Positions 1-64,000 of a stretch of 64,000 nucleotides of DNA are shown here, piece by piece. The position numbers and the translations under genes were made by a program. The notes under the pieces are model-generated. The model did not search any database and was not told where the DNA came from. It saw only the letters and a list, made by a program, of their open reading frames with translations. The DNA is from Planctomycetota bacterium. Its GTDB lineage: Bacteria; Planctomycetota; UBA8108; SXIK01. Location: NCBI GenBank assembly GCA_965223265.1, contig OZ244999.1, forward strand, positions 64,001 through 128,000, written 5' to 3'. Each line of letters opens with the position of its first letter. Position 1 is the first letter of the stretch.

Positions 1-172
1 CGCCGGCGAGCGCGCGAAGAAACGTGGACTTGCCGCTGCCGTTGTGTCCCAGCACACCGACCCGGGCATCGCGGTGAATGGTGAACGTAAGATTGGAGAG
101 TACCTCTCGATCGCCGTACACCTTGGTCAGCTCTTTCGCCGTCAGCAAGACTTCGCCGAGCAGCTCACTCAT
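1..172 (-). CDS. ABC-F family ATP-binding protein, N-terminal part (runs off window start)
   Basis: Manual translation from ATG at 172: MSELLGEVLLTAKELTKVYGDREVLSNLTFTIHRDARVGVLGHNGSGKSTFLRALAG, with Walker A GHNGSGKST and an ABC-F-like start. Confidence 0.75.
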   Translation of the reverse strand, partial: MSELLGEVLLTAKELTKVYGDREVLSNLTFTIHRDARVGVLGHNGSGKSTFLRALAG

Positions 173-547
173 GGGATTCTGTCTCCTAGTGCGTTCCTGT
201 TTCAATGCGTCGTCGGGGCGCCGCGGCTGTCAGCCAAGCTTCGCTCGCTCAGGTGGACGTCTGGGGTGGGTTTTTCGCTGTGACCGTCTGCAGGGACTGT
301 ACCGTCGAATCAGCAAGATGCAGCGTCAATCGATGGGCGAATGCAAGCAAATTACGAGCGTCCTGCGGTCACGCGCGAGTTTGTGAACGTTTGGGAGGGT
401 TGTGCCTCCTGTGTGACGGCTTTGCGGCGTTTCCTAACTGGGGTATGCTCTCAGGCCGTAGCGACACCGGCAACAAGTGATCGAATGGAGGCCGAGCTGC
501 GCCAGCCCGCGGCATCCTGCCGTGGGGCCGACCAGCCGAACGAGCGC

Positions 548-2320
548 ATGGAGAATTGGCAATCCTGGTACACGCTCGCCGTGGTCGTGCTGATGGTCGT
601 CGGGCTCGTCCGCGATGTCTTTGGCCCGGAGATCATCGTCGGCGGTGCCCTGGTGCTTCTGCTGGCCGCCGGGGTGGTGGAGCCGGAGGAGGCGGTTGCC
701 GGGTTTGCGAACCCTCAGATGCTGACGATCGGTGCTCTGTTCGTTCTCGCTGGTGCCCTGCGTGAGACTGGGGCGCTAACTATGCTCACGTCTCGACTCT
801 TTAGGGATGGGCGTTCGCGGGCTTCGCTGCTGCGGATCGTCGTGCCAACGATCTCGCTTTCCGCCTTCCTCAACAACACGCCGCTCGTCGCGGTTTTGGC
901 GCCTGCGGTCCGCGATTGGTCGAAACGCATTGGTGCTGCTCCCTCCAAGTACCTCATTCCGCTCTCCTACGCCGCGATCATCGGTGGAACTTGCACGTCG
1001 ATCGGTACCTCTACGAATCTGCTAGTCAGTGGTATGCTCGTACGTTCAGGCTTGGAGCCGTTCAGCTTGTTTCGCGAGCTGGCTCCCGTCGGCATCGTGC
1101 TCGCGATCGTCGGCGGCGCCTACATTGTTTTCGTGCTGCCTCGTCTTCTCCCGGATCGACGCGATCCCTATGACACGCTAGGCGACGCAAGGAAGGAGTA
1201 TCTCGCGGAGTTGGAGGTGCGAGCCGACTGTCCGCTCGTCGGACAGAGCGTCGAGGAGGCCGGGCTGCGGCACCTCCCGGGACTCTTTCTCGTTGAGATC
1301 GTTCGCGGCGACGAATCCCTCCTGCCCGTGCGTCCGACGGAGCACCTACACTCGGGCGACCGCCTCGTGTTTACGGGTATGGCGGAGACAGTCGTCGATC
1401 TACAAAAGATTCGTGGTCTTGAGCCACCTGCTGCTGGGGACAGCGCGGCGTCCCAAATTGGTACGGACGCTCACCTCTACGAAGTTGTCGTATCTCCATC
1501 TTCGCCGCTGGTTGGAGCGAACCTGCGATACGCTCAGTTTCGCCGTCGTTACGATGCGGTTGTCGTTGCCGTGCAGCGCAGCGGAGAGCGGATCAAGTCG
1601 AAGATCGGAGATATCGTGCTGCGGCCCGGCGACGTGCTGTTGGTCGAAGCGTCTTCTGGTTTCCACCAAGCGTGGCGAGACTCGAGTGACTTCTATCTCA
1701 TCTCGACCGTGGGCGAGAGCGCGCGGGCTCGTCCTCGACATGCGCTTTTCGCCAGTATCGTAATTGCCCTTATGGTGCTCGCCGCCGCTCTTAAGTGGCT
1801 GCCGATCATGGTCGCTGCGTTTCTCGCCGTGGCGACCTTGATCGCGTTCCGCGTGGTGACACCCGGGGCGGCGCGTCGTTCCGTCGATATGTCGGTATTG
1901 CTTCTGATCGCGAGCGCGATCGGCGTGTCTGCGGCGATTGAGAAGCATGGGCTGACGAGTCTCGCGGCTGATGCGGTTCTCGGCGTCTTGCAGCCGTATG
2001 GGCCCATTGCCATCATGGTGGCAGTTTTTGCGCTGACGAACGTTTTCACCGAGCTCATCACCAACGGCGCGGCGGCGGCAATGATGTTCCCGTTTGCTCT
2101 ATCCCTTGCTGAGAAGCTCTCGTATAGTCCTCATGCGTTTGCCGTGATCGTGGCCATCGCAGCGTCGGCTAGTTTCTCGACGCCGATCGGATACCAGACG
2201 AACCTGATCGTGTATGGACCTGGCGGCTATCGTTTTCGCGATTTTCTCGTGGCTGGACTACCGCTCAACCTCTTGGCGTGTTTCATCACGATCATAGTTG
2301 TGCGTCTGCTCTGGGGTTGA
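548..2320 (+). CDS. SLC13/DASS-family permease with TrkA-C (RCK_C) domains
   Basis: SAFLNNTP, GGTCTSIGTSTNL and TPIGYQTN motifs; central GxS/LxxxxLR TrkA-C repeats. Start taken as MENWQ (548), not 341. Confidence 0.85.
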   Translation: MENWQSWYTLAVVVLMVVGLVRDVFGPEIIVGGALVLLLAAGVVEPEEAVAGFANPQMLTIGALFVLAGALRETGALTMLTSRLFRDGRSRASLLRIVVPTISLSAFLNNTPLVAVLAPAVRDWSKRIGAAPSKYLIPLSYAAIIGGTCTSIGTSTNLLVSGMLVRSGLEPFSLFRELAPVGIVLAIVGGAYIVFVLPRLLPDRRDPYDTLGDARKEYLAELEVRADCPLVGQSVEEAGLRHLPGLFLVEIVRGDESLLPVRPTEHLHSGDRLVFTGMAETVVDLQKIRGLEPPAAGDSAASQIGTDAHLYEVVVSPSSPLVGANLRYAQFRRRYDAVVVAVQRSGERIKSKIGDIVLRPGDVLLVEASSGFHQAWRDSSDFYLISTVGESARARPRHALFASIVIALMVLAAALKWLPIMVAAFLAVATLIAFRVVTPGAARRSVDMSVLLLIASAIGVSAAIEKHGLTSLAADAVLGVLQPYGPIAIMVAVFALTNVFTELITNGAAAAMMFPFALSLAEKLSYSPHAFAVIVAIAASASFSTPIGYQTNLIVYGPGGYRFRDFLVAGLPLNLLACFITIIVVRLLWG

Positions 2321-2534
2321 TCTGCCCAGCGCGGCGTCTTGGGCGCGATTCTCCACGGTACCGCTTGCAGCGATTCCGCTCCTCCCCTATGCTCTTAGCC
2401 TGGTTTGCCCGCATCTCACCATTGCGGCTTGTGTTCTACTCTGCAGCGCGCTGCGATCCGCCGCTCCGATTCTTGCCGCGGGAAGCAGTGACCACTCTCC
2501 CCAAACGTGGCGTCACGAGGGCTGACATACTGAC

Positions 2535-3824
2535 ATGTCGTCTGCGCAAGTGCCGAACGACGATTCCCAAGACGCTGCACCGACGGGTGGGGCGAGCACA
2601 GCGCAAGTGAGCGGCGCCACGGACATCCTCGACAGTGCCGTGCTCGCTGTCGCGTACGTTCCAGATTTTCTTCCCGAGTCTCTACTCGTCTGGTTCGTTC
2701 CAAACCGCGAGCAGCCGACGGCATGTTACCTCGAATTCGTCGGCGAAATGGCGGAGAACTGGCAGACGTACTACACGAAGAAGGGCTTTCAATTCGTTAC
2801 AGATCGCCCCGCCGAGTGCGCGGGACCGTTTCGCGTCGACCCCGCGGGATTTCGCTTCGAGATTCTTGAACCGGGACGGTTCTTGGTGCCGAAGCCACAC
2901 TTTCGTATCTCGGAGGCAGCGGATCCCGTGCCGCTCCCAGGGCTCGAGAAGCGTCGACCGATCAATCCGTGGAAACCGAACTACATTCAGGCGACGACCT
3001 TCATCAAGAAGTACGATTGGCCACATCCGGTGCCGCGAGCTGTGCACTACGCTGTGTGGGAGATTGAAGAGTGCGGGCAGATCGCAGGCAGCACCTCGTG
3101 GAAGAACGCCGAGTCGATCCTGCGGGCGGGGGCGACGCCCGAGGTGCTGAGCTGCATCGCCGACATCTTCTACAACCGGCCGGAGGACTATCCTCTAGGC
3201 TCCGAGGTCTACCTGCGAATCCTCGGCTCCAGCGGTGACGACGGCTTCGCGAAGCTTGCGGAGCTGGCGAAACACCCCATCAGCCGTAAGCGCAAGATGG
3301 TCGCACAGGTCATGGGTGGCCTCGTTGAGGATCGCTATCTTCCGCACTTGATCGAGCTGCTCGAGGACGAGGATCCCGACGTCCGCCGCACGGCGCTCCG
3401 CTCGATCGGGCGGGTCGGTGTCAGCGAAGAAACGACGGGCGCCGAAAAGGTCGCTGCCTATCTAGAGTCGGACGAGCTTCCATACCGCGTGTGGGCAGCG
3501 CAGGCGCTTTGCAAAGGGGGCAACGACTCATACCGAAAGTTCTTCATCGGTCTCATCAAGGAAGAGCCGCGACTTCTCAGTGACATGGGGGAGCTTGGAG
3601 ACGTGCTTCACGATCTCGAGCTCTATCAGGCGGTTCCGTTTCTGATCGATCGTTTGAAGCACGAGAAGGCGGAGTTTCGTAGTGACGCGGCGGAGGCCCT
3701 GGAGCGGCTGACGGAGATCCCGCTCGAATACAAATCGATCGACTCGCAACAGGAACGACGGGATGCGATCAAGCTCTGCGAGCGGTGGTGGAAGGATTAC
3801 AAGAAACGCCGGAGCGGTCGATGA
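2535..3824 (+). CDS. HEAT-repeat domain protein
   Basis: C-terminal repeats LIELLEDEDPDVRRTALRSIG and LIDRLKHEKAEFRSDAAEALERLT; N-terminal half not recognised. Confidence 0.7.
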   Translation: MSSAQVPNDDSQDAAPTGGASTAQVSGATDILDSAVLAVAYVPDFLPESLLVWFVPNREQPTACYLEFVGEMAENWQTYYTKKGFQFVTDRPAECAGPFRVDPAGFRFEILEPGRFLVPKPHFRISEAADPVPLPGLEKRRPINPWKPNYIQATTFIKKYDWPHPVPRAVHYAVWEIEECGQIAGSTSWKNAESILRAGATPEVLSCIADIFYNRPEDYPLGSEVYLRILGSSGDDGFAKLAELAKHPISRKRKMVAQVMGGLVEDRYLPHLIELLEDEDPDVRRTALRSIGRVGVSEETTGAEKVAAYLESDELPYRVWAAQALCKGGNDSYRKFFIGLIKEEPRLLSDMGELGDVLHDLELYQAVPFLIDRLKHEKAEFRSDAAEALERLTEIPLEYKSIDSQQERRDAIKLCERWWKDYKKRRSGR

Positions 3825-5380
3825 GTGATTCGCAGGGTCCAGCTCAGTCCCCTGAAGGGGTACAGCCGCAATTGCCGGATCTTGCCCCGGTCTTGGCCTC
3901 CAAGAATCCGCTCCACTGGGTGGTCGTCTTTGGTCCTGGAGCGATCGTTGCGTCGCTCACGATCGGCACCGGCGAGCTCATCTTCTCGGCGCGTACCGGC
4001 GCACTGTTTGGCTACAACACGTTGTGGCTGTTCACGATCACCTGTTTGATCAAGTGGGCGCTCGTCTTTGCGACCGGACGGCACCTCGTCGTCAGCGGTG
4101 CGCACCCGTTCGAGCGCTGGGCGTCGCTGCCTGGACCTCGAGCTTGGTTTGTGTTCGTCATGCTGCTTTTCGGGCTGCTGACGTTCCCGGTTTGGGTTGG
4201 CTTCCTCAGCATGACGCTCGGCTCCTTGGGGACGGCATACTACTCGCGTGTGCCTGAGGAGGCGTGGGGCGCTGTGGCTGTCATTCTGGTCACGTTTTTA
4301 GCTTTCGCCGGTGGCTACACCTGGCTCGAACGCATCCAGATGGCGATCGTCTTCGCACTTCTTGGCACCGTCGCCGTCTCGTGCTTTCTTCTGAAGCCGC
4401 AGCCGGAGTGGCTCGAGATTGTGAAGTCCCTGTTCGTGCCCGGACCGATGGAATATCCAGATTGGGTAGCGAGCGCTGACCCGGTGCTCGCGAAGAGGCC
4501 GCCGATGCTCGAGACGATCAACACACTTGGGGTGATCGGCGGCAGCGGCTTCGACTACTTGGCGTATGTTTCGTTTCTACGCAACAAGTCTTGGGGCCTA
4601 AGCCGTGGCCCCTCTGCGAGTGCGGCACAGATCGAAGCTCTCGACCAAGCGCGTGGCCCCGTGCTGCGAGGTTGGATTCGTGCGCCGCTCATCGATGCAA
4701 CGGTGAGTTTCGTCATCATTCTCGTCTTCAGCGTCGTCTTCGTCGCGCTCGGACACATCGTCCTCGGCGCGGAGCAGCAGGTCCCGGGTGACGAGAACAT
4801 GCTCCAGCTGCAGCAAGAGTTCGTCTCACGAGTGCATCCGACGCTTGAGTATCTTTACCTTGCCGGTGCGATTCTGGCGCTGCTCGGCACGGTGTACGGC
4901 ATCACGGAAGTGGCGCCGGCGGTGGTCGAAGAGTGCGTCGCGGCGATCACGGGGCGATCGGCTGGGCGAGCGTCAAAGCGGGTTCGTTTTCTCGCGATCC
5001 TCTGGTGCAGTGGCGCCGGATTGGCTGTGATTGGGTGGAGTGCCTGGACTCGGCATGAGACGGGAGAGATGCGACCGCCGCAGCTTGTCGGGCTCATCAC
5101 GCCGGTCAACCTTTTCACTGGGGTCATGGCGTGCGGGTTCATAGCGATCCTCAGCCCGTGGATGGACCGAAAGTTCCTACCAGCCGGGCTGCGAATGAGC
5201 CCACTTCTGGCGGGGATCAATCTAGTCGGTGGGGTGTTCTTCGTCGGTCTCAGTCTTGTCGGCTATTGGAACAGATATGGCCCGAGCGGTGAGCTCTGGA
5301 TACCGACCCTCTTCTTCGTGACGACGGTGGTGTTCGGACTCGTCGTCGCCGTTTTGTTTCGCGCCCGGGTTTCTTCATGA
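3821..5380 (+). CDS. Nramp-like (LeuT-fold) membrane transporter
   Basis: FGPGAIVASLTIGTGELI motif and about 11-12 hydrophobic segments; ATGA overlap with the upstream stop. Confidence 0.75.
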   Translation: MSDSQGPAQSPEGVQPQLPDLAPVLASKNPLHWVVVFGPGAIVASLTIGTGELIFSARTGALFGYNTLWLFTITCLIKWALVFATGRHLVVSGAHPFERWASLPGPRAWFVFVMLLFGLLTFPVWVGFLSMTLGSLGTAYYSRVPEEAWGAVAVILVTFLAFAGGYTWLERIQMAIVFALLGTVAVSCFLLKPQPEWLEIVKSLFVPGPMEYPDWVASADPVLAKRPPMLETINTLGVIGGSGFDYLAYVSFLRNKSWGLSRGPSASAAQIEALDQARGPVLRGWIRAPLIDATVSFVIILVFSVVFVALGHIVLGAEQQVPGDENMLQLQQEFVSRVHPTLEYLYLAGAILALLGTVYGITEVAPAVVEECVAAITGRSAGRASKRVRFLAILWCSGAGLAVIGWSAWTRHETGEMRPPQLVGLITPVNLFTGVMACGFIAILSPWMDRKFLPAGLRMSPLLAGINLVGGVFFVGLSLVGYWNRYGPSGELWIPTLFFVTTVVFGLVVAVLFRARVSS

Positions 5381-6628
5381 CTTCGCAGGGGGAGGGCGCC
5401 GCCTGCTTTTCAGTAGGCGGCCGCGCGTGATGGCGTTCTTTCCGTGGCGCGTGAGGATCTTCTCTTCTGCGCGTGCAAGCTCGGTCGCCGACTGTGTCGC
5501 ATCGCCGTCAAAGAACGAGAGTTGCTGCTCGGGGCGCGCAGTGAGCTGGCTGAGACCAACACCGAGCAGCCGGACGCTTGGCCGCCGTAGCGACACCTTG
5601 GTGGCGAAGAGCCTGTGGGTCACCGGGTAGATCTCCTCGACGAGTTGTGTCGGGTTGGCGAGCGTTTGAGATCGCGACACCGTGAAGAAGCTGCCGTCAC
5701 GAACCTTCAGTGTGACCGTGCTGCCCCAGAGTCTTTCATGGCGCAGACGCGACGCCACCTGGTGCGACAGCGAAAAGAGCACGTCATCGATCGCGGCGGT
5801 GTCGTCGCACGGAATGAACTCCGCGAACGTCATCTCATGGCTGATTGAGCGAGCCGAACGCGACGTGTTGACCTTCCTCCGGTCGATCCCGCGCGCCAGC
5901 CGTGCGATGTGTGCACCGAGGTCGACACCGATGAGCCGCTCAAGTTCCTCTGGTCGGCGCCTTGCGATGTCACCGATTGTCTCGACTCCCGCATCGCTCA
6001 GCCGCTCAGCCGTCTTCGGCCCAACGCCCCAGAGACGGCGCATGGGAAGCGGCGCCAGAAACTCTGCCGCGCGACCGCGGGGCACGACGACGAGACCACT
6101 CGGCTTGCGGAGATCGCTTGCGACTTTCGCGAGGAACTTGTTCTCGGCAACACCGATCGAGCACGTGAGGCGCGTTTCCGCCGCGACGCGGCTCTGTAGT
6201 TCTTCGGCGACTCTGGCGGCTCGTGTCGCGGCTGCGGCGTCTGCCTCGGAATTTACAGGCTCGGTGTCTCCGCGCCGCTGCGGATAGCAACCGGTGACGT
6301 CGAGAAACGCTTCGTCGATCGACAGCGGTTCAACCAGTGGCGTCACTTGCCGAAAGATGGAGAAGACTTGCCGCGACATTTCGCTGTAGCGTGACAGGCG
6401 TGGCCGTAGAAAGACGCCGTGCGGGCAGCGACGTACCGCTTCGGTGGCCGGCATCGCACTATGGACGCCATAGCGGCGCGCCTCGTAGCTCGCCGTTGAA
6501 ACGACACCTCGCCCTTGCGGCGTCCCACCGACGATCACCGGCTTGCCAGCGAGATGCGGATGATCGAGGATCTCGACCGCGGCGAAGAACGCATCCATGT
6601 CGACGTGAAGAATCCAGCGCTGCTGCAT
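5375..6628 (-). CDS. dinB: DNA polymerase IV
   Basis: ILHVDMDAFFAAVE, STASYEARRYGV, SIDEAFLD, LAKVASDLRKPSG, LWGVG; start taken as MQQRW. Confidence 0.93.
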   Translation of the reverse strand: MQQRWILHVDMDAFFAAVEILDHPHLAGKPVIVGGTPQGRGVVSTASYEARRYGVHSAMPATEAVRRCPHGVFLRPRLSRYSEMSRQVFSIFRQVTPLVEPLSIDEAFLDVTGCYPQRRGDTEPVNSEADAAAATRAARVAEELQSRVAAETRLTCSIGVAENKFLAKVASDLRKPSGLVVVPRGRAAEFLAPLPMRRLWGVGPKTAERLSDAGVETIGDIARRRPEELERLIGVDLGAHIARLARGIDRRKVNTSRSARSISHEMTFAEFIPCDDTAAIDDVLFSLSHQVASRLRHERLWGSTVTLKVRDGSFFTVSRSQTLANPTQLVEEIYPVTHRLFATKVSLRRPSVRLLGVGLSQLTARPEQQLSFFDGDATQSATELARAEEKILTRHGKNAITRGRLLKSRRRPPPAKS

Positions 6629-6787
6629 CGGCTGTGTCCGCGAGGATTGATGTCGGGAGGCGCGATGGGGAGGTCGCGCGTTTCCGTACCCAGATCTGTA
6701 TCTGTCCCCATTGTCGCAAAAAAGAAGCGCTTCGTGCGATGACTTCATCGCGACCGTCGAGCGGGTGTTTCGTGCCCTGGGCCGTGC

Positions 6788-6886
6788 GCGATTGCGATTG
6801 CGATTGCGTGTGCGATTGCGTGTGCGATTGCGTGTGCGTGTGCGTGTGCGTGTGCGTGGGAGTGGGAGTGGGAGTGGGAGTGGGAG
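6788..6886. repeat. Graded hexamer microsatellite (GCGATT/GCGTGT/GAGTGG), 16 full units
   Basis: Read directly: GCGATTx3, alternating GCGTGT/GCGATT, GCGTGTx4, GCGTGG, GAGTGGx4. Confidence 0.95.
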
Positions 6887-7169
6887 GGCTCCGCTCTTAA
6901 AGCAGTAGGGCTGTCTCCGCTTCTGTCTCCGTGTCCGTCTCTGTCTCGGCCGCTGTCTCCTCCTCTCTCCCCGAATCCTCTGCCGTGCTTACATCGCCGA
7001 ACGCCTTTTTCTTTAGACAGCATCTGCCCTTTTCCCTACACTCTCAAATTGTCTCGGCACGACGCACGCCTGCAACTGATTGTTGAAACATCCCCTGACC
7101 GAGCTCGACGTGACACTTTCAGCGTCCGCGGCGATGAGCTCGGTGCAGTGTTTTGGGAGGAGATTCTTC

Positions 7170-8366
7170 ATGAGTTTTAACGGTGGCTTGAACCGTAAGC
7201 TTCGAATGGGACTGGTGGGCGGCGGGCGTGGTGCGTTCATCGGCCGCGTGCACGCGACGGCGGCAGTTTTGGACAACCGCTGCGAGTTGGTCGCGGGGGC
7301 GCTGTCGTCGAATCCCCAGGTCGCGAAGGAATCCGCACCTGAGTATGGCATCGCTGCGGAGCGCGCTTACGGTTCAGTGCAGGAGATGATCGAGGGCGAA
7401 CTGCAGCGACCTGAGGGTGATCGTATCGACTTTGTCACCGTCGCGACGCCGAACCACACGCATTTCGAGATCGCTGCAGCCGCGGTCGATGCAGGATTCA
7501 ACGTCATGTGTGACAAACCGATGACGTTCAATCTTGAGCAGGCCGAGCAGCTGGCGCGGCAGGTTGACGAGAAGGGCGTCGTGTTTGCCGTGACGCACAA
7601 CTACACTGGGTATCCACTCGTGCGCCAGGCGCGCGAGATGGTTCTTTCGGGCGAGCTGGGCGAGATCCAAGCGATTCGCTCCTCGTACATCCAGGGCTGG
7701 CTGCGTTCGCGCCTCGAGGAGGACGGGCAGAAACAAGCGGCGTGGCGGACCGATCCGAGCAAGTCTGGCGCTTCAGGCTGCTTTGGCGATATCGGCACGC
7801 ACGCGTTCAATCTTGGCCGATACATCAGCGCGCTCTTACCCAATGAGATCTCCTGCCATTTCAAGGTGTTCGCCCCGGGCCGAAAGCTCGATGACTACGG
7901 CTGCGCACTTGTCAGCTACGAGGGCGGAGGCTTTGGAACGGTGACCGCATCACAGATCTCGCACGGTCGCGAGAACGACCTGGCAATCGAGATCGACGGC
8001 ACGAAAGCGGCAATCCAATGGCGTCAGGAAGAACCGAACGTCATGGTTTTCAGGCAAAACGGCGAGCCTCACAAGCTCTACACGAGGGATCCGAATGCGC
8101 CGTACATGAACACGAGTGGTGCAGCCGCTTGCCGTCTTCCGAGCGGCCACCCAGAGGCGTTCTTTGAGGCCTTCGCGAACGTCTATCGCGCCGCGTTCGA
8201 CGACATGGCGCGGCGCGCGCTGGGACAGCCGTTCGAACGCCGCGACACCGTGTATCCGAACGTCCATGACGGCACGGAAGGAATGTTTTTCATTCAGCAG
8301 TGTGTTGCCAGCTCGCGCGAAAACGGCGCTTGGGTCAACGCGCGACATGAGTTGGCACGACCGTAG
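7170..8366 (+). CDS. Gfo/Idh/MocA family oxidoreductase
   Basis: GLVGGGRGAFIG, VATPNHTH, CDKP, GDIGTH; GGGAGG RBS upstream of 7170. Confidence 0.9.
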   Translation: MSFNGGLNRKLRMGLVGGGRGAFIGRVHATAAVLDNRCELVAGALSSNPQVAKESAPEYGIAAERAYGSVQEMIEGELQRPEGDRIDFVTVATPNHTHFEIAAAAVDAGFNVMCDKPMTFNLEQAEQLARQVDEKGVVFAVTHNYTGYPLVRQAREMVLSGELGEIQAIRSSYIQGWLRSRLEEDGQKQAAWRTDPSKSGASGCFGDIGTHAFNLGRYISALLPNEISCHFKVFAPGRKLDDYGCALVSYEGGGFGTVTASQISHGRENDLAIEIDGTKAAIQWRQEEPNVMVFRQNGEPHKLYTRDPNAPYMNTSGAAACRLPSGHPEAFFEAFANVYRAAFDDMARRALGQPFERRDTVYPNVHDGTEGMFFIQQCVASSRENGAWVNARHELARP

Positions 8367-8378
8367 AGGTGCGAGGAA

Positions 8379-8624
8379 ATGAGTGAGAACAACGCGACCG
8401 CCGGAGGCGACGCGCAGCTCTTGCCGCAGGATCTTCTCGACCTGCTGGTTTGCCCGATCGGCAAGAAGCCGCTGCGAGTCGAAGGTGATCTCTTGATCTG
8501 TACAGAGTGTGGCGCGGGTTATCGCGTCACCGACGGTATCCCGAACATGCTCATCGAAGAGGCCGTTCTTCCTGACGGTGTCAGCGATCCGCAGGAGCTC
8601 AGCTGCTACGTGGCGCAGGAGTGA
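8379..8624 (+). CDS. Trm112 family protein
   Basis: LLDLLVCPIGK...LICTEC...YRVTDGIPNMLIEEA. Confidence 0.85.
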   Translation: MSENNATAGGDAQLLPQDLLDLLVCPIGKKPLRVEGDLLICTECGAGYRVTDGIPNMLIEEAVLPDGVSDPQELSCYVAQE

Positions 8625-8710
8625 GGCGGACGACGGGGTGTGACATCGTATGTCCCATCACTAAGCCGCGTTGCTCCGCCCTCGTCAGGCGTGGTGCGGC
8701 GAAGCGCGAC

Positions 8711-9436
8711 TTAGAACGGTGCGCTCGCCGCGCGGCGGATATAGATCTGGTCCACCGCGGCGCGTTTTGGCAGCGCCAACAGATAGAGAACCGTCTGAGC
8801 GATGTCTTCGGGCTGTAGCATGGCGTCGCGGTCGAGATCTGGGCGAGCCGCACCGATCAGCTCCGTGTTGACTCCACCAGGAAGAACCGCACTGACGCGA
8901 ACCCCATGCGGTTGTGCTTCCACTGCAACCGACTTCGTCAGCCCGAGCAGGGCGTGCTTGCTCGCCGTGTACGCCGCCTGGTTGGGGTAGCCCTTGAAGC
9001 TGACGACGCTACCGACCGTAACGATGTAGCCATCGGCCTGCCGGCGCATGAGCTGCAGCGCCGCTCGGCAGCACAAGAACGCGCCGCGGGCGTTGACCGC
9101 CATGACGCGATCGAAGTCGTCCGCGCTCGTCTCTTCGATTGGTTCGAACACGCCGATGCCGGCATTCAATACGGCGACATCAAGGCGGGATGAGCGGTTC
9201 TCGATCGTTGCGAAGAGGGCGTTGACATCGTCCGCGCAGGCGACATCGCAGCGCACCTTAGAAGCGCTGCCGCCCGCCGCGGCGACCTCCTCTGCGACCG
9301 CGGCGAGCTGCTCTTCGCTCCGAGCAGCGAGGTACACCTCGGCTCCCTGCGCTGCAAGAGCGAGGGCCACGGCTCGCCCGATTCCACGGCCGGCTCCAGT
9401 CACCAGTGCGACGCGTCCATCAAGATTTGGATTCAT
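8711..9436 (-). CDS. Short-chain dehydrogenase/reductase
   Basis: TGAGRGIG, NAG, YTASK; start taken as MNPNLDG. Confidence 0.9.
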   Translation of the reverse strand: MNPNLDGRVALVTGAGRGIGRAVALALAAQGAEVYLAARSEEQLAAVAEEVAAAGGSASKVRCDVACADDVNALFATIENRSSRLDVAVLNAGIGVFEPIEETSADDFDRVMAVNARGAFLCCRAALQLMRRQADGYIVTVGSVVSFKGYPNQAAYTASKHALLGLTKSVAVEAQPHGVRVSAVLPGGVNTELIGAARPDLDRDAMLQPEDIAQTVLYLLALPKRAAVDQIYIRRAASAPF

Positions 9437-9629
9437 ACGTCTCCAACTTCTCGCCGGTCTCGACCTGACGTCGCCGCTCGGTCGACGAACAAGAAATCGC
9501 GGTAGCAGGTTCATACTACCGCGATTTGGTGTCGTCCCTCAATCCGTGTTTGGTTTGCTACTGGCGTTCGCTGCACACCACAAGCGCACTACGGTTCAAG
9601 GTTCGTTCTTCGGTTGACTCGCCGCGCTG

Positions 9630-10487
9630 TCAGTCGACGTCCGTAGCGACGTAGATATAGTCAACCAGCTTGACTCCAGTCCCCGAAGACTTGATCGCTT
9701 GCTCGACGGTCTGCTTCTCGTCGTGGACGTAGGGCTGCTCGAGAAGGCACTGTTCGGAGATGAATTTGTCGATTTGGCCCTGGATGATCTTCTTCAAGAT
9801 CTCCTCCGGCTTTTTCGCGTTTTTCGGATCAGCTTTCATTCTCTCGAGAAAGATCTCTCGTTCGCGTTCGATGATCGCGGGGTCGAGTTGATCACGCGAG
9901 AGCGCCTTCGGCTTCGTGAAGACGATATGCATCGACAGATTCTTCCCGAGCTCGGCGACTTTCGCGTCACTTGTCGAGCCGCCTTCCAGGGCGACCATTG
10001 CCGCTTTCTTGTTGTCGAAGTGAACATACTGGACGACTGCGTCCGCACCAAAGCGGGCGAAGCGCCCCAGCGTGATGTTCTCTCGAATTTGATTCACGAG
10101 CTCCGTGATGCCATCGCCGACAGTTTCGCCACTCGGAAGCTTGCTACTCTTGAGACTCTCAGCGCTGTCTGGGTTCGCTGCATCGACAACGGCTGTCAGG
10201 TGGCGAAGAAACTCCTGAAAAGTCTCGTTCTTTGCCACCGATTCAGTCTCGCAGCGAAGTGCGACGAGAACGCCGGACTTGCCGTCATCGCTGAGCTGCG
10301 ATCCAACAAGCCCGTCTGATGCCTCTCGACCGGCCAGCTTCTCTACCGCCTTGAGACCTGCCTTGCGCAGGTTCGTGTACGCCACTTCCACATCTCCGTC
10401 GGTCTCCTGGAGTGCCCGTTTGCATTCCATCATCGGAAGACCCGTCTTTTCGCGGAGTTCTTTGACTAGTTTTGCGTCGATCGCCAT
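9630..10487 (-). CDS. tsf: Translation elongation factor Ts
   Basis: MAIDAKLVKELREKTGLPMMECKRAL UBA-like N-terminus, KPEEILKKIIQG, CLLEQPYV. Confidence 0.93.
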   Translation of the reverse strand: MAIDAKLVKELREKTGLPMMECKRALQETDGDVEVAYTNLRKAGLKAVEKLAGREASDGLVGSQLSDDGKSGVLVALRCETESVAKNETFQEFLRHLTAVVDAANPDSAESLKSSKLPSGETVGDGITELVNQIRENITLGRFARFGADAVVQYVHFDNKKAAMVALEGGSTSDAKVAELGKNLSMHIVFTKPKALSRDQLDPAIIEREREIFLERMKADPKNAKKPEEILKKIIQGQIDKFISEQCLLEQPYVHDEKQTVEQAIKSSGTGVKLVDYIYVATDVD

Positions 10488-10571
10488 GGCTCTACACTCC
10501 ATGCCGTTGGTGTCTTCGAAGGTCGTCTGTCGCTGAACGAAGCCCCTGATGAAGACCGGAACCTTACCGGT

Positions 10572-10577
10572 TGTCAA
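10572..10577 (-). promoter_or_regulatory. Perfect TTGACA -35 hexamer about 85 bp upstream of tsf (putative promoter)
   Basis: TGTCAA on the + strand; no convincing -10 seen. Confidence 0.3.
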
Positions 10578-10815
10578 GAGAAGATTGCGCGCTGATTTGG
10601 CTCACAGAGGTGAGCCGAGGCCTTAGCCACTCGCGTTCGTCGTCTGTGGCTCCGCCGTGCGAGCCTGGTGTTCCGTAACTCCCTTCACGCGTGGGTCTCG
10701 GGGGCTTCCGCACCGTTTCTTCGGATCGGTGGTTCCGAAAAGTTGAGAGGAGTGGCAACGATTCGTCGGCGTCGTATTCTTCTCCAGCCGAACTTTAATC
10801 GCGCTACATCCGCGC

Positions 10816-12678
10816 GTGACGGTCTCTGTAGGCGAGAAGGCTAGGAGTCGATCCGTGTCGAAGCTCAATGAGTTGTGCGAGTCAGTTCTCGAAGCAGACA
10901 CTGCGTTGCCTGGGTCCTCTGCGGTCTCGGTCGCTCCTGAAAAGGAGTCACGCGACGACGACGGAGTGGATCGGGAGACGGCCGAGCAGAAGCCCGAGGC
11001 GGTCGAGGCGCCCTCCGTGCCCGCGACGGCAGAGGTGCCGCTGAGCTGGGATGAACTAAAGTCTGCGGCGACTCAACGGCTTGACGTCGATCGACGGAAC
11101 TCACCCTCTTCAGCCGGGCTTGGGATCTCGACATTCGTTCTCGCGGCGCTGCTTTCTTTTCTCGTCGGCATCGTTGTTCAGACGCACATTCGTCATGGAC
11201 TCTCGCCATCCGGTGTCGCCGCGCTCCTCACCTTCGGCGCCAGTCTCTTGACCTTCTTCTTTTGCCGCAGCTGGTTTCGTCAAGCTTGGGACGAGAGAAA
11301 CCAAATCATCGATGCTGCGGTGGATGAAGTCGTTCGCTCCGAACTTCACACGCAAGTCAAGACAACTGACGAGGCCTTTGCGACCGTCAGGGACGAGATC
11401 TACGCGAAACTGCGGGGGGAGGCCGACCAGCGTGAAGAGCAGCTGCAGGAAAAGAGTCTGCGCGAGCTCGAGAAGGTTCGAGTCTTCTTCGAGAGCCTGC
11501 TCGAGAAGCACGTCTTCCGTATCAACCGCGATCTGAGAGAGGCTGAGGCCGAGCTCGAGCGCCGGCGCTCCAAGGAGTCAGATGACCAAGAGGCGTCAGC
11601 GGCGTCGGAGAAGCGCTTGGTCGCTGAGAGAGATCAGTTGCGATCGCAACTTGAGGAGATCCGAGCGGAGCTCGACACCGCGAAGAGTGCGATCGCGGAA
11701 CGCGACGACAAGATCGATTCGATTCGCGTCGCGGCGGAGAGCGACAAAGCACGTCGGAGCGAAGAAGCCGCTGCTGTCGAAGCGGGTTTGGAGGAAGGGC
11801 TCGCCGCGGTTGAGTCTGAGATTCAGTCTCTCGAACGACAGCTCAGCGAGCGGCAGGAGCAGTGCGAGCGACTAGACTCCGAGGTCGAGCGATTGACGGC
11901 CGAAGCGGAGAGTGCTGCTGCAACGCACGTGAATTTTTTCGACAGTGTCTCCGCCAAACTCAACGCGCACCTTCACCTTGCCGAAAAATTGGCGGAAGAT
12001 CTGGACGCTGACGGCGAGAACGAGAGCGCCGCAGCCAGCGCCAAGGTGACGTCGGGCATGCGGGAGCAGTTGAAGAAACTTCGTCATTTGGTCCGTCAGG
12101 TGATTGACCTCGGCAGGCTCCAGTCGGGAGTCTGGAAACCGACGTTCAGTCCGGTCAAGGTCGACAAAATCGTCGACGAAGTCGTGGGCGAGCTCGCTCC
12201 ATCCGCGAAGAAAAAGGGCGTACGGGTCGAGCTCAAGGGATTTGAGGCACTTCCTGGCATACTCACCGATCGACGTTTGCTGACCCGTGCGTTGAGGGAG
12301 CTTATCGCCAACGCACTCGCCTATAGCGATCGACAAGGACGCGTCGTCGTCAGTTCCGAATTCGAACCGGGACCGGACGACGAGAGTGCGACCACCGGCG
12401 GCGATCTGCCGAAGCTCGTCAGCCAGGGGCGCCTGGCCATCTCGGTCGAGGACAACGGCAAGGGGATCGCTGCCGGAGACCTCGAGCGAGTGTTCGAGCC
12501 GTTCGAGCAAGGAGATCAACCACGTTTCTCACTTAGCGGAGCGGGTGCGGGCCTTGGTCTTGCACTCTCGCGGGGTTATGTTGAGCAGCTGGGTGGCGAG
12601 CTCCGTGCGGCGAGCGATAAGGGACGTGGTAGCGTCTTCTCGTTCGACTTCCCGATCGGCGATCGAGCGGACAGCTGA
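10816..12678 (+). CDS. Membrane-bound histidine-kinase-like protein (2 TM, long coiled coil, HATPase_c) with degenerate H-box
   Basis: N box LRELIANALAYS, G1 VEDNGKGI, F box FEPF, G2 GAGLGL; start uncertain. Confidence 0.8.
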   Translation: MTVSVGEKARSRSVSKLNELCESVLEADTALPGSSAVSVAPEKESRDDDGVDRETAEQKPEAVEAPSVPATAEVPLSWDELKSAATQRLDVDRRNSPSSAGLGISTFVLAALLSFLVGIVVQTHIRHGLSPSGVAALLTFGASLLTFFFCRSWFRQAWDERNQIIDAAVDEVVRSELHTQVKTTDEAFATVRDEIYAKLRGEADQREEQLQEKSLRELEKVRVFFESLLEKHVFRINRDLREAEAELERRRSKESDDQEASAASEKRLVAERDQLRSQLEEIRAELDTAKSAIAERDDKIDSIRVAAESDKARRSEEAAAVEAGLEEGLAAVESEIQSLERQLSERQEQCERLDSEVERLTAEAESAAATHVNFFDSVSAKLNAHLHLAEKLAEDLDADGENESAAASAKVTSGMREQLKKLRHLVRQVIDLGRLQSGVWKPTFSPVKVDKIVDEVVGELAPSAKKKGVRVELKGFEALPGILTDRRLLTRALRELIANALAYSDRQGRVVVSSEFEPGPDDESATTGGDLPKLVSQGRLAISVEDNGKGIAAGDLERVFEPFEQGDQPRFSLSGAGAGLGLALSRGYVEQLGGELRAASDKGRGSVFSFDFPIGDRADS

Positions 12679-12696
12679 AACGCGCCGTAGCTCGTG

Positions 12697-12763
12697 CCCC
12701 ACGGCTGCGAAAAAAAGTGGCGAGTCGACAGTTTGATTCCGTCACTCCTTGCAGGCGTTGGGG
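12697..12763. repeat. REP/MITE-like palindrome, family CCCAACGCCTGCAA...TTGCAGGCGTTGGG, copy A
   Basis: Arms CCCCACGGCTGCGAAAAAAAGTGGCG / CGTCACTCCTTGCAGGCGTTGGGG; shares AAAAAGTGGCGAGTCGA with copy B. Confidence 0.75.
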
Positions 12764-12845
12764 TTGACGTCTCGACACCCTTTTGGGATCGCATCTGACG
12801 CGATCGTCGTACTCCCAGAAGTCGTATTGCCATGGGTGTTGGGTG

Positions 12846-13157
12846 ATGTCGAAACCACCGGAATTCTATTTGCGCGCCAAGGATTCTCAGCCAGAGCTCT
12901 TCGAAACCTATGAGGCGCTTGCCGAGGCGGCGCGGCGCGCTGGACCGCTCGACGAGAAGAGTGCAGCGCTTGTGAAGCTCGCAGTGAGCGTCGGTGCGGG
13001 ACTTGAGGGGGCGACTCACTCAAGCGTCAGGAAAGCGCTGAAGGCTGGCTGCTCGGCCGAGGAGCTGCATCACGTCGTGTTCCTCTGCGTCACCACGCTC
13101 GGCTTCCCGGGGATGATGCGCGCGCGCGCCTGGGTGCAGGACGTGCTCGAGGATTGA
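12846..13157 (+). CDS. Carboxymuconolactone decarboxylase (CMD/AhpD-like) family protein
   Basis: GPLDEKSAALVKLAV...ALKAGCSAEEL...TTLGFP. Confidence 0.85.
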   Translation: MSKPPEFYLRAKDSQPELFETYEALAEAARRAGPLDEKSAALVKLAVSVGAGLEGATHSSVRKALKAGCSAEELHHVVFLCVTTLGFPGMMRARAWVQDVLED

Positions 13158-13176
13158 GCTCGTCGTGCGGAAGGTC

Positions 13177-13791
13177 TCAGATGACTCCGAGAGCACCGAG
13201 GCGCGCGACGATTTCGTCGGACGTGCCATAGCCAGCGGTGAGCCACGAGTGCTCGTCGCCGTTTTGTAAGAGCAGGCTCGGGAACCCGGTCACTCGCAAC
13301 TTACGTCGCAGAGCGAAATCGCTCAGCAGGAGTTCCTCGACGCGATCTGAACGGAGGTCTGCGGCGAAACACTCTGTGTCCAGTTCGATCTCACCCGCGA
13401 GCTCGACGAGCGTCGAGTCGTTGGACGGATTGCGCGCCTCCAAGTAGTACGCCCGTTGAATGGCTTCGAACATCGCGGGTCCGCCCTGCGTGGGGGTCTG
13501 TTTTTCGGCGGCGATCACCGCCCGGCATGCCGGATAGGTGGAGCGACGGGGTTGACACTCGGTCCAGAAGTCGAAGTTGAACTCAGTTCCAGTGCGCTCG
13601 GAGATGGTTCGCCAGTAACCTTGGATTTGACGCTGCTGCGCAGCCGGCATCGGCTCCAGCGTGTCCGGCGCCAAACCCCCCATGACGTAGCGTACGGGCG
13701 TGTCGGGAAGTCGAACACGCACTTCGACGAGGTGGACGTGAAACGCCCAGCACCACGAGCACATTGGGTCGCCCACGTAGATGAGTTCCAT
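13177..13791 (-). CDS. DsbA family (FrnE-like) thioredoxin-fold protein
   Basis: YVGDPMCSWCW and GFPSL. Confidence 0.88.
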   Translation of the reverse strand: MELIYVGDPMCSWCWAFHVHLVEVRVRLPDTPVRYVMGGLAPDTLEPMPAAQQRQIQGYWRTISERTGTEFNFDFWTECQPRRSTYPACRAVIAAEKQTPTQGGPAMFEAIQRAYYLEARNPSNDSTLVELAGEIELDTECFAADLRSDRVEELLLSDFALRRKLRVTGFPSLLLQNGDEHSWLTAGYGTSDEIVARLGALGVI

Positions 13792-14056
13792 ATTCGGTGC
13801 TGCGTCAGGTGGAGAGGGTGTTTTCGTTCGCTGCCAAACTCGAGGTTAAGACTCGCGGCGCTGACGGTAGTCTACGACGGAGCCCGGCAGCAACGCCAGC
13901 GGGACTGTCGATGTGTCCTTCATTTCGATCGCCTTGGCGTTCACCAGACACTTGCAATTCTCGACGTGCACTGCTCCCATCGACGTGCCGTTACGCGACG
14001 CTTCTGAAGCATGACCTCTACAGACCGCGGAACGATCTCCGCGTAGGTACGGACCG

Positions 14057-16720
14057 TTGCGACCTGAAGGATCTGCGGAGTTTGGAGTCTCAGTCGCGCT
14101 GCCGCAAACGAGCGGTGGCGTGACGATCTCACGAGCGACACCCAAGCGTCTCGACTCGCGGCCGATTCCGCGAGCGCTGCGCCGTACGAGGAGTGTGCAT
14201 CGACGGCGTGGCGCCGGGCTTTGCGTTGTCGCTGCGGCTCTGATCGTCGCGGCGGGGGACGCGGCGTATCCTGATTCTCCCGTCGCCTCGGAGCTGCGTG
14301 AGCGAGCGGTCGCAGTGATCCGTGGCGTCGCGGCGGAGGAAGTAGAATCGGCTCGGCGACAGTCACCTGACTCACTTGCTGACAATGCCGCGCCGCCGGC
14401 TACATATGCGGCGCTCGAAACTCTGATCCGACTGGAGTATGTGCAGGAGTCGCCGAAAGACCTGCCGTCGAAAACACCGTGGCACGAGGTGGCTGCGGCG
14501 CGCGTGGACCACTTGACTAGCTACAGTCGCATCGCGCGCGCCGAGTCTGTTGAGCGTCTGGTTTCGCATCTTGTCGACGGTGCCGACGGATCCCATCGCG
14601 TCGCCGCGGCTCGCGCGTTGAGCGAGCTCCAGGTTGCGCTTGCGGGAGGTGGCGAGCCCTTGACACGCGTTACGGCGCTACTGGACGCCGACACGGCTTC
14701 GCAAGAAGCGTCGTCACGACTCGACGTCTACTTGAGTTGGATTCTCGCCAACTCGAGCGATGAGCAGGCAGCCGCCCGCGGTCAGGAACTGCTGGTCGCC
14801 GCTCTGGAGCAAGAAGGTGCTGTTCGGTCGCATGCGGCACTCGCGCTCCTGTCGCTCGGGACTGCCGCTCCAGGTGCTGCGGCGACGCTTCGTTCTGTCC
14901 TCGCGCGCCAGCCGGAGACCTCCCCGCAGTACGATGCGGTGCTCGCCGCCGCGGTCGTGCTCGGCATCGATCCGTCTGCGAGTGAGCTCCTGCGGCGCCG
15001 TTTGACCTCAAGTGCGCCGGGTGTTCGACGCGGTTATCTATGCAGGGCGCTCAGTCTAGTCGGGAGCGCAGCCGATCTCGATCTCCTGACGCCTTTGCTT
15101 GACGATTCCAGCGCCGAGGTGCGGCTGAGCGCCGCGAACGCCATCTTGCGCATTGGTCGGCGAGCGCCGCACCGACTCTTTCCCATCGATTGGGCCGTTA
15201 TTTCGGTCTACGCGCTCGTCATGCTGCTGATTGGTTGGTATTACTCACGCCGCACGCGAACCCGCGAAGATTACCTGCTTGGCGGTCGCAACATGCGCCC
15301 CTGGCGCTTGGGGATGTCCCTCTTCGCCAGCCTCCTGAGCACGATTTCATTTCTCGGGTGGCCTGGCGAGATGATCCGTCACGGGCCGATGTACCTGGGA
15401 GCACTCATCACTTACCCGCTGACGTTCTTCGTGGCCGGTTGGTTTCTGATCCCGTTCATCATGCGGCTGCGAGTGACGAGCGCCTACGAGATCCTCGAGG
15501 GCAGGTTAGGCCTTTCGGTGCGCATGCTCGGGTCGTTTTTCTTTCTCGCCATGCGCGTGATCTGGATGTCGGTGATCATCTTCACGACGACGACAAAAGT
15601 CCTCGTCCCGATCGCCGGGATCGATCCAGCCTACTCGAATTGGATTTGCGTTGGTCTCGGATTCCTCACTGTGGCGTACACGTCACTCGGTGGACTTCGA
15701 GCGGTTGTGCTCACGGATGTGATTCAGACGTTCATCCTTCTCAGTGCTGCGGTGTTGACGATCGTCCTGATCACGGTCGAGTTGGGCGGGGTCGGCGCAT
15801 GGTGGCCGCGCGAGTGGGCGGCCCATTGGTCGAAACCGACGCTCGGATATGACTCCGAGCACGATCGTTCCGTGTTGGGATTCATTCTGGCAACATTCAC
15901 TTGGTACATCTGCACGTCCGGATCAGACCAAATGGCGATTCAGAGATACCTGGCGACCCGTGACGCTAAGACGGCGCGGCGTGTTCTCGGCGTGTCGCTG
16001 TTTTCTGATAGCACAGTCAATGTGCTGATGGCTCTCACCGGCATGAGTCTGCTCGCTTATTTTCAATCGCACCCCCACATGGTGGAGGACGGACAGCGGA
16101 TCATCTCCAACCCTGATCGCCTGTTTCCTCAATTCATCACCTTCGGTCTACCAATCGGCGTCAGCGGACTCGTGATCGCCGGTCTCTTGGCCGCGGCGAT
16201 GTCGAGTCTTTCGTCGGGAGTCAATTCGTCCTGCTCCGTGATCACAGTCGACTTCCTGACACGATTCCGCGGTACGTCAACGAGAGCAACCAGCGCGAGT
16301 CCAACCGACGGCCAACAAGCGCGCGAAGCGAGAATCGTTTCGCTTCTCATTGGCGTCGTGATTGTCTTTCTGAGTATGGCTGTTGGACGGATCGAGGGAA
16401 ACCTGATGGAGATTGCCTACAAGACGGTGAATCTGCTGACAGCGCCCCTCTTCGGACTTTTTTTCTTCGCGATGTTTGTACCGCGCGCTAACGCGGTTGG
16501 GGTATTCATCGGTACAGCGGTAGGTTTCGCGACGATCGTCGTGATGAACTACACACGTTGGCTACCAATGAGCTTTCTATGGGGGATGCCGGTCGGCCTT
16601 TCGGTGCAGGTCCTCGTCGGTACGATCGCCAGTTGGTTGGTGTCGACTTGCAGCGGCGGCGCGGGTTCTATAGCTTCCCGTGATGCGACTGACGAAACGG
16701 ATTCCACGGAGACTGCCTGA
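14057..16720 (+). CDS. Sodium:solute symporter with N-terminal HEAT-repeat extension
   Basis: EDYLLGGRNM, SLFASLLSTISF, GGLRAVVLTDVIQ, AAAMSSLSSGVNS; HEAT-like LLDDSSAEVRLSAANAI; true start probably downstream of 14057. Confidence 0.85.
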   Translation: MRPEGSAEFGVSVALPQTSGGVTISRATPKRLDSRPIPRALRRTRSVHRRRGAGLCVVAAALIVAAGDAAYPDSPVASELRERAVAVIRGVAAEEVESARRQSPDSLADNAAPPATYAALETLIRLEYVQESPKDLPSKTPWHEVAAARVDHLTSYSRIARAESVERLVSHLVDGADGSHRVAAARALSELQVALAGGGEPLTRVTALLDADTASQEASSRLDVYLSWILANSSDEQAAARGQELLVAALEQEGAVRSHAALALLSLGTAAPGAAATLRSVLARQPETSPQYDAVLAAAVVLGIDPSASELLRRRLTSSAPGVRRGYLCRALSLVGSAADLDLLTPLLDDSSAEVRLSAANAILRIGRRAPHRLFPIDWAVISVYALVMLLIGWYYSRRTRTREDYLLGGRNMRPWRLGMSLFASLLSTISFLGWPGEMIRHGPMYLGALITYPLTFFVAGWFLIPFIMRLRVTSAYEILEGRLGLSVRMLGSFFFLAMRVIWMSVIIFTTTTKVLVPIAGIDPAYSNWICVGLGFLTVAYTSLGGLRAVVLTDVIQTFILLSAAVLTIVLITVELGGVGAWWPREWAAHWSKPTLGYDSEHDRSVLGFILATFTWYICTSGSDQMAIQRYLATRDAKTARRVLGVSLFSDSTVNVLMALTGMSLLAYFQSHPHMVEDGQRIISNPDRLFPQFITFGLPIGVSGLVIAGLLAAAMSSLSSGVNSSCSVITVDFLTRFRGTSTRATSASPTDGQQAREARIVSLLIGVVIVFLSMAVGRIEGNLMEIAYKTVNLLTAPLFGLFFFAMFVPRANAVGVFIGTAVGFATIVVMNYTRWLPMSFLWGMPVGLSVQVLVGTIASWLVSTCSGGAGSIASRDATDETDSTETA

Positions 16721-16845
16721 TGCTGCGACGCCTACCCTTACCTTTGAACGACTAGCTGACGAAGAGCGACTTGATGAAGAGCTACATGACCGCGACGCGA
16801 TCTTCCCCGCTAGAGACCATCCCGAATTTGAGAGGTTGAGACTTC

Positions 16846-18216
16846 ATGGGCACCGCACCGCTTGAATCCGAGTCGAGTCGTTGCCAGCTTCTTTACGAGC
16901 AGGCCAAGTCGATACTCCCGGGAGGTACGCAGCTCTTCAGCAAGAGGCCGGAACTGTTTGCTCCCGGCAAATGGCCGGCGTATTTTCGTAGTGCCAACGG
17001 CTGCGAGATCACCGATATCGATGGGCGTCGTTACGTCGACATGTCGATCAGCGGTATCGGTTCCTGCCTCCTCGGTTACGCCGACCCCGACGTCACGGCA
17101 GCAGTCGTCGAGCGTGTGCAGAGTGGGTCGATGTGTACGCTCAACAGCCCGGAGGAGGTGGAGCTCGCGCAGCTCTTGATCGAGATCCATCCTTGGGCCG
17201 AGCAAGTTCGCTACGCGCGTGCTGGCGGCGAGATCATGTCTGTCGCAACGCGGATCGCTCGCGCGCACACCGGGCGCGATTTGGTCGCCTTGTGCGGCTA
17301 TCACGGATGGCATGACTGGTATCTGGCGGCGAACGTGTCACCTGCGGACGTTGAGAGAGGAACATCTCAAGGTAAGGCGAGGGCTCTGGACGAACACTTG
17401 CTGCCGGGGCTGGCGCCGCTTGGCGTACCATCGCAGCTGGCAGGCACCGTCTTTCCGTTCAAGTACAACGCTCTCGAGGAACTTGAGGAGATCGCCTCTC
17501 GTCACGGCTCTCAAATCGCGGCTGTGATCATGGAGTCGACCCGGGCGACCCCACCTGCGAGCGGTTTTCTCGAAGGCGTTCGAGAGATTTGCGACCGTAT
17601 CGGGGCTGTGCTCATCTTCGACGAGATCACCGTCGGGTGGCGTCTGACACTCGGCGGTGCGCATCTGCTCTACGGAGTCGAACCCGACATGGCCGCGTTC
17701 GCTAAGTCCTTCAGCAACGGCCATGCGATGGCTGCCGTGATTGGCAAACGGCGTGTGATGGACTGCGCGCAAGATTCGTTCATCTCGAGCACCTACTGGA
17801 CAGAGAGCGTCGGCCCGACTGCGGCACTTGCGACGCTGCGCAAGATGCAGCGCATCGATGTGCCGACCCACGTCGCTCGTATCGGCAACTTGTTCCGCGA
17901 AGGGTTTGCCGCTGCCAGCGAGAGACGCGGCGTGCCGATCACATTTTCTGGCTATCCCGCGATCACCTCCTTCGCTTTTGAGGCGGACGACCCCTTGGCG
18001 CTGCTCACGCTCTTTACGGTGCGCATGCTCGAGCGTGGTTTTCTCGCCGGAGGTTCTCTCTTCGCGACCCTCGCCCACCAGGACTCGCACGTGAACTCGT
18101 ATCTCGCCGCAGCTGACGAAGTGCTGGTGGAGATCAAGGAGGCGATCGACGCAGGGGATGCGCGCACGCGTCTCGAGGGCGGCGTGCGCCGACCGCACTT
18201 CGGTCGGCTGACTTGA
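16846..18216 (+). CDS. Class III PLP aminotransferase (GSA-aminomutase-like)
   Basis: DIDGRRYVD, GYHGWHD, LIFDEITVGWR, FAKSFSNG, SSTY. Confidence 0.85.
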   Translation: MGTAPLESESSRCQLLYEQAKSILPGGTQLFSKRPELFAPGKWPAYFRSANGCEITDIDGRRYVDMSISGIGSCLLGYADPDVTAAVVERVQSGSMCTLNSPEEVELAQLLIEIHPWAEQVRYARAGGEIMSVATRIARAHTGRDLVALCGYHGWHDWYLAANVSPADVERGTSQGKARALDEHLLPGLAPLGVPSQLAGTVFPFKYNALEELEEIASRHGSQIAAVIMESTRATPPASGFLEGVREICDRIGAVLIFDEITVGWRLTLGGAHLLYGVEPDMAAFAKSFSNGHAMAAVIGKRRVMDCAQDSFISSTYWTESVGPTAALATLRKMQRIDVPTHVARIGNLFREGFAAASERRGVPITFSGYPAITSFAFEADDPLALLTLFTVRMLERGFLAGGSLFATLAHQDSHVNSYLAAADEVLVEIKEAIDAGDARTRLEGGVRRPHFGRLT

Positions 18217-18467
18217 CGGATACAGCCATGGAGCGGCCGTGACCATGACGAGGCTCGGCCGTTCCGTTTCGATCACGGCTCATGTCTGCAAAGAAGGACG
18301 CGGGCGCAGTCTCCGCGAGGGAGTTCGTGAACGCCCGACGCCCGTACCCGCTCCTCAGCCGTCGTCGAATCGTCTCCGTGTGCGTGGGGACCGAGGCGTG
18401 CTGTAGCGCCACGTCACGGGCGGATTCGACGCTCGAACGAGTACGGGCATGAGCGCGCAGGCGTTCG

Positions 18468-19973
18468 CTACAAAGGTCGTACGATCGACTTTGGCCGCAA
18501 ATAATCGTAGTACGTCTCGGGGCTGTTGACGCCGCCGCCGAGACCGCTCAGGTTGACGCCGCCGTAGGGGACACCCAACGGGAACAAATTGTGGGCATTG
18601 ATCCAGCTGTTGCCAGCAACGAGCTCCTCAGCGATGCGATCAGCACGCGAGAGGTTTTGCGTCCAGACGCTGTTGGCTAGTCCGTACTGCGAGCGGTTGA
18701 CCAGCTCGATGGCCTCGTCGTCGCTCTTGAATGGCATGACGTAGCTCACCGGACCAAAGATCTCCTCGCGGCAGGCGACATTTTCCGGTGAACCTGCGAG
18801 CATCGCCGGCTTGACATAGAAACCGCCTTTGAGGTCCTTCACGTCAGCCGGTCCGCCCTCGAGTACGAACTCTGCGCCTTCTTTGACGCCACGGTCTAGA
18901 TACGAAAGGACGCGGTCTCGCTGCTTGGCGCTGACGACCGGCCCCATTTGCACCGAATCATGCATCTCGTGGCCGACGTGAAGCTCATCTAACACACGGC
19001 GCGAACAGTCGAGAAACCGATCGTAAATGCTCTCGTGCACGAGCCAGCGCGTCGCCGTGCAGCAAACTTGGCCGGTGTGGAAGGTGACGGCGCCAGCGAG
19101 TTTCTGCGCTGTCTCCTCGACGTCGACGTCTTCGCAAACGACGGCGGCACCCTTGCCTCCCAACTCGAGTTTGACTGGAACCAAGTTCTCTCCGGCATGC
19201 TTACCCACCAGACGTCCGACTTCGGGCGAGCCCGTGAACGACATACGCTTGAACCCTGGGTGTTCTGCAACCGCGGCACCTGCGACTTCGCCAACGCCGG
19301 TGACGACGTTGATGACGCCGTCGGGGATGCCGGCTTCCTTCGCGAGGCGACAGAGATAGAGCGTGGACAGTGGTGTGTCCTCCGCTGGCTTGATCACCAC
19401 AGTGTTGCCAGCGGCGAGCGCCGGGCTAACGCCCCAACCGACCAAGAGGAACGGAAAGTTCCACGGAAAGATGAAACCGCATGGACCGTATGGCGACAGA
19501 CTGCTCGAAGCCTCGTGTCCTGCGACCGCAAGGGGCGTGCGCCGCTGGATGTGGAGCGCCATGTCTGTGAAGTATCGCAGTGCGTTGACGAACACTTGGA
19601 TATCGCCCGCAGCTTGAGCTTCGATCTTGCCGCAATCGAGCGACTCGATTTGCGCCAAGACCGCGGCGTTCTTCTCCACCAGATCAGCGAGTCGATGGAG
19701 CAGCGCACCACGCTCCTGAGGCGTCATCGTCGCCCAACCAGTGCTACGAAACGCAGTCGTGGCGGCGTCCACTGCTTGGTTGACGTCGACGCGATTCCCC
19801 GCCGTCACTTCCGTCAGGACTTCGCCCGAGCCGGGGTCTGCGGTTGTGAAGGTTTGCCCAGAGTCGCCTTCGACCCAGTCGCCGTTGATGAACAGACGTT
19901 GTGGACCGGATGTCAAAAACTGCTCGACTTGCGGGAGGAGGGACACGCCAGGAGCGATCTGTAGGGTCGCCAT
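18468..19973 (-). CDS. NAD-dependent aldehyde dehydrogenase
   Basis: PWNFP, FTGS, LELGGK, GQVC, EEIFGPV. Confidence 0.93.
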   Translation of the reverse strand: MATLQIAPGVSLLPQVEQFLTSGPQRLFINGDWVEGDSGQTFTTADPGSGEVLTEVTAGNRVDVNQAVDAATTAFRSTGWATMTPQERGALLHRLADLVEKNAAVLAQIESLDCGKIEAQAAGDIQVFVNALRYFTDMALHIQRRTPLAVAGHEASSSLSPYGPCGFIFPWNFPFLLVGWGVSPALAAGNTVVIKPAEDTPLSTLYLCRLAKEAGIPDGVINVVTGVGEVAGAAVAEHPGFKRMSFTGSPEVGRLVGKHAGENLVPVKLELGGKGAAVVCEDVDVEETAQKLAGAVTFHTGQVCCTATRWLVHESIYDRFLDCSRRVLDELHVGHEMHDSVQMGPVVSAKQRDRVLSYLDRGVKEGAEFVLEGGPADVKDLKGGFYVKPAMLAGSPENVACREEIFGPVSYVMPFKSDDEAIELVNRSQYGLANSVWTQNLSRADRIAEELVAGNSWINAHNLFPLGVPYGGVNLSGLGGGVNSPETYYDYLRPKSIVRPL

Positions 19974-20061
19974 GTCAAAACCTCGTCAGTTGATTACTGA
20001 TCTGTGGAGGGAAAACTGCCGCCCATCTTTTCAACAAGAGCGATCGTTGCCAACACTTTTT

Positions 20062-21372
20062 TCACAGGAGGTGGCGGGCCTTGATGTCAAGATAGCGATT
20101 GATGAGCGCAGGGGAGAGCTCGCTCGGCAGGACCTCAAGCATCAGCGCACCGCTGGTACGCAACTCCGCGAGGGCGTGAGCTTGACGTGACATGAGTTCT
20201 GCTGCGCCCGCGACTTCAAAGGCTTCGATCTCGTCCTCCGGTGTGGACGTCGCTAGCGTGGCCAGGTCCGTGTGTCGCAAGAACACGCACAGCATTAAAT
20301 GGACGCCGGTGATTCTTGGCAGATACTCGCCGATCGTCTTGAGGTGCTGCTCGTCCATGGTGTGGGTTACGAGAATGACGAGCGCACGCTTGCGCTGAAA
20401 ACGCAGGAGTTCGTCGCAAGCGTGTCCGTAGTCTGAGATTTCCCATTGCGGCGCCAAGTCGAAGATCTGAGGGACGAGTGCCTGCATAGCGGACCTGCCT
20501 CGCAGGGGGCCAACGTAGCGGTGGGTCCGGTCTGAGAAGGCGAGAAGAGACACATAGTCGCCCTGGCGGAGCGCGACGTGGCTTAAAATCGTCGCCGCAT
20601 TCAGAGCCAAATCAAGGTGCGAGACGCCTCCCGTTTCGTTGCGCATCGATCGTCCGCAATCAAGGAGTATGACGACGTTCTGGTTGCGCTCGACATTGTA
20701 TTCGCGACTGATGAGGCGCCGCATCTTAGCCGTCGCCTTCCAATCGATGAAACGCATCTCATCTTCACGGCGGTACTCCCGCAACCGCTCGAACTCGCCT
20801 CCGAAACCTCTCAAACGCCAGAAGTTGACGCCGACGTCGGCCAGCCGATTCTTGGTTGCGAGCAGCTCGAATCGAGCCACTGCGCGGATATCAGGGTAGA
20901 TCCTCACAGCTTTGGGAAGCTCTCGGTATTCGGTTCGAACCCACAAACCGAATCGGCTCGGGTAGCGAAGATAGACTCCGTTGAACGTTCCCCTCCCACG
21001 TTCGTACGGCGTGATTCGGTATACGGCCTCGCGCTCTCGCCACGGTGGTAACGCTAACGTCACGGGATGGTGCTGCAAGCCGCATGGCTGCGGTGGTGAG
21101 TCGGCAAGTTCGAGACTTACCGGTAAATTCGACCGATTGATGGCGCGTAGGAGGACCGGATTGTCGACACCGACACCGAGGACGTCTGGGACCTCGCGTT
21201 CGATCCCAATGAGGCGAGGACTCGGTGTCGTCGCGAGATCGATCACCGCGACGGCGATCATTAGACAGTTGAGGGTCACTCCGACAACCACGAAGAGATC
21301 GAACCACGCAGAAACAGCGAACGCCACCACCGCGACGGTCGCCATCAAGATGAGAGTGCGCCCCGGAATCAC
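20062..21372 (-). CDS. DUF58 domain (VWA-like) protein of the MoxR operon
   Basis: EFERLREY...IDWKATAK...LLDCGRSM; GTGA overlap with the MoxR stop. Confidence 0.88.
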   Translation of the reverse strand: MIPGRTLILMATVAVVAFAVSAWFDLFVVVGVTLNCLMIAVAVIDLATTPSPRLIGIEREVPDVLGVGVDNPVLLRAINRSNLPVSLELADSPPQPCGLQHHPVTLALPPWREREAVYRITPYERGRGTFNGVYLRYPSRFGLWVRTEYRELPKAVRIYPDIRAVARFELLATKNRLADVGVNFWRLRGFGGEFERLREYRREDEMRFIDWKATAKMRRLISREYNVERNQNVVILLDCGRSMRNETGGVSHLDLALNAATILSHVALRQGDYVSLLAFSDRTHRYVGPLRGRSAMQALVPQIFDLAPQWEISDYGHACDELLRFQRKRALVILVTHTMDEQHLKTIGEYLPRITGVHLMLCVFLRHTDLATLATSTPEDEIEAFEVAGAAELMSRQAHALAELRTSGALMLEVLPSELSPALINRYLDIKARHLL

Positions 21373-22328
21373 GACCGCGGCACCTCGACGGACTCGAGGA
21401 TCTGGCCGATGACTTGGTCGGCCGTCACGCCTTCGATCTCGGTCTCTGGCCGCAGTGTCAATCGGTGTCGTAAAACGAGTGGGCAAATCTCCTTGACGTC
21501 ATCGGGGGTGACAAAGTCGCGCCCGTGGCATCCGGCGAGCGTCCGGGAGGCCAAGAACAGATTGATACTGCCGCGCGGGCTCGCTCCGACCGAGACCGAG
21601 TGCCACTCTCGAGTTTTCGCCACGATTCTCGTGATGTAGTCGACCACGCTCGGCTCGACGATCACCTTGGAAACAGCTGTTTGAATCTCTCCAATCTCCT
21701 CCTTGCGAAGTACGGGCTCGACCCCGAACGTCTGGATGTCGCGCGAGTCTTTGCCGGCCCCTAGTCGCGCGAGGATTTCCGCTTCTTCTTCGGGGCTCGG
21801 ATAGTCCATGAGCAGCTTAAACATGAAGCGATCCACCTGCGCCTCTGGCAAGGGATAGGTGCCTTCGTGCTCAAGAGGGTTTTGCGTGCCGATGACAAGA
21901 AATGGAAGGTCGAGTCGGTGAACCGTGCCGTCGATCGTGACTTGCCGTTCCTGCATTGCTTCGAGGAGCGCAGACTGCGTCTTCGGCGGTGAGCGATTGA
22001 TCTCGTCAGCGAGAAGAAGATTGGTGAAGATCGGTCCAGCGTTGAAGTGGAATCGATTCTCGCTCAGGTCGTAGACATTGTGCCCGGTCAGATCTGAAGG
22101 CATGAGGTCGGGCGTGAACTGCGCTCTTTTGAATTCGCACGACACGATGCGGGACAGAGTGTTGACGAGCAAGGTTTTCGCCAGGCCTGGAGCACCCTCG
22201 ATCAATACACTCCCTTCGGAGAAGAGTGCAACCAGGGCGGCCTCGGCGACTTCGGCTTGGCCGACAATGACTTTGCCGATTTGTTCGAATGATGCCTCGA
22301 AGAGCCGCGCTACGCGCTCGAGCTCCAT
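21369..22328 (-). CDS. MoxR family AAA+ ATPase
   Basis: EGAPGLAKT, QFTPDLMPSD, LLADEINR, EGTYPLPEAQVDRF. Confidence 0.93.
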   Translation of the reverse strand: MELERVARLFEASFEQIGKVIVGQAEVAEAALVALFSEGSVLIEGAPGLAKTLLVNTLSRIVSCEFKRAQFTPDLMPSDLTGHNVYDLSENRFHFNAGPIFTNLLLADEINRSPPKTQSALLEAMQERQVTIDGTVHRLDLPFLVIGTQNPLEHEGTYPLPEAQVDRFMFKLLMDYPSPEEEAEILARLGAGKDSRDIQTFGVEPVLRKEEIGEIQTAVSKVIVEPSVVDYITRIVAKTREWHSVSVGASPRGSINLFLASRTLAGCHGRDFVTPDDVKEICPLVLRHRLTLRPETEIEGVTADQVIGQILESVEVPRS

Positions 22329-22364
22329 GCGGTGCTCCTTTCCGGGGTCAATAGCGGTGGCAAT

Positions 22365-22430
22365 CCCAACGCCTGCAAAAAGTGGCGAGTCGAAAGCGGT
22401 TCCTGCTGTCGGTTCTTTGCAAGGGTTGGG
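22365..22430. repeat. REP/MITE-like palindrome, copy B
   Basis: CCCAACGCCTGCAAAAAGTGGCGAGTCGA...TTTGCAAGGGTTGGG. Confidence 0.75.
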
Positions 22431-22468
22431 ACAAGTCTTTTCGACCGGGCAACCGGCCTGGAACGGAT

Positions 22469-23650
22469 CTACAGTTTGTCGCGGATCTTCGCGATCGAGC
22501 GAATCAGTCGAGTGGCTTCCGAAGAAGAAATTCGATGAGAAGCCAGTGCTTCGGCTACGTCAGAAAAAAGCTTCTGTACGACTTTGAATTCGACTTGCGA
22601 ACGATTAGAGAGGCAGGTGTGAAAACTTGAGTCGGTAAGCAGCGTACGTAGTTCACCGCGTGTGCGGCTCCAAAGTCCGAGCTCCGCGACCTGCTGGCGG
22701 AAGAACTCGACGAAAGACTCTAACGCATCGAGATTTGCCCCACGTCGTAGGTGCAGATGTCCGAGAGCGACTGCATGCTCTCGAACGCTGCGGCGTTGGA
22801 GATGCGGGCTCTGCTGCGGGGCACCGAACGATCGGCTTGCAGACCAGAGGAGAAGGACCACGATCAACAATATCTGCAGCGTAGTCCTGCGGATCGCCGG
22901 ATCGAACAGGACGGTAATGCCGCGTGGCACCCCGCTTGCGTTGAGTGACTCGTCAAACAGAATCCACGCATCTTCAAGGACTAGTGAGTTCAGAATCTGC
23001 GTCGCGAGGACTCCTGCTTTCTGTTCACGGTCGGCCAACGCTCGGTTGGTGAAGACTTGGTCCGATGCCGCAACCACGATCGAGCCGAATCCGATGCGTT
23101 CGCGAATCACCTGTGGTTCTCCGTCGACTGACATGAGGACCTCCGCTTCGGTGCGAAGATCATCGAACTCGGCGACGACCTCCCACTCATAGTCGACATC
23201 GAAGATTCCTGCGACATCCGGTTGGCGCGCGTCTCCCTCTGCCTGGGGAGTTCTGGTGTCGTCGCTGTCGCCGCGCCGGGAGGTCGTCAACTCGATTCCG
23301 AATCGTGGTATCTCGACCGCTGGAGTGATTCTAGAAACTGCAAACAGGAGCTGTCCGCCGCTTTCGACCCATTCGTAGAGTTCATTCCATTCGCCCCGGT
23401 CTGGATACCGCGCCGGCCCCAGAATGAGCACCACGTCCGCATAGAGCGCCTGACGGAGCGGTTCGCTGTTTCTGTCTGTGTACCTATGAAGACGCTCGGT
23501 CAACTCATAGAACGCACTCTTGCCACTTCCGGAGTGACTGAACGAGTCGCTCGACGTGCCCGAGAGATTTGGCAGCCACCAGATCCCGAGACCTATCAGC
23601 AGCGCGCAGCCGGCGATCCAGGGTAGCTCTTGACGATTCGCTTTGATCAC
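22469..23650 (-). CDS. DUF4350 domain membrane protein
   Basis: N-terminal TM, WVESGGQL, FTNRAL, FDES, second TM followed by FG; operon context. Confidence 0.7.
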   Translation of the reverse strand: MIKANRQELPWIAGCALLIGLGIWWLPNLSGTSSDSFSHSGSGKSAFYELTERLHRYTDRNSEPLRQALYADVVLILGPARYPDRGEWNELYEWVESGGQLLFAVSRITPAVEIPRFGIELTTSRRGDSDDTRTPQAEGDARQPDVAGIFDVDYEWEVVAEFDDLRTEAEVLMSVDGEPQVIRERIGFGSIVVAASDQVFTNRALADREQKAGVLATQILNSLVLEDAWILFDESLNASGVPRGITVLFDPAIRRTTLQILLIVVLLLWSASRSFGAPQQSPHLQRRSVREHAVALGHLHLRRGANLDALESFVEFFRQQVAELGLWSRTRGELRTLLTDSSFHTCLSNRSQVEFKVVQKLFSDVAEALASHRISSSEATRLIRSIAKIRDKL

Positions 23651-23656
23651 GACACT

Positions 23657-24523
23657 TCAGCTGCTCGATGAATGGCCTGTGGACGACGCTGGAGGCGCGC
23701 CAGTGCTTGGGTCCGCGGTCGGCTCGTCGGGAGCTGCTGCGATCCCGCGTTCGTATTCCAAGAGGCATTCCTCATACAGGCGCTCTGTGGCCGCTCTGCG
23801 TCCGAAATAGAGTTCGTCAAAGCGTCGCACTATCGTTGAGAAGCTGCGGAGGAGGTCGCCGTGCCGTCGTGCAGCGCGTACGTAGTCTCGGTTTGTCAAA
23901 CCGCGACGGTAGCGGATCCACTGACGGCGCTCGAGAGTGCTCATTCCCGCCAGCAAGAGCTCGCGGGTCGCATCGCGGTAGTTGCCGGCGCTTGCGAACT
24001 CGGCCGCTCGTGAGGCGTAGTGATCGGGGGATTGTTCACCTGGTGGAACGATGACATCGAGCGCCGCAAGGCCGCCTTGAGTCGCTACTTCGAGTATTGG
24101 ACGACTTAGAGAGCCAGAGTGTCTCGCGATGTATTTCGCGACCACGTAGATCAGCAGAAGAAGCACTGAGAAGGCGGCCACGAACGCTAGAACGCGAAGA
24201 ATCTGTGGCAGCACCGCGAATCCAGAGACGGAGCCCGATGAAGAGCCTGATGAAGAGCTCGAACCATCAAAGAAGTCCCACAACCAGTCGTAAAAAGACT
24301 GTAACCACGACGATTCGCTTTCGCGCTTGCCTTCCTCCGCCTCAATCTCTTTCTGCCTGAGGTGGCGATATACCTCGCTCGCCAGAATGTCCTCGAGCGT
24401 CGACTCGATCTCAGCGACCGTCGCTTCGTGGAAATCGCTGGCAGGGGCCGAGCCACAACAGGTGGCTGCCATGACCATGGCGACCAATCGCCGTTTGATT
24501 GAGGTTGATCTACTTGCCCTCAT
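23657..24523 (-). CDS. DUF4129 domain protein
   Basis: GNYRDATRELL...TNRDY...FDELYFG. Confidence 0.75.
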   Translation of the reverse strand: MRASRSTSIKRRLVAMVMAATCCGSAPASDFHEATVAEIESTLEDILASEVYRHLRQKEIEAEEGKRESESSWLQSFYDWLWDFFDGSSSSSGSSSGSVSGFAVLPQILRVLAFVAAFSVLLLLIYVVAKYIARHSGSLSRPILEVATQGGLAALDVIVPPGEQSPDHYASRAAEFASAGNYRDATRELLLAGMSTLERRQWIRYRRGLTNRDYVRAARRHGDLLRSFSTIVRRFDELYFGRRAATERLYEECLLEYERGIAAAPDEPTADPSTGAPPASSTGHSSSS

Positions 24524-24559
24524 GGAAAATCACAGGTGTCGCTTGGGCCCGTTGTGCAC

Positions 24560-25411
24560 TCACGTCGATGTTTTCAGGCGCTCGGCTTCCGCCTTGAGCG
24601 CCAGTTCTGCATCCCAGCCTTCGGTTTGAATTCTCTGCTCGAGGTAGACGAAAAAAAGCGGTAGGCGTAGCAGAGGGTACAGGAATCCTCCAGTGGCAAA
24701 AAACGACACGACGAATCGTGCGTCGCTCACCACGAACTTCCAAGACTGTGGGTCGTCGGGTGTGAGCCGTCCCGTCAGCAAAGGAAACGAGAACAACAGA
24801 CCCGATAGAATGTCGATCGAAAGGAACACGATCCACCAAGACGTCAGATAGAACAGCCCAACATTGAACCGGTTCTGGCCAGTTGAGGCTACGTTACTGC
24901 GCAAAAACCTGACACGCTTCTTGAAGCGGTCCCCTCTTAGACCCTCGAGAAGTACGACTTCGCCCACACCGTCAACGTGGCCGGAGGCAAGAAGTAGGAG
25001 AGGCACGTAGAGAGACACTAAGACGGGCGAAGTGGCGTAGAGTGCAGCGCCGAGCAGGGTCAACAGCAAACGTGGCAATGTGAGCGAGAGAAAAAGCGGT
25101 CCAATGTTTTGTGTGACGACGCGGAGAGCGTTCGCGGTCGTGATGTCGTCGCCGAAAGCCCGCGGGCCGACCATCGCCACCAAGGCCGCGCCGAGAAGTG
25201 GGGCGTAGAGGTAGAAGATGACTCCGCTCGCGAGTAATCCATGGTCGGAGAAGCGGCAAACGCAGTATTGGATGGCTCCAGTGGTCGCGACGAAAGCTGC
25301 ACACACGCCCGCTATGCGGAGAAAGTCAGTTTGGTACGTGCGGACGCCGAGATCGATGCTTTCGCCGATCGTCCGTCGTTCGATTGGAATCGTAACGCTG
25401 TCGAGCTTCAT
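24560..25411 (-). CDS. Uncharacterised membrane protein of the MoxR/DUF58 operon
   Basis: RRTIGESIDLG N-terminus, YLEQRIQTEGWD C-terminus, multiple TM; ATGA-coupled to the upstream gene. Confidence 0.7.
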   Translation of the reverse strand: MKLDSVTIPIERRTIGESIDLGVRTYQTDFLRIAGVCAAFVATTGAIQYCVCRFSDHGLLASGVIFYLYAPLLGAALVAMVGPRAFGDDITTANALRVVTQNIGPLFLSLTLPRLLLTLLGAALYATSPVLVSLYVPLLLLASGHVDGVGEVVLLEGLRGDRFKKRVRFLRSNVASTGQNRFNVGLFYLTSWWIVFLSIDILSGLLFSFPLLTGRLTPDDPQSWKFVVSDARFVVSFFATGGFLYPLLRLPLFFVYLEQRIQTEGWDAELALKAEAERLKTST

Positions 25412-27279
25412 GGGCGGGCTCTGCCGGAGAGTGCTAGGTAAGCGACGACGACGAGCCAGAGTAGCGCGCCAACAGCATACTTGATCGTGTTGTTGTATTC
25501 GCCGCCGATTGCTGTCGGCGACCAAAAGCCTTCGATGATCGCGGCTACTGCCAACATCACTCCAGCGCCTGCAGCGAGGCGCACAGCGTCTCGACCCCGA
25601 GCTTTGAGCGCATCGATCCTGGTGCGTGGCTGCGGCCGGACGACGGCACTTCCGAGGATTAGCCCCGCGGCGCCGGCAACAACGATTGCGGTCAACTCGA
25701 ACGCACCGTGGCCGATCACAAAGGGGAGGAATCTCGGTCCGTGTCCGTAGCCGATCACAAAGGATGTGATGGTGCCCAAAACGATACTGTTATAGATCAA
25801 GAAGAAGACGGTCCCGACACCGAAAAGAACGCCGGTAGCGAAACACCTAAAGGCTATCCCCACGTTGTTGTAAACGTAAAATCCAGCCATCGCTGCTTCG
25901 GCGCCGCCCTCATGATCATCCCACGAGTCCTCCGAGTACATCTCTTCCATCATCACCAAATGGTGCGCCGGTAGTACGCGTCCTGCGATCGTCGGTTCGT
26001 TCCAGACGGCGAGGCCAGCGATGACTCCGGGGATCGTGAAGAGTGCAAACGACATCCAGAAGAATCGAGCGTTGGTGCGGAGTAACGTTGGAAAGCCAAA
26101 CGCAAGAAAATGGAGGACGTCACGTAAGCGCCCCGGTGGGGCGCGGTAGAACTGGTTGTGCCCGCGGCGGGCAAGGTTGTTGAGCCGCTCCTCCAACCCC
26201 GATCCCCACTCTCGTGAGCGTACTGTGGCAAGGTCATAGCTCACCGCACGCAGCAAACGTGAAAATGCGGCGAGTTCCTCACCGCTAAGTCGCGCGCGGC
26301 GTCCACGCTCGATACGATGCAAAAGCGTGTCGAATTCCTGCCAGGCGTCGCGGCGCGTGCGGAGGAATCGATCCCTTGCAGCAGAGCTCGAAGGCGCGTC
26401 GACCGCGTTGGACGTTGTCGTTAACGGAACCTCTGAACTCCTCGCATTCGCCTCTGCCTGAGCTTTTGATCCGACGTATGATTTATAGATCCTGGCGAGA
26501 AACACGCCCGGCTTGTCGTTTTCGCTAAGCGGGATCATGAATCGAGAGGCGAGGGGCGCAGCGAGGACGCCGGCGATCTCATCGGCGCGCCGCGGGTGAA
26601 GGTTTGGCGCGCGAACGAGAAATTTTTCGATGGTCAAGATTGTCCGTTCGGGAATCGGCGGTCCGGAGCGAATGACTTCAGGCGGAAGCGGCTCGGCGGC
26701 GTCATACTGCTTCCATCTTGGGCCTGGTCGCGGTGTTGGCGTTTCGCGCACTACAATGGTGCCTGCGACGATGTCCCCAAGGCGCTGAAAGCGCCCCGAG
26801 CAGAGCACCGATACGAGCCCGACGCCGTATCCAAACGGCAACACATCGGCGGCGCGCAGTAGATTCCTCAACATAGAGTCGTAGAAACCCACCGGGTATC
26901 CTTCGACCTTGATCACGCGCAGTCGCATCAAGTGTTTGCCAGGAGTTTTGCCGTGCCAAAACGCCTCGAACCACCACGCATAGCACCATTCGAAACAGAA
27001 CAGCAGAAGCAGCATAGAGGCGCCGGCGAACGACTCATCCCCCATCTTCACGAATAATGAAATGACGACGAGTGCGACCAACGTCACAGCGGCCCGAACG
27101 AGGAGGTCGATCACGTAGGCTCCCATTCGACTGCCCGCTCCCGCGAGTCGAAAGGAGAGCCAGATATCTTCTGGGGTCTCCGCGCGCACCAGCGTATCGA
27201 CGTAGGCCGGCAGCGCGGAGTCGGACTTTGCTGCCTTTGTTCCTACGGCTCTTTCTGCCTCAGCGGATGGTGCGTGCAA
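25408..27279 (-). CDS. RDD domain + SpoIIM (DUF95) domain fusion membrane protein
   Basis: RMGAYVID, GKTPGK, QRLGDIVAGT (RDD); NNVGIAF, HGAFEL, AAIIEGF (SpoIIM). Confidence 0.85.
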   Translation of the reverse strand: MHAPSAEAERAVGTKAAKSDSALPAYVDTLVRAETPEDIWLSFRLAGAGSRMGAYVIDLLVRAAVTLVALVVISLFVKMGDESFAGASMLLLLFCFEWCYAWWFEAFWHGKTPGKHLMRLRVIKVEGYPVGFYDSMLRNLLRAADVLPFGYGVGLVSVLCSGRFQRLGDIVAGTIVVRETPTPRPGPRWKQYDAAEPLPPEVIRSGPPIPERTILTIEKFLVRAPNLHPRRADEIAGVLAAPLASRFMIPLSENDKPGVFLARIYKSYVGSKAQAEANARSSEVPLTTTSNAVDAPSSSAARDRFLRTRRDAWQEFDTLLHRIERGRRARLSGEELAAFSRLLRAVSYDLATVRSREWGSGLEERLNNLARRGHNQFYRAPPGRLRDVLHFLAFGFPTLLRTNARFFWMSFALFTIPGVIAGLAVWNEPTIAGRVLPAHHLVMMEEMYSEDSWDDHEGGAEAAMAGFYVYNNVGIAFRCFATGVLFGVGTVFFLIYNSIVLGTITSFVIGYGHGPRFLPFVIGHGAFELTAIVVAGAAGLILGSAVVRPQPRTRIDALKARGRDAVRLAAGAGVMLAVAAIIEGFWSPTAIGGEYNNTIKYAVGALLWLVVVAYLALSGRARP

Positions 27280-27356
27280 CAGACACCCCAGTCGGTCAGT
27301 CTCACACGGCGACGGGCGACGAGCACCGGTCGATCAAGCCCGACCCGTGCGACGAT

Positions 27357-27536
27357 CCCGGCGCCTGCAAAAAAAAGCGTGCAAGAAGGACGAAGAACGC
27401 GTTTCGACACGCAGCAGTACGTGGAGAGTTCCTCACCGTAAGTGAGCATTGCCGACGTAGCTCAAACGTTGAGAATGGCGTGTCGTTCGCCGAGCCGGAG
27501 GCGTTTCTTGCCGTCATCTTGTTGCAGGCGTTGGGG
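27357..27536. repeat. Long (~180 bp) MITE-like member of the palindrome family, copy C
   Basis: Ends CCCGGCGCCTGCAAAAAAAA / TTGCAGGCGTTGGGG. Confidence 0.7.
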
Positions 27537-27544
27537 GGATGACT

Positions 27545-27606
27545 CCAATGCCTGGAACGAGTGGCAACAGGCAAAGTCCCGCCTGCCATTCGTTCGTCGG
27601 CGTTGG
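27545..27606. repeat. Degenerate palindrome, copy D
   Basis: CCAATGCCTGGAACGAGTGGCA...TGCCATTCGTTCGTCGGCGTTGG. Confidence 0.6.
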
Positions 27607-28035
27607 CATGAGAATGCCGCAGGTTTCCACAGTTCGTTGAAAGAATGGCTCCAGTAGTCCTCACCAACTCTTCGCACGAACAACGACGTACTCTACTGAT
27701 TCGGCGGCGGGGATGCAAACTGCCGGTCGCGCCCACGGTCCTCTGGCAGGGCTCGGTCAGCGCCGCGGCATTGAAGCTGGTCCGATCGTGGAGTTAAATA
27801 GAATGAGTGGATCCGTTGCCTTGCAAACACCGTACTGTCTGAACTGTGACGCGACGAAAGAGCTCGTGAACCGTTTCCGAGCGTGAGGTATAGGTTCTGC
27901 GAGTTCACCGGTCGACCTCGACGGGATCGGCGCCTCGCGCGTGAACGAGCAGGTGGCCGAACCGGCCTGACCCTCCCGAACAGGATCCAGCGGACGCGAA
28001 CAACGACCAAGCATGCTTTCGCCGAAAGTGAGTCC

Positions 28036-31000
28036 GTGAAAAATTTGAACCGACTCTTCGTAGCGCTCTCGATGGTTTTAGCGATCCTTGCCGATTCCGG
28101 CGTCGAAGGGTCGCCGGAAGTGTTCTTCGAAAAGACCATCGCGCCTCTCTTAAGTCGCCACTGCGTCGAATGCCACAGCGAGTCGACGAGCAAGGGGCGT
28201 TTGGCGCTCGATAGCGTTGAGGGGCTTACGACCGGCGGCCGGCGCGGTCCAGTCATCGTTGCGGGCGATCCCGAGGCAAGTCGACTCTACCGGGTTCTCG
28301 TCGACACCAAGCCACGGATGCCGAAGAACGCCCCGCCTCTCGAAGCATCTGACGTCGACAGCATTCGTCGGTGGATCGTCGATGGTGCCGTGTGGCCGGA
28401 GGGAGTGCAGCTCGAGCCCGAGGAAGTTGACCTCACGGATTGGTGGTCGCTACGACCACTCTTGCGACCATCGATTCCGCACGCGAGCGCAGCCGTTGGC
28501 AAGACGACGCGCAACCATCCCATCGACGCTTTCCTAGAGGCGAAGCGGCACGAGCTGGGATTGACGGCTTCGCCGCGCGCCGATCGTCGGACGCTTCTCC
28601 GCAGGCTCTACTTCGATCTGATCGGGCTGCCTCCGTCACCAGCGGACGTGCGGAGATTTCTCGACGACACAGATGAAGGCGCGTACGAGCGGCTCGTCGA
28701 TCGACTGTTGAGCTCACCACGTTACGGTGAGCGCTGGGCGCGTCACTGGTTGGACGTGGCGCATTACGCCGATACGCATGGCTACGATAAGGACAAGCCT
28801 CGACCCAACGCTTGGCCTTATCGCGATTACGTCGTGCGTGCTTTCAACGAGGACAAGTCGTACGGCCGTTTCATTCGTGAGCAGCTCGCCGGGGACGAGC
28901 TCTATCCGGGCACACTCGACGGTGTGGTTGCGCTTGGTTTCGTCGCCGCCGGACCGTGGGATTTCATCGGCCACGCCGAGGTGCCGGAGACAAAGTTGGA
29001 CGGGCGCGTCGCACGGAACCTTGACCGCGACGATATGGTGACGACGGCGATGAACGTGTTTCAGAGTACCACCGTGCAGTGTGCTCGCTGCCACGATCAC
29101 AAGTTCGATCCGGTGACGCAGCAGGAGTACTACAGTTTGCAGGCGGTGTTCGCGGCGGTAGATCGCGCCGATCGTCCTTACGACACGGATCCAGCGATCC
29201 TGGCTCGGCGCCAGCAGCTGCAGCGCGAAAGAACGCGGTGGATCGGCTGGCTGCATGAGTTTGACGTTACCGTTCGCGAGCGAGCGGGCGCGCGACACGC
29301 CGAGCTGGACGAGGCCTTGCGCCAGGCTCGCAATGACATCCGGTCGCGACGCGGTGCCCGCGGTTTCCACAGCGAGATCTCGACGGAGCAGGATAGCGTC
29401 AAGTGGGTTCAGGTCGATCTCGGCGCGGCGTATGTGATCGAGCGTGTTGAATACGTCGCCTGCGACGATGATTTCAACGACATCGGTGCCGGATTTGGCT
29501 TTCCGCTGCGTTATCGCATCGAACTTTCAAGCGATCCGGCTTTCGAGTCGTCCGTCACGATCGTAGATGCCACCACGGCCGACGTCCCGAATCCCGGAGT
29601 CGACGTGCAGATGGCTGCTGTGGCGGCTGGCACGAAAGCGAGGTACGTGCGCGTGACCGCGACAAAGTTGACGGCGCGTCAAGATGGTGAGTACGTTTTC
29701 GCCCTCGCTGAATTGGTCGTCACCGGACGTGACGGCAGTAACCTCGCAAACGGTGCGGAAGTGGCCGCATCGGATGCGATCAGCGTGGAGAAGCGGTGGC
29801 GGAAGGAATACCTCGTCGACGCTTCATACCCTGGCCTGAACTCGGAGAAAGCGCCGTCAAAGCGGCGCCATCGATTGCAATCGGAACTGAACGCGTTGCG
29901 TGCCGAGATTGCCGGGGAAAGTCTCGCCGCCGATGAGCGGCGCGTGGCGGACCGGCTAGCTCAAATCGAAGCTGAGCTCAGCTCACTGCCCGAGCCGCAG
30001 CTGGTCTACGCGGCGACGATTCATCACGGCCGCGGCAGTTTTCGAGGCCGAGGACCGTTCGGTGGCGCGCCACGCGAGATCCGGGTCCTCTATCGAGGCG
30101 ACCTCCGGACGCCGGGTCCGGAGGCGATTCCGGCCGCGCCCCGCTTTTTCGACGAGCCTTCCGGGCGCTTCGAGCTAGACTCCGCGCATGGCGAGAGCGA
30201 GCGGCGGGCGGCGCTGGCGGAGTGGCTTGCGGATCATCGCAACCCTCTGACCTGGCGCTCGATCGTCAACCGCGTTTGGCATTATCACATGGGGCGCGGC
30301 CTCGTCGATTCGCCGAACGATTTCGGCCGTATGGGGCAGCGCCCGAGTCATCCCGAACTTCTCGACTGGTTGGCGGTAGAGTTTCGCGACGGCGGGCAAT
30401 CATTCAAGCGCCTGCATCGCTTGATCGTGACCAGTGAAGCGTATCAGCAGTCCTCCGCTGCCGACGAGTCGAAGACGCGCATTGACGGTGGAAACGTCTA
30501 CCTGTGGCGCATGAATCGGCGGCGCCTTGAGGCGGAAGCGACGCGCGACTCGGTGCTTGCTGTCAGCGGGCAGCTCAATCGGCTCATGTACGGTCCGGGA
30601 TTTCGGTGCTTTGTTCTCGAAAAGCCCGAGCACTCACCGCACTACGAGTACCATAAACACAACCCTGCCGACGAGCAGACGCACCGGCGTTCGATCTACA
30701 GATTTATCGTGCGCTCGCAGCCTGATCCATTCATGCAGTCGCTCGATTGCGTCGATTCGTCCCAGAGTGTTGCGAAGCGCAACGAGACGTTGACGGCTCT
30801 TCAGTCGCTTGCTCTGCTGAACAACAAGTTCATGCTTGCGATGGCAGCCGAATTCGCCGCACGTCTGCGGGCCGCCTCCGACGTCCCCGAAGAGCAGTTG
30901 CGGGCGGGTTATCGCCTGGCGCTGGCGCGCGAACCGACGCCAGAGGAACTGCGGGACCTCGTGGAATACGCGTCGGTCCATGGACTGGAGAATGCGTGCA

Positions 31001-31041
31001 GGGTATTATTCAATCTGAACGAGTTTGTCTTCGCGGACTGA
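28036..31041 (+). CDS. Planctomycete cytochrome c + DUF1549 + discoidin (F5/8-like) + DUF1553 protein
   Basis: CVECH and CARCH haem motifs, YGERWARHWLD, KWVQVDLG, PSHPELLDWLA, NLNEFVF; start taken as GTG 28036. Confidence 0.88.
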   Translation: MKNLNRLFVALSMVLAILADSGVEGSPEVFFEKTIAPLLSRHCVECHSESTSKGRLALDSVEGLTTGGRRGPVIVAGDPEASRLYRVLVDTKPRMPKNAPPLEASDVDSIRRWIVDGAVWPEGVQLEPEEVDLTDWWSLRPLLRPSIPHASAAVGKTTRNHPIDAFLEAKRHELGLTASPRADRRTLLRRLYFDLIGLPPSPADVRRFLDDTDEGAYERLVDRLLSSPRYGERWARHWLDVAHYADTHGYDKDKPRPNAWPYRDYVVRAFNEDKSYGRFIREQLAGDELYPGTLDGVVALGFVAAGPWDFIGHAEVPETKLDGRVARNLDRDDMVTTAMNVFQSTTVQCARCHDHKFDPVTQQEYYSLQAVFAAVDRADRPYDTDPAILARRQQLQRERTRWIGWLHEFDVTVRERAGARHAELDEALRQARNDIRSRRGARGFHSEISTEQDSVKWVQVDLGAAYVIERVEYVACDDDFNDIGAGFGFPLRYRIELSSDPAFESSVTIVDATTADVPNPGVDVQMAAVAAGTKARYVRVTATKLTARQDGEYVFALAELVVTGRDGSNLANGAEVAASDAISVEKRWRKEYLVDASYPGLNSEKAPSKRRHRLQSELNALRAEIAGESLAADERRVADRLAQIEAELSSLPEPQLVYAATIHHGRGSFRGRGPFGGAPREIRVLYRGDLRTPGPEAIPAAPRFFDEPSGRFELDSAHGESERRAALAEWLADHRNPLTWRSIVNRVWHYHMGRGLVDSPNDFGRMGQRPSHPELLDWLAVEFRDGGQSFKRLHRLIVTSEAYQQSSAADESKTRIDGGNVYLWRMNRRRLEAEATRDSVLAVSGQLNRLMYGPGFRCFVLEKPEHSPHYEYHKHNPADEQTHRRSIYRFIVRSQPDPFMQSLDCVDSSQSVAKRNETLTALQSLALLNNKFMLAMAAEFAARLRAASDVPEEQLRAGYRLALAREPTPEELRDLVEYASVHGLENACRVLFNLNEFVFAD

Positions 31042-31064
31042 TCAGCGAACGGCTGCATTGATTC

Positions 31065-32525
31065 ATGATCGATCGAAGAAGTTTCCTTTGGCAGAGCGGT
31101 GGCGGATTGGGTGGCATCGCACTCTCGTCGATGCTCGGCGCGACGAAGCTCGAAGCGGGTGCAGCCAAGCACGAGAAGCCAGCGCACATACAGCACCACC
31201 CGGCCAAAGCGAAGCGTGTGGTGCAGCTCTTCATGTCGGGTGCCGCGAGTCACGTTGATCTGTTCGACTACAAGCCGCGTCTGATCCGCGACCATGGCAA
31301 GAAATGGGACCCTGGCGAGAAGGTTGAGCTCTTCCAGAATGGACTCGGCCACACGTTCGCGTCGCCGTGGCAGTGGCAGCGCTACGGCAAGTGTGGCAAG
31401 CACCTCACGGAGATCGCGTCGCCGCTCGGCGACTGCGTCGACGATATCGCGTTCGTCCACAACGTCGTCGGCAAGACGGGTGTTCACAGCCAGGCGACTT
31501 ATCTTCATGCCACTGGCTTTCAGCGCCCTGGGTTTCCGGGTGTCGGCTGCTGGGTGAGCTACGCGCTTGGTCATATGAACGCGGATCTACCGACGTTCGT
31601 CGTCCTCCCGGATCACCGTGGTTTTGCTTCCAATGGCCCGAAGAACTGGGGGCCGGCCTTCTTACCAGCGCAGCATCAAGGCACGATTCTGCGCCCGGGC
31701 ACTGAGCGACCGATTCCGGATCTTTTTCCGACTCCAGGCGGGTTCGTTAGCCGCGAGAGTGACCGTGAGGCGTTCTCGATTTTGAAGCGGCTTAATCGAA
31801 GGCACCAGGCGCAGCGCAGTGGCGATTCACGGCTGTCGGCGCGGATCCAGTCATACGAACTTGCGGCCCGCCTCCAGCTGAGCGCCACGGAGGCACTTGA
31901 TATCTCGCAGGAGCCGGCGTACGTGTTGGCAAAGTATGGCCTTGATCACGGCCGCGTGCATTTCGGCGATCGGATCAATCCTGTCGAAGAGACCGATTAC
32001 TTTGGACGTAAGTGTCTGGTTGCGCGCCGTCTGCTCGAGCGTGGTGTACGTTTTGTGCAGATCTGGATGGGTAACGACAACAGCCATCCCCGGCGCAATT
32101 GGGATTCGCATGAGTACATCGAGCGTGACCACGGGCCACTCGGTATCGGTATGGCACGCGGCGCAGCAGCGCTGATTTCGGACCTCAAGGAGCGCGGCAT
32201 GCTCGACGACACGATTGTGCACTGGACGACGGAGTTCGGGCGCATGCCGTGCGCGCAGGGCTCGAAGGGGCGCGATCACAACCCGTTCGCCTTCACGAAC
32301 TGGCTCGCCGGTGGCGGCATTCGGGGCGGCGTGAGCTACGGGCCAAGCGACGAGTGGGGTTACAAGCCGCTCGACCGCGACAAACCAACGATGGTGCACG
32401 ACGTCCACGCGACGATGCTGCACCTCCTCGGCATCGATCACGAGCGCCTGACGATGCGTCACAACGGCATCGACCGCCGCCTCACGGACGTCCACGGACA
32501 CGTGATCCGCGATCTCATCGCGTAA
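31065..32525 (+). CDS. DUF1501 domain protein (Tat-like signal)
   Basis: DRRSFL, AKRVVQLFMSG, TEFGRMP, GRDHNP, RLTDVHG. Confidence 0.92.
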   Translation: MIDRRSFLWQSGGGLGGIALSSMLGATKLEAGAAKHEKPAHIQHHPAKAKRVVQLFMSGAASHVDLFDYKPRLIRDHGKKWDPGEKVELFQNGLGHTFASPWQWQRYGKCGKHLTEIASPLGDCVDDIAFVHNVVGKTGVHSQATYLHATGFQRPGFPGVGCWVSYALGHMNADLPTFVVLPDHRGFASNGPKNWGPAFLPAQHQGTILRPGTERPIPDLFPTPGGFVSRESDREAFSILKRLNRRHQAQRSGDSRLSARIQSYELAARLQLSATEALDISQEPAYVLAKYGLDHGRVHFGDRINPVEETDYFGRKCLVARRLLERGVRFVQIWMGNDNSHPRRNWDSHEYIERDHGPLGIGMARGAAALISDLKERGMLDDTIVHWTTEFGRMPCAQGSKGRDHNPFAFTNWLAGGGIRGGVSYGPSDEWGYKPLDRDKPTMVHDVHATMLHLLGIDHERLTMRHNGIDRRLTDVHGHVIRDLIA

Positions 32526-32856
32526 CGCTTAGTCGCGCAGAGCGACTTGTGCGTGGGGATGGAACGAAGCTTGGCAAACTTGTGCACCATGACATCGTCG
32601 GTGGGACATACCCACACGAGTTTGCCGGAGATCAATAGGCGGAAGCGTGGAATCGTTTTTCGCCAAGATCTAAACTCGAGTTCAAGGAAGCCGCTTCGCG
32701 GCAGGCCCGGTTCGTTCAGGCGTTCTGGGTGACGATCGCCGGCCGCCTCGGGCCACCGGTGTGCTCGCTCTGCGGCCCGTTCGATGAGGCGTAAAGGCGT
32801 CGAGGCGTCGATGATGCTCTTTCTGCAGAAAGCAACCTCTCAGAAAGGAGCACGCT

Positions 32857-33765
32857 ATGACGCCTCTTCGCCAAAAGTTTCTCCAGGATCTGGAACTTGC
32901 CGGCCTCGCCGACGGTACCTGCAGGGTCTACGTTTGGGCCGTCGGGCAGCTGGCGAAACACTATCACCAGTCTCCCGATACGCTCTCGGAAACTCAAGTC
33001 CGCGACTATCTTTTCCACCTCAGGCACGAGCGTCAGTTCGCTATCGGGTCCTTGAAAATCGCCTACAGCGCTTTGAGATTTTTCTTCAGACGCACGGTGC
33101 CGCGCGACTGGAAGACGCTGGAGGATTTGCGAACGCCGAAGGAATCCAAGCTGCCAGACGTCCTCAGCGTCGAAGAGGTTCACGAGATCATCGCGGCGAC
33201 CTGCAGCCAGCAGTGGCGCACCTGCTTCTGGATGATCTACTCCCTTGGCCTGAGGATCTCTGAGGGCATCTCGCTCGAAGTGGGAGATGTCGACGCGGCA
33301 CGCTCTTTCGTGCACGTTCGTGGCGGCAAGGGTGCCGCTGACCGCTATGTGCCGCTTCCCCCCGATACTCTCGAAGCGCTGCGCCGCTACTGGAAGACGC
33401 ATCGCAACCCGCGACTTCTTTTCCCCGCCCGCGGCCGCGGGGACAAGCAGGGACGATCGGCCACGCAGCCCGTGTCGAGGAAGACAGCTCAGGCAGCGTT
33501 GCGTCGCGTCGCCACGCAGCTTGGCATCAAGAAACGCGTTTCGCCCCACACTCTGCGCCACAGCTATGCGACACACTTACTCGAGGCTGGTGTCAACCTC
33601 CGTGTTATCCAGAAGTACCTCGGCCACAGGTCGCTCAAGGCTACGTCGATCTACCTGCACCTTACACGTGATGGCGAAGAGCAGGCCCACGCGACGATCA
33701 ACGCGCTCATGGTACGCCCTCGCTCAGAGGAGGGCAAAGCGGCGAGGACGAACGCCGGCCAATAG
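32857..33765 (+). CDS. Site-specific tyrosine recombinase with N-terminal SAM-like domain
   Basis: LGLRISE (R), GGKG (K), HTLRH (HxxR), LGH, TSIY (Y); AAAGGAG RBS. Confidence 0.93.
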   Translation: MTPLRQKFLQDLELAGLADGTCRVYVWAVGQLAKHYHQSPDTLSETQVRDYLFHLRHERQFAIGSLKIAYSALRFFFRRTVPRDWKTLEDLRTPKESKLPDVLSVEEVHEIIAATCSQQWRTCFWMIYSLGLRISEGISLEVGDVDAARSFVHVRGGKGAADRYVPLPPDTLEALRRYWKTHRNPRLLFPARGRGDKQGRSATQPVSRKTAQAALRRVATQLGIKKRVSPHTLRHSYATHLLEAGVNLRVIQKYLGHRSLKATSIYLHLTRDGEEQAHATINALMVRPRSEEGKAARTNAGQ

Positions 33766-33771
33766 CGCACC

Positions 33772-34902
33772 GTGGCGTCGCTTGCGGAGATTTTCACGCG
33801 CTATGGCGAGGAGTATCTGGAGTGTCACGGTTCCAGCGTGCCTCTGCAGCACCGTCGTGTCCTGGCGCTGCTGAGCGCCTGTGGCACTGGCGATCTGGGT
33901 TACGTGCGCTGGCGCTGCGAGAGCTGCGCTCGCTCTCACCGGACGCCCCGCTCGTGCGGCAACCGCCATTGTCCGGGCTGTCAGTCCTCCAAGAACGTGC
34001 GCTGGCTCGCCGAGCAATTACAGCATCGACTCGAGGTGCCCTACTTTCTCCTTACATTCACTCTGCCCGCAACGCTACGACCCTTCGTGCGCTCGCAGCA
34101 GCGTGCCTGCTACCGGGCGCTCTTTCGCGCCGCCGCTGAATCGCTTCAGAAGCTCGCACGCGATCCACGCTTTCTCGGTGCGGCGCGCCTTGGCTTCACC
34201 GCGGTTCTGCACACTTGGGGACGGGCGTTGGCATATCACCCGCACCTGCACGTGTTGGTGCCGGCCGGCGGCTTGAGCGACGATGGTGCGAGCTGGATCA
34301 CCTCGCGCCCCGACTTTCTCGTGCCGGTCAAGGCGCTGTCGAAGATCTTTCGCGCCAAATTCCGCCACGAGCTGCAGCGGGCTGGTCTTCTCAAGGACAT
34401 TGCGCCTGCGGTGTGGACAGAGAACTTCGTCACCGACTCGCGCGCCGTCGGTGACGGCGAGTCGACACTCACGTATCTATCACGCTACGTCTTTCGCGTA
34501 GCGATCTCCAATGCCCGCATCGTCTCCTGCGACGATGGTCGCGTTCGCTTTCGCTGGAAGAAGTCGGGCAGTCGGCGGTGGCGGACCATGGAGCTCGATG
34601 CTCTGGAGTTCATCCGCCGCTTCCTCCAGCACGTCCTACCTCGGGGGCTACAGAAGGTGCGTCACTACGGATTCCTCAGTCCGCAAAGCGCCGTCTCCCT
34701 CCACGAGGTGCGAGTCTTTGTCGCTAGAGTGAACCCTCCCGCCGACGGCGCACAGATTCATTCCGATGCGAACGGAGCCAGGGCGGCGCCATCGACGACG
34801 ACGGACAGTCCCACCGAACACCCCTTCTGCTCGTGCTGCGGGGGCCGGCTACATGTCATTGCGATCGTCTTTCATCGCGTCGGTTTCCGCGACTCCCGGT
34901 AG
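33772..34902 (+). CDS. IS91-family Y2/HUH transposase with zinc-binding domain
   Basis: CESC...SCGNRHCPGC, HTWG...HPHLH (HUH), YLSRY (Y2), FLQHVLP...VRHYG. Confidence 0.93.
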   Translation: MASLAEIFTRYGEEYLECHGSSVPLQHRRVLALLSACGTGDLGYVRWRCESCARSHRTPRSCGNRHCPGCQSSKNVRWLAEQLQHRLEVPYFLLTFTLPATLRPFVRSQQRACYRALFRAAAESLQKLARDPRFLGAARLGFTAVLHTWGRALAYHPHLHVLVPAGGLSDDGASWITSRPDFLVPVKALSKIFRAKFRHELQRAGLLKDIAPAVWTENFVTDSRAVGDGESTLTYLSRYVFRVAISNARIVSCDDGRVRFRWKKSGSRRWRTMELDALEFIRRFLQHVLPRGLQKVRHYGFLSPQSAVSLHEVRVFVARVNPPADGAQIHSDANGARAAPSTTTDSPTEHPFCSCCGGRLHVIAIVFHRVGFRDSR

Positions 34903-35194
34903 AAAGACACCGTGAACACTCTCCCACCGACCGACCCACTGCGCCCGAAAACCCGCCATGCCAACGGCGGGGCGCCCCCGGTCTGCTCCCACAGTGACCA
35001 GCGCGACTGCCAACGCGAGATTCGGTGCGCTCAGCACGTCGCAGACACCGTTCACGCGGTTGATTCCGCTCCTGGGGCTCCCTCGCGTGAGCCTTATCGC
35101 CGCTGCCTCTCCCTCTGACCTCCCCGTCAAATCGAAGCGTTTCCCATCACGTCCGACGGTCGCTCCTGCGGCCAACGAGGAGCCGCGAGGCTCC

Positions 35195-35363
35195 TTGAAC
35201 TCAGGATTTGGACTCGGCTTCGCTCGCCCAAATCCTCATCCAGTTGAACTCAGGATTTGGACTCGGCTTCGCTCGCCCAAATCCTCATCCAGTTTCGCCC
35301 AAATCCTCATCCAGTTGAACTCAGGATTTGGACTCGGCTTCGCTCGCCCAAATCCTCATCCAG
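35195..35363. repeat. Tandem 49-bp hairpin repeat: 3 identical copies plus a 22-bp partial
   Basis: TTGAACTCAGGATTTGGACTCGGCTTCGCTCGCCCAAATCCTCATCCAG at 35195, 35244 and 35315; partial at 35293-35314. Confidence 0.95.
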
Positions 35364-35619
35364 TTTGGCCATTTCGCGCCGGCCTGGCCGGACGAGTTTC
35401 GCGGGAATTCAACGGCCCTTTCGACTTTTTCGTACCCTGAGAACCCTTGTGCATGTTTAAAAACTCCTGTCCGGCCCTTCGGGGAACTCCAGGAGGGCCG
35501 ATGCCCGCGCCCGTCCTCCGCCACGACCCGAGCGGGATCGCGCCCGAGTCGCTCCTTGGCCTCGACGCTCCTGGCGTTCCCAGGCTCGACGCGAAATGGC
35601 CAAACTCGAGCTAAAGCCA

Positions 35620-36627
35620 TCAAGGCTCAATCGCCACCCACTGCGCTGTTTGCCGACTCTCGAGCATCGCTAGGTTCACACGTAGCGTTTGCAGGCCTTC
35701 GGCCAACGTACAGCGCACGTCGCCTTTGCCCTCAAGCGCATCGAGGAAGACGTTGGCCTGGCGTATGAAGCCGTCGTCGCGCTCTGCAGATGCTGTCGCC
35801 TCGACGTTCCACTCACCGCCCGGCTCCGTGATCGACAGCCAGCGCTGGCGGTGCGACTCGAGCCGAACCGTGCCGTGCTCACAGTTGACCGTGATCGTCG
35901 ACTCGTTCGGCGCTTGAAATTGGTTGAGGGCGAACGAGCTCATGACGCCGCTTTGATGCCGCGCGATCGCGTGGACGACATCCTCGACTTCGACGCCGTC
36001 GAGCACCTTGTGCGCGGCGTCGGCGGTGACTCGCGTGATCGGTCCCACCAGCCACTCGACGGCGTTGACGTGATGCGTGAGCGCATCTTGGATGGCTCCG
36101 CCGCCATGTTCGTGGCGCGTGTAGTAGATTTCGCGGTAAGCCGGGCGGTACGTCGGAAAGTTTTGGCCCGACACCGAGACGACTTCAATCGGCTGACCAA
36201 ACCGCCCGGACAGCACAGCTTCGCGCAGTGATTCGATCAGTTCGATCGAGCGGAGTATGTAGGCGACCGCTACCGTCAAGCCTCTTTCTCGCACCAGCGC
36301 CTCAAGCTCTCGAAGGCCTTGCAAGCTTGTCGACAGCGGCTTTTCGATCAGCAGGTGGATGCCCGAGCGTGCCAGGCGCGTCGCTACCTCGATGTGGAGG
36401 TGAGCCGGTACCGCGACCACTGCTGCGTCGAAGGCGTGATGCTCCAACGCTGTCTCGAGATCATTGTAGGCGCCAACCAGAGGGTACCGCGATGAGACAG
36501 CTTGACACTTCTCGGCGTCCAGCTCGCAGATGGCGACTTCCGTTCTCTGCGTCGCCAAGAAACAGCGGGCGTGGCGCTCGCCAATCGAGCCTGCCCCGAT
36601 CACCAAGACGCGCGTGAGTTGTGCCAT
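35620..36627 (-). CDS. Gfo/Idh/MocA family oxidoreductase
   Basis: VIGAGSIG, IEKP, GGGAIQDALTH. Confidence 0.88.
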   Translation of the reverse strand: MAQLTRVLVIGAGSIGERHARCFLATQRTEVAICELDAEKCQAVSSRYPLVGAYNDLETALEHHAFDAAVVAVPAHLHIEVATRLARSGIHLLIEKPLSTSLQGLRELEALVRERGLTVAVAYILRSIELIESLREAVLSGRFGQPIEVVSVSGQNFPTYRPAYREIYYTRHEHGGGAIQDALTHHVNAVEWLVGPITRVTADAAHKVLDGVEVEDVVHAIARHQSGVMSSFALNQFQAPNESTITVNCEHGTVRLESHRQRWLSITEPGGEWNVEATASAERDDGFIRQANVFLDALEGKGDVRCTLAEGLQTLRVNLAMLESRQTAQWVAIEP

Positions 36628-36681
36628 GGGTCGTCGTCCTTCGTTCTCTATCGCTCGGAATTACCAACCGACCGAAATGCG

Positions 36682-37614
36682 TCACGCCAGGGCGTTTTGC
36701 AATCGTTCGAACAGGCGGTCGATGTGCTCGCGAGTCCCCGGGTCGATCTCAAATCCGACCGGGCCCCGCACCACTTGGTTGCGAAAGACGCCCTGCTTGG
36801 CGAGGAGATATTTCTCGACAGCTAGAAAAGCATCGAGGCTCGACTGCAGCGACACGAGCGCGATCAGCGGCGCGGAAATGCGGTCGGCGCGCTCTTCGTC
36901 ACCCGCGACGAGCGCGCGCCACAGGCCGACGTTCGCGTCGACGAGATCGGCGCCAGGCATGGTTCCCGTGACACCGCGGCGAAAACTGTCGACGAGAGCG
37001 AGGCCGCCTGAGCCCTCGAAGACGCGAGCCTTGCCGCCTGTCGTCTCTCGTAGGGCCGTGAGTCGCGGCCCGATGGGATGCGCTTCCGGCTTAAAGCAGA
37101 CGCGATCGGGGCCGTGGTCGACCATGAGGCGCGCCTGAAACTCGACGTTCATGGCGGCACCGACGTAGGCGCTGGCATCCTGCACGATCACCGGGATCGA
37201 TACGGCATTCAGGAGGCGGTCATAGTACTTTCTGAGCTCGCTTTCGAGAGCGCGTGTGGCGACGGGCGGGATTGCCATCACAGCGGTGGCGCCGCACGCT
37301 TCAGCATGACGCGCGTAGCGTTCGGCCACCACGGTGCTCTCCGCGCCGACGCTGACGACGACGGCGCCGCGCGACGCTACGGCGTCACACACGACTGCCG
37401 TGAGTTGTTCGCGCTCATCGCTCGCAAGTCGCAGCACCTCCGACACCATGGCGATGACCACGCCGCTCGCGCCGCGTGAGAAAACCCAGTCGACCTCGCG
37501 GGCGAGCGTGTCGTAGTCGATCGTCTCGTCGTCGTGATACGGCGTCTGCAGCACCGTCAAGACTCCGGCGAGTGCCGTGTTTGCGTCAGTCGATGGTTTC
37601 TTCCCACCACTCAT
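36682..37614 (-). CDS. Dihydrodipicolinate synthase (DHDPS/NAL) family aldolase/dehydratase
   Basis: TPY...IDYDTL, PVIVQD, FKPE Schiff-base Lys region; lacks the GTTGE of DapA. Confidence 0.8.
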   Translation of the reverse strand: MSGGKKPSTDANTALAGVLTVLQTPYHDDETIDYDTLAREVDWVFSRGASGVVIAMVSEVLRLASDEREQLTAVVCDAVASRGAVVVSVGAESTVVAERYARHAEACGATAVMAIPPVATRALESELRKYYDRLLNAVSIPVIVQDASAYVGAAMNVEFQARLMVDHGPDRVCFKPEAHPIGPRLTALRETTGGKARVFEGSGGLALVDSFRRGVTGTMPGADLVDANVGLWRALVAGDEERADRISAPLIALVSLQSSLDAFLAVEKYLLAKQGVFRNQVVRGPVGFEIDPGTREHIDRLFERLQNALA

Positions 37615-37699
37615 GTCTACGCCTCGTCGCAACTCAAGCTATGCATCTGATGTGGTTCATGAATCAAAGGTCGACTCAATCGATCTTGACCTCACGACT

Positions 37700-38704
37700 T
37701 CAGAACCACATCGCCTTGTCGGTGACATTTCGCAGTGGCTCGCCGCGACTGAAGCGACCGATGTTGTCAAGAAGGACGCCGAGATGCCGTTCCGGGATCT
37801 CAGGTGAGCAGCCTGCCATGTGCGGCGTGATGATGACGTTCTCCATCGCCCACAGCGGATGGTCTGACGGCAGCGGCTCGACTTCGAAGACGTCCAGCGC
37901 TGCACCGGCGATCTCGCCCGAGCGCAGCGCCGCCGTGAGATCGGCGAGGTCAACGATGGCCCCGCGACCGATGTTGATCAAATACGCGGTCGACTTCATC
38001 TGCTGGAAAACGCTGGCGCGAAACAGCTTCTCGGTCTCGGGGGTGTGCGGCGCGGCGATGACGACGAAGTCGCTTTGCGCGAGCAGGTCCGGCAGCCGCT
38101 CCGACGTCGTGCCCAAGAACTCGCAGCCCTCGGGAGGCGGCACTTCTTGAGCGTCTACAGCGACGACGCGCAGGTTGAACGCCCGCGCCCGTGTGGCGAT
38201 CTCACGACCGATGGCGCCGAGACCGATGACGCCAAGGCAGTGCGTCGACAGGTGCAGGTGGTTGCGGTCGAGGCCGGTGATTGCGCCCGGACCGCTGACG
38301 AAATTGGTGCGTTCGCTTTCGCCGCCGATCGGTTCCCAGCGCGCCTCGACCTGTTGACGTATGTAAAGATGCAGGTTGCGCGCAAAGCAGATGACGTAGC
38401 CCATCACTTGATCGGCGATGACATCGGAGTAGATGCCGCGCATGTTGGTCAGCGCGCATTCGTGCGCGATCAACTCCGGAAACACGTAGTGCTCAAGGCT
38501 CGCCGTCGCCGACTGCACCCAGCGCAGCCGTTCGGCGCGCGCCAGAAGCGGCGGGGTGATCTTGCCGAACATGGCGTCGGCGTCGACGATGTTGCGCGCC
38601 GCCTCCTCCTCGCTGGCGGCGTTGATCACCTCCAAATCGTCGGCGGCAGCCATGATACGTGCCAGCCGCTCGTCTTCGACAGCGGGGAAGAGGAGCAGTT
38701 TCAT
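37700..38704 (-). CDS. D-2-hydroxyacid dehydrogenase
   Basis: GLGAIG, NIGRG, LDVFEVEP, TPHMAG; start taken as MKLLLFP. Confidence 0.9.
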   Translation of the reverse strand: MKLLLFPAVEDERLARIMAAADDLEVINAASEEEAARNIVDADAMFGKITPPLLARAERLRWVQSATASLEHYVFPELIAHECALTNMRGIYSDVIADQVMGYVICFARNLHLYIRQQVEARWEPIGGESERTNFVSGPGAITGLDRNHLHLSTHCLGVIGLGAIGREIATRARAFNLRVVAVDAQEVPPPEGCEFLGTTSERLPDLLAQSDFVVIAAPHTPETEKLFRASVFQQMKSTAYLINIGRGAIVDLADLTAALRSGEIAGAALDVFEVEPLPSDHPLWAMENVIITPHMAGCSPEIPERHLGVLLDNIGRFSRGEPLRNVTDKAMWF

Positions 38705-39084
38705 GGAAAGGTGGCCCTCGTGGTCTTTCGATTTGTCTTGCTTCCAACGCGTTTGCGTCGTGCGTCCCGTCGGGGCGAAGCGATGACTCTTGCCGCGCGT
38801 CTGCAGTTGTCGACGAATTCTCGTCAGTGTGAAGGAATCGGTCCACGAGTGTACCGTCGACCTGCTCAACTGCCGAAACCAAAAGTGACGATTCCGCGCT
38901 CACGTGACGTCAGAGCTACGCTCCTCCTGGTTCAAAGCGGGTGCCTGCTAGCGATCGGTCGATCGAGTCATCATTCGCTGCCAAGAGTCGGGAAAAACAT
39001 CTGGTCTACTCCGCCGGCATTCTTTAGGCTTCCCTTCAGTTGTCTCCTCGCATGGGCGATCAACGCAAACAGAGGACCTGATCA

Positions 39085-40194
39085 ATGGAAAGACGGGAAT
39101 ATCGGCGCCGGCCTTCGCGTGGGCCCGAGCTGTCGCCAGCAGCGATTCGCCGGCTGGTGGCCGGCGGCGTCATCCTTGCCGTGATCGTCGCTGCGGGGCT
39201 GACGATGATGTACCAGGTGGAGGCGCAAGAAGAGGGCGTCGTGCTGCGGTTTGGGCGTTACCTCAAGACCTCTCCACCGGGGCTGCATTGGCGTCTGCCT
39301 TTTGGGATCGATCGCGTCCAAACGGTGCCCTCTGCATTGGTGAAGAAACAAGATTTTGGACACATAAGTGACGACGTAGCGTCGCGGCGCCAGCGGCGTT
39401 CAGCATCGGATCCGTCACTGAAGAACGTCTCACTGATGCTCACCGGCGACCTCAACATCGTCGAGGTGCCATGGACGGTTCAGTACCGCATCAAGAACTC
39501 GCGAGAGTTTCTCTTCAACGTGCGAAACCCCGACGAGACGCTGCGGGACATCTCGGAGGCCGCTATGCGTCTGGTTGTTGGAGACCACAGTATTACCGAC
39601 ATCCTGACGGAGAAGCGGAGCGACATCGAATTGGAAGTCGCAGAACTGATCCGCACGACGCTTGATCAATACCGGGCCGGAATCGAGATCCATGCCCTGA
39701 ATATTCAGAACGTGACGCCGCCAGAGTCCGTCAAGGCCGCGTTCGACGATGTGACGGCAGCACGACTCGAAAAGGAGACGGAAATCAACGAGGCTCAACA
39801 AGAGTACTTCAAAGTGATTCCGGAGGCTCGTGGTGAAGCGCAGCAGATGGAAAGAGAGGCGGAAGGATACTATGCGCGACGCGTCAACGAAGCACACGGT
39901 GACGTGGCGCGATTTCTCGCCCTCTTCGAGGAGTATCAACGCGCGCCAGAAGTCACGCGTACTCGGCTCTACTTGGAAGTCATTTCCGAGGTGTTGCCGC
40001 AGATTCACCATATCTATGTCGTCGACGACGATCAGCAGGGGCCGCTCCAGGTGCTCGACTTGAAGCAGGGCGCCGCTGCAGCGCGCAGTCGTACCACGAC
40101 CGAGTCACGGGTCGGCGGACTGCACGGGCGTTCCGCTCGAAGTGGAGAGGGGACCCAGTCAACGAGACAGACGACAGGGAGGCGCGCGCAATGA
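39085..40194 (+). CDS. hflK: FtsH protease modulator HflK
   Basis: GVVLRFG, PGLHW, MLTGDLNIV, APEVTRTRLYLE. Confidence 0.9.
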   Translation: MERREYRRRPSRGPELSPAAIRRLVAGGVILAVIVAAGLTMMYQVEAQEEGVVLRFGRYLKTSPPGLHWRLPFGIDRVQTVPSALVKKQDFGHISDDVASRRQRRSASDPSLKNVSLMLTGDLNIVEVPWTVQYRIKNSREFLFNVRNPDETLRDISEAAMRLVVGDHSITDILTEKRSDIELEVAELIRTTLDQYRAGIEIHALNIQNVTPPESVKAAFDDVTAARLEKETEINEAQQEYFKVIPEARGEAQQMEREAEGYYARRVNEAHGDVARFLALFEEYQRAPEVTRTRLYLEVISEVLPQIHHIYVVDDDQQGPLQVLDLKQGAAAARSRTTTESRVGGLHGRSARSGEGTQSTRQTTGRRAQ

Positions 40195-41255
40195 ACGACA
40201 TCACGCAACATCCAAGCTACAAGGCCGGAGCGATTGGCGTACTCGCCGCAGTGCTCGTCGTGGTCGGATTGATCTGTCTTTGGGCAGCCGCGTTCGTTGT
40301 CTCAGAGGGCGAACAGGCTGTGGTGACGCGGTTCGGCAAGGTAGTCCGCGTCGTGAAAGAGGAAGCAGGTCTCTACTTCAAAGCCCCGTTTGTCGAAACC
40401 GTCCACAAATTCCAGAAGAGATTGTTGGAGTTCGATGGTGATCCAAAGCAGACGCAGACGAATGACAAGAAGCCGATTTCGATCGATACCTTCGCCCGCT
40501 GGCGGATCGTCGATCCGCAGAAGTTTTTCGAAACGGTGAGGGACGAACCAGGGGCGCGATCGCGGCTCACGGCGAGCATCAACTCTGCCACAGTCGGGGC
40601 GATGGCTCGCCATCGTCTTGTGGAAGCCGTGCGCAACACGAACCGTCATCTGACGCAGGATAAAGAGGTCGTTGCTGCACGCGCGCAAATGGAGGAGGTC
40701 GATCCAGGGTTAGCGACCGGTGACCCGGACAAAGACTCGGCCGAGGTAGACGACCTCACCATCGAGGTCGGCCGTGAAAAGATCGCCAAGGAGATCACGG
40801 ATTTTGCGTCTCGAGAGGTTGCTGAAATCGGGGTCGAGCTCATCGATGTGAAGATCAAGCGGATCAACTACGGCGATGACGGCGTCAAGAAGGCAGTCTT
40901 CGATCGCATGAAATCGGCGCGTGAGCAGATCGCGCAGAAGTATCGCTCTGAGGGTCGCGAGCAGCGATCGGTATGGATGGGGCAGATCGACCAAGATCGC
41001 AGCAAGATTCTCTCGGGTGCATTTCGCACCGCCGAGACGCGGCGTGGCGAAGCGGATGCCGAGGCCGCGCGCATCTACTCCGACGCGTACGGCAAAGACC
41101 CCGAGTTCTACGCCTTCTGGAAGACCCTGCAGCTCTACCGTGAGACGCTTGGTAGCAATAGCACGCTCGTGGTTTCCACCAATTCAGATCTCTTTCGCTA
41201 CTTGCAGCAGGGTGGTGTTCTCAACGGCACCGCGACCGCGGCCGGCGGCGATTGA
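40191..41255 (+). CDS. hflC: FtsH protease modulator HflC
   Basis: GLYFKAPF, WRIVDP, YRSEG, DPEFYAF; ATGA overlap with hflK. Confidence 0.9.
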   Translation: MNDITQHPSYKAGAIGVLAAVLVVVGLICLWAAAFVVSEGEQAVVTRFGKVVRVVKEEAGLYFKAPFVETVHKFQKRLLEFDGDPKQTQTNDKKPISIDTFARWRIVDPQKFFETVRDEPGARSRLTASINSATVGAMARHRLVEAVRNTNRHLTQDKEVVAARAQMEEVDPGLATGDPDKDSAEVDDLTIEVGREKIAKEITDFASREVAEIGVELIDVKIKRINYGDDGVKKAVFDRMKSAREQIAQKYRSEGREQRSVWMGQIDQDRSKILSGAFRTAETRRGEADAEAARIYSDAYGKDPEFYAFWKTLQLYRETLGSNSTLVVSTNSDLFRYLQQGGVLNGTATAAGGD

Positions 41256-41339
41256 CAGCCCGTTGAAAGAGTGCTTCGAGCTGAAATCTGGGCGTGAAGA
41301 GGCCGGTTTCTCAGCCGAGTGACTTTTTCAACGGGCTGT
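41255..41339. repeat. 85-bp stem-loop/MITE-like element directly after hflC (possible terminator)
   Basis: ACAGCCCGTTGAAAGAGT...ACTTTTTCAACGGGCTGT, 17/18 inverted match. Confidence 0.8.
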
Positions 41340-41682
41340 TTGGTTAGCATGTGAACCCGTAGCCCCTCGCGCCGCCGAAAGGTGGCGGGCGTCGCCCTTC
41401 GTTGACTTGGTTTTCTTAGGTTCAAGTCTTCTCCAGAAGAAGTTTCTAACCGCAGAGTTGGGCAGTCAAAGATCCGGAGCGTTCCGCCTGGGGTGACCAA
41501 CCTCTGGACGCGACGTCGAGTTTCGGATTGGCGTTGAACACCCGCTCGCTGGCACGGTATTCGCCTTCCAGCTGGTTTTACGTCGACGCGTGGCCACAGC
41601 GGCGTCGGCACGCGAATTGCATTCCCTCCTTTCGCTGTAGGTCGAGAGCTTGTTGAGCGTTCGAGAAGGAGAGGGAAAGCTG

Positions 41683-43149
41683 GTGAAGGTGCTTCTGTCA
41701 CTCTTTGTCTTTGCGTCGTTGATCCAATGTGGGCTTCTCACAGCAGCCGAGACGGTTCGCATCACGACGAGCCAAGTCACCGTCCGCACCGGCCCCGACT
41801 CCGCCTACGCCGCTCTCGGAACAGTGAACGGTGGTGAGATCTACGTCGCCACGGAAGAGTCTGCCGGGTACCACAGAATCTGGTTCAACCGCTCTGAGGG
41901 TTGGATCCACGCGAGCCACGCCGAGCCGACGACATCTTTGTACGACGACGTTCACCGCGGCACGAACGTCCGCAGCGGCCCGAGCACGTCGTACTCCAAG
42001 GTCGGATACGCCAAGGTTGGCTCGAAGTGGGCCGTCGCGACGACGTCGAGCTCTGGAAACTGGCACATGATCTACTACGAGGGTCAGGCGTGCTGGTTCT
42101 ACGCCAGCGGTCGAGCAGACACTTTCGAGCACGTGGTCGCTGGGGATACGCTGGTCACCGCCGACGAGCCTGTGGGCATCACGTCGCCCCTGGCCGTCGT
42201 GCGTGAGGGGCCAGGACTGCACTACGACGAGATCGGCACCGCGCTCCAAGGCCAAGTCTACGTCTCGACGGAGTCGCTCGCCGGTTGGCGTAAGATCTGG
42301 TTCTCCCGTGAGAGCGGCTGGATCGCTGAGTTCGAGATGGCCGTTCAGAGCGCCGAATATGACGTCGTCGACTGGGAGTGGCTCAACGTCCGCACCGGCC
42401 CCGGGACAGAGCACGAAAAGATCACGAGCGTGCCCGCCGGATCCAAGTTTGTCAGCGCTGCGTACATAGGATCCTGGCACCAAATTTACTTTGCCGGCGA
42501 CCTCCGCTGGTTCTCCGGTGTTGGCGTGACGACCTTCGACTTCTCGATCGACGGCGTTTCGCCCAGCCCGACCTCGTCGAGCGTCGGCTTCGTCAAACTG
42601 CCTGCCAGTGGCCCCGGTTTTCTTCGCCGCTGCGGAGCGAACAATCCGGACCACGCGTGGGGAGACGCGCTGCTCGTCAATGGGTTCATCGCTGCCGCTG
42701 CTGACTGGGCTGCGACGTACCCGGACCGTCCGAGAATCCGAGTCGGCGATCTCAGCCTTCCGGGCGGCGGCCCTTTCGTCGAGAGCGATCAGGCCTATCA
42801 CGTCACGCACCAGCACGGCACGGACGTGGACCTCTTTCTTCTTCGCAGTGACGACTCCGATCTCGGCGCCGCGGACGTCTACGACGCCGCTTACTCGTCC
42901 GAGCGCACCCGCGAGTGGATCACCGACTTTCTTGCTGTACACCTCCCACAGGTCGAGACGCACGGAATCCTGCTCAGCGATCCGAATATCTTCGGAACGA
43001 TCACGACCGTCTCTTCGACTGCTGTGTGTCCTGGCGAGGGCTGCGCGCTCGACGAAAACGGCGCCCACCTTGTACCATCGAGTGATGGCGTGCCGTTCGT
43101 GCGGTGTAACCCTGGCCATCACGATCACATGCACGTCAACATCGACTGA
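41683..43149 (+). CDS. Secreted protein with 4 SH3b-like domains and a C-terminal MepA-like (LAS) Zn peptidase
   Basis: Signal-like N-terminus; VRTGP, VRSGP, VREGP and VRTGP repeats; VGDLS, HVTHQHGTDVD, HDHMHV. Confidence 0.8.
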   Translation: MKVLLSLFVFASLIQCGLLTAAETVRITTSQVTVRTGPDSAYAALGTVNGGEIYVATEESAGYHRIWFNRSEGWIHASHAEPTTSLYDDVHRGTNVRSGPSTSYSKVGYAKVGSKWAVATTSSSGNWHMIYYEGQACWFYASGRADTFEHVVAGDTLVTADEPVGITSPLAVVREGPGLHYDEIGTALQGQVYVSTESLAGWRKIWFSRESGWIAEFEMAVQSAEYDVVDWEWLNVRTGPGTEHEKITSVPAGSKFVSAAYIGSWHQIYFAGDLRWFSGVGVTTFDFSIDGVSPSPTSSSVGFVKLPASGPGFLRRCGANNPDHAWGDALLVNGFIAAAADWAATYPDRPRIRVGDLSLPGGGPFVESDQAYHVTHQHGTDVDLFLLRSDDSDLGAADVYDAAYSSERTREWITDFLAVHLPQVETHGILLSDPNIFGTITTVSSTAVCPGEGCALDENGAHLVPSSDGVPFVRCNPGHHDHMHVNID

Positions 43150-43224
43150 GTCCGCGAGCCTCCCCGGCACCATCGCGCACCTTGAACATCTCGAGTTGGC
43201 GCGCGCAGCGAAAGGTCGCCGCTC

Positions 43225-44325
43225 ATGAGTCGTGGAGCTATTTGGGCCGTGTGTGGGCTACTCGGGGTGACCTTTTGCGCCGGAGTCTGGATCGGGAGCA
43301 CAATGGACGCCCCTGCTGAGGCTACAGTCTCCTCGGGGCAGCGCGAAGCGGCGTACCGAGATCCGACCGCCCGCGATCTTGAACGCGCCCTCGCGCGGAC
43401 TCAGCTTGAGGCGGAGCGACTCAAAGCTGCCCTCGCCCACGAGGTGCGCGCTCGTGTCCGCGACCAAGTGGCGCGGCGCGCGGAGGAGGAACCGCGGGCC
43501 ACTGATTCGCTCGCCGCGTCGCAGCTCACGGACCTGCAGCTCGAAGAGTTGCCCCTCGCCGCTCTCCTCGAGACGCGCCGCGAGTTGGGCGACGACCATC
43601 TCGACGAATCGGTGATTCTCGACCACGTGCTTCGCGAGCGCATGGCGCAAGACCCGGACGTCTTGGCGGCAGTCTTGGATCGATTCGCCACGAATCCTGA
43701 CGACCATCTCGTCGCCCTCCTCGGGTCGTTTCCACACCCGGACACCGAACGTCTCGCAGTTGACCTCGCGGCTTCAACCGACCCGGCGGCGCGGCTGGCA
43801 GCATATGATCTGCTCGACCACTTCGAGCATGTCTCGCCAACAACGCACGCTGCGCTCCTCGATCAACTTGAGGTCGAGCAGAGTAGCGATGTCATAGCTG
43901 CGGCTCTCTACGCGCTACCGCATGGGGTGGTGCCTCCGGATCTGAATCGCCGTACCCGAGAGATCCTTCACCGGGCTGCAGCGAACTCCGAGGCGCAAGT
44001 CAGAGCGCGTGCAGCGATCGTGCTCGGCATGGGACCCGTGGGCGACGGCGATCTCGACGTCCTACTGAGCGGCGTGACGGACCCCGCGATCGAAGCCCGT
44101 GTCAGTGCGATCGCGGCGCTGCGAAACTATCGTGGCAGTCAAGCGTCGAGCGTCAAGGCGGCGCTCAGGGCGCGCATGAACGATGCCCTTGAGGCGCCGT
44201 CGGTGCGCCGTGCTGCGTGGACGATGTTGGCGTCGTTCACGCTGGCTCAGGAAGAGTACGACGAGTGGAAGACGCTCAAGCACGCGTTGGATGCCGAAGG
44301 CGAAGCCGCAGCAGATGGTCGCTGA
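43225..44325 (+). CDS. Membrane-anchored coiled-coil/HEAT-repeat protein
   Basis: N-terminal TM; AQVRARAAIVLG, EARVSAIAAL, SVRRAAW. Confidence 0.65.
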   Translation: MSRGAIWAVCGLLGVTFCAGVWIGSTMDAPAEATVSSGQREAAYRDPTARDLERALARTQLEAERLKAALAHEVRARVRDQVARRAEEEPRATDSLAASQLTDLQLEELPLAALLETRRELGDDHLDESVILDHVLRERMAQDPDVLAAVLDRFATNPDDHLVALLGSFPHPDTERLAVDLAASTDPAARLAAYDLLDHFEHVSPTTHAALLDQLEVEQSSDVIAAALYALPHGVVPPDLNRRTREILHRAAANSEAQVRARAAIVLGMGPVGDGDLDVLLSGVTDPAIEARVSAIAALRNYRGSQASSVKAALRARMNDALEAPSVRRAAWTMLASFTLAQEEYDEWKTLKHALDAEGEAAADGR

Positions 44326-44407
44326 TTGCGTACGGTCTGAAGAGGAAGGCATTTGAACAGAAGCAACGAAGTGGAGAGGGTTCGGAGTGCTATTCGAGAA
44401 CGCGGCC

Positions 44408-44764
44408 TCAATCTCCCGGCTTCTGACTGAGATACTCCTGGAGCGCCATCGCATTGTTGTACTCCGATTCCTTGGCACCAAAGAGCAGCGTAACGTCTCC
44501 CGCCTGTGTCAAGGTGAGTAGAGCCTCAACTGCCTCTGGGTTCGCGTCGAGCTCGGCGAAATAGCGTCCTTTGAACTCGTCCCATTTGGCTGCATCGTGA
44601 TCGAACCAACGCCGCAGCTCGTGGCTTGGGGCGACTTCCTTCAGCCAATGGTCGACACCGGCGCGTTCCTTGCTGACGCCGCGCGGCCACAAACGGTCAA
44701 CGAGAACGCGGGCGGAACCATCGTCACGGCGTTCGTCATAGATGCGTTGAACTTGGACCGTCAT
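44408..44764 (-). CDS. DUF488 (YeaO-like) protein
   Basis: RVLVDRLWPRG, WLKEVAPSHELRRWF. Confidence 0.9.
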   Translation of the reverse strand: MTVQVQRIYDERRDDGSARVLVDRLWPRGVSKERAGVDHWLKEVAPSHELRRWFDHDAAKWDEFKGRYFAELDANPEAVEALLTLTQAGDVTLLFGAKESEYNNAMALQEYLSQKPGD

Positions 44765-44776
44765 GCGAAGCGAGCC

Positions 44777-46438
44777 TCATCGCCGCGAACGTCGCAGCCA
44801 TCCGAGCACGGGTGGCCCGAGCCAAATCGCGAGCGTCACGACGCCGAGCACAGCGGCGATCGGACGTGCGAAAAACTGTAGTAGAGAATCGGACTTGGTG
44901 AGGTTCTGGATGAAATACTCCTCGAGCCGACCGCCGAGCAGGAGAGCCAGTACAACGGGGCCGAGAGGGAGGCCCCAGCGCTCAAAGAGGAAGCCAAGTA
45001 CACCCATCGCCAGCATGATCCAAACATCGGCGTAGCTGCCGTTGAGCGCGTAGGCACCCACGATGCAGAAAAGAAGGATCGTCGGCAAAAGGATGCGTCG
45101 TGGCACCCGCACGAGAAACCTCCCGCTACTGACCGCGAGTAGGCCAAGAGGGATGAGCAGGATGTTTGCCAGGATGAACGTGAGGTAGATGCTGTAGACC
45201 AAGGCGCTTTGGTTAGTGAAGATCTCCGGACCGGGAGCGACGTTCTTCATCAGTAGGACACCGATGACGATCGCTGTGATCGAGTCTCCCGGAATGCCGA
45301 AAACAAGGGTCGGCACCCAGGCGCCAGCTAGCGCGGCGTTGTTGGCGCTGGTGGCGTCAGCGAGCCCTTCGGTGGCTTCATCGTCGCTGGTTGATGGAGT
45401 GTCGCTTCCTCGGAGAGCGGGGGCCTCCATCGACGCAGCGGCAGCGTCAGGAGCCGTGACGTTGGGAGCAGCGGCGCTGTGATCGTCTGTGCTGTCACTT
45501 GCCTCGTGCGAATCGCTTGGTGGCCCTTTTCGAGCGCCGCGTTTCGACACGCCGTACGAAATCCACGCGCCGATGTCCGCGCCCGCGCCGGGGAGCATGC
45601 CGACGAACGAACCGATCAAGCTGCTGCGCAGCGCCGCGGCCTTTCGGCGCAGGAGCATCGGTAGGGCACCCGCACACATCGTCTTGAACGGATGAGCAAT
45701 GAAGCTCAAACGACTCTTTCCTATATCTGGCGCCGCGGTTTCGATCGCATGGCGCAGGCTTCCTTTGCCGCGCGCGACGTTGCGCAGGACCTCGGAGACG
45801 CCGAAGAGTCCGATCAGTGCGGGGATGAAGTTGATGCCGGTCAGCAGCTCGTCGCGACCGACCGTAAAGCGTGGCGTGCTATGGACGGCGCTGAGGCCAA
45901 CTGTCGAAAGGAGGAGACCAGCGATGAGCGCGAGCGCTCCCTTCAGCCGCGAGCCACGCGAGACGACCGCAGCGCAGCTCAGGCCCAAAAGCGTCAGCCA
46001 AAAATACTCATACGTTGAGAAGTAGAAAGCGATTTTAGCGAGCTGCGGCGCCAGGGTGATGAGGAGAATAATCCCGACGAAGCCGCCTGCGACACTAAAA
46101 AGGAGCGCCGTGCTGAGAGCCTCGGCAGATTTCCCTTTACGCGTTAGCGCGTAAGCGTCGTCGGCATATGCGGCCGACGACGGCGTGCCCGGGATGCGGA
46201 GCAAGACGGTGGGGATGTCGCCGGCGAAGATCGCGCACGCCTCGAGCGTGACGATGGCGGCGATGGCGGGAACCTCATCGAGAAAAAACGTCAGCGGCAC
46301 GAGGAGCGCCACCGCCATCGTCGCGGTCAGCCCTGGGATCGAACCGACGACCAGCCCGTAAATCGCGGCGAGGACGATGACCGTAAGAACAAAGGGGTCG
46401 AAGACGTTGCTGAAAGCTTCGGCGACAGCGTTAGACAT
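44777..46438 (-). CDS. tctA: Tripartite tricarboxylate transporter permease (TctA family)
   Basis: GSIPGL, RIPGTPSSAA, GMLPGAG, ANNAA, GIPGD. Confidence 0.9.
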   Translation of the reverse strand: MSNAVAEAFSNVFDPFVLTVIVLAAIYGLVVGSIPGLTATMAVALLVPLTFFLDEVPAIAAIVTLEACAIFAGDIPTVLLRIPGTPSSAAYADDAYALTRKGKSAEALSTALLFSVAGGFVGIILLITLAPQLAKIAFYFSTYEYFWLTLLGLSCAAVVSRGSRLKGALALIAGLLLSTVGLSAVHSTPRFTVGRDELLTGINFIPALIGLFGVSEVLRNVARGKGSLRHAIETAAPDIGKSRLSFIAHPFKTMCAGALPMLLRRKAAALRSSLIGSFVGMLPGAGADIGAWISYGVSKRGARKGPPSDSHEASDSTDDHSAAAPNVTAPDAAAASMEAPALRGSDTPSTSDDEATEGLADATSANNAALAGAWVPTLVFGIPGDSITAIVIGVLLMKNVAPGPEIFTNQSALVYSIYLTFILANILLIPLGLLAVSSGRFLVRVPRRILLPTILLFCIVGAYALNGSYADVWIMLAMGVLGFLFERWGLPLGPVVLALLLGGRLEEYFIQNLTKSDSLLQFFARPIAAVLGVVTLAIWLGPPVLGWLRRSRR

Positions 46439-46450
46439 CGATCCGACTCC

Positions 46451-47815
46451 TCACCACCCCAAATAGCCTCTCGGCAGCGACACACGCAGGAGGTGGACAA
46501 AAACATGGTAGAGGAGCGGTACGACGACCAGCGTGACGAGCACTGCCGGCACGAGTCGGGTGCCGAGCCGCCAAAGGAGAATCAAGAGTAGGCCAGTCGC
46601 CGCCAGGATGAATCCGACGGTTTCGACGCAAAGGAGGAACACCACCACGCAGGCGATGACCAAGGCGATCTGACTGGCACCCTCTTTGGAAATCGTCGCT
46701 GGAGTACGAGGCGCTTGCGGTGGCGCATCTGTGGCTGCTGTTGACCGCCGGCGTTTGATCGCGCTGGCTCCCAACAAAACGACCAGGATCCCGATCAGAA
46801 GGAACGGGAAGTCGTACGGCCGAAATTTGTCGGTGAGCAAGGCGGAGAACTCATCGCTCGTGATCAGCGCACCTAAATCCTTATCGGCGCGGCCGAGGAG
46901 ATCGCGAAAATCTTCCGGTCCGAGCCACGTTGCGCCGAACCCTTCGCGCTCCATGAAAGCGGGAAAGCTTTCGCCGCGGATCTTCGTCTTACCAGTGACG
47001 ATGTTTTCGAAAGCGCTGACAAGGCGCGCAGTGATCTTCTCATCGACGTCGAGCGGTAGTGCTATTCCGCGCCAACCACCGAGGGACCAATCCACGCCTT
47101 GCTCGCGGAAGGTCGGTACGTTCGGGCGCGCCGCGAGTCGTTCCTCAGCCATAATGCCGAGGCAGCGAATCTCGCCCGTGCCAAGGAGAGCACGCGCTTC
47201 GGGTATGCTGCAGCAGACCGTGTCCACCCCGCCGCTGGCAAGGTCTTGAAGGGACGGAGCCGAACCTTTGGAAGGGACCCACGTGATGTCGGTCGGTTCG
47301 AGGCCCGCGGTGCGCAGATAGCCCGCGAGCGCCAGGTGCCAAATGCCGCAGGTCGCCGTGCCCGACGACGTGAGTTTGCCTGGCTGCGCGCGCACGGCTG
47401 CGGTGAGATCGGCGACGCTTTGCCACGGTGAGTCCTTGCGCACAAACACAGCTGCGGCGTCGCTGTTGACGAGCATGATCGGCGTGTAGTCTTCCCACGA
47501 GATTCTCGTTAGGTGCCGCCAGCGCAGAATGTTGATCTCTGCGGTGATGGTCCCGAGGGTGTAGCCGTCGGGTTTGGCGTTCGCAATGCGGCTGTGCCCC
47601 GTGACTCCGGCCCCGCCCGTGGCGTTGATGACGTTGACGGGCACACCGAGTTCCAGCTCGAGAAACGCGCCCACCTGACGTGAGACACGGTCGGTGCCAC
47701 CACCCACCGCCCATGGGCAGATGAGGAGGAGCGGATGGTCCGGCCACTCCTTTTCAGCATTGCAACCGAGCTGGAGACAGATGAGGAGTGTGAGGAGCGA
47801 GGCGGACGTACGCAT
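46451..47815 (-). CDS. TctC (Bug) substrate-binding protein fused to a TctB-like membrane domain
   Basis: PWAVGGGTD, AKPDGYTLG, PTFREQG, WRG; C-terminal 4 TM ending LRVSLPRG. Confidence 0.85.
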   Translation of the reverse strand: MRTSASLLTLLICLQLGCNAEKEWPDHPLLLICPWAVGGGTDRVSRQVGAFLELELGVPVNVINATGGAGVTGHSRIANAKPDGYTLGTITAEINILRWRHLTRISWEDYTPIMLVNSDAAAVFVRKDSPWQSVADLTAAVRAQPGKLTSSGTATCGIWHLALAGYLRTAGLEPTDITWVPSKGSAPSLQDLASGGVDTVCCSIPEARALLGTGEIRCLGIMAEERLAARPNVPTFREQGVDWSLGGWRGIALPLDVDEKITARLVSAFENIVTGKTKIRGESFPAFMEREGFGATWLGPEDFRDLLGRADKDLGALITSDEFSALLTDKFRPYDFPFLLIGILVVLLGASAIKRRRSTAATDAPPQAPRTPATISKEGASQIALVIACVVVFLLCVETVGFILAATGLLLILLWRLGTRLVPAVLVTLVVVPLLYHVFVHLLRVSLPRGYLGW

Positions 47816-47863
47816 GGCCGCCCATGGTAGTCGACCTGCACGCAGAGTTGAAGGGTGCTGCCG

Positions 47864-49183
47864 CTACACCGTGTGGGTCGTCTTCCATTCTCCCCACTGC
47901 GCTGACGACCGCGCTGGGGTCAGAAGCGTTCTGATGAGAGTTCCGTAGCGCTTCTCGACGTCGCTTTCGACGCCAACGCCGCGGCCGGCGAGATATTCGG
48001 CCCCGAAGTCCGCGAAACAGTTGCCGTGGCCTGAGAGTCCGGCGATACCGTGAATGCGCCGCTCGCGGTCAAACTCGCCGAGCATAGGCAGCTCGTCGCG
48101 CGTGAACGATTGCAGTCCGCCCCAGCGATGTGTCACGCGAACGCCGTGGAGGTGTGGGAAGAACTTCGAGAACTGTGCGTCAAGTCGCGCCTGGTGTCTC
48201 GCCGATGGGTTAAAGCCCTCGCTCTCGAGCTGAGGATGCGGTTCACCGCTGCACGTGTACTGTGGGAAGAGGCTGTCGGGCTCGTCACGCCTGCGGCCAC
48301 CGCCGAACAGGAGTCTGTAGCGCCCGTCGCCAGCGATGATCTCCCGCCACCAAGCCAGAGCGCCGCCATGACAGCCGCGGCATGGTCGCTCGCGGAGGGG
48401 CTCCGTGACGAATACTTGCCCGCGTTCGGCACGCAGGCCGCGCTCGAGTCGTGGGACGATCTGTGGCGCCAGAGCGTTCGTCGCCAGAAAGACTGAATCC
48501 GCCGTCACGTTCGCGGCTTCAGTCCGCACTCTCACCCCGGCTGGCTGTGCGTCCACGCCCACCACTCGCGCACCTTCGAACAGCTGAACGGTCGGCAACT
48601 GAGAGACGCCGGCGGCCAGGCCGACCACGAACTTCCCAGAGTGAAACTGCGCCGCATCGAGGTAGCCGAGTGCCAGCTGCGGAAAAGCGCTTCCCGAGCG
48701 CTCCCGGACTTCGTCAGCGTCGACCAGCTCGACGTTGAAACCGTCTTCGCGCAACAGATCGTGGTCGCTTCGATGCGTCGCAGCAAGACCGCCGGGGTCG
48801 TCGTCGTCCGGTCGTACGAACGAGAAGCATCCCGACGCTTCAAAGTCACAGTCGATTGAGTACTCCTCGATCTGTTCGCGCACGGCTGCCACGCCCTCGA
48901 GACCGATCGTCCAAAGCTGTCTCGCCGTGCCGCGCGTGTAGCGCGCGATCGAGGTGGCATACGACCCATGATCGTGCGTCATGCAGCCCTGATTGCGTCC
49001 CGAGGCACCTTCGCCGACTCGGCGAGCCTCAAGAATCACGACGGAGACGCCGAGGCGCGCTAGCGAGCGAGCCAGCTTGAGGCCACAGATGCCGGCGCCG
49101 ATGATGGCGACGTCCGCGGTGAGGTCACGCTCGAGTGTGGCGAAGTGGGGGCGGTCGAAATCGAGCCAGTAGGGGAGGGACAT
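47864..49183 (-). CDS. FAD-dependent oxidoreductase (DAO/PuuB-like)
   Basis: IIGAGICG, GASGRNQG, WGG, GLSGHG. Confidence 0.88.
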   Translation of the reverse strand: MSLPYWLDFDRPHFATLERDLTADVAIIGAGICGLKLARSLARLGVSVVILEARRVGEGASGRNQGCMTHDHGSYATSIARYTRGTARQLWTIGLEGVAAVREQIEEYSIDCDFEASGCFSFVRPDDDDPGGLAATHRSDHDLLREDGFNVELVDADEVRERSGSAFPQLALGYLDAAQFHSGKFVVGLAAGVSQLPTVQLFEGARVVGVDAQPAGVRVRTEAANVTADSVFLATNALAPQIVPRLERGLRAERGQVFVTEPLRERPCRGCHGGALAWWREIIAGDGRYRLLFGGGRRRDEPDSLFPQYTCSGEPHPQLESEGFNPSARHQARLDAQFSKFFPHLHGVRVTHRWGGLQSFTRDELPMLGEFDRERRIHGIAGLSGHGNCFADFGAEYLAGRGVGVESDVEKRYGTLIRTLLTPARSSAQWGEWKTTHTV

Positions 49184-49353
49184 GCGGGGGTTCGCTTCGG
49201 GATGTGTCGGTATCCGTGAGCGTGTGCATCTTCCAAAGTAGCAGGCACACTCCGTGTACCGTCTGGACGTCGGTGAGCGAAGTATCAGGACACGTGTGCC
49301 GTCCGGCCGTGACCGTGGGTGCCTCTGCTGCAGTCTCTGTCATCTGCCTCCCC

Positions 49354-50820
49354 TCACGCGAGAATCCCAGACACTACGTCGCCGTGAACGTCCGTCAGTC
49401 GAAAGTCGCGGCCGGCATAGCGGTACGTCAGGCGTTCGTGATCGAGACCCAGCAGGTGAAGAATCGTGGCATGTAGATCGTGGATATGGACTCGGTCTTT
49501 GACTGCCGCGAAGCCGAAGTCGTCGGTTTCGCCGTAGGTCATGCCGCCGCGGACGCCGCCGCCCGCCATCCACATCGTGAAGCCGTAGTGGTTGTGGTCG
49601 CGGCCGTCCCCCCGGCCTTCGCTGAGGTCGCTCGTCGGCGTGCGGCCAAACTCGCCTCCCCAAATCACCAGAGTTTCGTCGAGGAGTCCTCGGCTCTTCA
49701 GATCCGCCAGCAGCGTCGCAATCGGTTGGTCGATGTCAGCGCAGAGGCGACGTGATTGTCGGTTGTGGTTGCGGTGGGTGTCCCACGGTTGGCCGTTGCC
49801 GTAGTAGAGCTGCACCATGCGGACACCACGCTCCACCAGACGGCGTGCCAGCAGACAACCATTGGCGAAGTGACCACTGCCGTAGGCTGCGCGCGTCCGC
49901 GTCGGCTCTTGGTTGAGGTCGAACGCTTCGGGAGCTTCCAGTTGCATGCGGAACGCCGTTTCCATCGCCTTGACGCGCGCTTCGAGCGGGTTCTCGGAGC
50001 GTCTTTCCTGCAGGTGGCGTGCGTTCAGTGCACGCATGAGTTCGAGCTGTTCGGTTTGAGTCTGCCTGTCGAGCCACGAGCTATCGAGAAACGGAATCAT
50101 CTCGCGAGGGTTGAGCTTGGAGTGGTTGATGTAGCTACCTTGATGCTCGCCCGGAAGAAAAGCGCTATTCCAAAGAATCGAAAACCGAACTGGACGTCCC
50201 GGGCACAGCACGATGTACGCCGGGAGGTTGTCGTTTTCGGTGCCGAGTCCGTAGGATAGCCACGCGCCCATGCTCGGTACGGTCGGCGTGATCGTACCGT
50301 TGTTCATGAGCAGTAGAGCCGGGCCGTGGTTCGGATTGTCCGTGTACAGCGAACGAATGACACAGATGTCATCGATTGTGCGGCTCAAGCGCGGCAAGAG
50401 TTCGCTGACTGCGACGCCGTTTTCACCGTGATGTGCGAACGCGAAGGGAGACGGCATCACGCCCGCCGTCTTGCGCTCGGTGCGGAGATTCACCGCCGCG
50501 GGTCGCTTGCCGGCGTATTTTTTGAGTCCAGGTTTCGGGTCAAAAAGGTCGCATTGAAACGGGCCGCCGTTCATGAACAGATGGATGACGCGTTTTGCGG
50601 TTGGAGCGAAGTGTGGGCGCTGGGACGCCGCGTGCAGTTCGGGGCGGAGAGCGCTCGCGAGTCCGAGCGTGCCGAGACCGCCGCCGATGGAGCGCATGAG
50701 AGCGCGGCGCGAAAGCGTCGCGCTCGACTTGAGATTTCGTAGGGAATCGATTTGATCCATCTTCATGTGCACATTCGTCGTAGCGACGTGCGTTCGAACG
50801 ACTAAAGGAATTGCCGTCAA
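49354..50820 (-). CDS. DUF1501 domain protein
   Basis: SRRALM, AKRVIHLFMNGG, GEFGRTP, RDHN; start may instead be ATG 50766. Confidence 0.9.
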   Translation of the reverse strand: MTAIPLVVRTHVATTNVHMKMDQIDSLRNLKSSATLSRRALMRSIGGGLGTLGLASALRPELHAASQRPHFAPTAKRVIHLFMNGGPFQCDLFDPKPGLKKYAGKRPAAVNLRTERKTAGVMPSPFAFAHHGENGVAVSELLPRLSRTIDDICVIRSLYTDNPNHGPALLLMNNGTITPTVPSMGAWLSYGLGTENDNLPAYIVLCPGRPVRFSILWNSAFLPGEHQGSYINHSKLNPREMIPFLDSSWLDRQTQTEQLELMRALNARHLQERRSENPLEARVKAMETAFRMQLEAPEAFDLNQEPTRTRAAYGSGHFANGCLLARRLVERGVRMVQLYYGNGQPWDTHRNHNRQSRRLCADIDQPIATLLADLKSRGLLDETLVIWGGEFGRTPTSDLSEGRGDGRDHNHYGFTMWMAGGGVRGGMTYGETDDFGFAAVKDRVHIHDLHATILHLLGLDHERLTYRYAGRDFRLTDVHGDVVSGILA

Positions 50821-52847
50821 TCGACGAATAGAAACTCGTTGCTGCCGAGCAGGACGTGGGCGTAACGTGCTAAACGGTCTTGTGTCGGCGTCTCGGGGTC
50901 GCGTGACGAGGTCAGAAATGTGGCGGCTAAGTCATGTTCCTCGGCCGCAGGTGTACGACCGAACAACAATTGATACGCTCTCTCAATCTGTGCTCGTTCA
51001 TCTCCAGGAAACTCGCGGCGCAATCGAGCCGCCAAAGCGGCGGCTTGATCGCGGATAAAGCCGCTGTTGAAAACGAGAAGCTGCTGCAGCGGTGTGGTGG
51101 TGACACTTCGGGCTGGGCTGTGCGCTGTCGGGTCCGGAAAGTCGAACACTTTGAGCATTGGCGCGAGGTCGCGCCGCGCAATTCTTCCGTAGATCGTGCG
51201 GCGTTGGTTGTCCGCTGCAGCCAGTTCGAGCGGTGGACCTCCCTGGCGCTCGTCCAAGCTGCCCGACACCGCGAGCACGGCATCGCGCCACGACTCCACG
51301 TCGAGCCTCTTGGGGTTCATGCGCCAGAGCCAGCGGTTTTGCGGATCGCTGTCGCTTTCGCGCGCGCGGGAGCGGCTCATCTGCTGGTATGCCGCGGAAA
51401 GCATCAGTTCGCGGAAGAGCCGTTTGATCGACCACCCATCTGTGACAAATCGCACCGCCAAGTCATCGAGAAGTTCAGGGTGCGACGGCGGCGCACCCTG
51501 GCGTCCGAAGTCACCTGGTGTCGTGACGAGTCCACGCCCAAAAAGGTGTCGCCAAACGCGGTTGACGATGACGCGGCTGGCGAGCGGTGCACCCTCATTG
51601 GCGATCGCTTCCGCGAGTTCAAGCCGGCCGCTACCGCGTTGAAACGGCCTCGGTGTCGACGTTAAGAGCACAGACAAGAACCGCCGCGGTATGACGTCGC
51701 CGGTCGTGGTGGCGGGATTGCCACGCAGCTGCAGCGGCAAGTCGCGCGGGGCGTCCTTGTAGATCAACTTCGTCGCGTCGGCGCCGTCCGGAAGAACGTG
51801 AAGGGACGCATCTTCTACTGCATGGACGGTCGGTGCATGGTAGTGCGGTGTCGATGATTGTAGTTCTTTGATCTCGGTGCGAAGTTGATCGATCCGTTTG
51901 GCTGCGTCGTTCGCGTCGCCGGCCTCGAGTTCGGCGATCTCTTTCTCGAGCGTTTGTACGCGTATGACCGCTTGCTGGACGCGATCGGCATCTGCCTTCG
52001 CCAAGAGTTTGCGATCGACGAGTCGCGTACTCGCGAAGACACCGGCGAGCGCATAGTAGTCGTGCATCGAGACCGGGTCGAACTTGTGATCGTGACAGCG
52101 CGCGCACGCCACCGTCAGGCCGAGAAAGGTCCGCGAGACCGTATCGATACGCTCTTCCCACTCTTCGGCAACGACGGTCTTGATGACGTCGGGCGACAGA
52201 CGGAGCTCTTTCCAGTAACGTGGGCTCAGGCCCAGAAACCCGAGCGCCGCAAGATCGGCGTGGTCAGTCTCGTCCATCTTGTCGGTTGCCAGCTGCCGCT
52301 TGATGAAGCTGTCGTAGCTGACGTCGCTGTTGATCGCTTGCACGACCCAGTCGCGGTAGTGATACGCTTGCGCGATGCTTTTGAGCCATTCGGCCGTCGT
52401 GTCGGAGTAGCGAGCCAGATCAAGCCACACGCGTCCCCAGCGCTCGCCGAACTGCGGTGATGCGAGGAGTCGATCAACTTGGTATTCGAACGCTTCGGGG
52501 TGATCATCGCCAAGGAATTTTGCCAACTCCTCCGGCGCCGGAGGGAGGCCGGTCAGGTCGAAACTGGCACGTCGAAGAAGCTGTCTGCGATCGGCTTTCG
52601 GGGAAGGTGTGAGTCCGCGGCGTTCAAGCGCCGCGAGCACAAACGCATCGACGTGGCTCTGGCACCATGCCTCGTCCTTGACAGTCGGTCGAGCTTGGCG
52701 GCGTGGCGCCGCGAACGACCACCAAACGTCGTCCCTGTTCTCGGAGTCGCCTGTGTCGCGTCCGGCTTCCACCGCAGGGACTTCCGTGTCGGCAGAAGTC
52801 GCGGCCGGTGAAGCGAACAAACTGATAGCGACGACCAGTTGGATCAA
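50817..52847 (-). CDS. DUF1549/DUF1553 protein (no N-terminal cytochrome c domain)
   Basis: WWSF, FGERWGR, CARCHDHKFDP, PSHPELLD, SNEFLFVD. Confidence 0.88.
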   Translation of the reverse strand: MIQLVVAISLFASPAATSADTEVPAVEAGRDTGDSENRDDVWWSFAAPRRQARPTVKDEAWCQSHVDAFVLAALERRGLTPSPKADRRQLLRRASFDLTGLPPAPEELAKFLGDDHPEAFEYQVDRLLASPQFGERWGRVWLDLARYSDTTAEWLKSIAQAYHYRDWVVQAINSDVSYDSFIKRQLATDKMDETDHADLAALGFLGLSPRYWKELRLSPDVIKTVVAEEWEERIDTVSRTFLGLTVACARCHDHKFDPVSMHDYYALAGVFASTRLVDRKLLAKADADRVQQAVIRVQTLEKEIAELEAGDANDAAKRIDQLRTEIKELQSSTPHYHAPTVHAVEDASLHVLPDGADATKLIYKDAPRDLPLQLRGNPATTTGDVIPRRFLSVLLTSTPRPFQRGSGRLELAEAIANEGAPLASRVIVNRVWRHLFGRGLVTTPGDFGRQGAPPSHPELLDDLAVRFVTDGWSIKRLFRELMLSAAYQQMSRSRARESDSDPQNRWLWRMNPKRLDVESWRDAVLAVSGSLDERQGGPPLELAAADNQRRTIYGRIARRDLAPMLKVFDFPDPTAHSPARSVTTTPLQQLLVFNSGFIRDQAAALAARLRREFPGDERAQIERAYQLLFGRTPAAEEHDLAATFLTSSRDPETPTQDRLARYAHVLLGSNEFLFVD

Positions 52848-52921
52848 TGAATTGACTTCCGATGCAATCAGGCGACACGAGCGCCGCGTTGTCGTCGTCT
52901 TTGAGTGCCGACAACCGGCTG

Positions 52922-54364
52922 TTAGAGCAAGATGTCCTCGACGACATGCCCCGAGATGTCTGTGAGGCGAAAATCACGTCCCGCATAGCGGTACGTAAGT
53001 CGTTCGTGATCGAGACCGAGCAGGTGAAGGATCGTCGCGTGGAGATCGTGCATATGAACTTGGCCGTCGACGGCAACGTGCCCGATCTCGTCAGTTTGCC
53101 CGAATGCGATCCCTGGTTTGACGCCGCCGCCTGCCAGCCAGACGGTGAAGCCGCGAGGATTGTGATCGCGTCCCATGCGGCCCTGGGCAAACGGCGTCCT
53201 GCCGAACTCGCCTCCCCACCACACGAGCGTGTCGTCGAGAAGGCCGCGCTGTTTGAGGTCGGCGAGAAGACCCGCCACTGGCTTATCCGTAGCGCGGGCG
53301 TGATCGGCATGCTTCGGCATGTTGGAGTGCTGATCCCACCTGGGAGTCGTCGACTCGTCTGAGTAGTTGACTTGGATGTAACGAACGCCGCTTTCGGCGA
53401 GGCGCCGCGCGAGGAGGCATTGGCGGCCGTAGTCATCCGTCGGCCCCTCACCGATGCCGTACATTGCGAGCGTGCGCGGACTTTCTTGGGAAAGGTCCAT
53501 CGACATCGGTGCTTCCATCTGCATCCGATGGGCTAACTCGAAGGCTTCGATCGCCGCTTCGAGACGATCGTCAGTGCCGGCCCGTTCGACCTGAGAGCGG
53601 TTGAGTTTCTGGAGAAACTCGAACTGCCGACGCGCCTGCGCCGGTGTCTGCCGCGACGTCAGGTGGCGAATCGTCGCCTCGCGTGCCGGCTGCCCCGCTC
53701 GGCCGACGGAGGTGCCTTGGAAGACCGCCGGAAGGAAAGCGTTTGAGTAGTTTCTTGGCCCCCCTTTGCTCGCCGAGGGACAGATCGTCACGAAACCGGG
53801 CAAGTCGTTGTTCTCTGTGCCGAGACCGTACGTGATCCAGCTGCCCATCGAGGGGCGGACCAAGTTGGTTGCGCCGGTATGAAGGAAAAGCGTCGACGGT
53901 CCGTGGGCCACACCTTCGGTGTGCATGCCGTGCAGAAAGCAGAGATCGTCGACGTGCGCCGCGATGTGCGGGAAAAGCTCCGAAACGGGTTGGCCGCAGG
54001 CACCGTAGCGTTCGAACGCCCACAGGGGCCTCATGAGGCGGCGTTTGCTTTCCTTGCCGAACGTGCCGAAACGAACACCAACGAAGTCGATGTCGCGTCC
54101 GTCGTTCTTCTGCAGATCTGGCTTGTAGTCGAACGTGTCGACCTGGCTCGGGCCGCCCTGCATGAAGAGAAAGATCACCCGCTTTGCGCGCGCGACAAAA
54201 TGCGGCGCGCGTGAGGCCAGCGGGCCATCACTGGCGGCCACATGATCTTTCGCGTGGCTCTCTTCTGCGCACAGGCCGGCAAGGGCGATCGAGCCGAAAC
54301 CGCAGGCAGCGCGGCGAAGCGACTCGCGTCGTGTCACCACTCCGGGTATCTCTCGCTTTTCCAT
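52922..54364 (-). CDS. DUF1501 domain protein
   Basis: TRRESL, AKRVIFLFMQGGPSQ, GEFGRTP, GRDHNP. Confidence 0.92.
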   Translation of the reverse strand: MEKREIPGVVTRRESLRRAACGFGSIALAGLCAEESHAKDHVAASDGPLASRAPHFVARAKRVIFLFMQGGPSQVDTFDYKPDLQKNDGRDIDFVGVRFGTFGKESKRRLMRPLWAFERYGACGQPVSELFPHIAAHVDDLCFLHGMHTEGVAHGPSTLFLHTGATNLVRPSMGSWITYGLGTENNDLPGFVTICPSASKGGPRNYSNAFLPAVFQGTSVGRAGQPAREATIRHLTSRQTPAQARRQFEFLQKLNRSQVERAGTDDRLEAAIEAFELAHRMQMEAPMSMDLSQESPRTLAMYGIGEGPTDDYGRQCLLARRLAESGVRYIQVNYSDESTTPRWDQHSNMPKHADHARATDKPVAGLLADLKQRGLLDDTLVWWGGEFGRTPFAQGRMGRDHNPRGFTVWLAGGGVKPGIAFGQTDEIGHVAVDGQVHMHDLHATILHLLGLDHERLTYRYAGRDFRLTDISGHVVEDILL

Positions 54365-54475
54365 CCTTCGCTTGTCCTATGCACTGCTGATCGCACCCGT
54401 TCGCCACCCGCACGCAATCGAGGCGCCGAGATGTTCCACACGAACGCTGAACCGATTTTAGAGCGCCTTACGGGG

Positions 54476-56635
54476 TCAGTTCAAGTGACGAAAGTCGACA
54501 CTGGCGAACAGGGCCTGGTAGAGACCCGCCCACGCTGCGATGTCATCGTCCTGGCCGCGTAGCTCGGCCACATGGCGCAGCGACATTTCGTGCTCCTTCG
54601 GCGTCGGCTCGCGGCCTAGGGCATACAAGTACGCACGATGGATGCGTTCTGCGTCGTTTAGATCGACACCGCTGCGCTCGGTCTCCCTCAAAAGCTTCTG
54701 CGCGGCAGCGCGTGCCTCTTCGATCACGAAGGGGCTATTCATCAAAAAGAGAGCTTGGGTCGCCAGCGTGCTCTTCGGTCGCTGCCCCATGACGATGTTC
54801 GGGTTCGCCGCGTCGAAGACCTCGAAGAGGTCGAGTGTGGCATTGCGAAACGCCGGCACGTAGACGCTGCGCCGCTCCGTGTCAAACTCGTAACCGAGGT
54901 CGTATTGACTGAATTTGCGGATCGTGAGGCCCCCGACGGAATGGTCGAGGCGACCGCTCACCGCGAGCATCGCGTCGCGCAGGCTCTCCGCGTCGAGCGG
55001 TTTGCGATGGGCGTGCGAGAGCCACCGATTCTCCGGATCTTTGCTACTCGCCGGTTGTCGTGGTGACGTGCTCAAGCGGTAGGTTCTCGACAGGACGATG
55101 TGTCGCACGAGGCGTTTGATAGAACCCTCGTCGTCCTCCAGGAAGCGCAGCGCGAGGTAGTCGAGGAGCTCTGGGTGCGACGGTGACTCGCCCGAGGAAC
55201 CAAAGTCATCGGTCGTGCGAACGAGCCCGGTACCGTGGAGATGATGCCAGATGCGGTTGACGATGACGCGCGCGGTTAACGGGTTCCTCAGACTTGAAAG
55301 CCAGCGCGCAAGCTCCAGGCGGCCGCTCTGATCCGACGCGATCTTCGGGGTCGCTTTGAGCGCGTCGCTCGAGAGTGCTGTGAGAAAACCACGCCGGACG
55401 CGTGGCCCAAGTCGGCGTACCGCACCCGCCAGATGCACGTGCCCGTCCTGCGGTGCGTCGACGTCTTCGACCGACATCGTGCGGGGCGCGGGGACCGGCG
55501 CGTCTTTCGCGAGTTGTTTGAGCTCAGACTTCAGCCGCGCGGCGCGGGCTTCCAATTCAGCCGTCGCCGCATTCGATGTGTCGCCCGTCTTGAGCATCTT
55601 TTCGACAGGCTTGAGCTCTTGCTCGATCTGTGCGACGGCTCTGGAGTGGTCGTCGAGCGCACGGCGGTGCTCTGCCGTCACAGCGAGTTCGCGCTCGACA
55701 TAGCCAGATACGTTGCCAGGCGTCAGCGTCCTGGTGCTACCGAAGATGCCCGCCAGCGCGTAGTAGTCCGTCGTCGGGATGGGGTCGAACTTGTGGTCGT
55801 GACAGCGCGCGCAGCCGATCGACAGACCGAGAAACGTCCTTCCCATCGTATCGATCTGTTCGTCGATCACCTCCATGCGCAGGAGCTCCTTGTCCTGGAG
55901 CTCATAGTTCGTCGGCCCGAGAACTAGATAGCCAGTAGCGACAAGATTCTCGTCACGATCAACTGCGTCGTGTGCTGGGATGAGGTCGCCTGCGATCTGT
56001 TCAAGGATGAATTCCGAGTAAGGTTTGTCGTTGTTGAAAGCATTGATGACGTAGTCTCGGTAGCGCCATGCGTTCTTGAACATGAGGCTACGCCCGCCGC
56101 CGCTTGACTCCGCGAAGCGGGCGACGTCGAGCCAGTGGCGGCCCCAGCGCTCACCGAAGCGGGGCGACGCGAGGAGCCCATCGACCTTCTTTTGTAACGC
56201 TCGTGGCGAAGGGTCGGCAACAAAGGAAGCGATGACCTCTGGAGACGGAGGCAGTCCGAGCAGGTCGAAGTAGAGGCGGCGAATGAGCGTGCTGCGGTCC
56301 ACATCCTCGGCCGGCGCTAGTCCCTCTGATTCGAGACGCGCCAAAATGAAACGATCGACGTCGGTGTCAGGCCAGGCGTCGTTTTCAACCGTCGGCACAC
56401 TCGGGCGCCGCGGCTTAACGAAGGACCAGAAGCGGCCGGCCGCCCTTGCTTCCTGGACGCGCGAATCCAGGTCCGCGGCGCGCTCATTCACTGGGCCACC
56501 TGAGCCGCCAGTCGCGTCGGGAGGCGTCGGTTCGGCGGCAATCCCGCCGACGCAGGCAGCTATGAGGCCTGCGGACAGCACCGGCCAGCTGTGCCCGAGA
56601 CGAAGCAGTGACGTTAGAATCGACGTTAGAATCAA
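54476..56635 (-). CDS. DUF1549/DUF1553 protein (no N-terminal cytochrome c domain)
   Basis: FWSF, FGERWGRHWLD, CARCHDHKFDP, PSHPELLDYLA. Confidence 0.88.
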   Translation of the reverse strand: MILTSILTSLLRLGHSWPVLSAGLIAACVGGIAAEPTPPDATGGSGGPVNERAADLDSRVQEARAAGRFWSFVKPRRPSVPTVENDAWPDTDVDRFILARLESEGLAPAEDVDRSTLIRRLYFDLLGLPPSPEVIASFVADPSPRALQKKVDGLLASPRFGERWGRHWLDVARFAESSGGGRSLMFKNAWRYRDYVINAFNNDKPYSEFILEQIAGDLIPAHDAVDRDENLVATGYLVLGPTNYELQDKELLRMEVIDEQIDTMGRTFLGLSIGCARCHDHKFDPIPTTDYYALAGIFGSTRTLTPGNVSGYVERELAVTAEHRRALDDHSRAVAQIEQELKPVEKMLKTGDTSNAATAELEARAARLKSELKQLAKDAPVPAPRTMSVEDVDAPQDGHVHLAGAVRRLGPRVRRGFLTALSSDALKATPKIASDQSGRLELARWLSSLRNPLTARVIVNRIWHHLHGTGLVRTTDDFGSSGESPSHPELLDYLALRFLEDDEGSIKRLVRHIVLSRTYRLSTSPRQPASSKDPENRWLSHAHRKPLDAESLRDAMLAVSGRLDHSVGGLTIRKFSQYDLGYEFDTERRSVYVPAFRNATLDLFEVFDAANPNIVMGQRPKSTLATQALFLMNSPFVIEEARAAAQKLLRETERSGVDLNDAERIHRAYLYALGREPTPKEHEMSLRHVAELRGQDDDIAAWAGLYQALFASVDFRHLN

Positions 56636-56829
56636 ATTGAACCCCCCAAACGCCGACCATCGAGAGATGGCAGTAAGGATCCGCTCGATCCATTAGACAA
56701 CGGTTCGATGAGAGGGACAACACCGATCTGTCTGACTCCGAGCGTGGACGGAACCGAGCGGTCAAGGGCAAGGTCGTGGGCGACGACAGCGCTTTTCGTG
56801 ATCTCTTAGGCGATGTATTCTCAGTCAAC

Positions 56830-58617
56830 ATGATGCAAGACCCATCGCCCACCATCGCCATCCGTAGCTTTCAGGTGATCGGAGAAGACGCCGAAGACGA
56901 CGCCTACTTCGCTCTCTCTTTTGGGGAAGATCTGGTCACTGAGCTGTCGCGATTTGCGAACCTTCGGGTTGTCGCGGGGCCGTGGACGCCCGAGAGTCGC
57001 GACTCCACGGCGCACCCGCCCGACTTCGTCTTGCGCGGTAGCATTCGGCGCGATGCCGACACGCTGCGGGTCAGCGCACAGTTCATCGAGAGTTCGACCT
57101 CTCATCATCTTTGGGCGGATCGCTTCGACGTGCCGGTCGATCACACGCTCGAGGTCCAGGATGGTATCGTCCAAGCGATTTCCACAGCACTGGCGCTCCG
57201 AGTGGACGAGTCGCGCCTGAAGCGAACGCACGGCGTTCCGGAATCGAGCCTCGATGCTTACGACCTGTGGCTACGGGGAAGGGAGTATTTACTCAGGGGG
57301 ACGGTCGAAGACGATCTCGCTGCGCGAGAGTTTTTCAACAAAGCGCTGAAGATCGATCCAAGCTATGCTCGCGCTCACGCCGGTCTCTCTTTGTCGTACT
57401 ACAACGACTGGAGTTGCCAGAACTGGCATCTTTGGGAAGAGAGCGAGAGCGAGGCTTTCAAAGCGGCGAGGCGCGCCGTTGAGCTTGAACGCCGCGATCC
57501 ACTGGTTCACTGCGTTCTCGGCCGCATCCATCTCTATCGCAGAGAGTGGGACCTGGCACGGTCCCACTACGATCACGCTCTTTCTCTCAACTCGGTCGAT
57601 CCGGAGGCGATCATTCACGTGGCGTTGGGGATGGCGTATCTGGGCGAGTGTGACACAGCTCTTTCCCTTACCGATCGAGCCATAGATCTTTACCCGGCTC
57701 ACCATCGCTGGTATTACGGCTGCAAAGCGATCCCGCTCTTTGCGATGGGAGATGATCAAGCGGCCGTTCAGCTGGTTCGGCAAGCGAATCAGGCGTTCGT
57801 CGATTTGCCAGCGTTCGAGAGTGCAGCGCTTTCCTATCTTGGTGAGACCGACGCAGCAAGGCATTCCGCCGACGTCTTTTTGAGTGCTTATCGCACGAAA
57901 ATTCGATTCGGCGGGGAGTTTTCACCGGACGAACCCGTTCGCTGGCTTGCCCAAGTGAATCCGTTTCGAGACGAGCGACACGCAGAGCGTCTGTTCGAGG
58001 GTTTACGGCGCGCCGGTCTGGGGAGTCTACCGCCAGGGCATCGGCCATCCCGGAGCGACGCCGAGATCAGGCCCGCAGATCTTGGCGCCGACAACAATGC
58101 CTTTCAGCGACAAGGCGAACTTTGGTGCGTCGCATTTGCGGGCAAGGCCGCGCATCTGGTTGGTGTCAAAGGGTTCGAGGATATCTCGCGACTTCTTGCG
58201 CGTCCGGAGCAACCGATCCACAGCGCCGAGCTCATGGGAGTGACCTCGTCGCTTTCGGACGCCGACGGCGCACTCGATGCGGACGCTCGGCGGGCCCTTG
58301 ATCGTAGAATCCGCGAGCTTCGCGACGAGGTCGCCGCAGCCGAGCGGGCGAACGATCCAGGGCGCGCGGAAACGGCGTCGGGCGAGATCTCTCAGATCGC
58401 TGCCGAGCTTTCTCGGTCACTTGGGTTGGGAGGGCGTTCGCGTAAGCTTGGCGACCCCGCCGAGAGGGCACGATCGGCCGTCACTTGGCGGATTCGCAGT
58501 GCCATCAAGAAGTTGCGCGCCGCGCATCCAGAGCTCGGCCAGCATTTGGCAAAGAACATACGTACTGGTACCTTCTGCGTTTACGAGCCTCGGGAGGCGA
58601 TCGACTGGGAGTTGTGA
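56830..58617 (+). CDS. TolB-like/TPR protein with putative C-terminal DNA-binding domain (regulator)
   Basis: YFALSFGEDLVTELSRF...LRVSAQ...LWADRFD; TPR ALKIDPSYARAHAGL; C-terminal ERARSAVTWRIRSAIKKL...IRTG. Confidence 0.75.
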   Translation: MMQDPSPTIAIRSFQVIGEDAEDDAYFALSFGEDLVTELSRFANLRVVAGPWTPESRDSTAHPPDFVLRGSIRRDADTLRVSAQFIESSTSHHLWADRFDVPVDHTLEVQDGIVQAISTALALRVDESRLKRTHGVPESSLDAYDLWLRGREYLLRGTVEDDLAAREFFNKALKIDPSYARAHAGLSLSYYNDWSCQNWHLWEESESEAFKAARRAVELERRDPLVHCVLGRIHLYRREWDLARSHYDHALSLNSVDPEAIIHVALGMAYLGECDTALSLTDRAIDLYPAHHRWYYGCKAIPLFAMGDDQAAVQLVRQANQAFVDLPAFESAALSYLGETDAARHSADVFLSAYRTKIRFGGEFSPDEPVRWLAQVNPFRDERHAERLFEGLRRAGLGSLPPGHRPSRSDAEIRPADLGADNNAFQRQGELWCVAFAGKAAHLVGVKGFEDISRLLARPEQPIHSAELMGVTSSLSDADGALDADARRALDRRIRELRDEVAAAERANDPGRAETASGEISQIAAELSRSLGLGGRSRKLGDPAERARSAVTWRIRSAIKKLRAAHPELGQHLAKNIRTGTFCVYEPREAIDWEL

Positions 58618-58650
58618 GGTGCGGCCTTACACGGTGAGACGCGAACTCAC
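58614..58650. promoter_or_regulatory. Two tandem palindromic boxes GTGAG-N7-CTYAC (putative operator)
   Basis: GTGAGgtgcggcCTTAC (58614-58630) and GTGAGacgcgaaCTCAC (58634-58650), 20-bp period. Confidence 0.55.
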
Positions 58651-58701
58651 GCCTTGCGGGTAGGAGTCCCAAAAGACAATTGCCCTGAAAGGAGATCCTA
58701 A

Positions 58702-59787
58702 ATGTGTACCGCGTGTCCTCCTCCCGTTGACGGCGATGCTCTGACGGAGCGTCTTTTCCAAAGCAGTGTGCATACGCTGGAGATCTTCAGCGTCTACCTA
58801 GGAAAGAAGCTTGGCCTCTATGAAATCCTCGCCGAGCGAGGTACGTGCACGGCCGCGGAACTTGCGGCTGACGCCGCCATCGACAGCCGCTACGCGCGCG
58901 AGTGGCTTGAGCAGCAGGCCGTGGCAGGATTTCTCACCGCTCAGCCGGCCGAGGGTGAAGATCAGTCCCGGCGTTTCGCGCTCCCCGTCGAGCACGAGGC
59001 GGTGTTTGTTCGGGAGAATGACCCGGCGTACGTGTCACCCTTGGCGCAGCTGCTCGTCGGTGTTGCCGGTGCGTTGCCGGCTGTCGCGGCGGCCTACCGT
59101 GCTGGCACGGGAGTGTCGTTTGCAGCGTACGGCGACGATGCGCGAAACGGCCAGGGAGCGATCAATCGCCCGGTATTCTCCCACGATCTGACGGCACACT
59201 GGATTCCGGCGCTTCCGGAAGTGCACGCACGGCTTCTGGCCGGGAACGCGCGCATCGCCGATGTCGGCTGTGGTCAAGGCTGGTCGACCGTCGCGGTCGC
59301 GAGGGCCTATCCTGCGTGCGACGTGATCGGCATCGACGCGGATCGTGCGTCGATCCAGGAAGCTCGTGCGCTCGCGGAGAGCGAAGGAGCAGGCGCGATC
59401 TTCACGTGTGCCGACGCTTCCCAGGTCGAAGCTGAGGGGCCGTTCGATCTCGTGCTGATCCTCGAGGCGCTGCACGACATGTCGAGGCCAGATCGCGTGC
59501 TCGCAACCTTTCGCGACAGGCTTGCACCGGACGGCGCGGTGCTCATCGCCGACGAACGCGTTGCCGACGCGTTTCAAGCTCCCGGCGACGAGCTCGAGCG
59601 GATGATGTACGGCTGGAGTGTCACGACGTGCTTGCCGACGAGTCGCGAGCAGCCTGACTCTCTCGCCATCGGCACCGCTATCCGCCCCGCCACCGTCAAG
59701 AGACTCGCAGCAAAGGCAGGGTTCGAGCGGTGTGACATCTTGGACATTGAGAACGATCTTTTTCGTTTCTACCGTCTTGGTGCCTGA
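58702..59787 (+). CDS. Class I SAM methyltransferase with N-terminal winged helix (Rv2258c-like)
   Basis: LGLY...RYAREWL, IADVGCGQGW, ALHDM; AAAGGAG RBS. Confidence 0.88.
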   Translation: MCTACPPPVDGDALTERLFQSSVHTLEIFSVYLGKKLGLYEILAERGTCTAAELAADAAIDSRYAREWLEQQAVAGFLTAQPAEGEDQSRRFALPVEHEAVFVRENDPAYVSPLAQLLVGVAGALPAVAAAYRAGTGVSFAAYGDDARNGQGAINRPVFSHDLTAHWIPALPEVHARLLAGNARIADVGCGQGWSTVAVARAYPACDVIGIDADRASIQEARALAESEGAGAIFTCADASQVEAEGPFDLVLILEALHDMSRPDRVLATFRDRLAPDGAVLIADERVADAFQAPGDELERMMYGWSVTTCLPTSREQPDSLAIGTAIRPATVKRLAAKAGFERCDILDIENDLFRFYRLGA

Positions 59788-59852
59788 GGCTCATTTCTCG
59801 CTCGGGAGTAAGGCATGGGAGAGAGCCACGAGTGCATGCGACGTCCGTCGAG

Positions 59853-60671
59853 CTATTTTTCGGCTGCAACGATGTTCGAAACCATGCGTCCCATCGTTTC
59901 ACCGTCCGAGCTCAGCTCGCCGATGCGTTGAGCCATCGCATGGCGAAATGATGCCTGTTTTTCTTGGCTCAATGCGCGGAGTTTTGGCGCGATCGGCGTC
60001 GCGTAGGCGGCGTCGATCGCATGCTTCGCGCCACCTGGAAGAACGAGGTCCTGCTCTTGCTGTTTGACCTCCACGCTCGCGAATCCAGCCGCGTCAAAGT
60101 GTGAGGCGAGCTCCGTCTCGGGCATGAAATCGAAAGGCACGCGCATCGCATCGGCGATCTCTGATACTCCGATGCTGTTCAACGCGCTGCAGACCGCGCC
60201 GAAGAACTCGCACTCTGTCACAGGACGCCAAGTCGAGACGATGACACGGCCGCCCGGGCGAAGGACGCGATGCATCTCCTGCGCCGCGGCGCCTCGATCG
60301 GGAAAGAACTGAAATCCCTGTTGGCACACCACCACGTCGACCGTCGCATCCGCGACGTCAAGGGGGTGAGCAGGCGACTCGACAAAGCTGACGACGGAAT
60401 CGACGTCGGCGCAGCGTCTTTTCGCAATGGCTAGCATCTCCCCGTTGATATCGGCAGCGACAACTTTGCCGTCCGATCCAACCTGGTCTGCAAGCAGCCG
60501 AGCCACGATCCCCGTCCCAGTTGCGAGATCAAGGACCGCTCGTCCTGCCCACGGCTGATGCGCGCTGATGAGCCGCTCTGCCCATGGCTTGAAAAGAACG
60601 GGCACGAGGACATCGTCGTACGCGTTAGCTACCGATGTGTCACCGAATTCGAAGGTCTGCGATTCACTCAT
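59853..60671 (-). CDS. Class I SAM-dependent methyltransferase (UbiE-like)
   Basis: VLDLATGTG, DINGEML, RVLRPGG; GGAGGAG RBS before MSESQ. Confidence 0.88.
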   Translation of the reverse strand: MSESQTFEFGDTSVANAYDDVLVPVLFKPWAERLISAHQPWAGRAVLDLATGTGIVARLLADQVGSDGKVVAADINGEMLAIAKRRCADVDSVVSFVESPAHPLDVADATVDVVVCQQGFQFFPDRGAAAQEMHRVLRPGGRVIVSTWRPVTECEFFGAVCSALNSIGVSEIADAMRVPFDFMPETELASHFDAAGFASVEVKQQEQDLVLPGGAKHAIDAAYATPIAPKLRALSQEKQASFRHAMAQRIGELSSDGETMGRMVSNIVAAEK

Positions 60672-60705
60672 GACTCCTCCACGTCGACTTTGGAAACCCC
60701 ACAAC

Positions 60706-62184
60706 TCACGCCAAGAGTTTCTCGACAACCTGACCGCCAACGTTCGTCAGCCGCTGGTCGAGTCCGCCAAAGCGCTTGGAGAGCTTCAGGTGATCGAGTC
60801 CGAAAAGGTGCAGCAGCGTAGCATGGAAGTCGTTGATGTGCACCGGGTCTTCGACCGGCGCCCAGCCGAGCTCGTCGGTGCTGCCGACCACTTGGCCGCC
60901 TTTCACGCCGCCGCCCGCCATCCACAAGCTAAACGCGAACGGGTGATGGTCACGACCCGGCTTCTGACCGTTGCCCTCGTGATTGTCCGCGAGCGGTGTG
61001 CGTCCGAACTCGCCGGTGAAGACGACAAGCGTCGAGTCGAGGAGTCCACGCTGCTTGAGATCCGTGAGCAAAGCTGCCACCGGCTGATCCACGACGCTGC
61101 TGTTGTACTCGAGGTCCTTGTCGAGCGCGTCGTGGTGATCCCACGATGCGTGATAGAGATTCACGAAGCGGACGCCACGTTCGACGAGCCGCCGGGCCAA
61201 CAGGCAGTTGCGCGCGAACCCGGCGTGCGCGTAGGCGCTGTAGCCGCGATGGCGGCGGTTCTCCGGTTCGGGGCGATCGACGCCGTAGTCGCGCAGAGTC
61301 TTCTCCGTTTCGCCGGAAAGATCCATGAGCTCGGGTGCTGCGTTTTGCATGCGAAATGCTAGCTCATAGGAAGCGATGCGGCCTGCAATCTGCGGATCGC
61401 CCGAGACAGCGAATCGACGGTGGTTGAGCTCTTTCAGAACTTCGAGCCCTTGACGCTGCATCCGGCGCGAGACCCCCGGCGGGTTCTTGAGGTTGAGAAT
61501 TGGTTCCCCGGTTTCGCGTAGTGCGACACCTTCGTACGCGGACGGCAGAAAACCGCTCGACCAGTTGGACGTGCCACCGCTCGTGCCGGTTCCGGCCGAG
61601 AGAACGACGTATCCTGGCAGATCGCTCGACTCACTCCCGAGGCCATACGTCACCCATGATCCGACGCTTGGTCGCCCGAGGCGACCGACGCCACAGTTCA
61701 TCATGAGCTGCGCCGGATGGTGGTTGAATTCGTCGGTGTGCATTGAACGCACGAGCGCGATGTCGTCGGTGCAGGTGGCGATGTGCGGCAAGCGGTCTGA
61801 AATCTCCATGCCACAGTCGCCGTGCGGTGTGAACTTGCGCGGACTGCCTTTGAGCATCGCAGTCTTGGTGTTGATGAATGCGAATCGCACGTTCTTGGCC
61901 ATCGACTCTGGTAAGGGCTGGCCGTGTAGCTCGACCAGCTTCGGCTTCGGGTCGAAGAGATCGATCTGGCTTGGCGCGCCGGCCAAGAAGATGAAGATGC
62001 AGTTCTTCGCCCGCGGCTCGTGGTGCGGTGACTTGACGGCGAGAGGATTCTGAGCCTGCGCCTCGTTTGCGAGGAGACCGTCTCGCTCGAGGAGCGCCGC
62101 GCACGCCAGAGCGCCGAGACCACTGGCGCTGGTCGTCAAAAAGTGGCGACGTGATTGCTGGATGATTTCGTCGTTTAGATTCAT
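60706..62184 (-). CDS. DUF1501 domain protein
   Basis: SRRHFL, AKNCIFIFLAGAPSQ, GEFGRTP, GRDHHP. Confidence 0.92.
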   Translation of the reverse strand: MNLNDEIIQQSRRHFLTTSASGLGALACAALLERDGLLANEAQAQNPLAVKSPHHEPRAKNCIFIFLAGAPSQIDLFDPKPKLVELHGQPLPESMAKNVRFAFINTKTAMLKGSPRKFTPHGDCGMEISDRLPHIATCTDDIALVRSMHTDEFNHHPAQLMMNCGVGRLGRPSVGSWVTYGLGSESSDLPGYVVLSAGTGTSGGTSNWSSGFLPSAYEGVALRETGEPILNLKNPPGVSRRMQRQGLEVLKELNHRRFAVSGDPQIAGRIASYELAFRMQNAAPELMDLSGETEKTLRDYGVDRPEPENRRHRGYSAYAHAGFARNCLLARRLVERGVRFVNLYHASWDHHDALDKDLEYNSSVVDQPVAALLTDLKQRGLLDSTLVVFTGEFGRTPLADNHEGNGQKPGRDHHPFAFSLWMAGGGVKGGQVVGSTDELGWAPVEDPVHINDFHATLLHLFGLDHLKLSKRFGGLDQRLTNVGGQVVEKLLA

Positions 62185-62222
62185 GAGCTCCGGCTCTTGA
62201 TTCCTGCGTTTCGCGTGCATCT

Positions 62223-64000
62223 CTACTCGCGGGTGATGAACTCGTCTGTGTTGAGAAGCGTCCGCGCCACCGTGATCCATGCGGCGAGCTCCGGGTCCGG
62301 CGCGACGTCTTGGCGCTGTCTTTCATGACGATTCGCAGTCGACGTGCCGGGCAGCGCTCGTGTGATGGCGACAGCCGCCGAGCTGTCAGCCTCAAACTCG
62401 GTCAGTTGGTCGAGGTAGTAGGTGCTGAGGAGCGCAATTTCCCCGTCGGTCGGTCGCCGTCCTAAACCCATGAGGAATGCGCTCCGCAAACTGCGCTCGA
62501 CTGCGCCCTGGTCACGGGCGCCTGGGTCGCCGAGTTGATTCTTCGCGCCGGCCTCTCGGTGATGCAGAGCGATGCGACGGCCAAACGCCTGGGCGGCCTC
62601 GAAGAAGACGACGTCGTTCCATAGCGTCAGCGCCTGCAGGGGCGTGTTCGATCGTTCGCGCCGGGTACAGCTGGTGTTGGAATCGGCGGCGTCGAAGGTC
62701 GCGAACATCGGGTAAGGAACCGTACGCTGGAAGAACGTGTAAATGCCGCGACGGTAACGATCTCCGCCGCTACTTGTCGTCCACTTCACCCGGTTTTGAA
62801 ATCCGAGCTGGGCGACGCCCGCGGGCTGGGGCGGGAAGACGCTCGGACCGCCGAGGCGGCGATTGAGGAGGTTGCTCGCAGCGAGTGTCAGGTCGCGGAC
62901 GATCTCGGCTTCGACGCGTAGGCGCCTCTGGCGTGCGAGCAAGGTGCCGAGTGGGTCGCGCGCGGCGAGTTCCGGTCGCATTGCCGACGCTTGTCGGTAG
63001 GTCGATGACATGACGATGAGTCGATGCAGCGCCTTGAGGCTCCAGCCGCCGCGGCGCAGCTCGCTCGCTAACCAATCGAGGAGATCGGGGTGCGAAGGTT
63101 CTTCCCCCTGCGTGCCGAAATCGTTGTCTGAGGCAACGAGTCCGCGACCAAAGAACTGTTGCCAGACGCGGTTGACGATGACGCGCGCGGTGAGCGGATT
63201 CTGTGAATCGACAAGCCACTCTGCCAGATCGAGGCGATTTGGGCTGCTTGGTTGACCGGGCTCAGCCTCACGATCAGCGCCACGTCGCATCAGCTGCGGC
63301 AGTACACCAGGGACGCTGCGAGCGACGCGCACACCGCGGTTGAGAAAGTCGCCGCGGATGTGAACTTGTGTCGTACGCGGAGCTGCCAACTCGCTCACCG
63401 TCTGCGCTTTGATGACGTCGCGAGGATCCTTCGGTGCGCTGCGTGCGTGCTGTGCGGCGGCCGTGACCAAGGTGACAAGTTGCGCGTCGGCGTCGGCGAC
63501 GAAACTGTCGAGCTGACTCTTCTGCTCGCTGCTGCGATCGCGCTCGGCCAGCGTCAGGAGTTCTAAGACTTCCTTGGCTCGAACCGACAGGCTGTTACGT
63601 CCCTCGTGCTTTGCGATCGCCGCAAGATGCGCGGTTTGCTCCTTCTCGTAGGCGATCCTGGCGACTGCGTGCTCGTCCAAGTGACGCGGCAGGGGAGCCG
63701 GAATGTCGACCTCTTCTAGGCTGTTGAAGAAAGCATACAGGCTGTAGTATTCGCGCTGGCTCACCGGGTCATACTTGTGGCTATGACATTGTGCACAGCC
63801 GATCGTGAGGCCGAGCCAGACTTCACCAAGCGTGTTGGTGCGATCGACAGTGCGCTTGACGCGATCTTCTTCTCTGTCGACGCCGCCTTCGGTGTTGATG
63901 AGAGTGTTCCGGTGAAAACCGGTGGCGGTTCTTTGTTCCGTCGTTGCGTCGACGAGCAGATCCCCGGCGAGTTGCTCGATCGTGAACTCGTCGAATGGTT
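62223..64000 (-). CDS. DUF1549/DUF1553 protein, C-terminal part (runs off window end)
   Basis: Frame stays open to the window edge: EQLAGDLL...CAQCHSHKYDP, PSHPDLLDWLA, NTDEFITRE. Confidence 0.9.
   Translation of the reverse strand, partial: PFDEFTIEQLAGDLLVDATTEQRTATGFHRNTLINTEGGVDREEDRVKRTVDRTNTLGEVWLGLTIGCAQCHSHKYDPVSQREYYSLYAFFNSLEEVDIPAPLPRHLDEHAVARIAYEKEQTAHLAAIAKHEGRNSLSVRAKEVLELLTLAERDRSSEQKSQLDSFVADADAQLVTLVTAAAQHARSAPKDPRDVIKAQTVSELAAPRTTQVHIRGDFLNRGVRVARSVPGVLPQLMRRGADREAEPGQPSSPNRLDLAEWLVDSQNPLTARVIVNRVWQQFFGRGLVASDNDFGTQGEEPSHPDLLDWLASELRRGGWSLKALHRLIVMSSTYRQASAMRPELAARDPLGTLLARQRRLRVEAEIVRDLTLAASNLLNRRLGGPSVFPPQPAGVAQLGFQNRVKWTTSSGGDRYRRGIYTFFQRTVPYPMFATFDAADSNTSCTRRERSNTPLQALTLWNDVVFFEAAQAFGRRIALHHREAGAKNQLGDPGARDQGAVERSLRSAFLMGLGRRPTDGEIALLSTYYLDQLTEFEADSSAAVAITRALPGTSTANRHERQRQDVAPDPELAAWITVARTLLNTDEFITRE

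What the first reader, a model, noticed from the sequence alone, without database searches (positions are those of the whole stretch)
32679..35365. Recombinase + HUH element whose joined ends form an attC-like hairpin: candidate self-mobilising cassette
Seen: the left junction is ctcgAG|TTCAAGGAAGCCGCTTCGCGGC and the right junction is catccAG|TTtggcc. They share only AGTT, with no further TSD. Joining the ends (using one hairpin copy) gives GCCGCGA-GGCT-CCTTGAACT-c-AGGATTTGG-loop-CCAAATCCT-catcc-AGTTCAAGG-a-AGCC-gct-TCGCGGC. This is a long imperfect stem in which AAC pairs with GTT, unpaired bases interrupt the stem, and the junction falls within AG|TT. The outer stem is complete only in the circular form. 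Established: integron attC sites are folded single-strand AAC...GTT hairpins recombined at G|TT, and their R' box is split when the cassette integrates. CTX phage uses a rolling-circle ssDNA hairpin plus tyrosine recombinases. Some IS91-family elements carry an upstream tyrosine recombinase whose role, to my knowledge, is unresolved. Inference: the Y2/HUH protein produces ssDNA or circles, and the element's own recombinase integrates them via the folded hairpin, so this would not be classical IS91 transposition.
Basis: partly seen in the sequence, partly recalled or inferred. Interest (0 to 1): 0.92.

Follow-up and report, generated by a model that had tools for sequence, protein, structure and literature searches.

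The report
IS91-type element with attC-like ends
This is a 2.7-kb jumping gene that carries a rolling-circle transposase and its own tyrosine recombinase; its joined ends fold like an integron recombination site, and its relatives land in such sites, which makes the recombinase's long-unexplained role testable.

Summary
Window 32683-35365 is an IS91-family element encoding a Xer/IntI-like tyrosine recombinase and a Y2 HUH transposase. The genome holds four near-identical copies. All eight recognisable insertions lie at one point, CTCGAGTT|TGGCC, in the terminal repeat of a 247-bp MITE, with only AGTT ambiguous and no duplication. The end architecture is a left end after GTT, then an inner repeat ending AAC, a hairpin, a spacer and GTT. 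In integron-bearing genomes the homologues sit at the AAC/GTT box of attC sites, co-oriented with intI wherever it is linked, and cluster upstream of intI. The canonical IS91 ter/ori cleavage positions lie nested inside the element. Two solo 49-nt hairpin units, and tandem units, have joints exactly there. My best reading (about 0.45) is that the HUH enzyme supplies single-stranded copies and the recombinase integrates the folded junction at GTT. An HUH-only mechanism remains a serious rival (0.33). No circle junction was seen in public contigs. I rate it a new variant of a known kind; interest 0.74.

The parts
32670..32674 (.). Left copy of the 5-bp target duplication (CTAAA) of the host MITE
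   Evidence: The same CTAAA follows the MITE's right terminal repeat at 35611-35615. Other MITE copies show 5-bp duplications such as CTAAC, CTAGC, GTTAC.
32675..32682 (+). Outer part of the MITE's left terminal repeat (CTCGAGTT). AGTT (32679-32682) is the stretch shared with the element's right terminus.
   Evidence: The intact repeat CTCGAGTTTGGCCATTTCGCG occurs 85 times and its first 13 nt 117 times. 5 of 5 left junctions printed are preceded by CTCGAG.
32683..35365 (+). The whole mobile element as it moved (left end CAAGG... to right terminus ...CAGTT), 2683 bp here because of extra hairpin units
   Evidence: Four copies in the genome, 99.7-99.8% alike, lie in four MITE copies that are 79-94% alike.
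32683..32702 (+). Left end: CAAGG + GAA + palindrome GCCGC-TTC-GCGGC (32690-32702); counterpart of IS91 terIS
   Evidence: The motif AAGCCGC-loop-GCGG lies 8 nt after GTT in 45 of 47 left ends of homologues. IS91's left end has the same layout, CGAG-TAG-GCAGCC-TGGC-GGCTGC.
32857..33765 (+). Tyrosine recombinase gene (302 aa), Xer/IntI-like
   Evidence: Pfam PF00589 2e-37 and PF13495 2.2e-18. R133, K158, H231, R234, H257 and Y266 are invariant in 24 of 24 aligned homologues. NCBIfam best hits are XerA 182 bits and integron integrase 176 bits, both under their cut-offs. Closest solved structures are XerA 4a8e and IntI4 2a3v.
33772..34902 (+). IS91-family Y2 HUH transposase gene (376 aa), 6 nt after the recombinase stop
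   Evidence: Pfam PF04986 1.9e-59 and PF14319 3.1e-24. NCBIfam NF033538 scores 368 bits against a cut-off of 125. HPHxH and YxxxY (Y235, Y239) are kept in 16 of 16 aligned sequences, including IS91 TnpA.
35179..35194 (+). Subterminal palindrome GGAGCC-GCGA-GGCTCC overlapping the inner inverted repeat
   Evidence: Read; part of repeat D1.
35189..35200 (+). Inner inverted repeat GGCTCCTTGAAC, complementary to GTT + left end. Its last four bases, GAAC, are the IS91-type tetranucleotide.
   Evidence: The canonical IS91 right end is followed by GAAC.
35197..35245 (+). Hairpin unit 1 (GAAC, stem AGGATTTGG/CCAAATCCT, spacer CATCCA, GTT), 49 nt
   Evidence: It is the only unit in copies L002 and L003. 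It is found alone in two other MITE repeats.
35246..35294 (+). Hairpin unit 2, a tandem copy; joint ...CAGTT|GAAC...
   Evidence: TRF period 49, 100% matches. The same kind of joint occurs in the unrelated L061.
35295..35316 (+). Partial unit (last 22 nt of a unit)
35317..35365 (+). Hairpin unit 3, ending at the right terminus ...CATCCAGTT
35366..35610 (.). Rest of the host MITE (inner part of the left terminal repeat, TGGCCATTTCGCG..., to the right terminal repeat ...AAACTCGAG)
   Evidence: Inverted repeat I3, 23 nt, 91% complementary. 50 copies of 200 bp or more in the genome.
35611..35615 (.). Right copy of the MITE's target duplication (CTAAA)

Best explanation
This is an insertion sequence of the IS91 family, of the subgroup that carries a tyrosine recombinase gene just upstream of the Y2 HUH transposase gene. 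It moves as one unit bounded by GTT on the target side and by its own terminal GTT. In this genome it inserts site-specifically at CTCGAGTT|TGGCC in the terminal repeat of a MITE. When the two ends are joined, an inner repeat ending in AAC pairs with GTT plus the left end, around a second hairpin. The shape and, in most relatives, the sequence (GTCCAAC/GTTGGAC, GTTCAAC/GTTGAAC) are those of an integron attC site. Proposed mechanism (inferred, not shown): the HUH transposase, acting at IS91-type ter and ori sites nested inside the element, produces single-stranded copies. The strand folds at the junction. The element's own Xer/IntI-like recombinase then exchanges one strand at the GTT/AAC triplet with a GTT-bearing target, and replication resolves the product, as for integron cassettes and CTX phage. 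Excision of only the inner IS91-type core by the HUH enzyme leaves the 49-nt hairpin unit behind. That would explain the solo and tandem units.
For: Genes and catalytic residues are intact. Site specificity: all 8 events (6 left junctions and 2 solo units) are at CTCGAGTT, against 46,523 AGTT sites and 117 free MITE targets. The element copies differ by about 0.25%, the four host MITE copies by 6-21% from the window's copy, and the MITE interior lies in either orientation, so the insertions are independent. The architecture is conserved: 45 of 47 left ends follow GTT; right ends are AAC-hairpin-spacer-GTT with different stems; 22 of 22 joined ends fold with the junction inside the outer stem. 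The element at L087 lies at the end of an attC hairpin in an array of repeated GCCTAAC...GTTAGGC sites between small ORFs. The empty site at L117 folds as GCATAAC...GTT|ATGC, 690 bp from an intI pseudogene. In G024, 12 element copies lie within 25 kb upstream of three of four intI genes (1.5% of the genome; 67-73 copies in all), and all 12 are co-oriented with intI. The target logo from 33 unique G024 sites is TTGTT|A(T/G)(G/A). The own genome has no integron integrase above cut-off, so a host IntI cannot be the enzyme here. Inner boundaries: solo units CTCGAGTT|GAAC...CAGTT|TGGCC occur in two other MITEs. Tandem-unit joints occur in the window and in L061 with breakpoints confined to TT. IS91's own ends are [CGAG...CGAT]GAAC. 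IS91 uses a single-stranded circle of one strand as its intermediate (PMC13181058, sections 4 and 11 read).
Against: No experiment and no read shows a circle: no joint appeared in Logan contigs of 4 runs, and the assembly holds no head-to-tail junction (0 hits). Contigs drop rare forms, so this says little. Canonical IS91 transposes with TnpA alone. The right-end hairpin plus terminus (stem ...ATCC, then TTATTCGTT in relatives) resembles IS91's own right end (GGGATTTAAATTCC TATCGAT), so the hairpin may simply be an oriIS palindrome for the HUH enzyme. The recombinase fails the integron-integrase cut-off and lacks the IntI-specific insert. The window's own boxes (CTTGAAC/GTTCAAG) fit RYYYAAC/GTTRRRY only in AAC/GTT. 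In attC targets the insertion is at the R'' end in array orientation, not at the canonical R' crossover. In the MITE the GTT lies in the 5' arm of the potential hairpin, the opposite geometry to the attC targets. If the HUH enzyme cuts only at the inner ori, its circle would lack the hairpin unit, so how a full-length single strand arises is unexplained. Two single anomalies point in opposite directions on where in GTT the exchange lies: L057's right terminus reads GAT and L099's left flank reads GTCA.
Confidence: 0.45

Rival explanations
1. Classical IS91-type rolling-circle transposition by the Y2 HUH transposase alone. The hairpin and the second palindrome are the two oriIS palindromes, the left palindrome is terIS, and GTT (AAC on the other strand) is the short target and cleavage motif. 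attC sites and the MITE repeat are hit because they mimic the element's own end. The recombinase is an accessory, for instance resolving tandem multimers or controlling termination as Orf121 does in IS91.
For: IS91, IS801 and IS1294 transpose with TnpA only, have one or two oriIS palindromes and one terIS palindrome, and use a tetranucleotide target that can equal the ter cleavage site (PMC13181058 section 4). The left end has the same layout and 7-nt spacing as IS91 terIS, and its bottom-strand tetranucleotides in the family (CTTG, GTCC, GTTC) are those listed for IS91-family members. The right terminus resembles IS91's. Head-to-tail tandems are common: 9 junctions among 49 copies sampled in G024. 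They also occur for IS91 itself (L127). HUH and both tyrosines are conserved in 16 of 16 sequences. Solo-unit joints fall at the canonical GTTC^ / CTTG^ positions.
Against: It does not explain why all six catalytic residues of the recombinase are invariant in 24 of 24 homologues. It does not explain why the gene pair is kept across many phyla: 73 of 80 loci hold both genes, and the closest Y2 relatives on plasmids also carry the recombinase. A three- or four-base target does not predict 8 of 8 insertions in one 13-nt site, an roughly 11-fold enrichment upstream of intI, or co-orientation with intI in 13 of 13 linked cases. The flank 5' of the outer right-end cut on the bottom strand is not conserved, unlike IS91's required tetranucleotide.
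Confidence: 0.33
2. Two nested mobile units. The 49-nt hairpin unit is a minimal attC-like cassette or landing pad moved by the recombinase. The IS91-type core (CAAGG...CCTT) is a separate HUH-driven element that targets the GAAC at the foot of such units.
For: Solo units occupy exactly the same MITE site as full elements. The core is flanked on its right by GAAC, as IS91 is. Tandem units lack cores.
Against: Solo units are rare: 2 in this genome against 4 full copies and 2 left-end remnants. In G024, 9 hairpin units lacking a left end at the expected distance (chosen from the lists: 73 units, 67 left ends) were examined. 8 are right ends still joined to internal element sequence and 1 (L189) may be solo. 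The predicted solo joint gave 0 hits there. The inner repeat pairs with the left end across the unit boundary in every lineage, so core and unit co-evolve.
Confidence: 0.12
3. The element is a passive integron cassette moved by a host integron integrase.
For: Homologues lie in attC sites, and 4 of 5 such genomes have IntI above cut-off.
Against: The window's genome has no IntI above cut-off; the best matches are the element's own recombinase. Yet it holds four near-identical copies. Most G024 insertions are outside arrays. The insertion is at the R'' end, in inverse orientation to the cassettes where that can be read, not as a cassette would lie.
Confidence: 0.04

Closest known systems
IS91 family (IS91, IS801, IS1294): rolling-circle HUH Y2 transposons
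   Same: The transposase is a member (NF033538 at 368 bits; HUH and YxxxY present). There is no target duplication. The two ends are functionally different and carry subterminal palindromes. The left end is laid out like terIS, and a GAAC lies next to the inner right repeat as next to IS91's right end. Head-to-tail tandems occur.
   Different: A catalytically intact tyrosine recombinase gene takes the place of IS91's orf121. The unit that moves extends 49 nt beyond the IS91-type ori boundary and ends in GTT. The ends are long inverted repeats that enclose a hairpin. The target is a GTT in a longer context (MITE repeat, attC box) rather than CTTG/GTTC/GTCC.
IS91-family members listed in ISfinder with an upstream tyrosine-recombinase ORF (ISShvi3, ISWz1, ISAzo26, ISSod25 and others; list recalled, not from a call)
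   Same: Same gene pair and order. [quoted passage not shown]
   Different: I found no description of the end structure, of the GTT rule, of attC targeting with fixed orientation, or of any role for the recombinase. The window's element is a distant member: 57% recombinase identity to the nearest locus in 185,579 species genomes.
Integron gene cassettes and attC sites (IntI, folded single strand, crossover at G|TT)
   Same: AAC...GTT imperfect hairpin with an outer box, an unpaired spacer, an inner stem and a variable loop. The GTT triplet is shared at both junctions. The outer box is complete only in the circular form. Tandem arrays share one GTT. Relatives insert in attC boxes.
   Different: The recombinase is not IntI: 176 bits against a 265 cut-off, with the IntI-specific insert absent. 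The element brings its own enzymes. There is no attI, Pc or array in this genome. Insertion is at the R'' end and inverse to the cassettes where that can be read.
CTX-type IMEX phages (HUH Rep makes single strands; a folded hairpin is integrated by XerCD at dif)
   Same: An HUH replication-type enzyme is combined with a Xer-family recombinase and a folded single-strand site, which is the logic proposed here.
   Different: The recombinase is element-encoded, the target is not dif, there are no phage genes, and the element is 2.4-2.7 kb.
attC-targeting elements: IS1111-attC group and group IIC-attC introns
   Same: Orientation-specific invasion of attC sites in cassette arrays (recalled; mentioned in PMC9229058).
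   Different: Their enzymes are different (DEDD transposase; ribozyme plus reverse transcriptase), and they have no attC-like junction of their own.

Membership tests
IS91 family | Y2_Tnp HUH transposase with N-terminal zinc-binding domain | tested here: met
   PF04986 1.9e-59 and PF14319 3.1e-24; NF033538 368 bits against a cut-off of 125.
IS91 family | HUH motif and two catalytic tyrosines | tested here: met
   HPHLH at 156-160 and Y235/Y239, conserved in 16 of 16 aligned sequences including IS91 TnpA.
IS91 family | No target-site duplication | tested here: met
   The empty site CTCGAGTTTGGCC compared with the filled site leaves only AGTT ambiguous.
IS91 family | Tetranucleotide target (CTTG/GTTC/GTCC) adjoining oriIS | tested here: inconclusive
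   GAAC adjoins the inner right repeat, as in IS91. But the unit that moved ends 49 nt further on, and its flank is TGGC here and A(T/G)(G/A) in G024.
IS91 family | Distinct ter and ori ends with subterminal palindromes | tested here: met
   One palindrome at the left end and two at the right end. The layout matches the description in PMC13181058 section 4.
Integron integrase (IntI) | Score above the TIGR02249 cut-off | tested here: not met
   176.3 bits against 265; NF011946 118 bits against 435.
Integron integrase (IntI) | IntI-specific extra segment between the conserved patches | tested here: not met
   The match splits into profile positions 5-181 and 228-312; positions 182-227 are unmatched.
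Tyrosine recombinase, Xer/IntI clade | Catalytic R-K-H-R-H-Y residues and SAM-like N-terminal domain | tested here: met
   R133, K158, H231, R234, H257 and Y266 are invariant in 24 of 24 sequences; PF13495; nearest structures are XerA, IntI4 and XerD.
Integron attC site | Inverse core sites RYYYAAC ... GTTRRRY | tested here: inconclusive
   The window has CTTGAAC / GTT+CAAG, so only AAC/GTT fit. Relatives have GTCCAAC/GTTGGAC and GTTCAAC/GTTGAAC, which fit fully.
Integron attC site | Imperfect hairpin with outer box, unpaired spacer, inner box and variable loop | tested here: met
   22 of 22 joined ends fold this way, with a 5-9 nt one-sided bulge before GTT.
Integron attC site | Recombined by an integrase at G|TT on one folded strand, directed by extrahelical bases | not testable with these tools
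   The junction windows (AGTT, GTT, TT) allow G|TT but do not prove it.
Integron attC site | Follows a cassette ORF in an array next to intI/attI | tested here: not met
   The own genome has no IntI above cut-off. The element lies in a MITE between a DUF1501 gene and an oxidoreductase gene.
IS200/IS605 family | Y1 HUH transposase | tested here: not met
   The transposase is Y2_Tnp. Only the logic of a hairpin with a cleavage site 3' of it is similar.

The most novel reading that the evidence does not exclude
The whole recombinase-plus-Y2 branch of the IS91 family, at least 7,981 recombinase homologues in public data, consists of autonomous integron-cassette-like elements. The HUH enzyme copies out one strand. 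The joined ends fold into an attC mimic. An IntI-like but distinct Xer-clade recombinase pastes it in by single-strand exchange at the AAC/GTT triplet. That would make these elements orientation-specific parasites of integron arrays, and possibly evolutionary kin of the attC/IntI system. In this genome the specificity has been retargeted to a MITE terminal repeat.
Probability: 0.35. Interest if true: 0.9.

Novelty: new variant of a known kind. Interest (0 to 1): 0.74.

Why it matters
The role of the tyrosine recombinase found in many IS91-family elements is, as far as six literature searches show, unaddressed. The comparative data here turn it into a concrete, testable model, with defined substrates (the folded junction, the MITE repeat, attC sites) and defined mutants. 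If the model holds, it describes a transposition pathway in which an HUH enzyme and a tyrosine recombinase divide the work. It would link rolling-circle transposons, integron cassettes and CTX-type integration. It would also identify a widespread class of elements that invade integron arrays in a fixed orientation, which bears on how cassette arrays are disrupted, rearranged or mobilised. The strict 13-nt site specificity in this genome could also be useful as a natural example of retargeting.

Tried and rejected
Circle or tandem junction in data: four public runs that hold the element (X1-X4, Logan contigs only, one study) were laid on window 32400-35800. No joints were found; the contigs collapse the element to 32675-35224. 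No RNA holder was listed. The assembly holds 0 copies of the right-terminus-to-left-end junction. Contigs drop rare forms, so this counts neither for nor against circles.

Formal covariation: RNAalifold on a MAFFT alignment of 14 right ends gave no consensus structure. The stems are out of register in the alignment. I relied on per-sequence folds instead.

Guide-pairing idea: I tested whether the target's 5 nt before the cut are complementary to AAC plus the next 2 nt at the hairpin foot. It holds in the window (GAGTT against AACTC) and in G024 (TTGTT against AACAA), and in L088 and L096. It does not hold in L047, L060 and L081/L082. TT before GTT is common whatever the 'guide', so I do not rely on it.

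A 7-mer R-box test on G024 empty sites gave 7 of 33 with at most 1 mismatch, against about 3 expected by my own rough estimate. That is weak. The clustering upstream of intI is the stronger evidence.

A predicted solo-unit joint in G024 gave 0 hits. Of 9 extra units examined there, 8 are right ends still joined to internal element sequence and 1 may be solo.

My early idea that the hairpin unit is simply 'extra' relative to IS91 is weakened by its likeness to IS91's own right end.

Relatives of the same order: 0 of 20 other genomes hold the transposase at E <= 1e-30, so there is no local comparative series.

Crossover position: no copy in G024 deviates from GTT at either end (49 of 49 left ends, 55 of 55 right ends), so it could not be mapped.

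Papers: two look-ups by id failed because the papers are not held.

Full report
OBSERVATION. On the left the sequence reads CTCGAG TT|CAAGGAAGCCGCTTCGCGGC, with CAAGG starting at 32683. On the right it reads CATCCAGTT|TGGCC, with the last T at 35365. The right end holds three 49-nt units (35197-35245, 35246-35294, 35317-35365) and one 22-nt partial unit. Each unit consists of GAAC, a 9-bp stem AGGATTTGG/CCAAATCCT, the spacer CATCCA and GTT. Just before the first unit lies GGCTCCTTGAAC (35189-35200), the inverted repeat of GTT plus the left end.

WHAT IS IN THE WINDOW. The element encodes two proteins. The first is a 302-aa tyrosine recombinase (32857-33765; PF00589 and PF13495). Six bases later starts a 376-aa IS91-family transposase (33772-34902; PF04986 and PF14319; NF033538 at 368 bits against a cut-off of 125). 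The ORF at 34958-35440 has no family match and runs through the repeats, so I take it as spurious.

The genome is a single contig of 9.18 Mb and holds four full copies plus fragments. The copies differ from the window's by 5-6 substitutions and one indel each.
- L002 and L003 carry an extra T after window position 34189, which splits the transposase gene. The same variant appears in public contigs (table 4).
- L004 has a 1-nt deletion near the end of the recombinase gene and a truncated right end.
- The window's copy is therefore the only one with both genes and both ends intact.

THE TARGET. The element lies inside another repeat, a 247-bp MITE with terminal repeats CTCGAGTTTGGCCATTTCGCG and 5-bp target duplications. 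Here the duplication is CTAAA, at 32670-32674 and 35611-35615. BLAST finds 50 MITE copies of 200 bp or more. The first 13 nt of the intact repeat occur 117 times.

All four full copies interrupt this repeat at the same point. So do two left-end remnants (genome 5438506 and 7550805) and two solo hairpin units (L007, L008). That gives 6 junctions CTCGAGTT+CAAGG... and 2 junctions CTCGAGTT+GAAC.... The genome has 46,523 AGTT and 231,529 GTT sites, so the specificity goes far beyond a tetranucleotide.

The insertions are independent. The MITE copies hosting the other three full elements are 79-94% identical to the window's MITE. Their interiors lie in either orientation relative to the element and their flanks differ. 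The element copies themselves are 99.7-99.8% identical.

RIGHT-END VARIATION AND INNER BOUNDARIES. L002 has one unit. L003 has one unit plus a 6-nt CCAGTT duplication. L004 has lost most of its unit through a TTTGG microhomology.

The tandem-unit joint is ...CAGTT|GAAC..., and its breakpoint can lie only within the TT. The unrelated L061 element shows the same kind of tandem unit and joint (...AAAGGTT|GAAC...).

The two solo units read CTCGAGTT|GAAC-hairpin-CAGTT|TGGCC. This is what remains if the stretch from CAAGG to ...GGCTCCTT is removed exactly. So a second, inner pair of boundaries has been used.

THE FAMILY. The recombinase has at least 7,981 homologues at E <= 1e-20 among the 8,000 candidates scored. 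Most of the top 120 come from contigs of 1-3.5 kb, as expected for a repeat of that size.

A scan of one genome per species found 599 confirmed matches, and I worked with the 80 that were kept. They come from Planctomycetota, Acidobacteriota, Desulfobacterota, Chloroflexota, Gemmatimonadota, Verrucomicrobiota, Pseudomonadota, Patescibacteria and a Methanoperedens MAG.
- 73 of the 80 loci also hold a Y2 match, nearly all directly downstream on the same strand.
- The closest plasmid-borne Y2 relatives also carry the recombinase.
- 45 of 47 recognisable left ends are GTT followed by (C/G)A(A/G)(G/C)N-AAGCCGC-loop-GCGG. The exceptions are L099 and L114.
- Right ends are GGCT...AAC, a hairpin, a 5-9 nt spacer and GTT.
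- The stems differ between lineages but stay complementary. Examples are AGGATTTGG/CCAAATCCT here, GGTTCAGATTGTG/CACAATCTAACC in Methylococcales and CTCTATCGAGAGTGAC.../...GTCACTCTCGATAGAG in Acidobacteriota.
- The outer pairs change together: CTTGAAC/GTTCAAG, GTCCAAC/GTTGGAC, GTTCAAC/GTTGAAC, GTTCAAAC/GTTTGAAC.
- Copy-to-copy comparison in two genomes fixes the boundaries at GTT|...GTT|. A head-to-tail dimer shares one GTT.
- 22 of 22 joined ends fold with the junction inside the outer stem. RNAalifold on a MAFFT alignment failed because the stems were out of register.

WHERE RELATIVES LAND.
- L087: the element follows an 85-nt hairpin that ends ...GATGTT| and is followed by AGGTG. Downstream, the same hairpin family (GCCTAAC...GTTAGGC) recurs between five small minus-strand ORFs. 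This is a cassette array read opposite to the element.
- L117: the reconstructed empty site folds as GCATAAC...GTT|ATGC. An intI pseudogene starts 690 bp beyond the right end.
- Four of the five genomes tested hold IntI above cut-off. The window's genome holds none.
- G024 holds 67 left ends and 73 hairpin units. Twelve element-type recombinase matches lie within 25 kb upstream of three of its four intI genes, all co-oriented with intI. That is 1.5% of the genome, where about one copy would be expected.
- I fetched 40 regions of G024, with 49 copies, 9 tandem junctions and 34 unique left flanks. The 33 unique sites with both flanks give the logo T(30) T(25) G T T | A(26) T/G(19/12) G/A(15/11). 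One flank is shared by 6 loci, so the element is probably nested there in another repeat.

COMPARISON WITH IS91 ITSELF. A plasmid copy (L127) reads [CGAG-TAG-GCAGCC-TGGC-GGCTGC ... orf121, tnpA ... GGGATTTAAATTCC-TATCGAT] followed by GAAC. A tandem neighbour is joined ...ATCGAT|CGAG.... With the published description (PMC13181058, sections 4 and 11 and passages read), terIS lies upstream of tnpA and oriIS downstream. The target tetranucleotide adjoins oriIS, and one single-stranded circle is the working intermediate.

By layout, the window's left end (CAAG-GAA-GCCGC-TTC-GCGGC) corresponds to terIS, and the 7-nt spacing from palindrome to cut is the same. The inner right repeat followed by GAAC corresponds to an ori with its tetranucleotide. 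The solo-unit and tandem-unit joints fall exactly at these positions.

The outer right terminus (stem ...ATCC, then TTATTCGTT in many relatives) also resembles IS91's terminus (...TTCC TATCGAT). I therefore cannot say which of the two right boundaries is the HUH enzyme's true ori.

THE ENZYMES. HPHxH and YxxxY are kept in 16 of 16 aligned transposases. The six catalytic residues of the recombinase are invariant in 24 of 24 homologues of 56-90% identity. The recombinase scores below the cut-offs for XerA (182 against 220), IntI (176 against 265), XerD and XerC. It lacks the IntI-specific segment. Its nearest solved relatives are XerA, IntI4 and XerD.

HOW IT MOST LIKELY WORKS.
Shown:
- the boundaries of the mobile unit;
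- the shared GTT at both junctions;
- the conserved fold of the joined ends;
- the site specificity in this genome;
- insertion of relatives in attC boxes, co-oriented with intI wherever it is linked;
- use of the inner boundaries;
- two intact catalytic proteins.

Inferred: the HUH enzyme makes single-stranded copies, and the recombinase integrates the folded junction at GTT/AAC by one-strand exchange. All junction windows (AGTT, GTT, TT) allow an integron-like G|TT exchange. They exclude a cut after AAC on the bottom strand for the tandem-unit joint.

Open problems: how a full-length strand that includes the unit arises if the HUH enzyme starts at the inner ori; why insertion is at the R'' end of attC; and why the MITE target has the opposite hairpin geometry.

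The HUH-only rival explains the tandems, the end layout and the solo units. It does not explain the conserved catalytic recombinase, the 13-nt specificity, or the enrichment and co-orientation with intI.

NOVELTY. The gene pair is known from ISfinder entries (recalled). One paper remarks that ISShvi3 next to an attC 'yields a new gene cassette structure' (PMC9229058, passage). Six full-text searches found no account of the end structure, the GTT rule, attC targeting or the recombinase's role. Subscription reviews and TnPedia were not searchable.

Noticed in passing
window 32675-32682 + 35366-35610; genome-wide: A 247-bp MITE with 21-nt terminal repeats and 5-bp target duplications centred on TA (CTAAC, CTAGC, GTTAC). 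There are 50 copies of 200 bp or more, plus 26 partial matches of 60-200 bp. Many right flanks continue with a shared ...CAGCCCGTTGAAAAAG, so the MITE may itself sit in or next to another repeat. I did not look for the autonomous parent.
   Followed up: partly
genome C1:1898721, 3517646, 5912690: Three MITE copies lack the normal left repeat and share the left flank ACCACTGCGCCACCTCTCGA, which looks like part of a tRNA-type sequence. One of them is the MITE that hosts element copy L002.
   Followed up: no
L115:2429-5002: In a Gallionella MAG the element's right terminus lies 7 nt from the first repeat of a CRISPR array (repeats about 61 nt apart, some 30 copies in the locus).
   Followed up: no
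G024 (L141-L190): One Methyloprofundus genome holds about 70 copies of a 2438-bp relative. 9 of the 49 sampled copies are in head-to-tail dimers that share one GTT. Six loci share one identical flank, so the element there is nested in another repeat.
   Followed up: partly
L061:6230-6335: An independent tandem duplication of the hairpin unit in a Desulfocicer MAG, with the same kind of joint (GTT|GAAC) as in the window.
   Followed up: yes
L057 about 6224-6285; L099 about 3900-3912: Two single deviations from the GTT rule. L057's right terminus reads ...TTATTGGAT and L099's left flank reads GTCA before GAACG. They would place the crossover differently (G|TT against GTT|). Either could be a point mutation.
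   Followed up: no
genome C1:5931600-5932250 (L005/L006): A rearranged remnant: about 140 nt of the right end, with a variant terminus (...AAATCCTCGCGAGTT), is joined in inverse orientation to a 300-nt piece of the transposase gene. It is not in a MITE.
   Followed up: partly
L127 (plasmid NZ_MN510446.1 127615-131631): Two IS91 copies in direct head-to-tail tandem, joined ...ATCGAT|CGAG.... This gave the canonical end sequences used for comparison.
   Followed up: yes
window 27883-32525 and 35620-36627: The neighbours are a 1052-aa ORF followed by a DUF1501 protein (3e-130) upstream, and a GFO/IDH/MocA oxidoreductase on the other strand downstream. The element and its MITE lie in the intergenic space and interrupt no gene.
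   Followed up: no
genome C1:6408754-6409563, 6528321-6529115, 2474253-2476931 and two repeats of the last: Other tyrosine-recombinase genes in the genome, including a thrice-repeated cluster of three adjacent recombinase matches. They are unrelated to this element as far as I looked.
   Followed up: no

Follow-up and report, generated by a model that had tools for sequence, protein, structure and literature searches.

How did a mobile element that carries its own recombinase come to lie inside the end of a MITE, and what marks that position as a target? The locus spans 32670–35615 of the window (the whole 64,000-nucleotide stretch of DNA that was analysed) and had been read in the initial annotation as an insertion into a pre-existing MITE. 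Its letters and positions were confirmed to the base, as was the nesting: with 32681–35363 excised, what remains is a MITE of 253 bp whose 21-bp inverted ends match perfectly and which is flanked by a CTAAA duplication.

The interrupted MITE and its family

The MITE lies between two convergent genes, DUF1501 (31065–32525, plus strand) and a GFO/IDH/MocA oxidoreductase (35620–36627, minus strand). Its left target-site duplication (TSD), CTAAA at 32670–32674, is identical to the right copy, read directly at 35611–35615; 5-bp duplications are the habit of the family. The insert separates the outer 8 nt of the left inverted repeat, CTCGAGTT (32675–32682, plus strand), from the rest of the MITE (35364–35610, plus strand), which includes the right inverted repeat at 35590–35610. 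CTCGAG occupies 32675–32680, TTTGGCCATTTCGCG begins at 35364, and each 21-nt end is the exact reverse complement of the other. An Rfam search of 32000–36000 (E up to 0.1) returned no match. The stretch is present, as contigs, in four public sequencing runs, and the public-run search listed no RNA run containing it. No joint of an empty site or of a circle was listed among these contigs, in which rare forms tend to be lost.

Across the 9.18 Mb of the genome, the 247-bp right part of the MITE is matched over nearly its full length 47 times, and 43 pairs of ends lie at MITE-like spacing, 26 of them exactly 253 bp. This pattern is far above chance, and the MITE represents a genuine family; a chance origin of the structure was considered and rejected. 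Two of the 43 pairs are interrupted copies. The other 41 are the uninterrupted copies that the initial annotation had predicted; they start with CTCGAGTTTGGCC, and their 5-bp duplications are identical in 29, differ by one mismatch in 5 and by two or more in 7. Altogether the MITE is found at about 75 places, with ~149 ends, whereas 20 relative genomes gave only short weak matches, in 3 of them. A perfect palindrome noted earlier in the restored target, AAACTCGAGTTT, does exist but is peculiar to the window copy because it is built on the CTAAA duplication; other MITE copies have CTAGC, TTAGC, CTAAC and so on as duplications and hence lack it. In three copies another repeat stands in place of the MITE tip; it has a tRNA-like look, an idea that we dropped when ARAGORN found no tRNA.

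The initial annotation left the parent transposase unassigned and suggested a search for an autonomous insertion sequence with the same inverted ends. Searching with the 21-nt end (up to three mismatches, partner 300–8000 bp away) found none; a 1449-bp insertion sequence emerged when we used the outer 14 nt and required identical 5-bp flanks. It occurs in four copies that are 100% identical (TSDs TTAAC, GCTAG, TTAGC and GCTAG), shares the outer 15 of 15 nt and the length and kind of TSD with the MITE, and encodes a transposase that matches the IS701-family model NF049999 at 348 bits (cut-off 170) and DDE_5 at 88.8 bits. This IS701-family insertion sequence is the probable parent of the MITE. 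Past the 15 terminal nt we found no similarity between the two and thus no derivation by internal deletion. We only infer that the IS701-family transposase mobilises the MITE in trans, because the ends are all that the two have in common.

An IS91-family element with a tyrosine recombinase

By its sequence traits, the 2683-bp insert (32681–35363, plus strand, by the G|TT convention) is a member of the IS91 family. Its second gene (33772–34902, plus strand) encodes a 376-amino-acid Y2 (HUH-type) transposase that matches the IS91-family model NF033538 over nearly its full length (368 bits, cut-off 125; positions 2–354 of 356), as well as Y2_Tnp (201 bits) and Zn_Tnp_IS91 (85 bits). Upstream, and inside the mobile unit itself, lies the gene for a 302-amino-acid tyrosine recombinase (Y1; 32857–33765, plus strand) that is Xer/integron-integrase-like (Phage_integrase, 129 bits; SAM_4, 67 bits). 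Its match to the integron integrase model TIGR02249 reaches 176 bits, under the 265-bit cut-off, and is split (5–181 and 228–312); model positions 182–227 are unmatched, and the IntI-specific insertion is absent.

Palindromes occur at both ends of the element, as a small hairpin on the left and one to three hairpin units on the right. The left-end motif CAAGGAAGCC is followed by the hairpin GCCGC-TTC-GCGGC (together 32683–32705, plus strand), and the left end has an inverted match in an inner repeat at 35182–35200 (plus strand). This repeat ends in CTTGAAC (35194–35200), the exact reverse complement of GTTCAAG, which is the joint that circularised element ends would make. Three 49-nt hairpin units follow on the plus strand (35197–35365, with units at 35197–35245, 35246–35294 and 35317–35365), along with a 22-nt partial unit (35295–35316), and every unit terminates in CCAGTT. 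The 49-nt unit folds into a 9–10-bp stem that is only modestly more stable than shuffled sequence (z −1.8 to −2.2; 7–12 of 200 shuffles fold equally well). No target duplication accompanies the insert. Only AGTT is common to both junctions, and it is present once in the restored site and in about 40 intact MITEs; the crossover falls inside this AGTT and is written G|TT by convention.

Four full copies of the element exist in the genome. The three beyond the window are 99.7–99.8% identical to it over 2531–2566 nt, with one hairpin unit each in place of the three in the window copy. In copies 3 and 4 the Y2 gene is frameshifted, and in copy 2 the hairpin is truncated and the C terminus of Y1 altered, so that only the window copy looks fully intact at the sequence level. 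The left junction is CTCGAG|TTCAAGG in all four, with different flanks each time. At the right junction, CATCCAG|TTTGGCC is shared by just the window copy and copy 3; that of copy 2 is truncated (GGATTTGG|CCATTTCG) and that of copy 4 carries an extra CCAGTT. The upstream flanks of two element copies are somewhat more stable than shuffled sequence (z −2.5 and −2.0), but their stems do not set AAC opposite the crossover GTT, and these flanks are unrelated to each other; we gave them no weight.

Five relics occupy the same MITE-end position as the full copies. Two are solo 49-nt units with GTT on either side, and the others are a 23-nt left end, a 10-nt left end and a right junction. The solo hairpins in two MITE ends are either leftovers of excision or mini-insertions made by the same reaction; the MITE around one of them is missing its right half. 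The MITEs that host the full copies are 79–94% identical to the MITE of the window, and the left-type end was used twice and the right-type end twice. Because the host MITEs have diverged while the elements are nearly identical, and because both end types are used, the copies are independent insertions into old MITEs. Among 40 other genomes, from relatives of the host (41 including that of the window), the recombinase has one match, which is 63% identical and lies on a contig of 3 kb. This match lacks the right end and a MITE-type flank, and shuffled versions of its upstream flank fold just as well.

Target choice here and in relatives

The earlier proposal that the element targets one GTT is borne out: all nine insertions (the five relics and the four full copies) share one G|TT position in different MITE ends, and the targeting is therefore site-specific. 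We counted 439 genomic occurrences of the 8-mer at this position, GTTTGGCC, of which 117 (27%) are of the MITE/IS-end type. If the 8-mer alone were enough, the probability that nine of nine events would fall at that type is about 7e-6. We detected no element at the 322 other GTTTGGCC sites, or at 47 GTTAGGCC and 41 GTTATGCC sites in the genome; with so many look-alikes unused, more than the 8-mer must be read. The added cue may be either extra sequence context or foldability.

Relatives of the element elsewhere likewise adjoin GTT, in line with the GTT bias that the initial annotation had proposed to tabulate. In relatives from many phyla the conserved left-end motif directly follows GTT (64 of the 96 motif matches that precede a long open reading frame), and the right end reads CTTGAAC, then stem-loop-stem, then GTT. 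The right-end 7-mer co-varies with the left end, being of the locus's own type in 19 of 27 relatives and of the other type in 1; at one locus, the left end GTTCGAG is met by a matching CTCGAAC. Downstream, the right flank starts with A(G/T) in 15 of 22 relatives called by script, most often AGGC (6) or ATGC (3); two of the 7 misses are mis-calls of the script (visibly ATGG and AGGT) and one is a tandem second unit. The usual target in relatives is thus the integron core, GTT and then AGGC or ATGC, frequently preceded by a hairpin. Relatives often lie beside hairpins, but not universally, with 5 of 20 upstream flanks beating all 200 shuffles and about 7 having no hairpin. We use 'attC-like' for the core sequence together with hairpins judged by eye, and a Rhizobium plasmid relative with a different left-end motif is omitted from the counts. 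RefSeq plasmid records annotate the same pair of recombinase and IS91 transposase.

The core of the MITE end, GTTTGGC, is one mismatch from the GTTAGGC of relatives, with T where relatives mostly have A. A simpler reading than a folded MITE is therefore available, in which GTTTGGCC would be a one-mismatch mimic of the core used by relatives. In this genome no match reaches the 265-bit TIGR02249 cut-off for an integron integrase, and the best match is Y1 of the element itself. The suggestion that such repeats are safe-harbour attachment sites fits the data, with about 149 MITE ends available. Insertion sequences specialized on repeated palindromic elements, such as IS1397 in REP/BIME clusters, similarly use a dispersed non-coding repeat as a harmless landing site, but they have a DDE transposase, duplicate their target and recognize a different target structure.

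Mechanism and meaning

On these sequence features, we consider it probable that the insert is a self-mobilizing, cassette-like IS91 element, placed by Y1 at the G|TT of MITE ends that mimic a GTTRRRY core. The sequence shows that the 253-bp MITE, with its CTAAA duplication, was already in place between the two convergent genes when the 2683-bp element entered at G|TT, 8 nt in from the outer end of the left inverted repeat, leaving the target unduplicated. Y2 would copy the element out as a circle, in which the two ends meet and complete the hairpin CTTGAAC ... GTTCAAG, and Y1 would exchange strands at G|TT between the hairpin site of the circle and a target with a GTTRRRY-type core. In relatives that target would usually consist of an attC-like hairpin and then GTT-AGGC or GTT-ATGC, whereas in this genome the MITE end GTTTGGCC would stand in for it. 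By mimicking the core, roughly 149 MITE ends would become dispersed harmless attachment sites.

We propose Y1 as the integrating enzyme with moderate confidence, as the ends also fit the canonical IS91 scheme. There, Y2 alone would integrate the element and the recombinase would serve some other purpose, for instance the resolution of multimers; rolling-circle copying would start at the oriIS-like hairpin end downstream of the transposase gene and stop at the terIS-like small hairpin and CTTGAAC at the other end, and the single-stranded circle would insert beside an xAAC word (GTTx on the other strand). The ends do match IS91 traits described in PMC13181058 (no duplication and palindromes) and would be compatible with its tetranucleotide and end-joining circles, the Y2 gene has the hairpins on its downstream side, GTTC and CTTG are found at both boundaries, and the solo 49-nt units could arise if copying ended too early, at the unit boundary TTCAAC. 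We nevertheless judge this scheme, from start to stop to reinsertion, to be unlikely. A canonical IS91 element, as PMC13181058 describes it, needs just a tetranucleotide and uses many sites, whereas here one position accounts for nine of nine events; the integron-integrase-like recombinase is a constant partner, and this, with the GTT-AGGC-type targets of relatives, points to the recombinase as the likely source of specificity.

The initial annotation had the recombinase read the MITE as folded single-stranded DNA, with the paired inverted ends setting AAC opposite GTT as in attC. Its nested insertion, GTT target and safe-harbour idea stand, but recognition of paired ends in single-stranded DNA seems to us quite unlikely. 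Hairpins often lie beside relatives, the element's own end is a hairpin, and the used GTTTGGCC copies all have a nearby complementary partner (9 of 9, against 27% of all copies); however, the context of CTCGA on one side and ATTTCGCG on the other explains nine of nine equally well. The intact MITE folds at −77.2 kcal/mol with its 21-bp ends paired (z −7.9; 0 of 200 shuffles), although any element with inverted ends would do so. The polarity is also inverted: on the element coding strand, the hairpin of relatives is 5′ of G|TT, whereas the MITE body and partner end are 3′, the partner about 240 nt away. Replication-strand bias is absent (6 lagging, 3 leading), and one solo unit sits in a MITE missing its right half, although that half may have been lost after the unit arrived. 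Site targeting would not be needed at all if a single ancestral insertion had been followed by movement of MITE and passenger together by the IS701-family transposase, and MITE-type duplications do flank each composite (in the window, CTAAA on either side). We rejected this as extremely improbable, as it is contradicted by host MITEs that differ by 6–21% around elements that differ by ~0.3%. Moreover, two copies are in a right-type and two in a left-type MITE end, relatives in other phyla have the same GTT junction without this MITE, and the transposase would lack an intact end because the insert interrupts the left MITE end 8 nt in.

The gene pair and its order are those of IS91-family insertion sequences with an upstream tyrosine-recombinase gene, of which 245 IS91–XerD couples across 15 phyla are described (PMC9208149). 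Recombinases found in IS91 form an 'Integron-like' subgroup described as lacking the IntI-specific insertion (10.1101/542381), which the recombinase of the window also lacks. None of the papers that we could search gave a target rule for such elements; the element of the window differs in having a MITE end as its target. For the IS91 family, PMC13181058 describes insertion without target duplication at a tetranucleotide, CTTG or GTTC, beside the oriIS end, subterminal palindromes at oriIS with one palindrome beside the terIS cleavage site, and single- and double-stranded circles joining both ends. Canonical IS91, IS801 and IS1294, as far as described there, resemble our element in the absence of duplication, a GTT-containing junction word, subterminal palindromes and a Y2 HUH transposase, but have no tyrosine recombinase or tandem hairpin units and use any CTTG or GTTC. 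Here, the MITE supplies GTT and then T (GTT and then A in relatives), and GTTC forms only with the first base of the element.

The likeness to integron cassettes and attC sites lies in the G|TT crossover, the splitting of the hairpin site, whose last bases come to stand at the start of the inserted unit, the 7-nt complementarity between two boxes and the empty hairpin-only units; the outer boxes CTTGAAC and GTTCAAG would pair across the joined ends. In contrast to cassettes, the element has its own recombinase, without the IntI-specific domain, and a rolling-circle transposase; no integrase over the family cut-off was detected in the genome. For integrons themselves, integration is also described at genomic sites of a non-classical kind, termed attG (Loot et al. 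2024, described in PMC12901181), which, like the MITE ends, are non-attC sites with a GTT core. Among the attC-specialized elements described in PMC9229058, in which the IS91-like ISShvi3 also adjoins an attC, IS1111-attC and class C-attC group II introns are likewise parasites of structured recombination sites, but use other enzymes (a DEDD transposase and a reverse transcriptase, respectively) and target attC rather than a MITE.

The MITE end as a target is what is new here. It is possible, if doubtful, that a self-mobilizing element of the cassette type, once a user of integron attC sites, has switched to the ends of a MITE unrelated to them that happen to mimic GTTRRRY. If so, attC-type recombination can colonize a genome without a detected integron integrase, and would seed free-standing 49-nt attC-like hairpins that may be raw material for new cassette arrays. 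Three mobile layers are legible base by base, from the IS701-family transposase to the MITE to the element that uses MITE tips, and the target range of IS91-plus-recombinase elements is extended to a genome without a detected integron integrase. With about 149 near-identical candidate sites, nine of them used, against hundreds of unused look-alike 8-mers, the genome is a natural experiment on the target needs of an integron-type recombinase that lacks the IntI domain, and suggests a testable system for whether such enzymes read sequence or folded DNA.

The MITE, its family and a likely source of transposase

The locus, read directly, begins with a 5-bp duplication, CTAAA (32670-32674), and CTCGAG (32675-32680), the left tip of a MITE (a repeat with inverted ends), followed by an insert that starts TTCAAGG at 32681 and ends CATCCAG at 35363. 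Directly after the insert come TTTGGCCATTTCGCG, then the right inverted repeat of the MITE (35590-35610) and the second CTAAA (35611-35615). Removing 32681-35363 in silico restores a unit of 253 bp whose 21-bp inverted ends match perfectly and which is flanked by a direct duplication of 5 bp. The nested insertion described in the initial annotation was found letter for letter. The MITE lies between a DUF1501 gene (31065-32525, + strand) and a GFO/IDH/MocA oxidoreductase gene (35620-36627, - strand). Its unique left flank (32613-32680; fold z -2.5, 4/200 shuffles) contains CGAGTTTGCC, which pairs with AAACTCG of the duplication and MITE tip; this pairing may be fortuitous or may reflect a former, now degenerate MITE end.

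The MITE represents a real family. Its 247-bp right part (35364-35610), which the initial annotation had suggested searching, gave 47 near-full-length matches genome-wide at 71-98% identity, itself excluded (genome counts cover one 9.18-Mb contig, of which the window is bases 64001-128000). When as many as three mismatches are allowed, the left-type ends number 75 and the right-type ends 74, with 43 end pairs of MITE size (exactly 253 bp in 26). Two of these pairs are interrupted copies; among the remaining 41, the 5-bp duplications are identical in 29, differ by one base in 5 and by at least two in 7, the commonest being TTAGC, CTAGC/GCTAG, CTAAC and TTGAC. An intact copy folded as single-stranded DNA reaches -77.2 kcal/mol with its ends paired (z -7.9, 0/200 shuffles). 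Twenty relatives yielded short weak matches alone, in three genomes, and among the genomes searched the family is confined to the lineage of the window. A second subfamily has the same outer end and continues with CATTCGGTGCACC (contig positions 3423638, 5736497, 6790766, 7794465 and others).

The parent family, left unnamed in the initial annotation, can now be assigned. Requiring 14 paired outer nucleotides and identical 5-bp flanks, we recovered four autonomous 1449-bp elements, 100% identical to one another, with duplications TTAAC, GCTAG, TTAGC and GCTAG and with the outer 15 nt of the MITE. Their 443-aa open reading frame is an IS701-family transposase (NF049999, 348 bits against a cut-off of 170; DDE_5, 88.8 bits). 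Because the MITE and this insertion sequence have no sequence in common past the 15 terminal nucleotides, it is by inference that we propose mobilization of the MITE in trans by the IS701-family enzyme.

The inserted element and its exact target

The insert is a 2683-bp IS91-family element with two genes. The tyrosine recombinase Y1 (32857..33765; 302 aa) scores under all Xer and integron-integrase cut-offs, its match to the integron-integrase model being split in two with model positions 182-227 skipped; the HUH-type transposase Y2 (33772..34902; 376 aa) is of the IS91 family (368 bits against a cut-off of 125). The left end reads CAAGGAAGCC and then forms a small hairpin. An inverted copy of the left-end motif, close to the right end, terminates in CTTGAAC and is followed by 49-nt hairpin units, each closed by CCAGTT, whose 9-10-bp stems outdo shuffled sequences only modestly (z -1.8 to -2.2). 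There are three such units in the window copy, together with a 22-nt partial one (35295-35316; 3' arm only, GTT on both sides) between units 2 and 3. Joining of the ends in a circle would create the junction GTTCAAG; as this is the exact complement of CTTGAAC, a circular form would complete a longer hairpin.

Four full copies occur in the genome, 99.7-99.8% identical over 2531-2566 nt. Y2 is frameshifted in copies 3 and 4 (one extra T behind 34189 in collapsed contigs) and the recombinase C terminus is altered in copy 2; the window copy alone seems undamaged throughout. All four have the left junction CTCGAG|TTCAAGG, with flanks and duplications that differ from copy to copy. The right junction is CATCCAG|TTTGGCC in the window copy and copy 3; it deviates in copy 2, in which the hairpin ends early at a TTTGG microhomology, and in copy 4, which has six additional bases. 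Five relics occupy the same spot: two solo 49-nt units with GTT on both sides (1.90 and 2.96 Mb), left-end remnants of 23 nt (7.55 Mb) and 10 nt (5.44 Mb), and a right junction (6.40 Mb). We excluded a rearranged fragment (5.93 Mb) that lies outside any MITE. The GTT targeting claimed earlier is therefore supported by four full copies and five relics, all at one MITE-end spot. Furthermore, GTTTGGCC occurs 439 times in the genome, with 117 occurrences (27%) of the MITE/IS-end type; were this 8-mer alone enough, all nine events would fall within that 27% with a chance of ~7e-6.

The host MITEs of the other copies are 94%, 79% and 92% identical to that of the window, and both MITE ends serve as insertion sites. 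Because the hosts diverge and both ends are used, the copies arose by separate insertions into old MITEs; a single composite of MITE and element that was then copied is rejected on the same grounds.

Other repeats occur at or beside these MITEs. In at least three copies, the first 10 nt of the MITE end are missing and a ~215-nt repeat stands in their place, 3 nt from the site of the recombinase element (contig positions 1898513-1898755, 3517438-3517680, 5912899-5913141 and 3423843-3424085); it looks tRNA-like, and ARAGORN gives no tRNA. The MITE tip may be a target for one more element. A far more abundant MITE of ~180 bp (570 BLAST rows genome-wide, ~400 covering the unit) has ends CAGCC(C/T)G..AAAAAGT and CTAA/CTAG-type flanks; the MITE studied here often adjoins it (for example, at 980202-980385, right of a MITE copy), and a TA-rich target word is common to both.

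End and target rule among relatives

We fetched related loci from genome assemblies (30) and from metagenomes (80), with recombinases mostly 35-59% identical to Y1 (23% and 28% in the two weakest assembly loci). Different phyla share a conserved left-end motif, and GTT precedes 64 of the 96 matches that have a long open reading frame after them, the other 32 being spread over 20 trinucleotides. There are two main types, GTT|CAAG (47) and GTT|GAAC (18). Among the 27 loci whose downstream sequence extends for 2900 nt or more, the reverse complement of the locus's own GTT+4 word lies in the expected region in 19, and that of the other type in 1; one GTT|CGAG locus has a matching CTCGAAC. The bases that would pair across the joined ends therefore co-vary.

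The right end always runs from the reverse-complement word through stem-loop-stem and a few bases to GTT, and one locus (L055) has two tandem hairpin units, resembling the repetition in the window copy. Right flanks, called by script, start with A(G/T) in 15 of 22 (AGGC, 6; ATGC, 3; AGAC, 2; AGCC, AGAT, AGGG and AGGT, 1 each); the other seven include two errors of the script (by eye, L005 has ATGG and L076 has AGGT) and one tandem unit. Judged by their core sequence, GTT-AGGC and GTT-ATGC are forms of the integron core, GTTRRRY. When 20 upstream flanks were folded, 5 did better than all 200 shuffles; long imperfect hairpins occur in several others, and ~7 have none.

An element of the same design, annotated as integrase and IS91 transposase, lies on Photobacterium damselae plasmid pPHDD1 (81465-89283), where it ends GTT|ATGCC and adjoins a group II intron reverse transcriptase gene and a RelE/ParE toxin-antitoxin pair. 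A related element is present six or more times in one Pirellulaceae MAG, in pairs 0.6-1.4 kb apart (L003, 4853-7381 and 7981-10511; L004, 931-3483 and 4854-7250), and every copy is preceded by a different hairpin with GTT at its end; in one copy, a 13-nt word occurs three times ahead of the terminal hairpin.

Proposed core mimicry, folding and the integrating enzyme

In the canonical IS91 scheme, there is no duplication, the target word contains GTT, and palindromes occur at oriIS, which is downstream of the transposase gene, with a single one at terIS (PMC13181058); the ends of our element fit this scheme too. However, canonical IS91 insertion is promiscuous, whereas the window's element is exact, and recombinases of this type are placed in an integron-like group (10.1101/542381). 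For these reasons, integration by Y1 appears favoured. Published work also describes one IS91-like element beside an attC (PMC9229058) and the use of non-classical genomic sites by IntI (PMC12901181). The pairing of IS91 with a tyrosine recombinase gene is already on record; the openly accessible literature that was searched gave no target rule for such elements and no MITE target. The element is of a known type, and its MITE-end target is new here.

The MITE end, G|TTTGGCC, differs from G|TTAGGCC by one mismatch, and no integron integrase exceeds the model cut-off in this genome. On the simplest reading, the MITE tip mimics the core and stands in for attC sites. The initial annotation, supported on the nesting, the MITE and the GTT, proposed that the recombinase reads the paired MITE ends as a single-stranded hairpin, a model that is unproven and whose geometry is awkward: among relatives, the hairpin is found 5' of G|TT on the coding strand of the element, whereas the partner MITE end lies 3'. 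Also against this model, the top strand of the element is lagging in six events and leading in three (by GC skew, origin near 7.96 Mb and terminus near 3.54 Mb), and the MITE around one solo unit lacks its right half. Sequence context and foldability are inseparable here because both are common to all MITE ends; core mimicry remains the simpler account.

Copies 3 and 4, with their common Y2 frameshift, lie in inverted orientation at 3517852-3520417 (-) and 3569328-3571893 (+), ~24 kb either side of the GC-skew maximum (3,544,317), the likely terminus. If the two recombined, the region around the terminus would be inverted.
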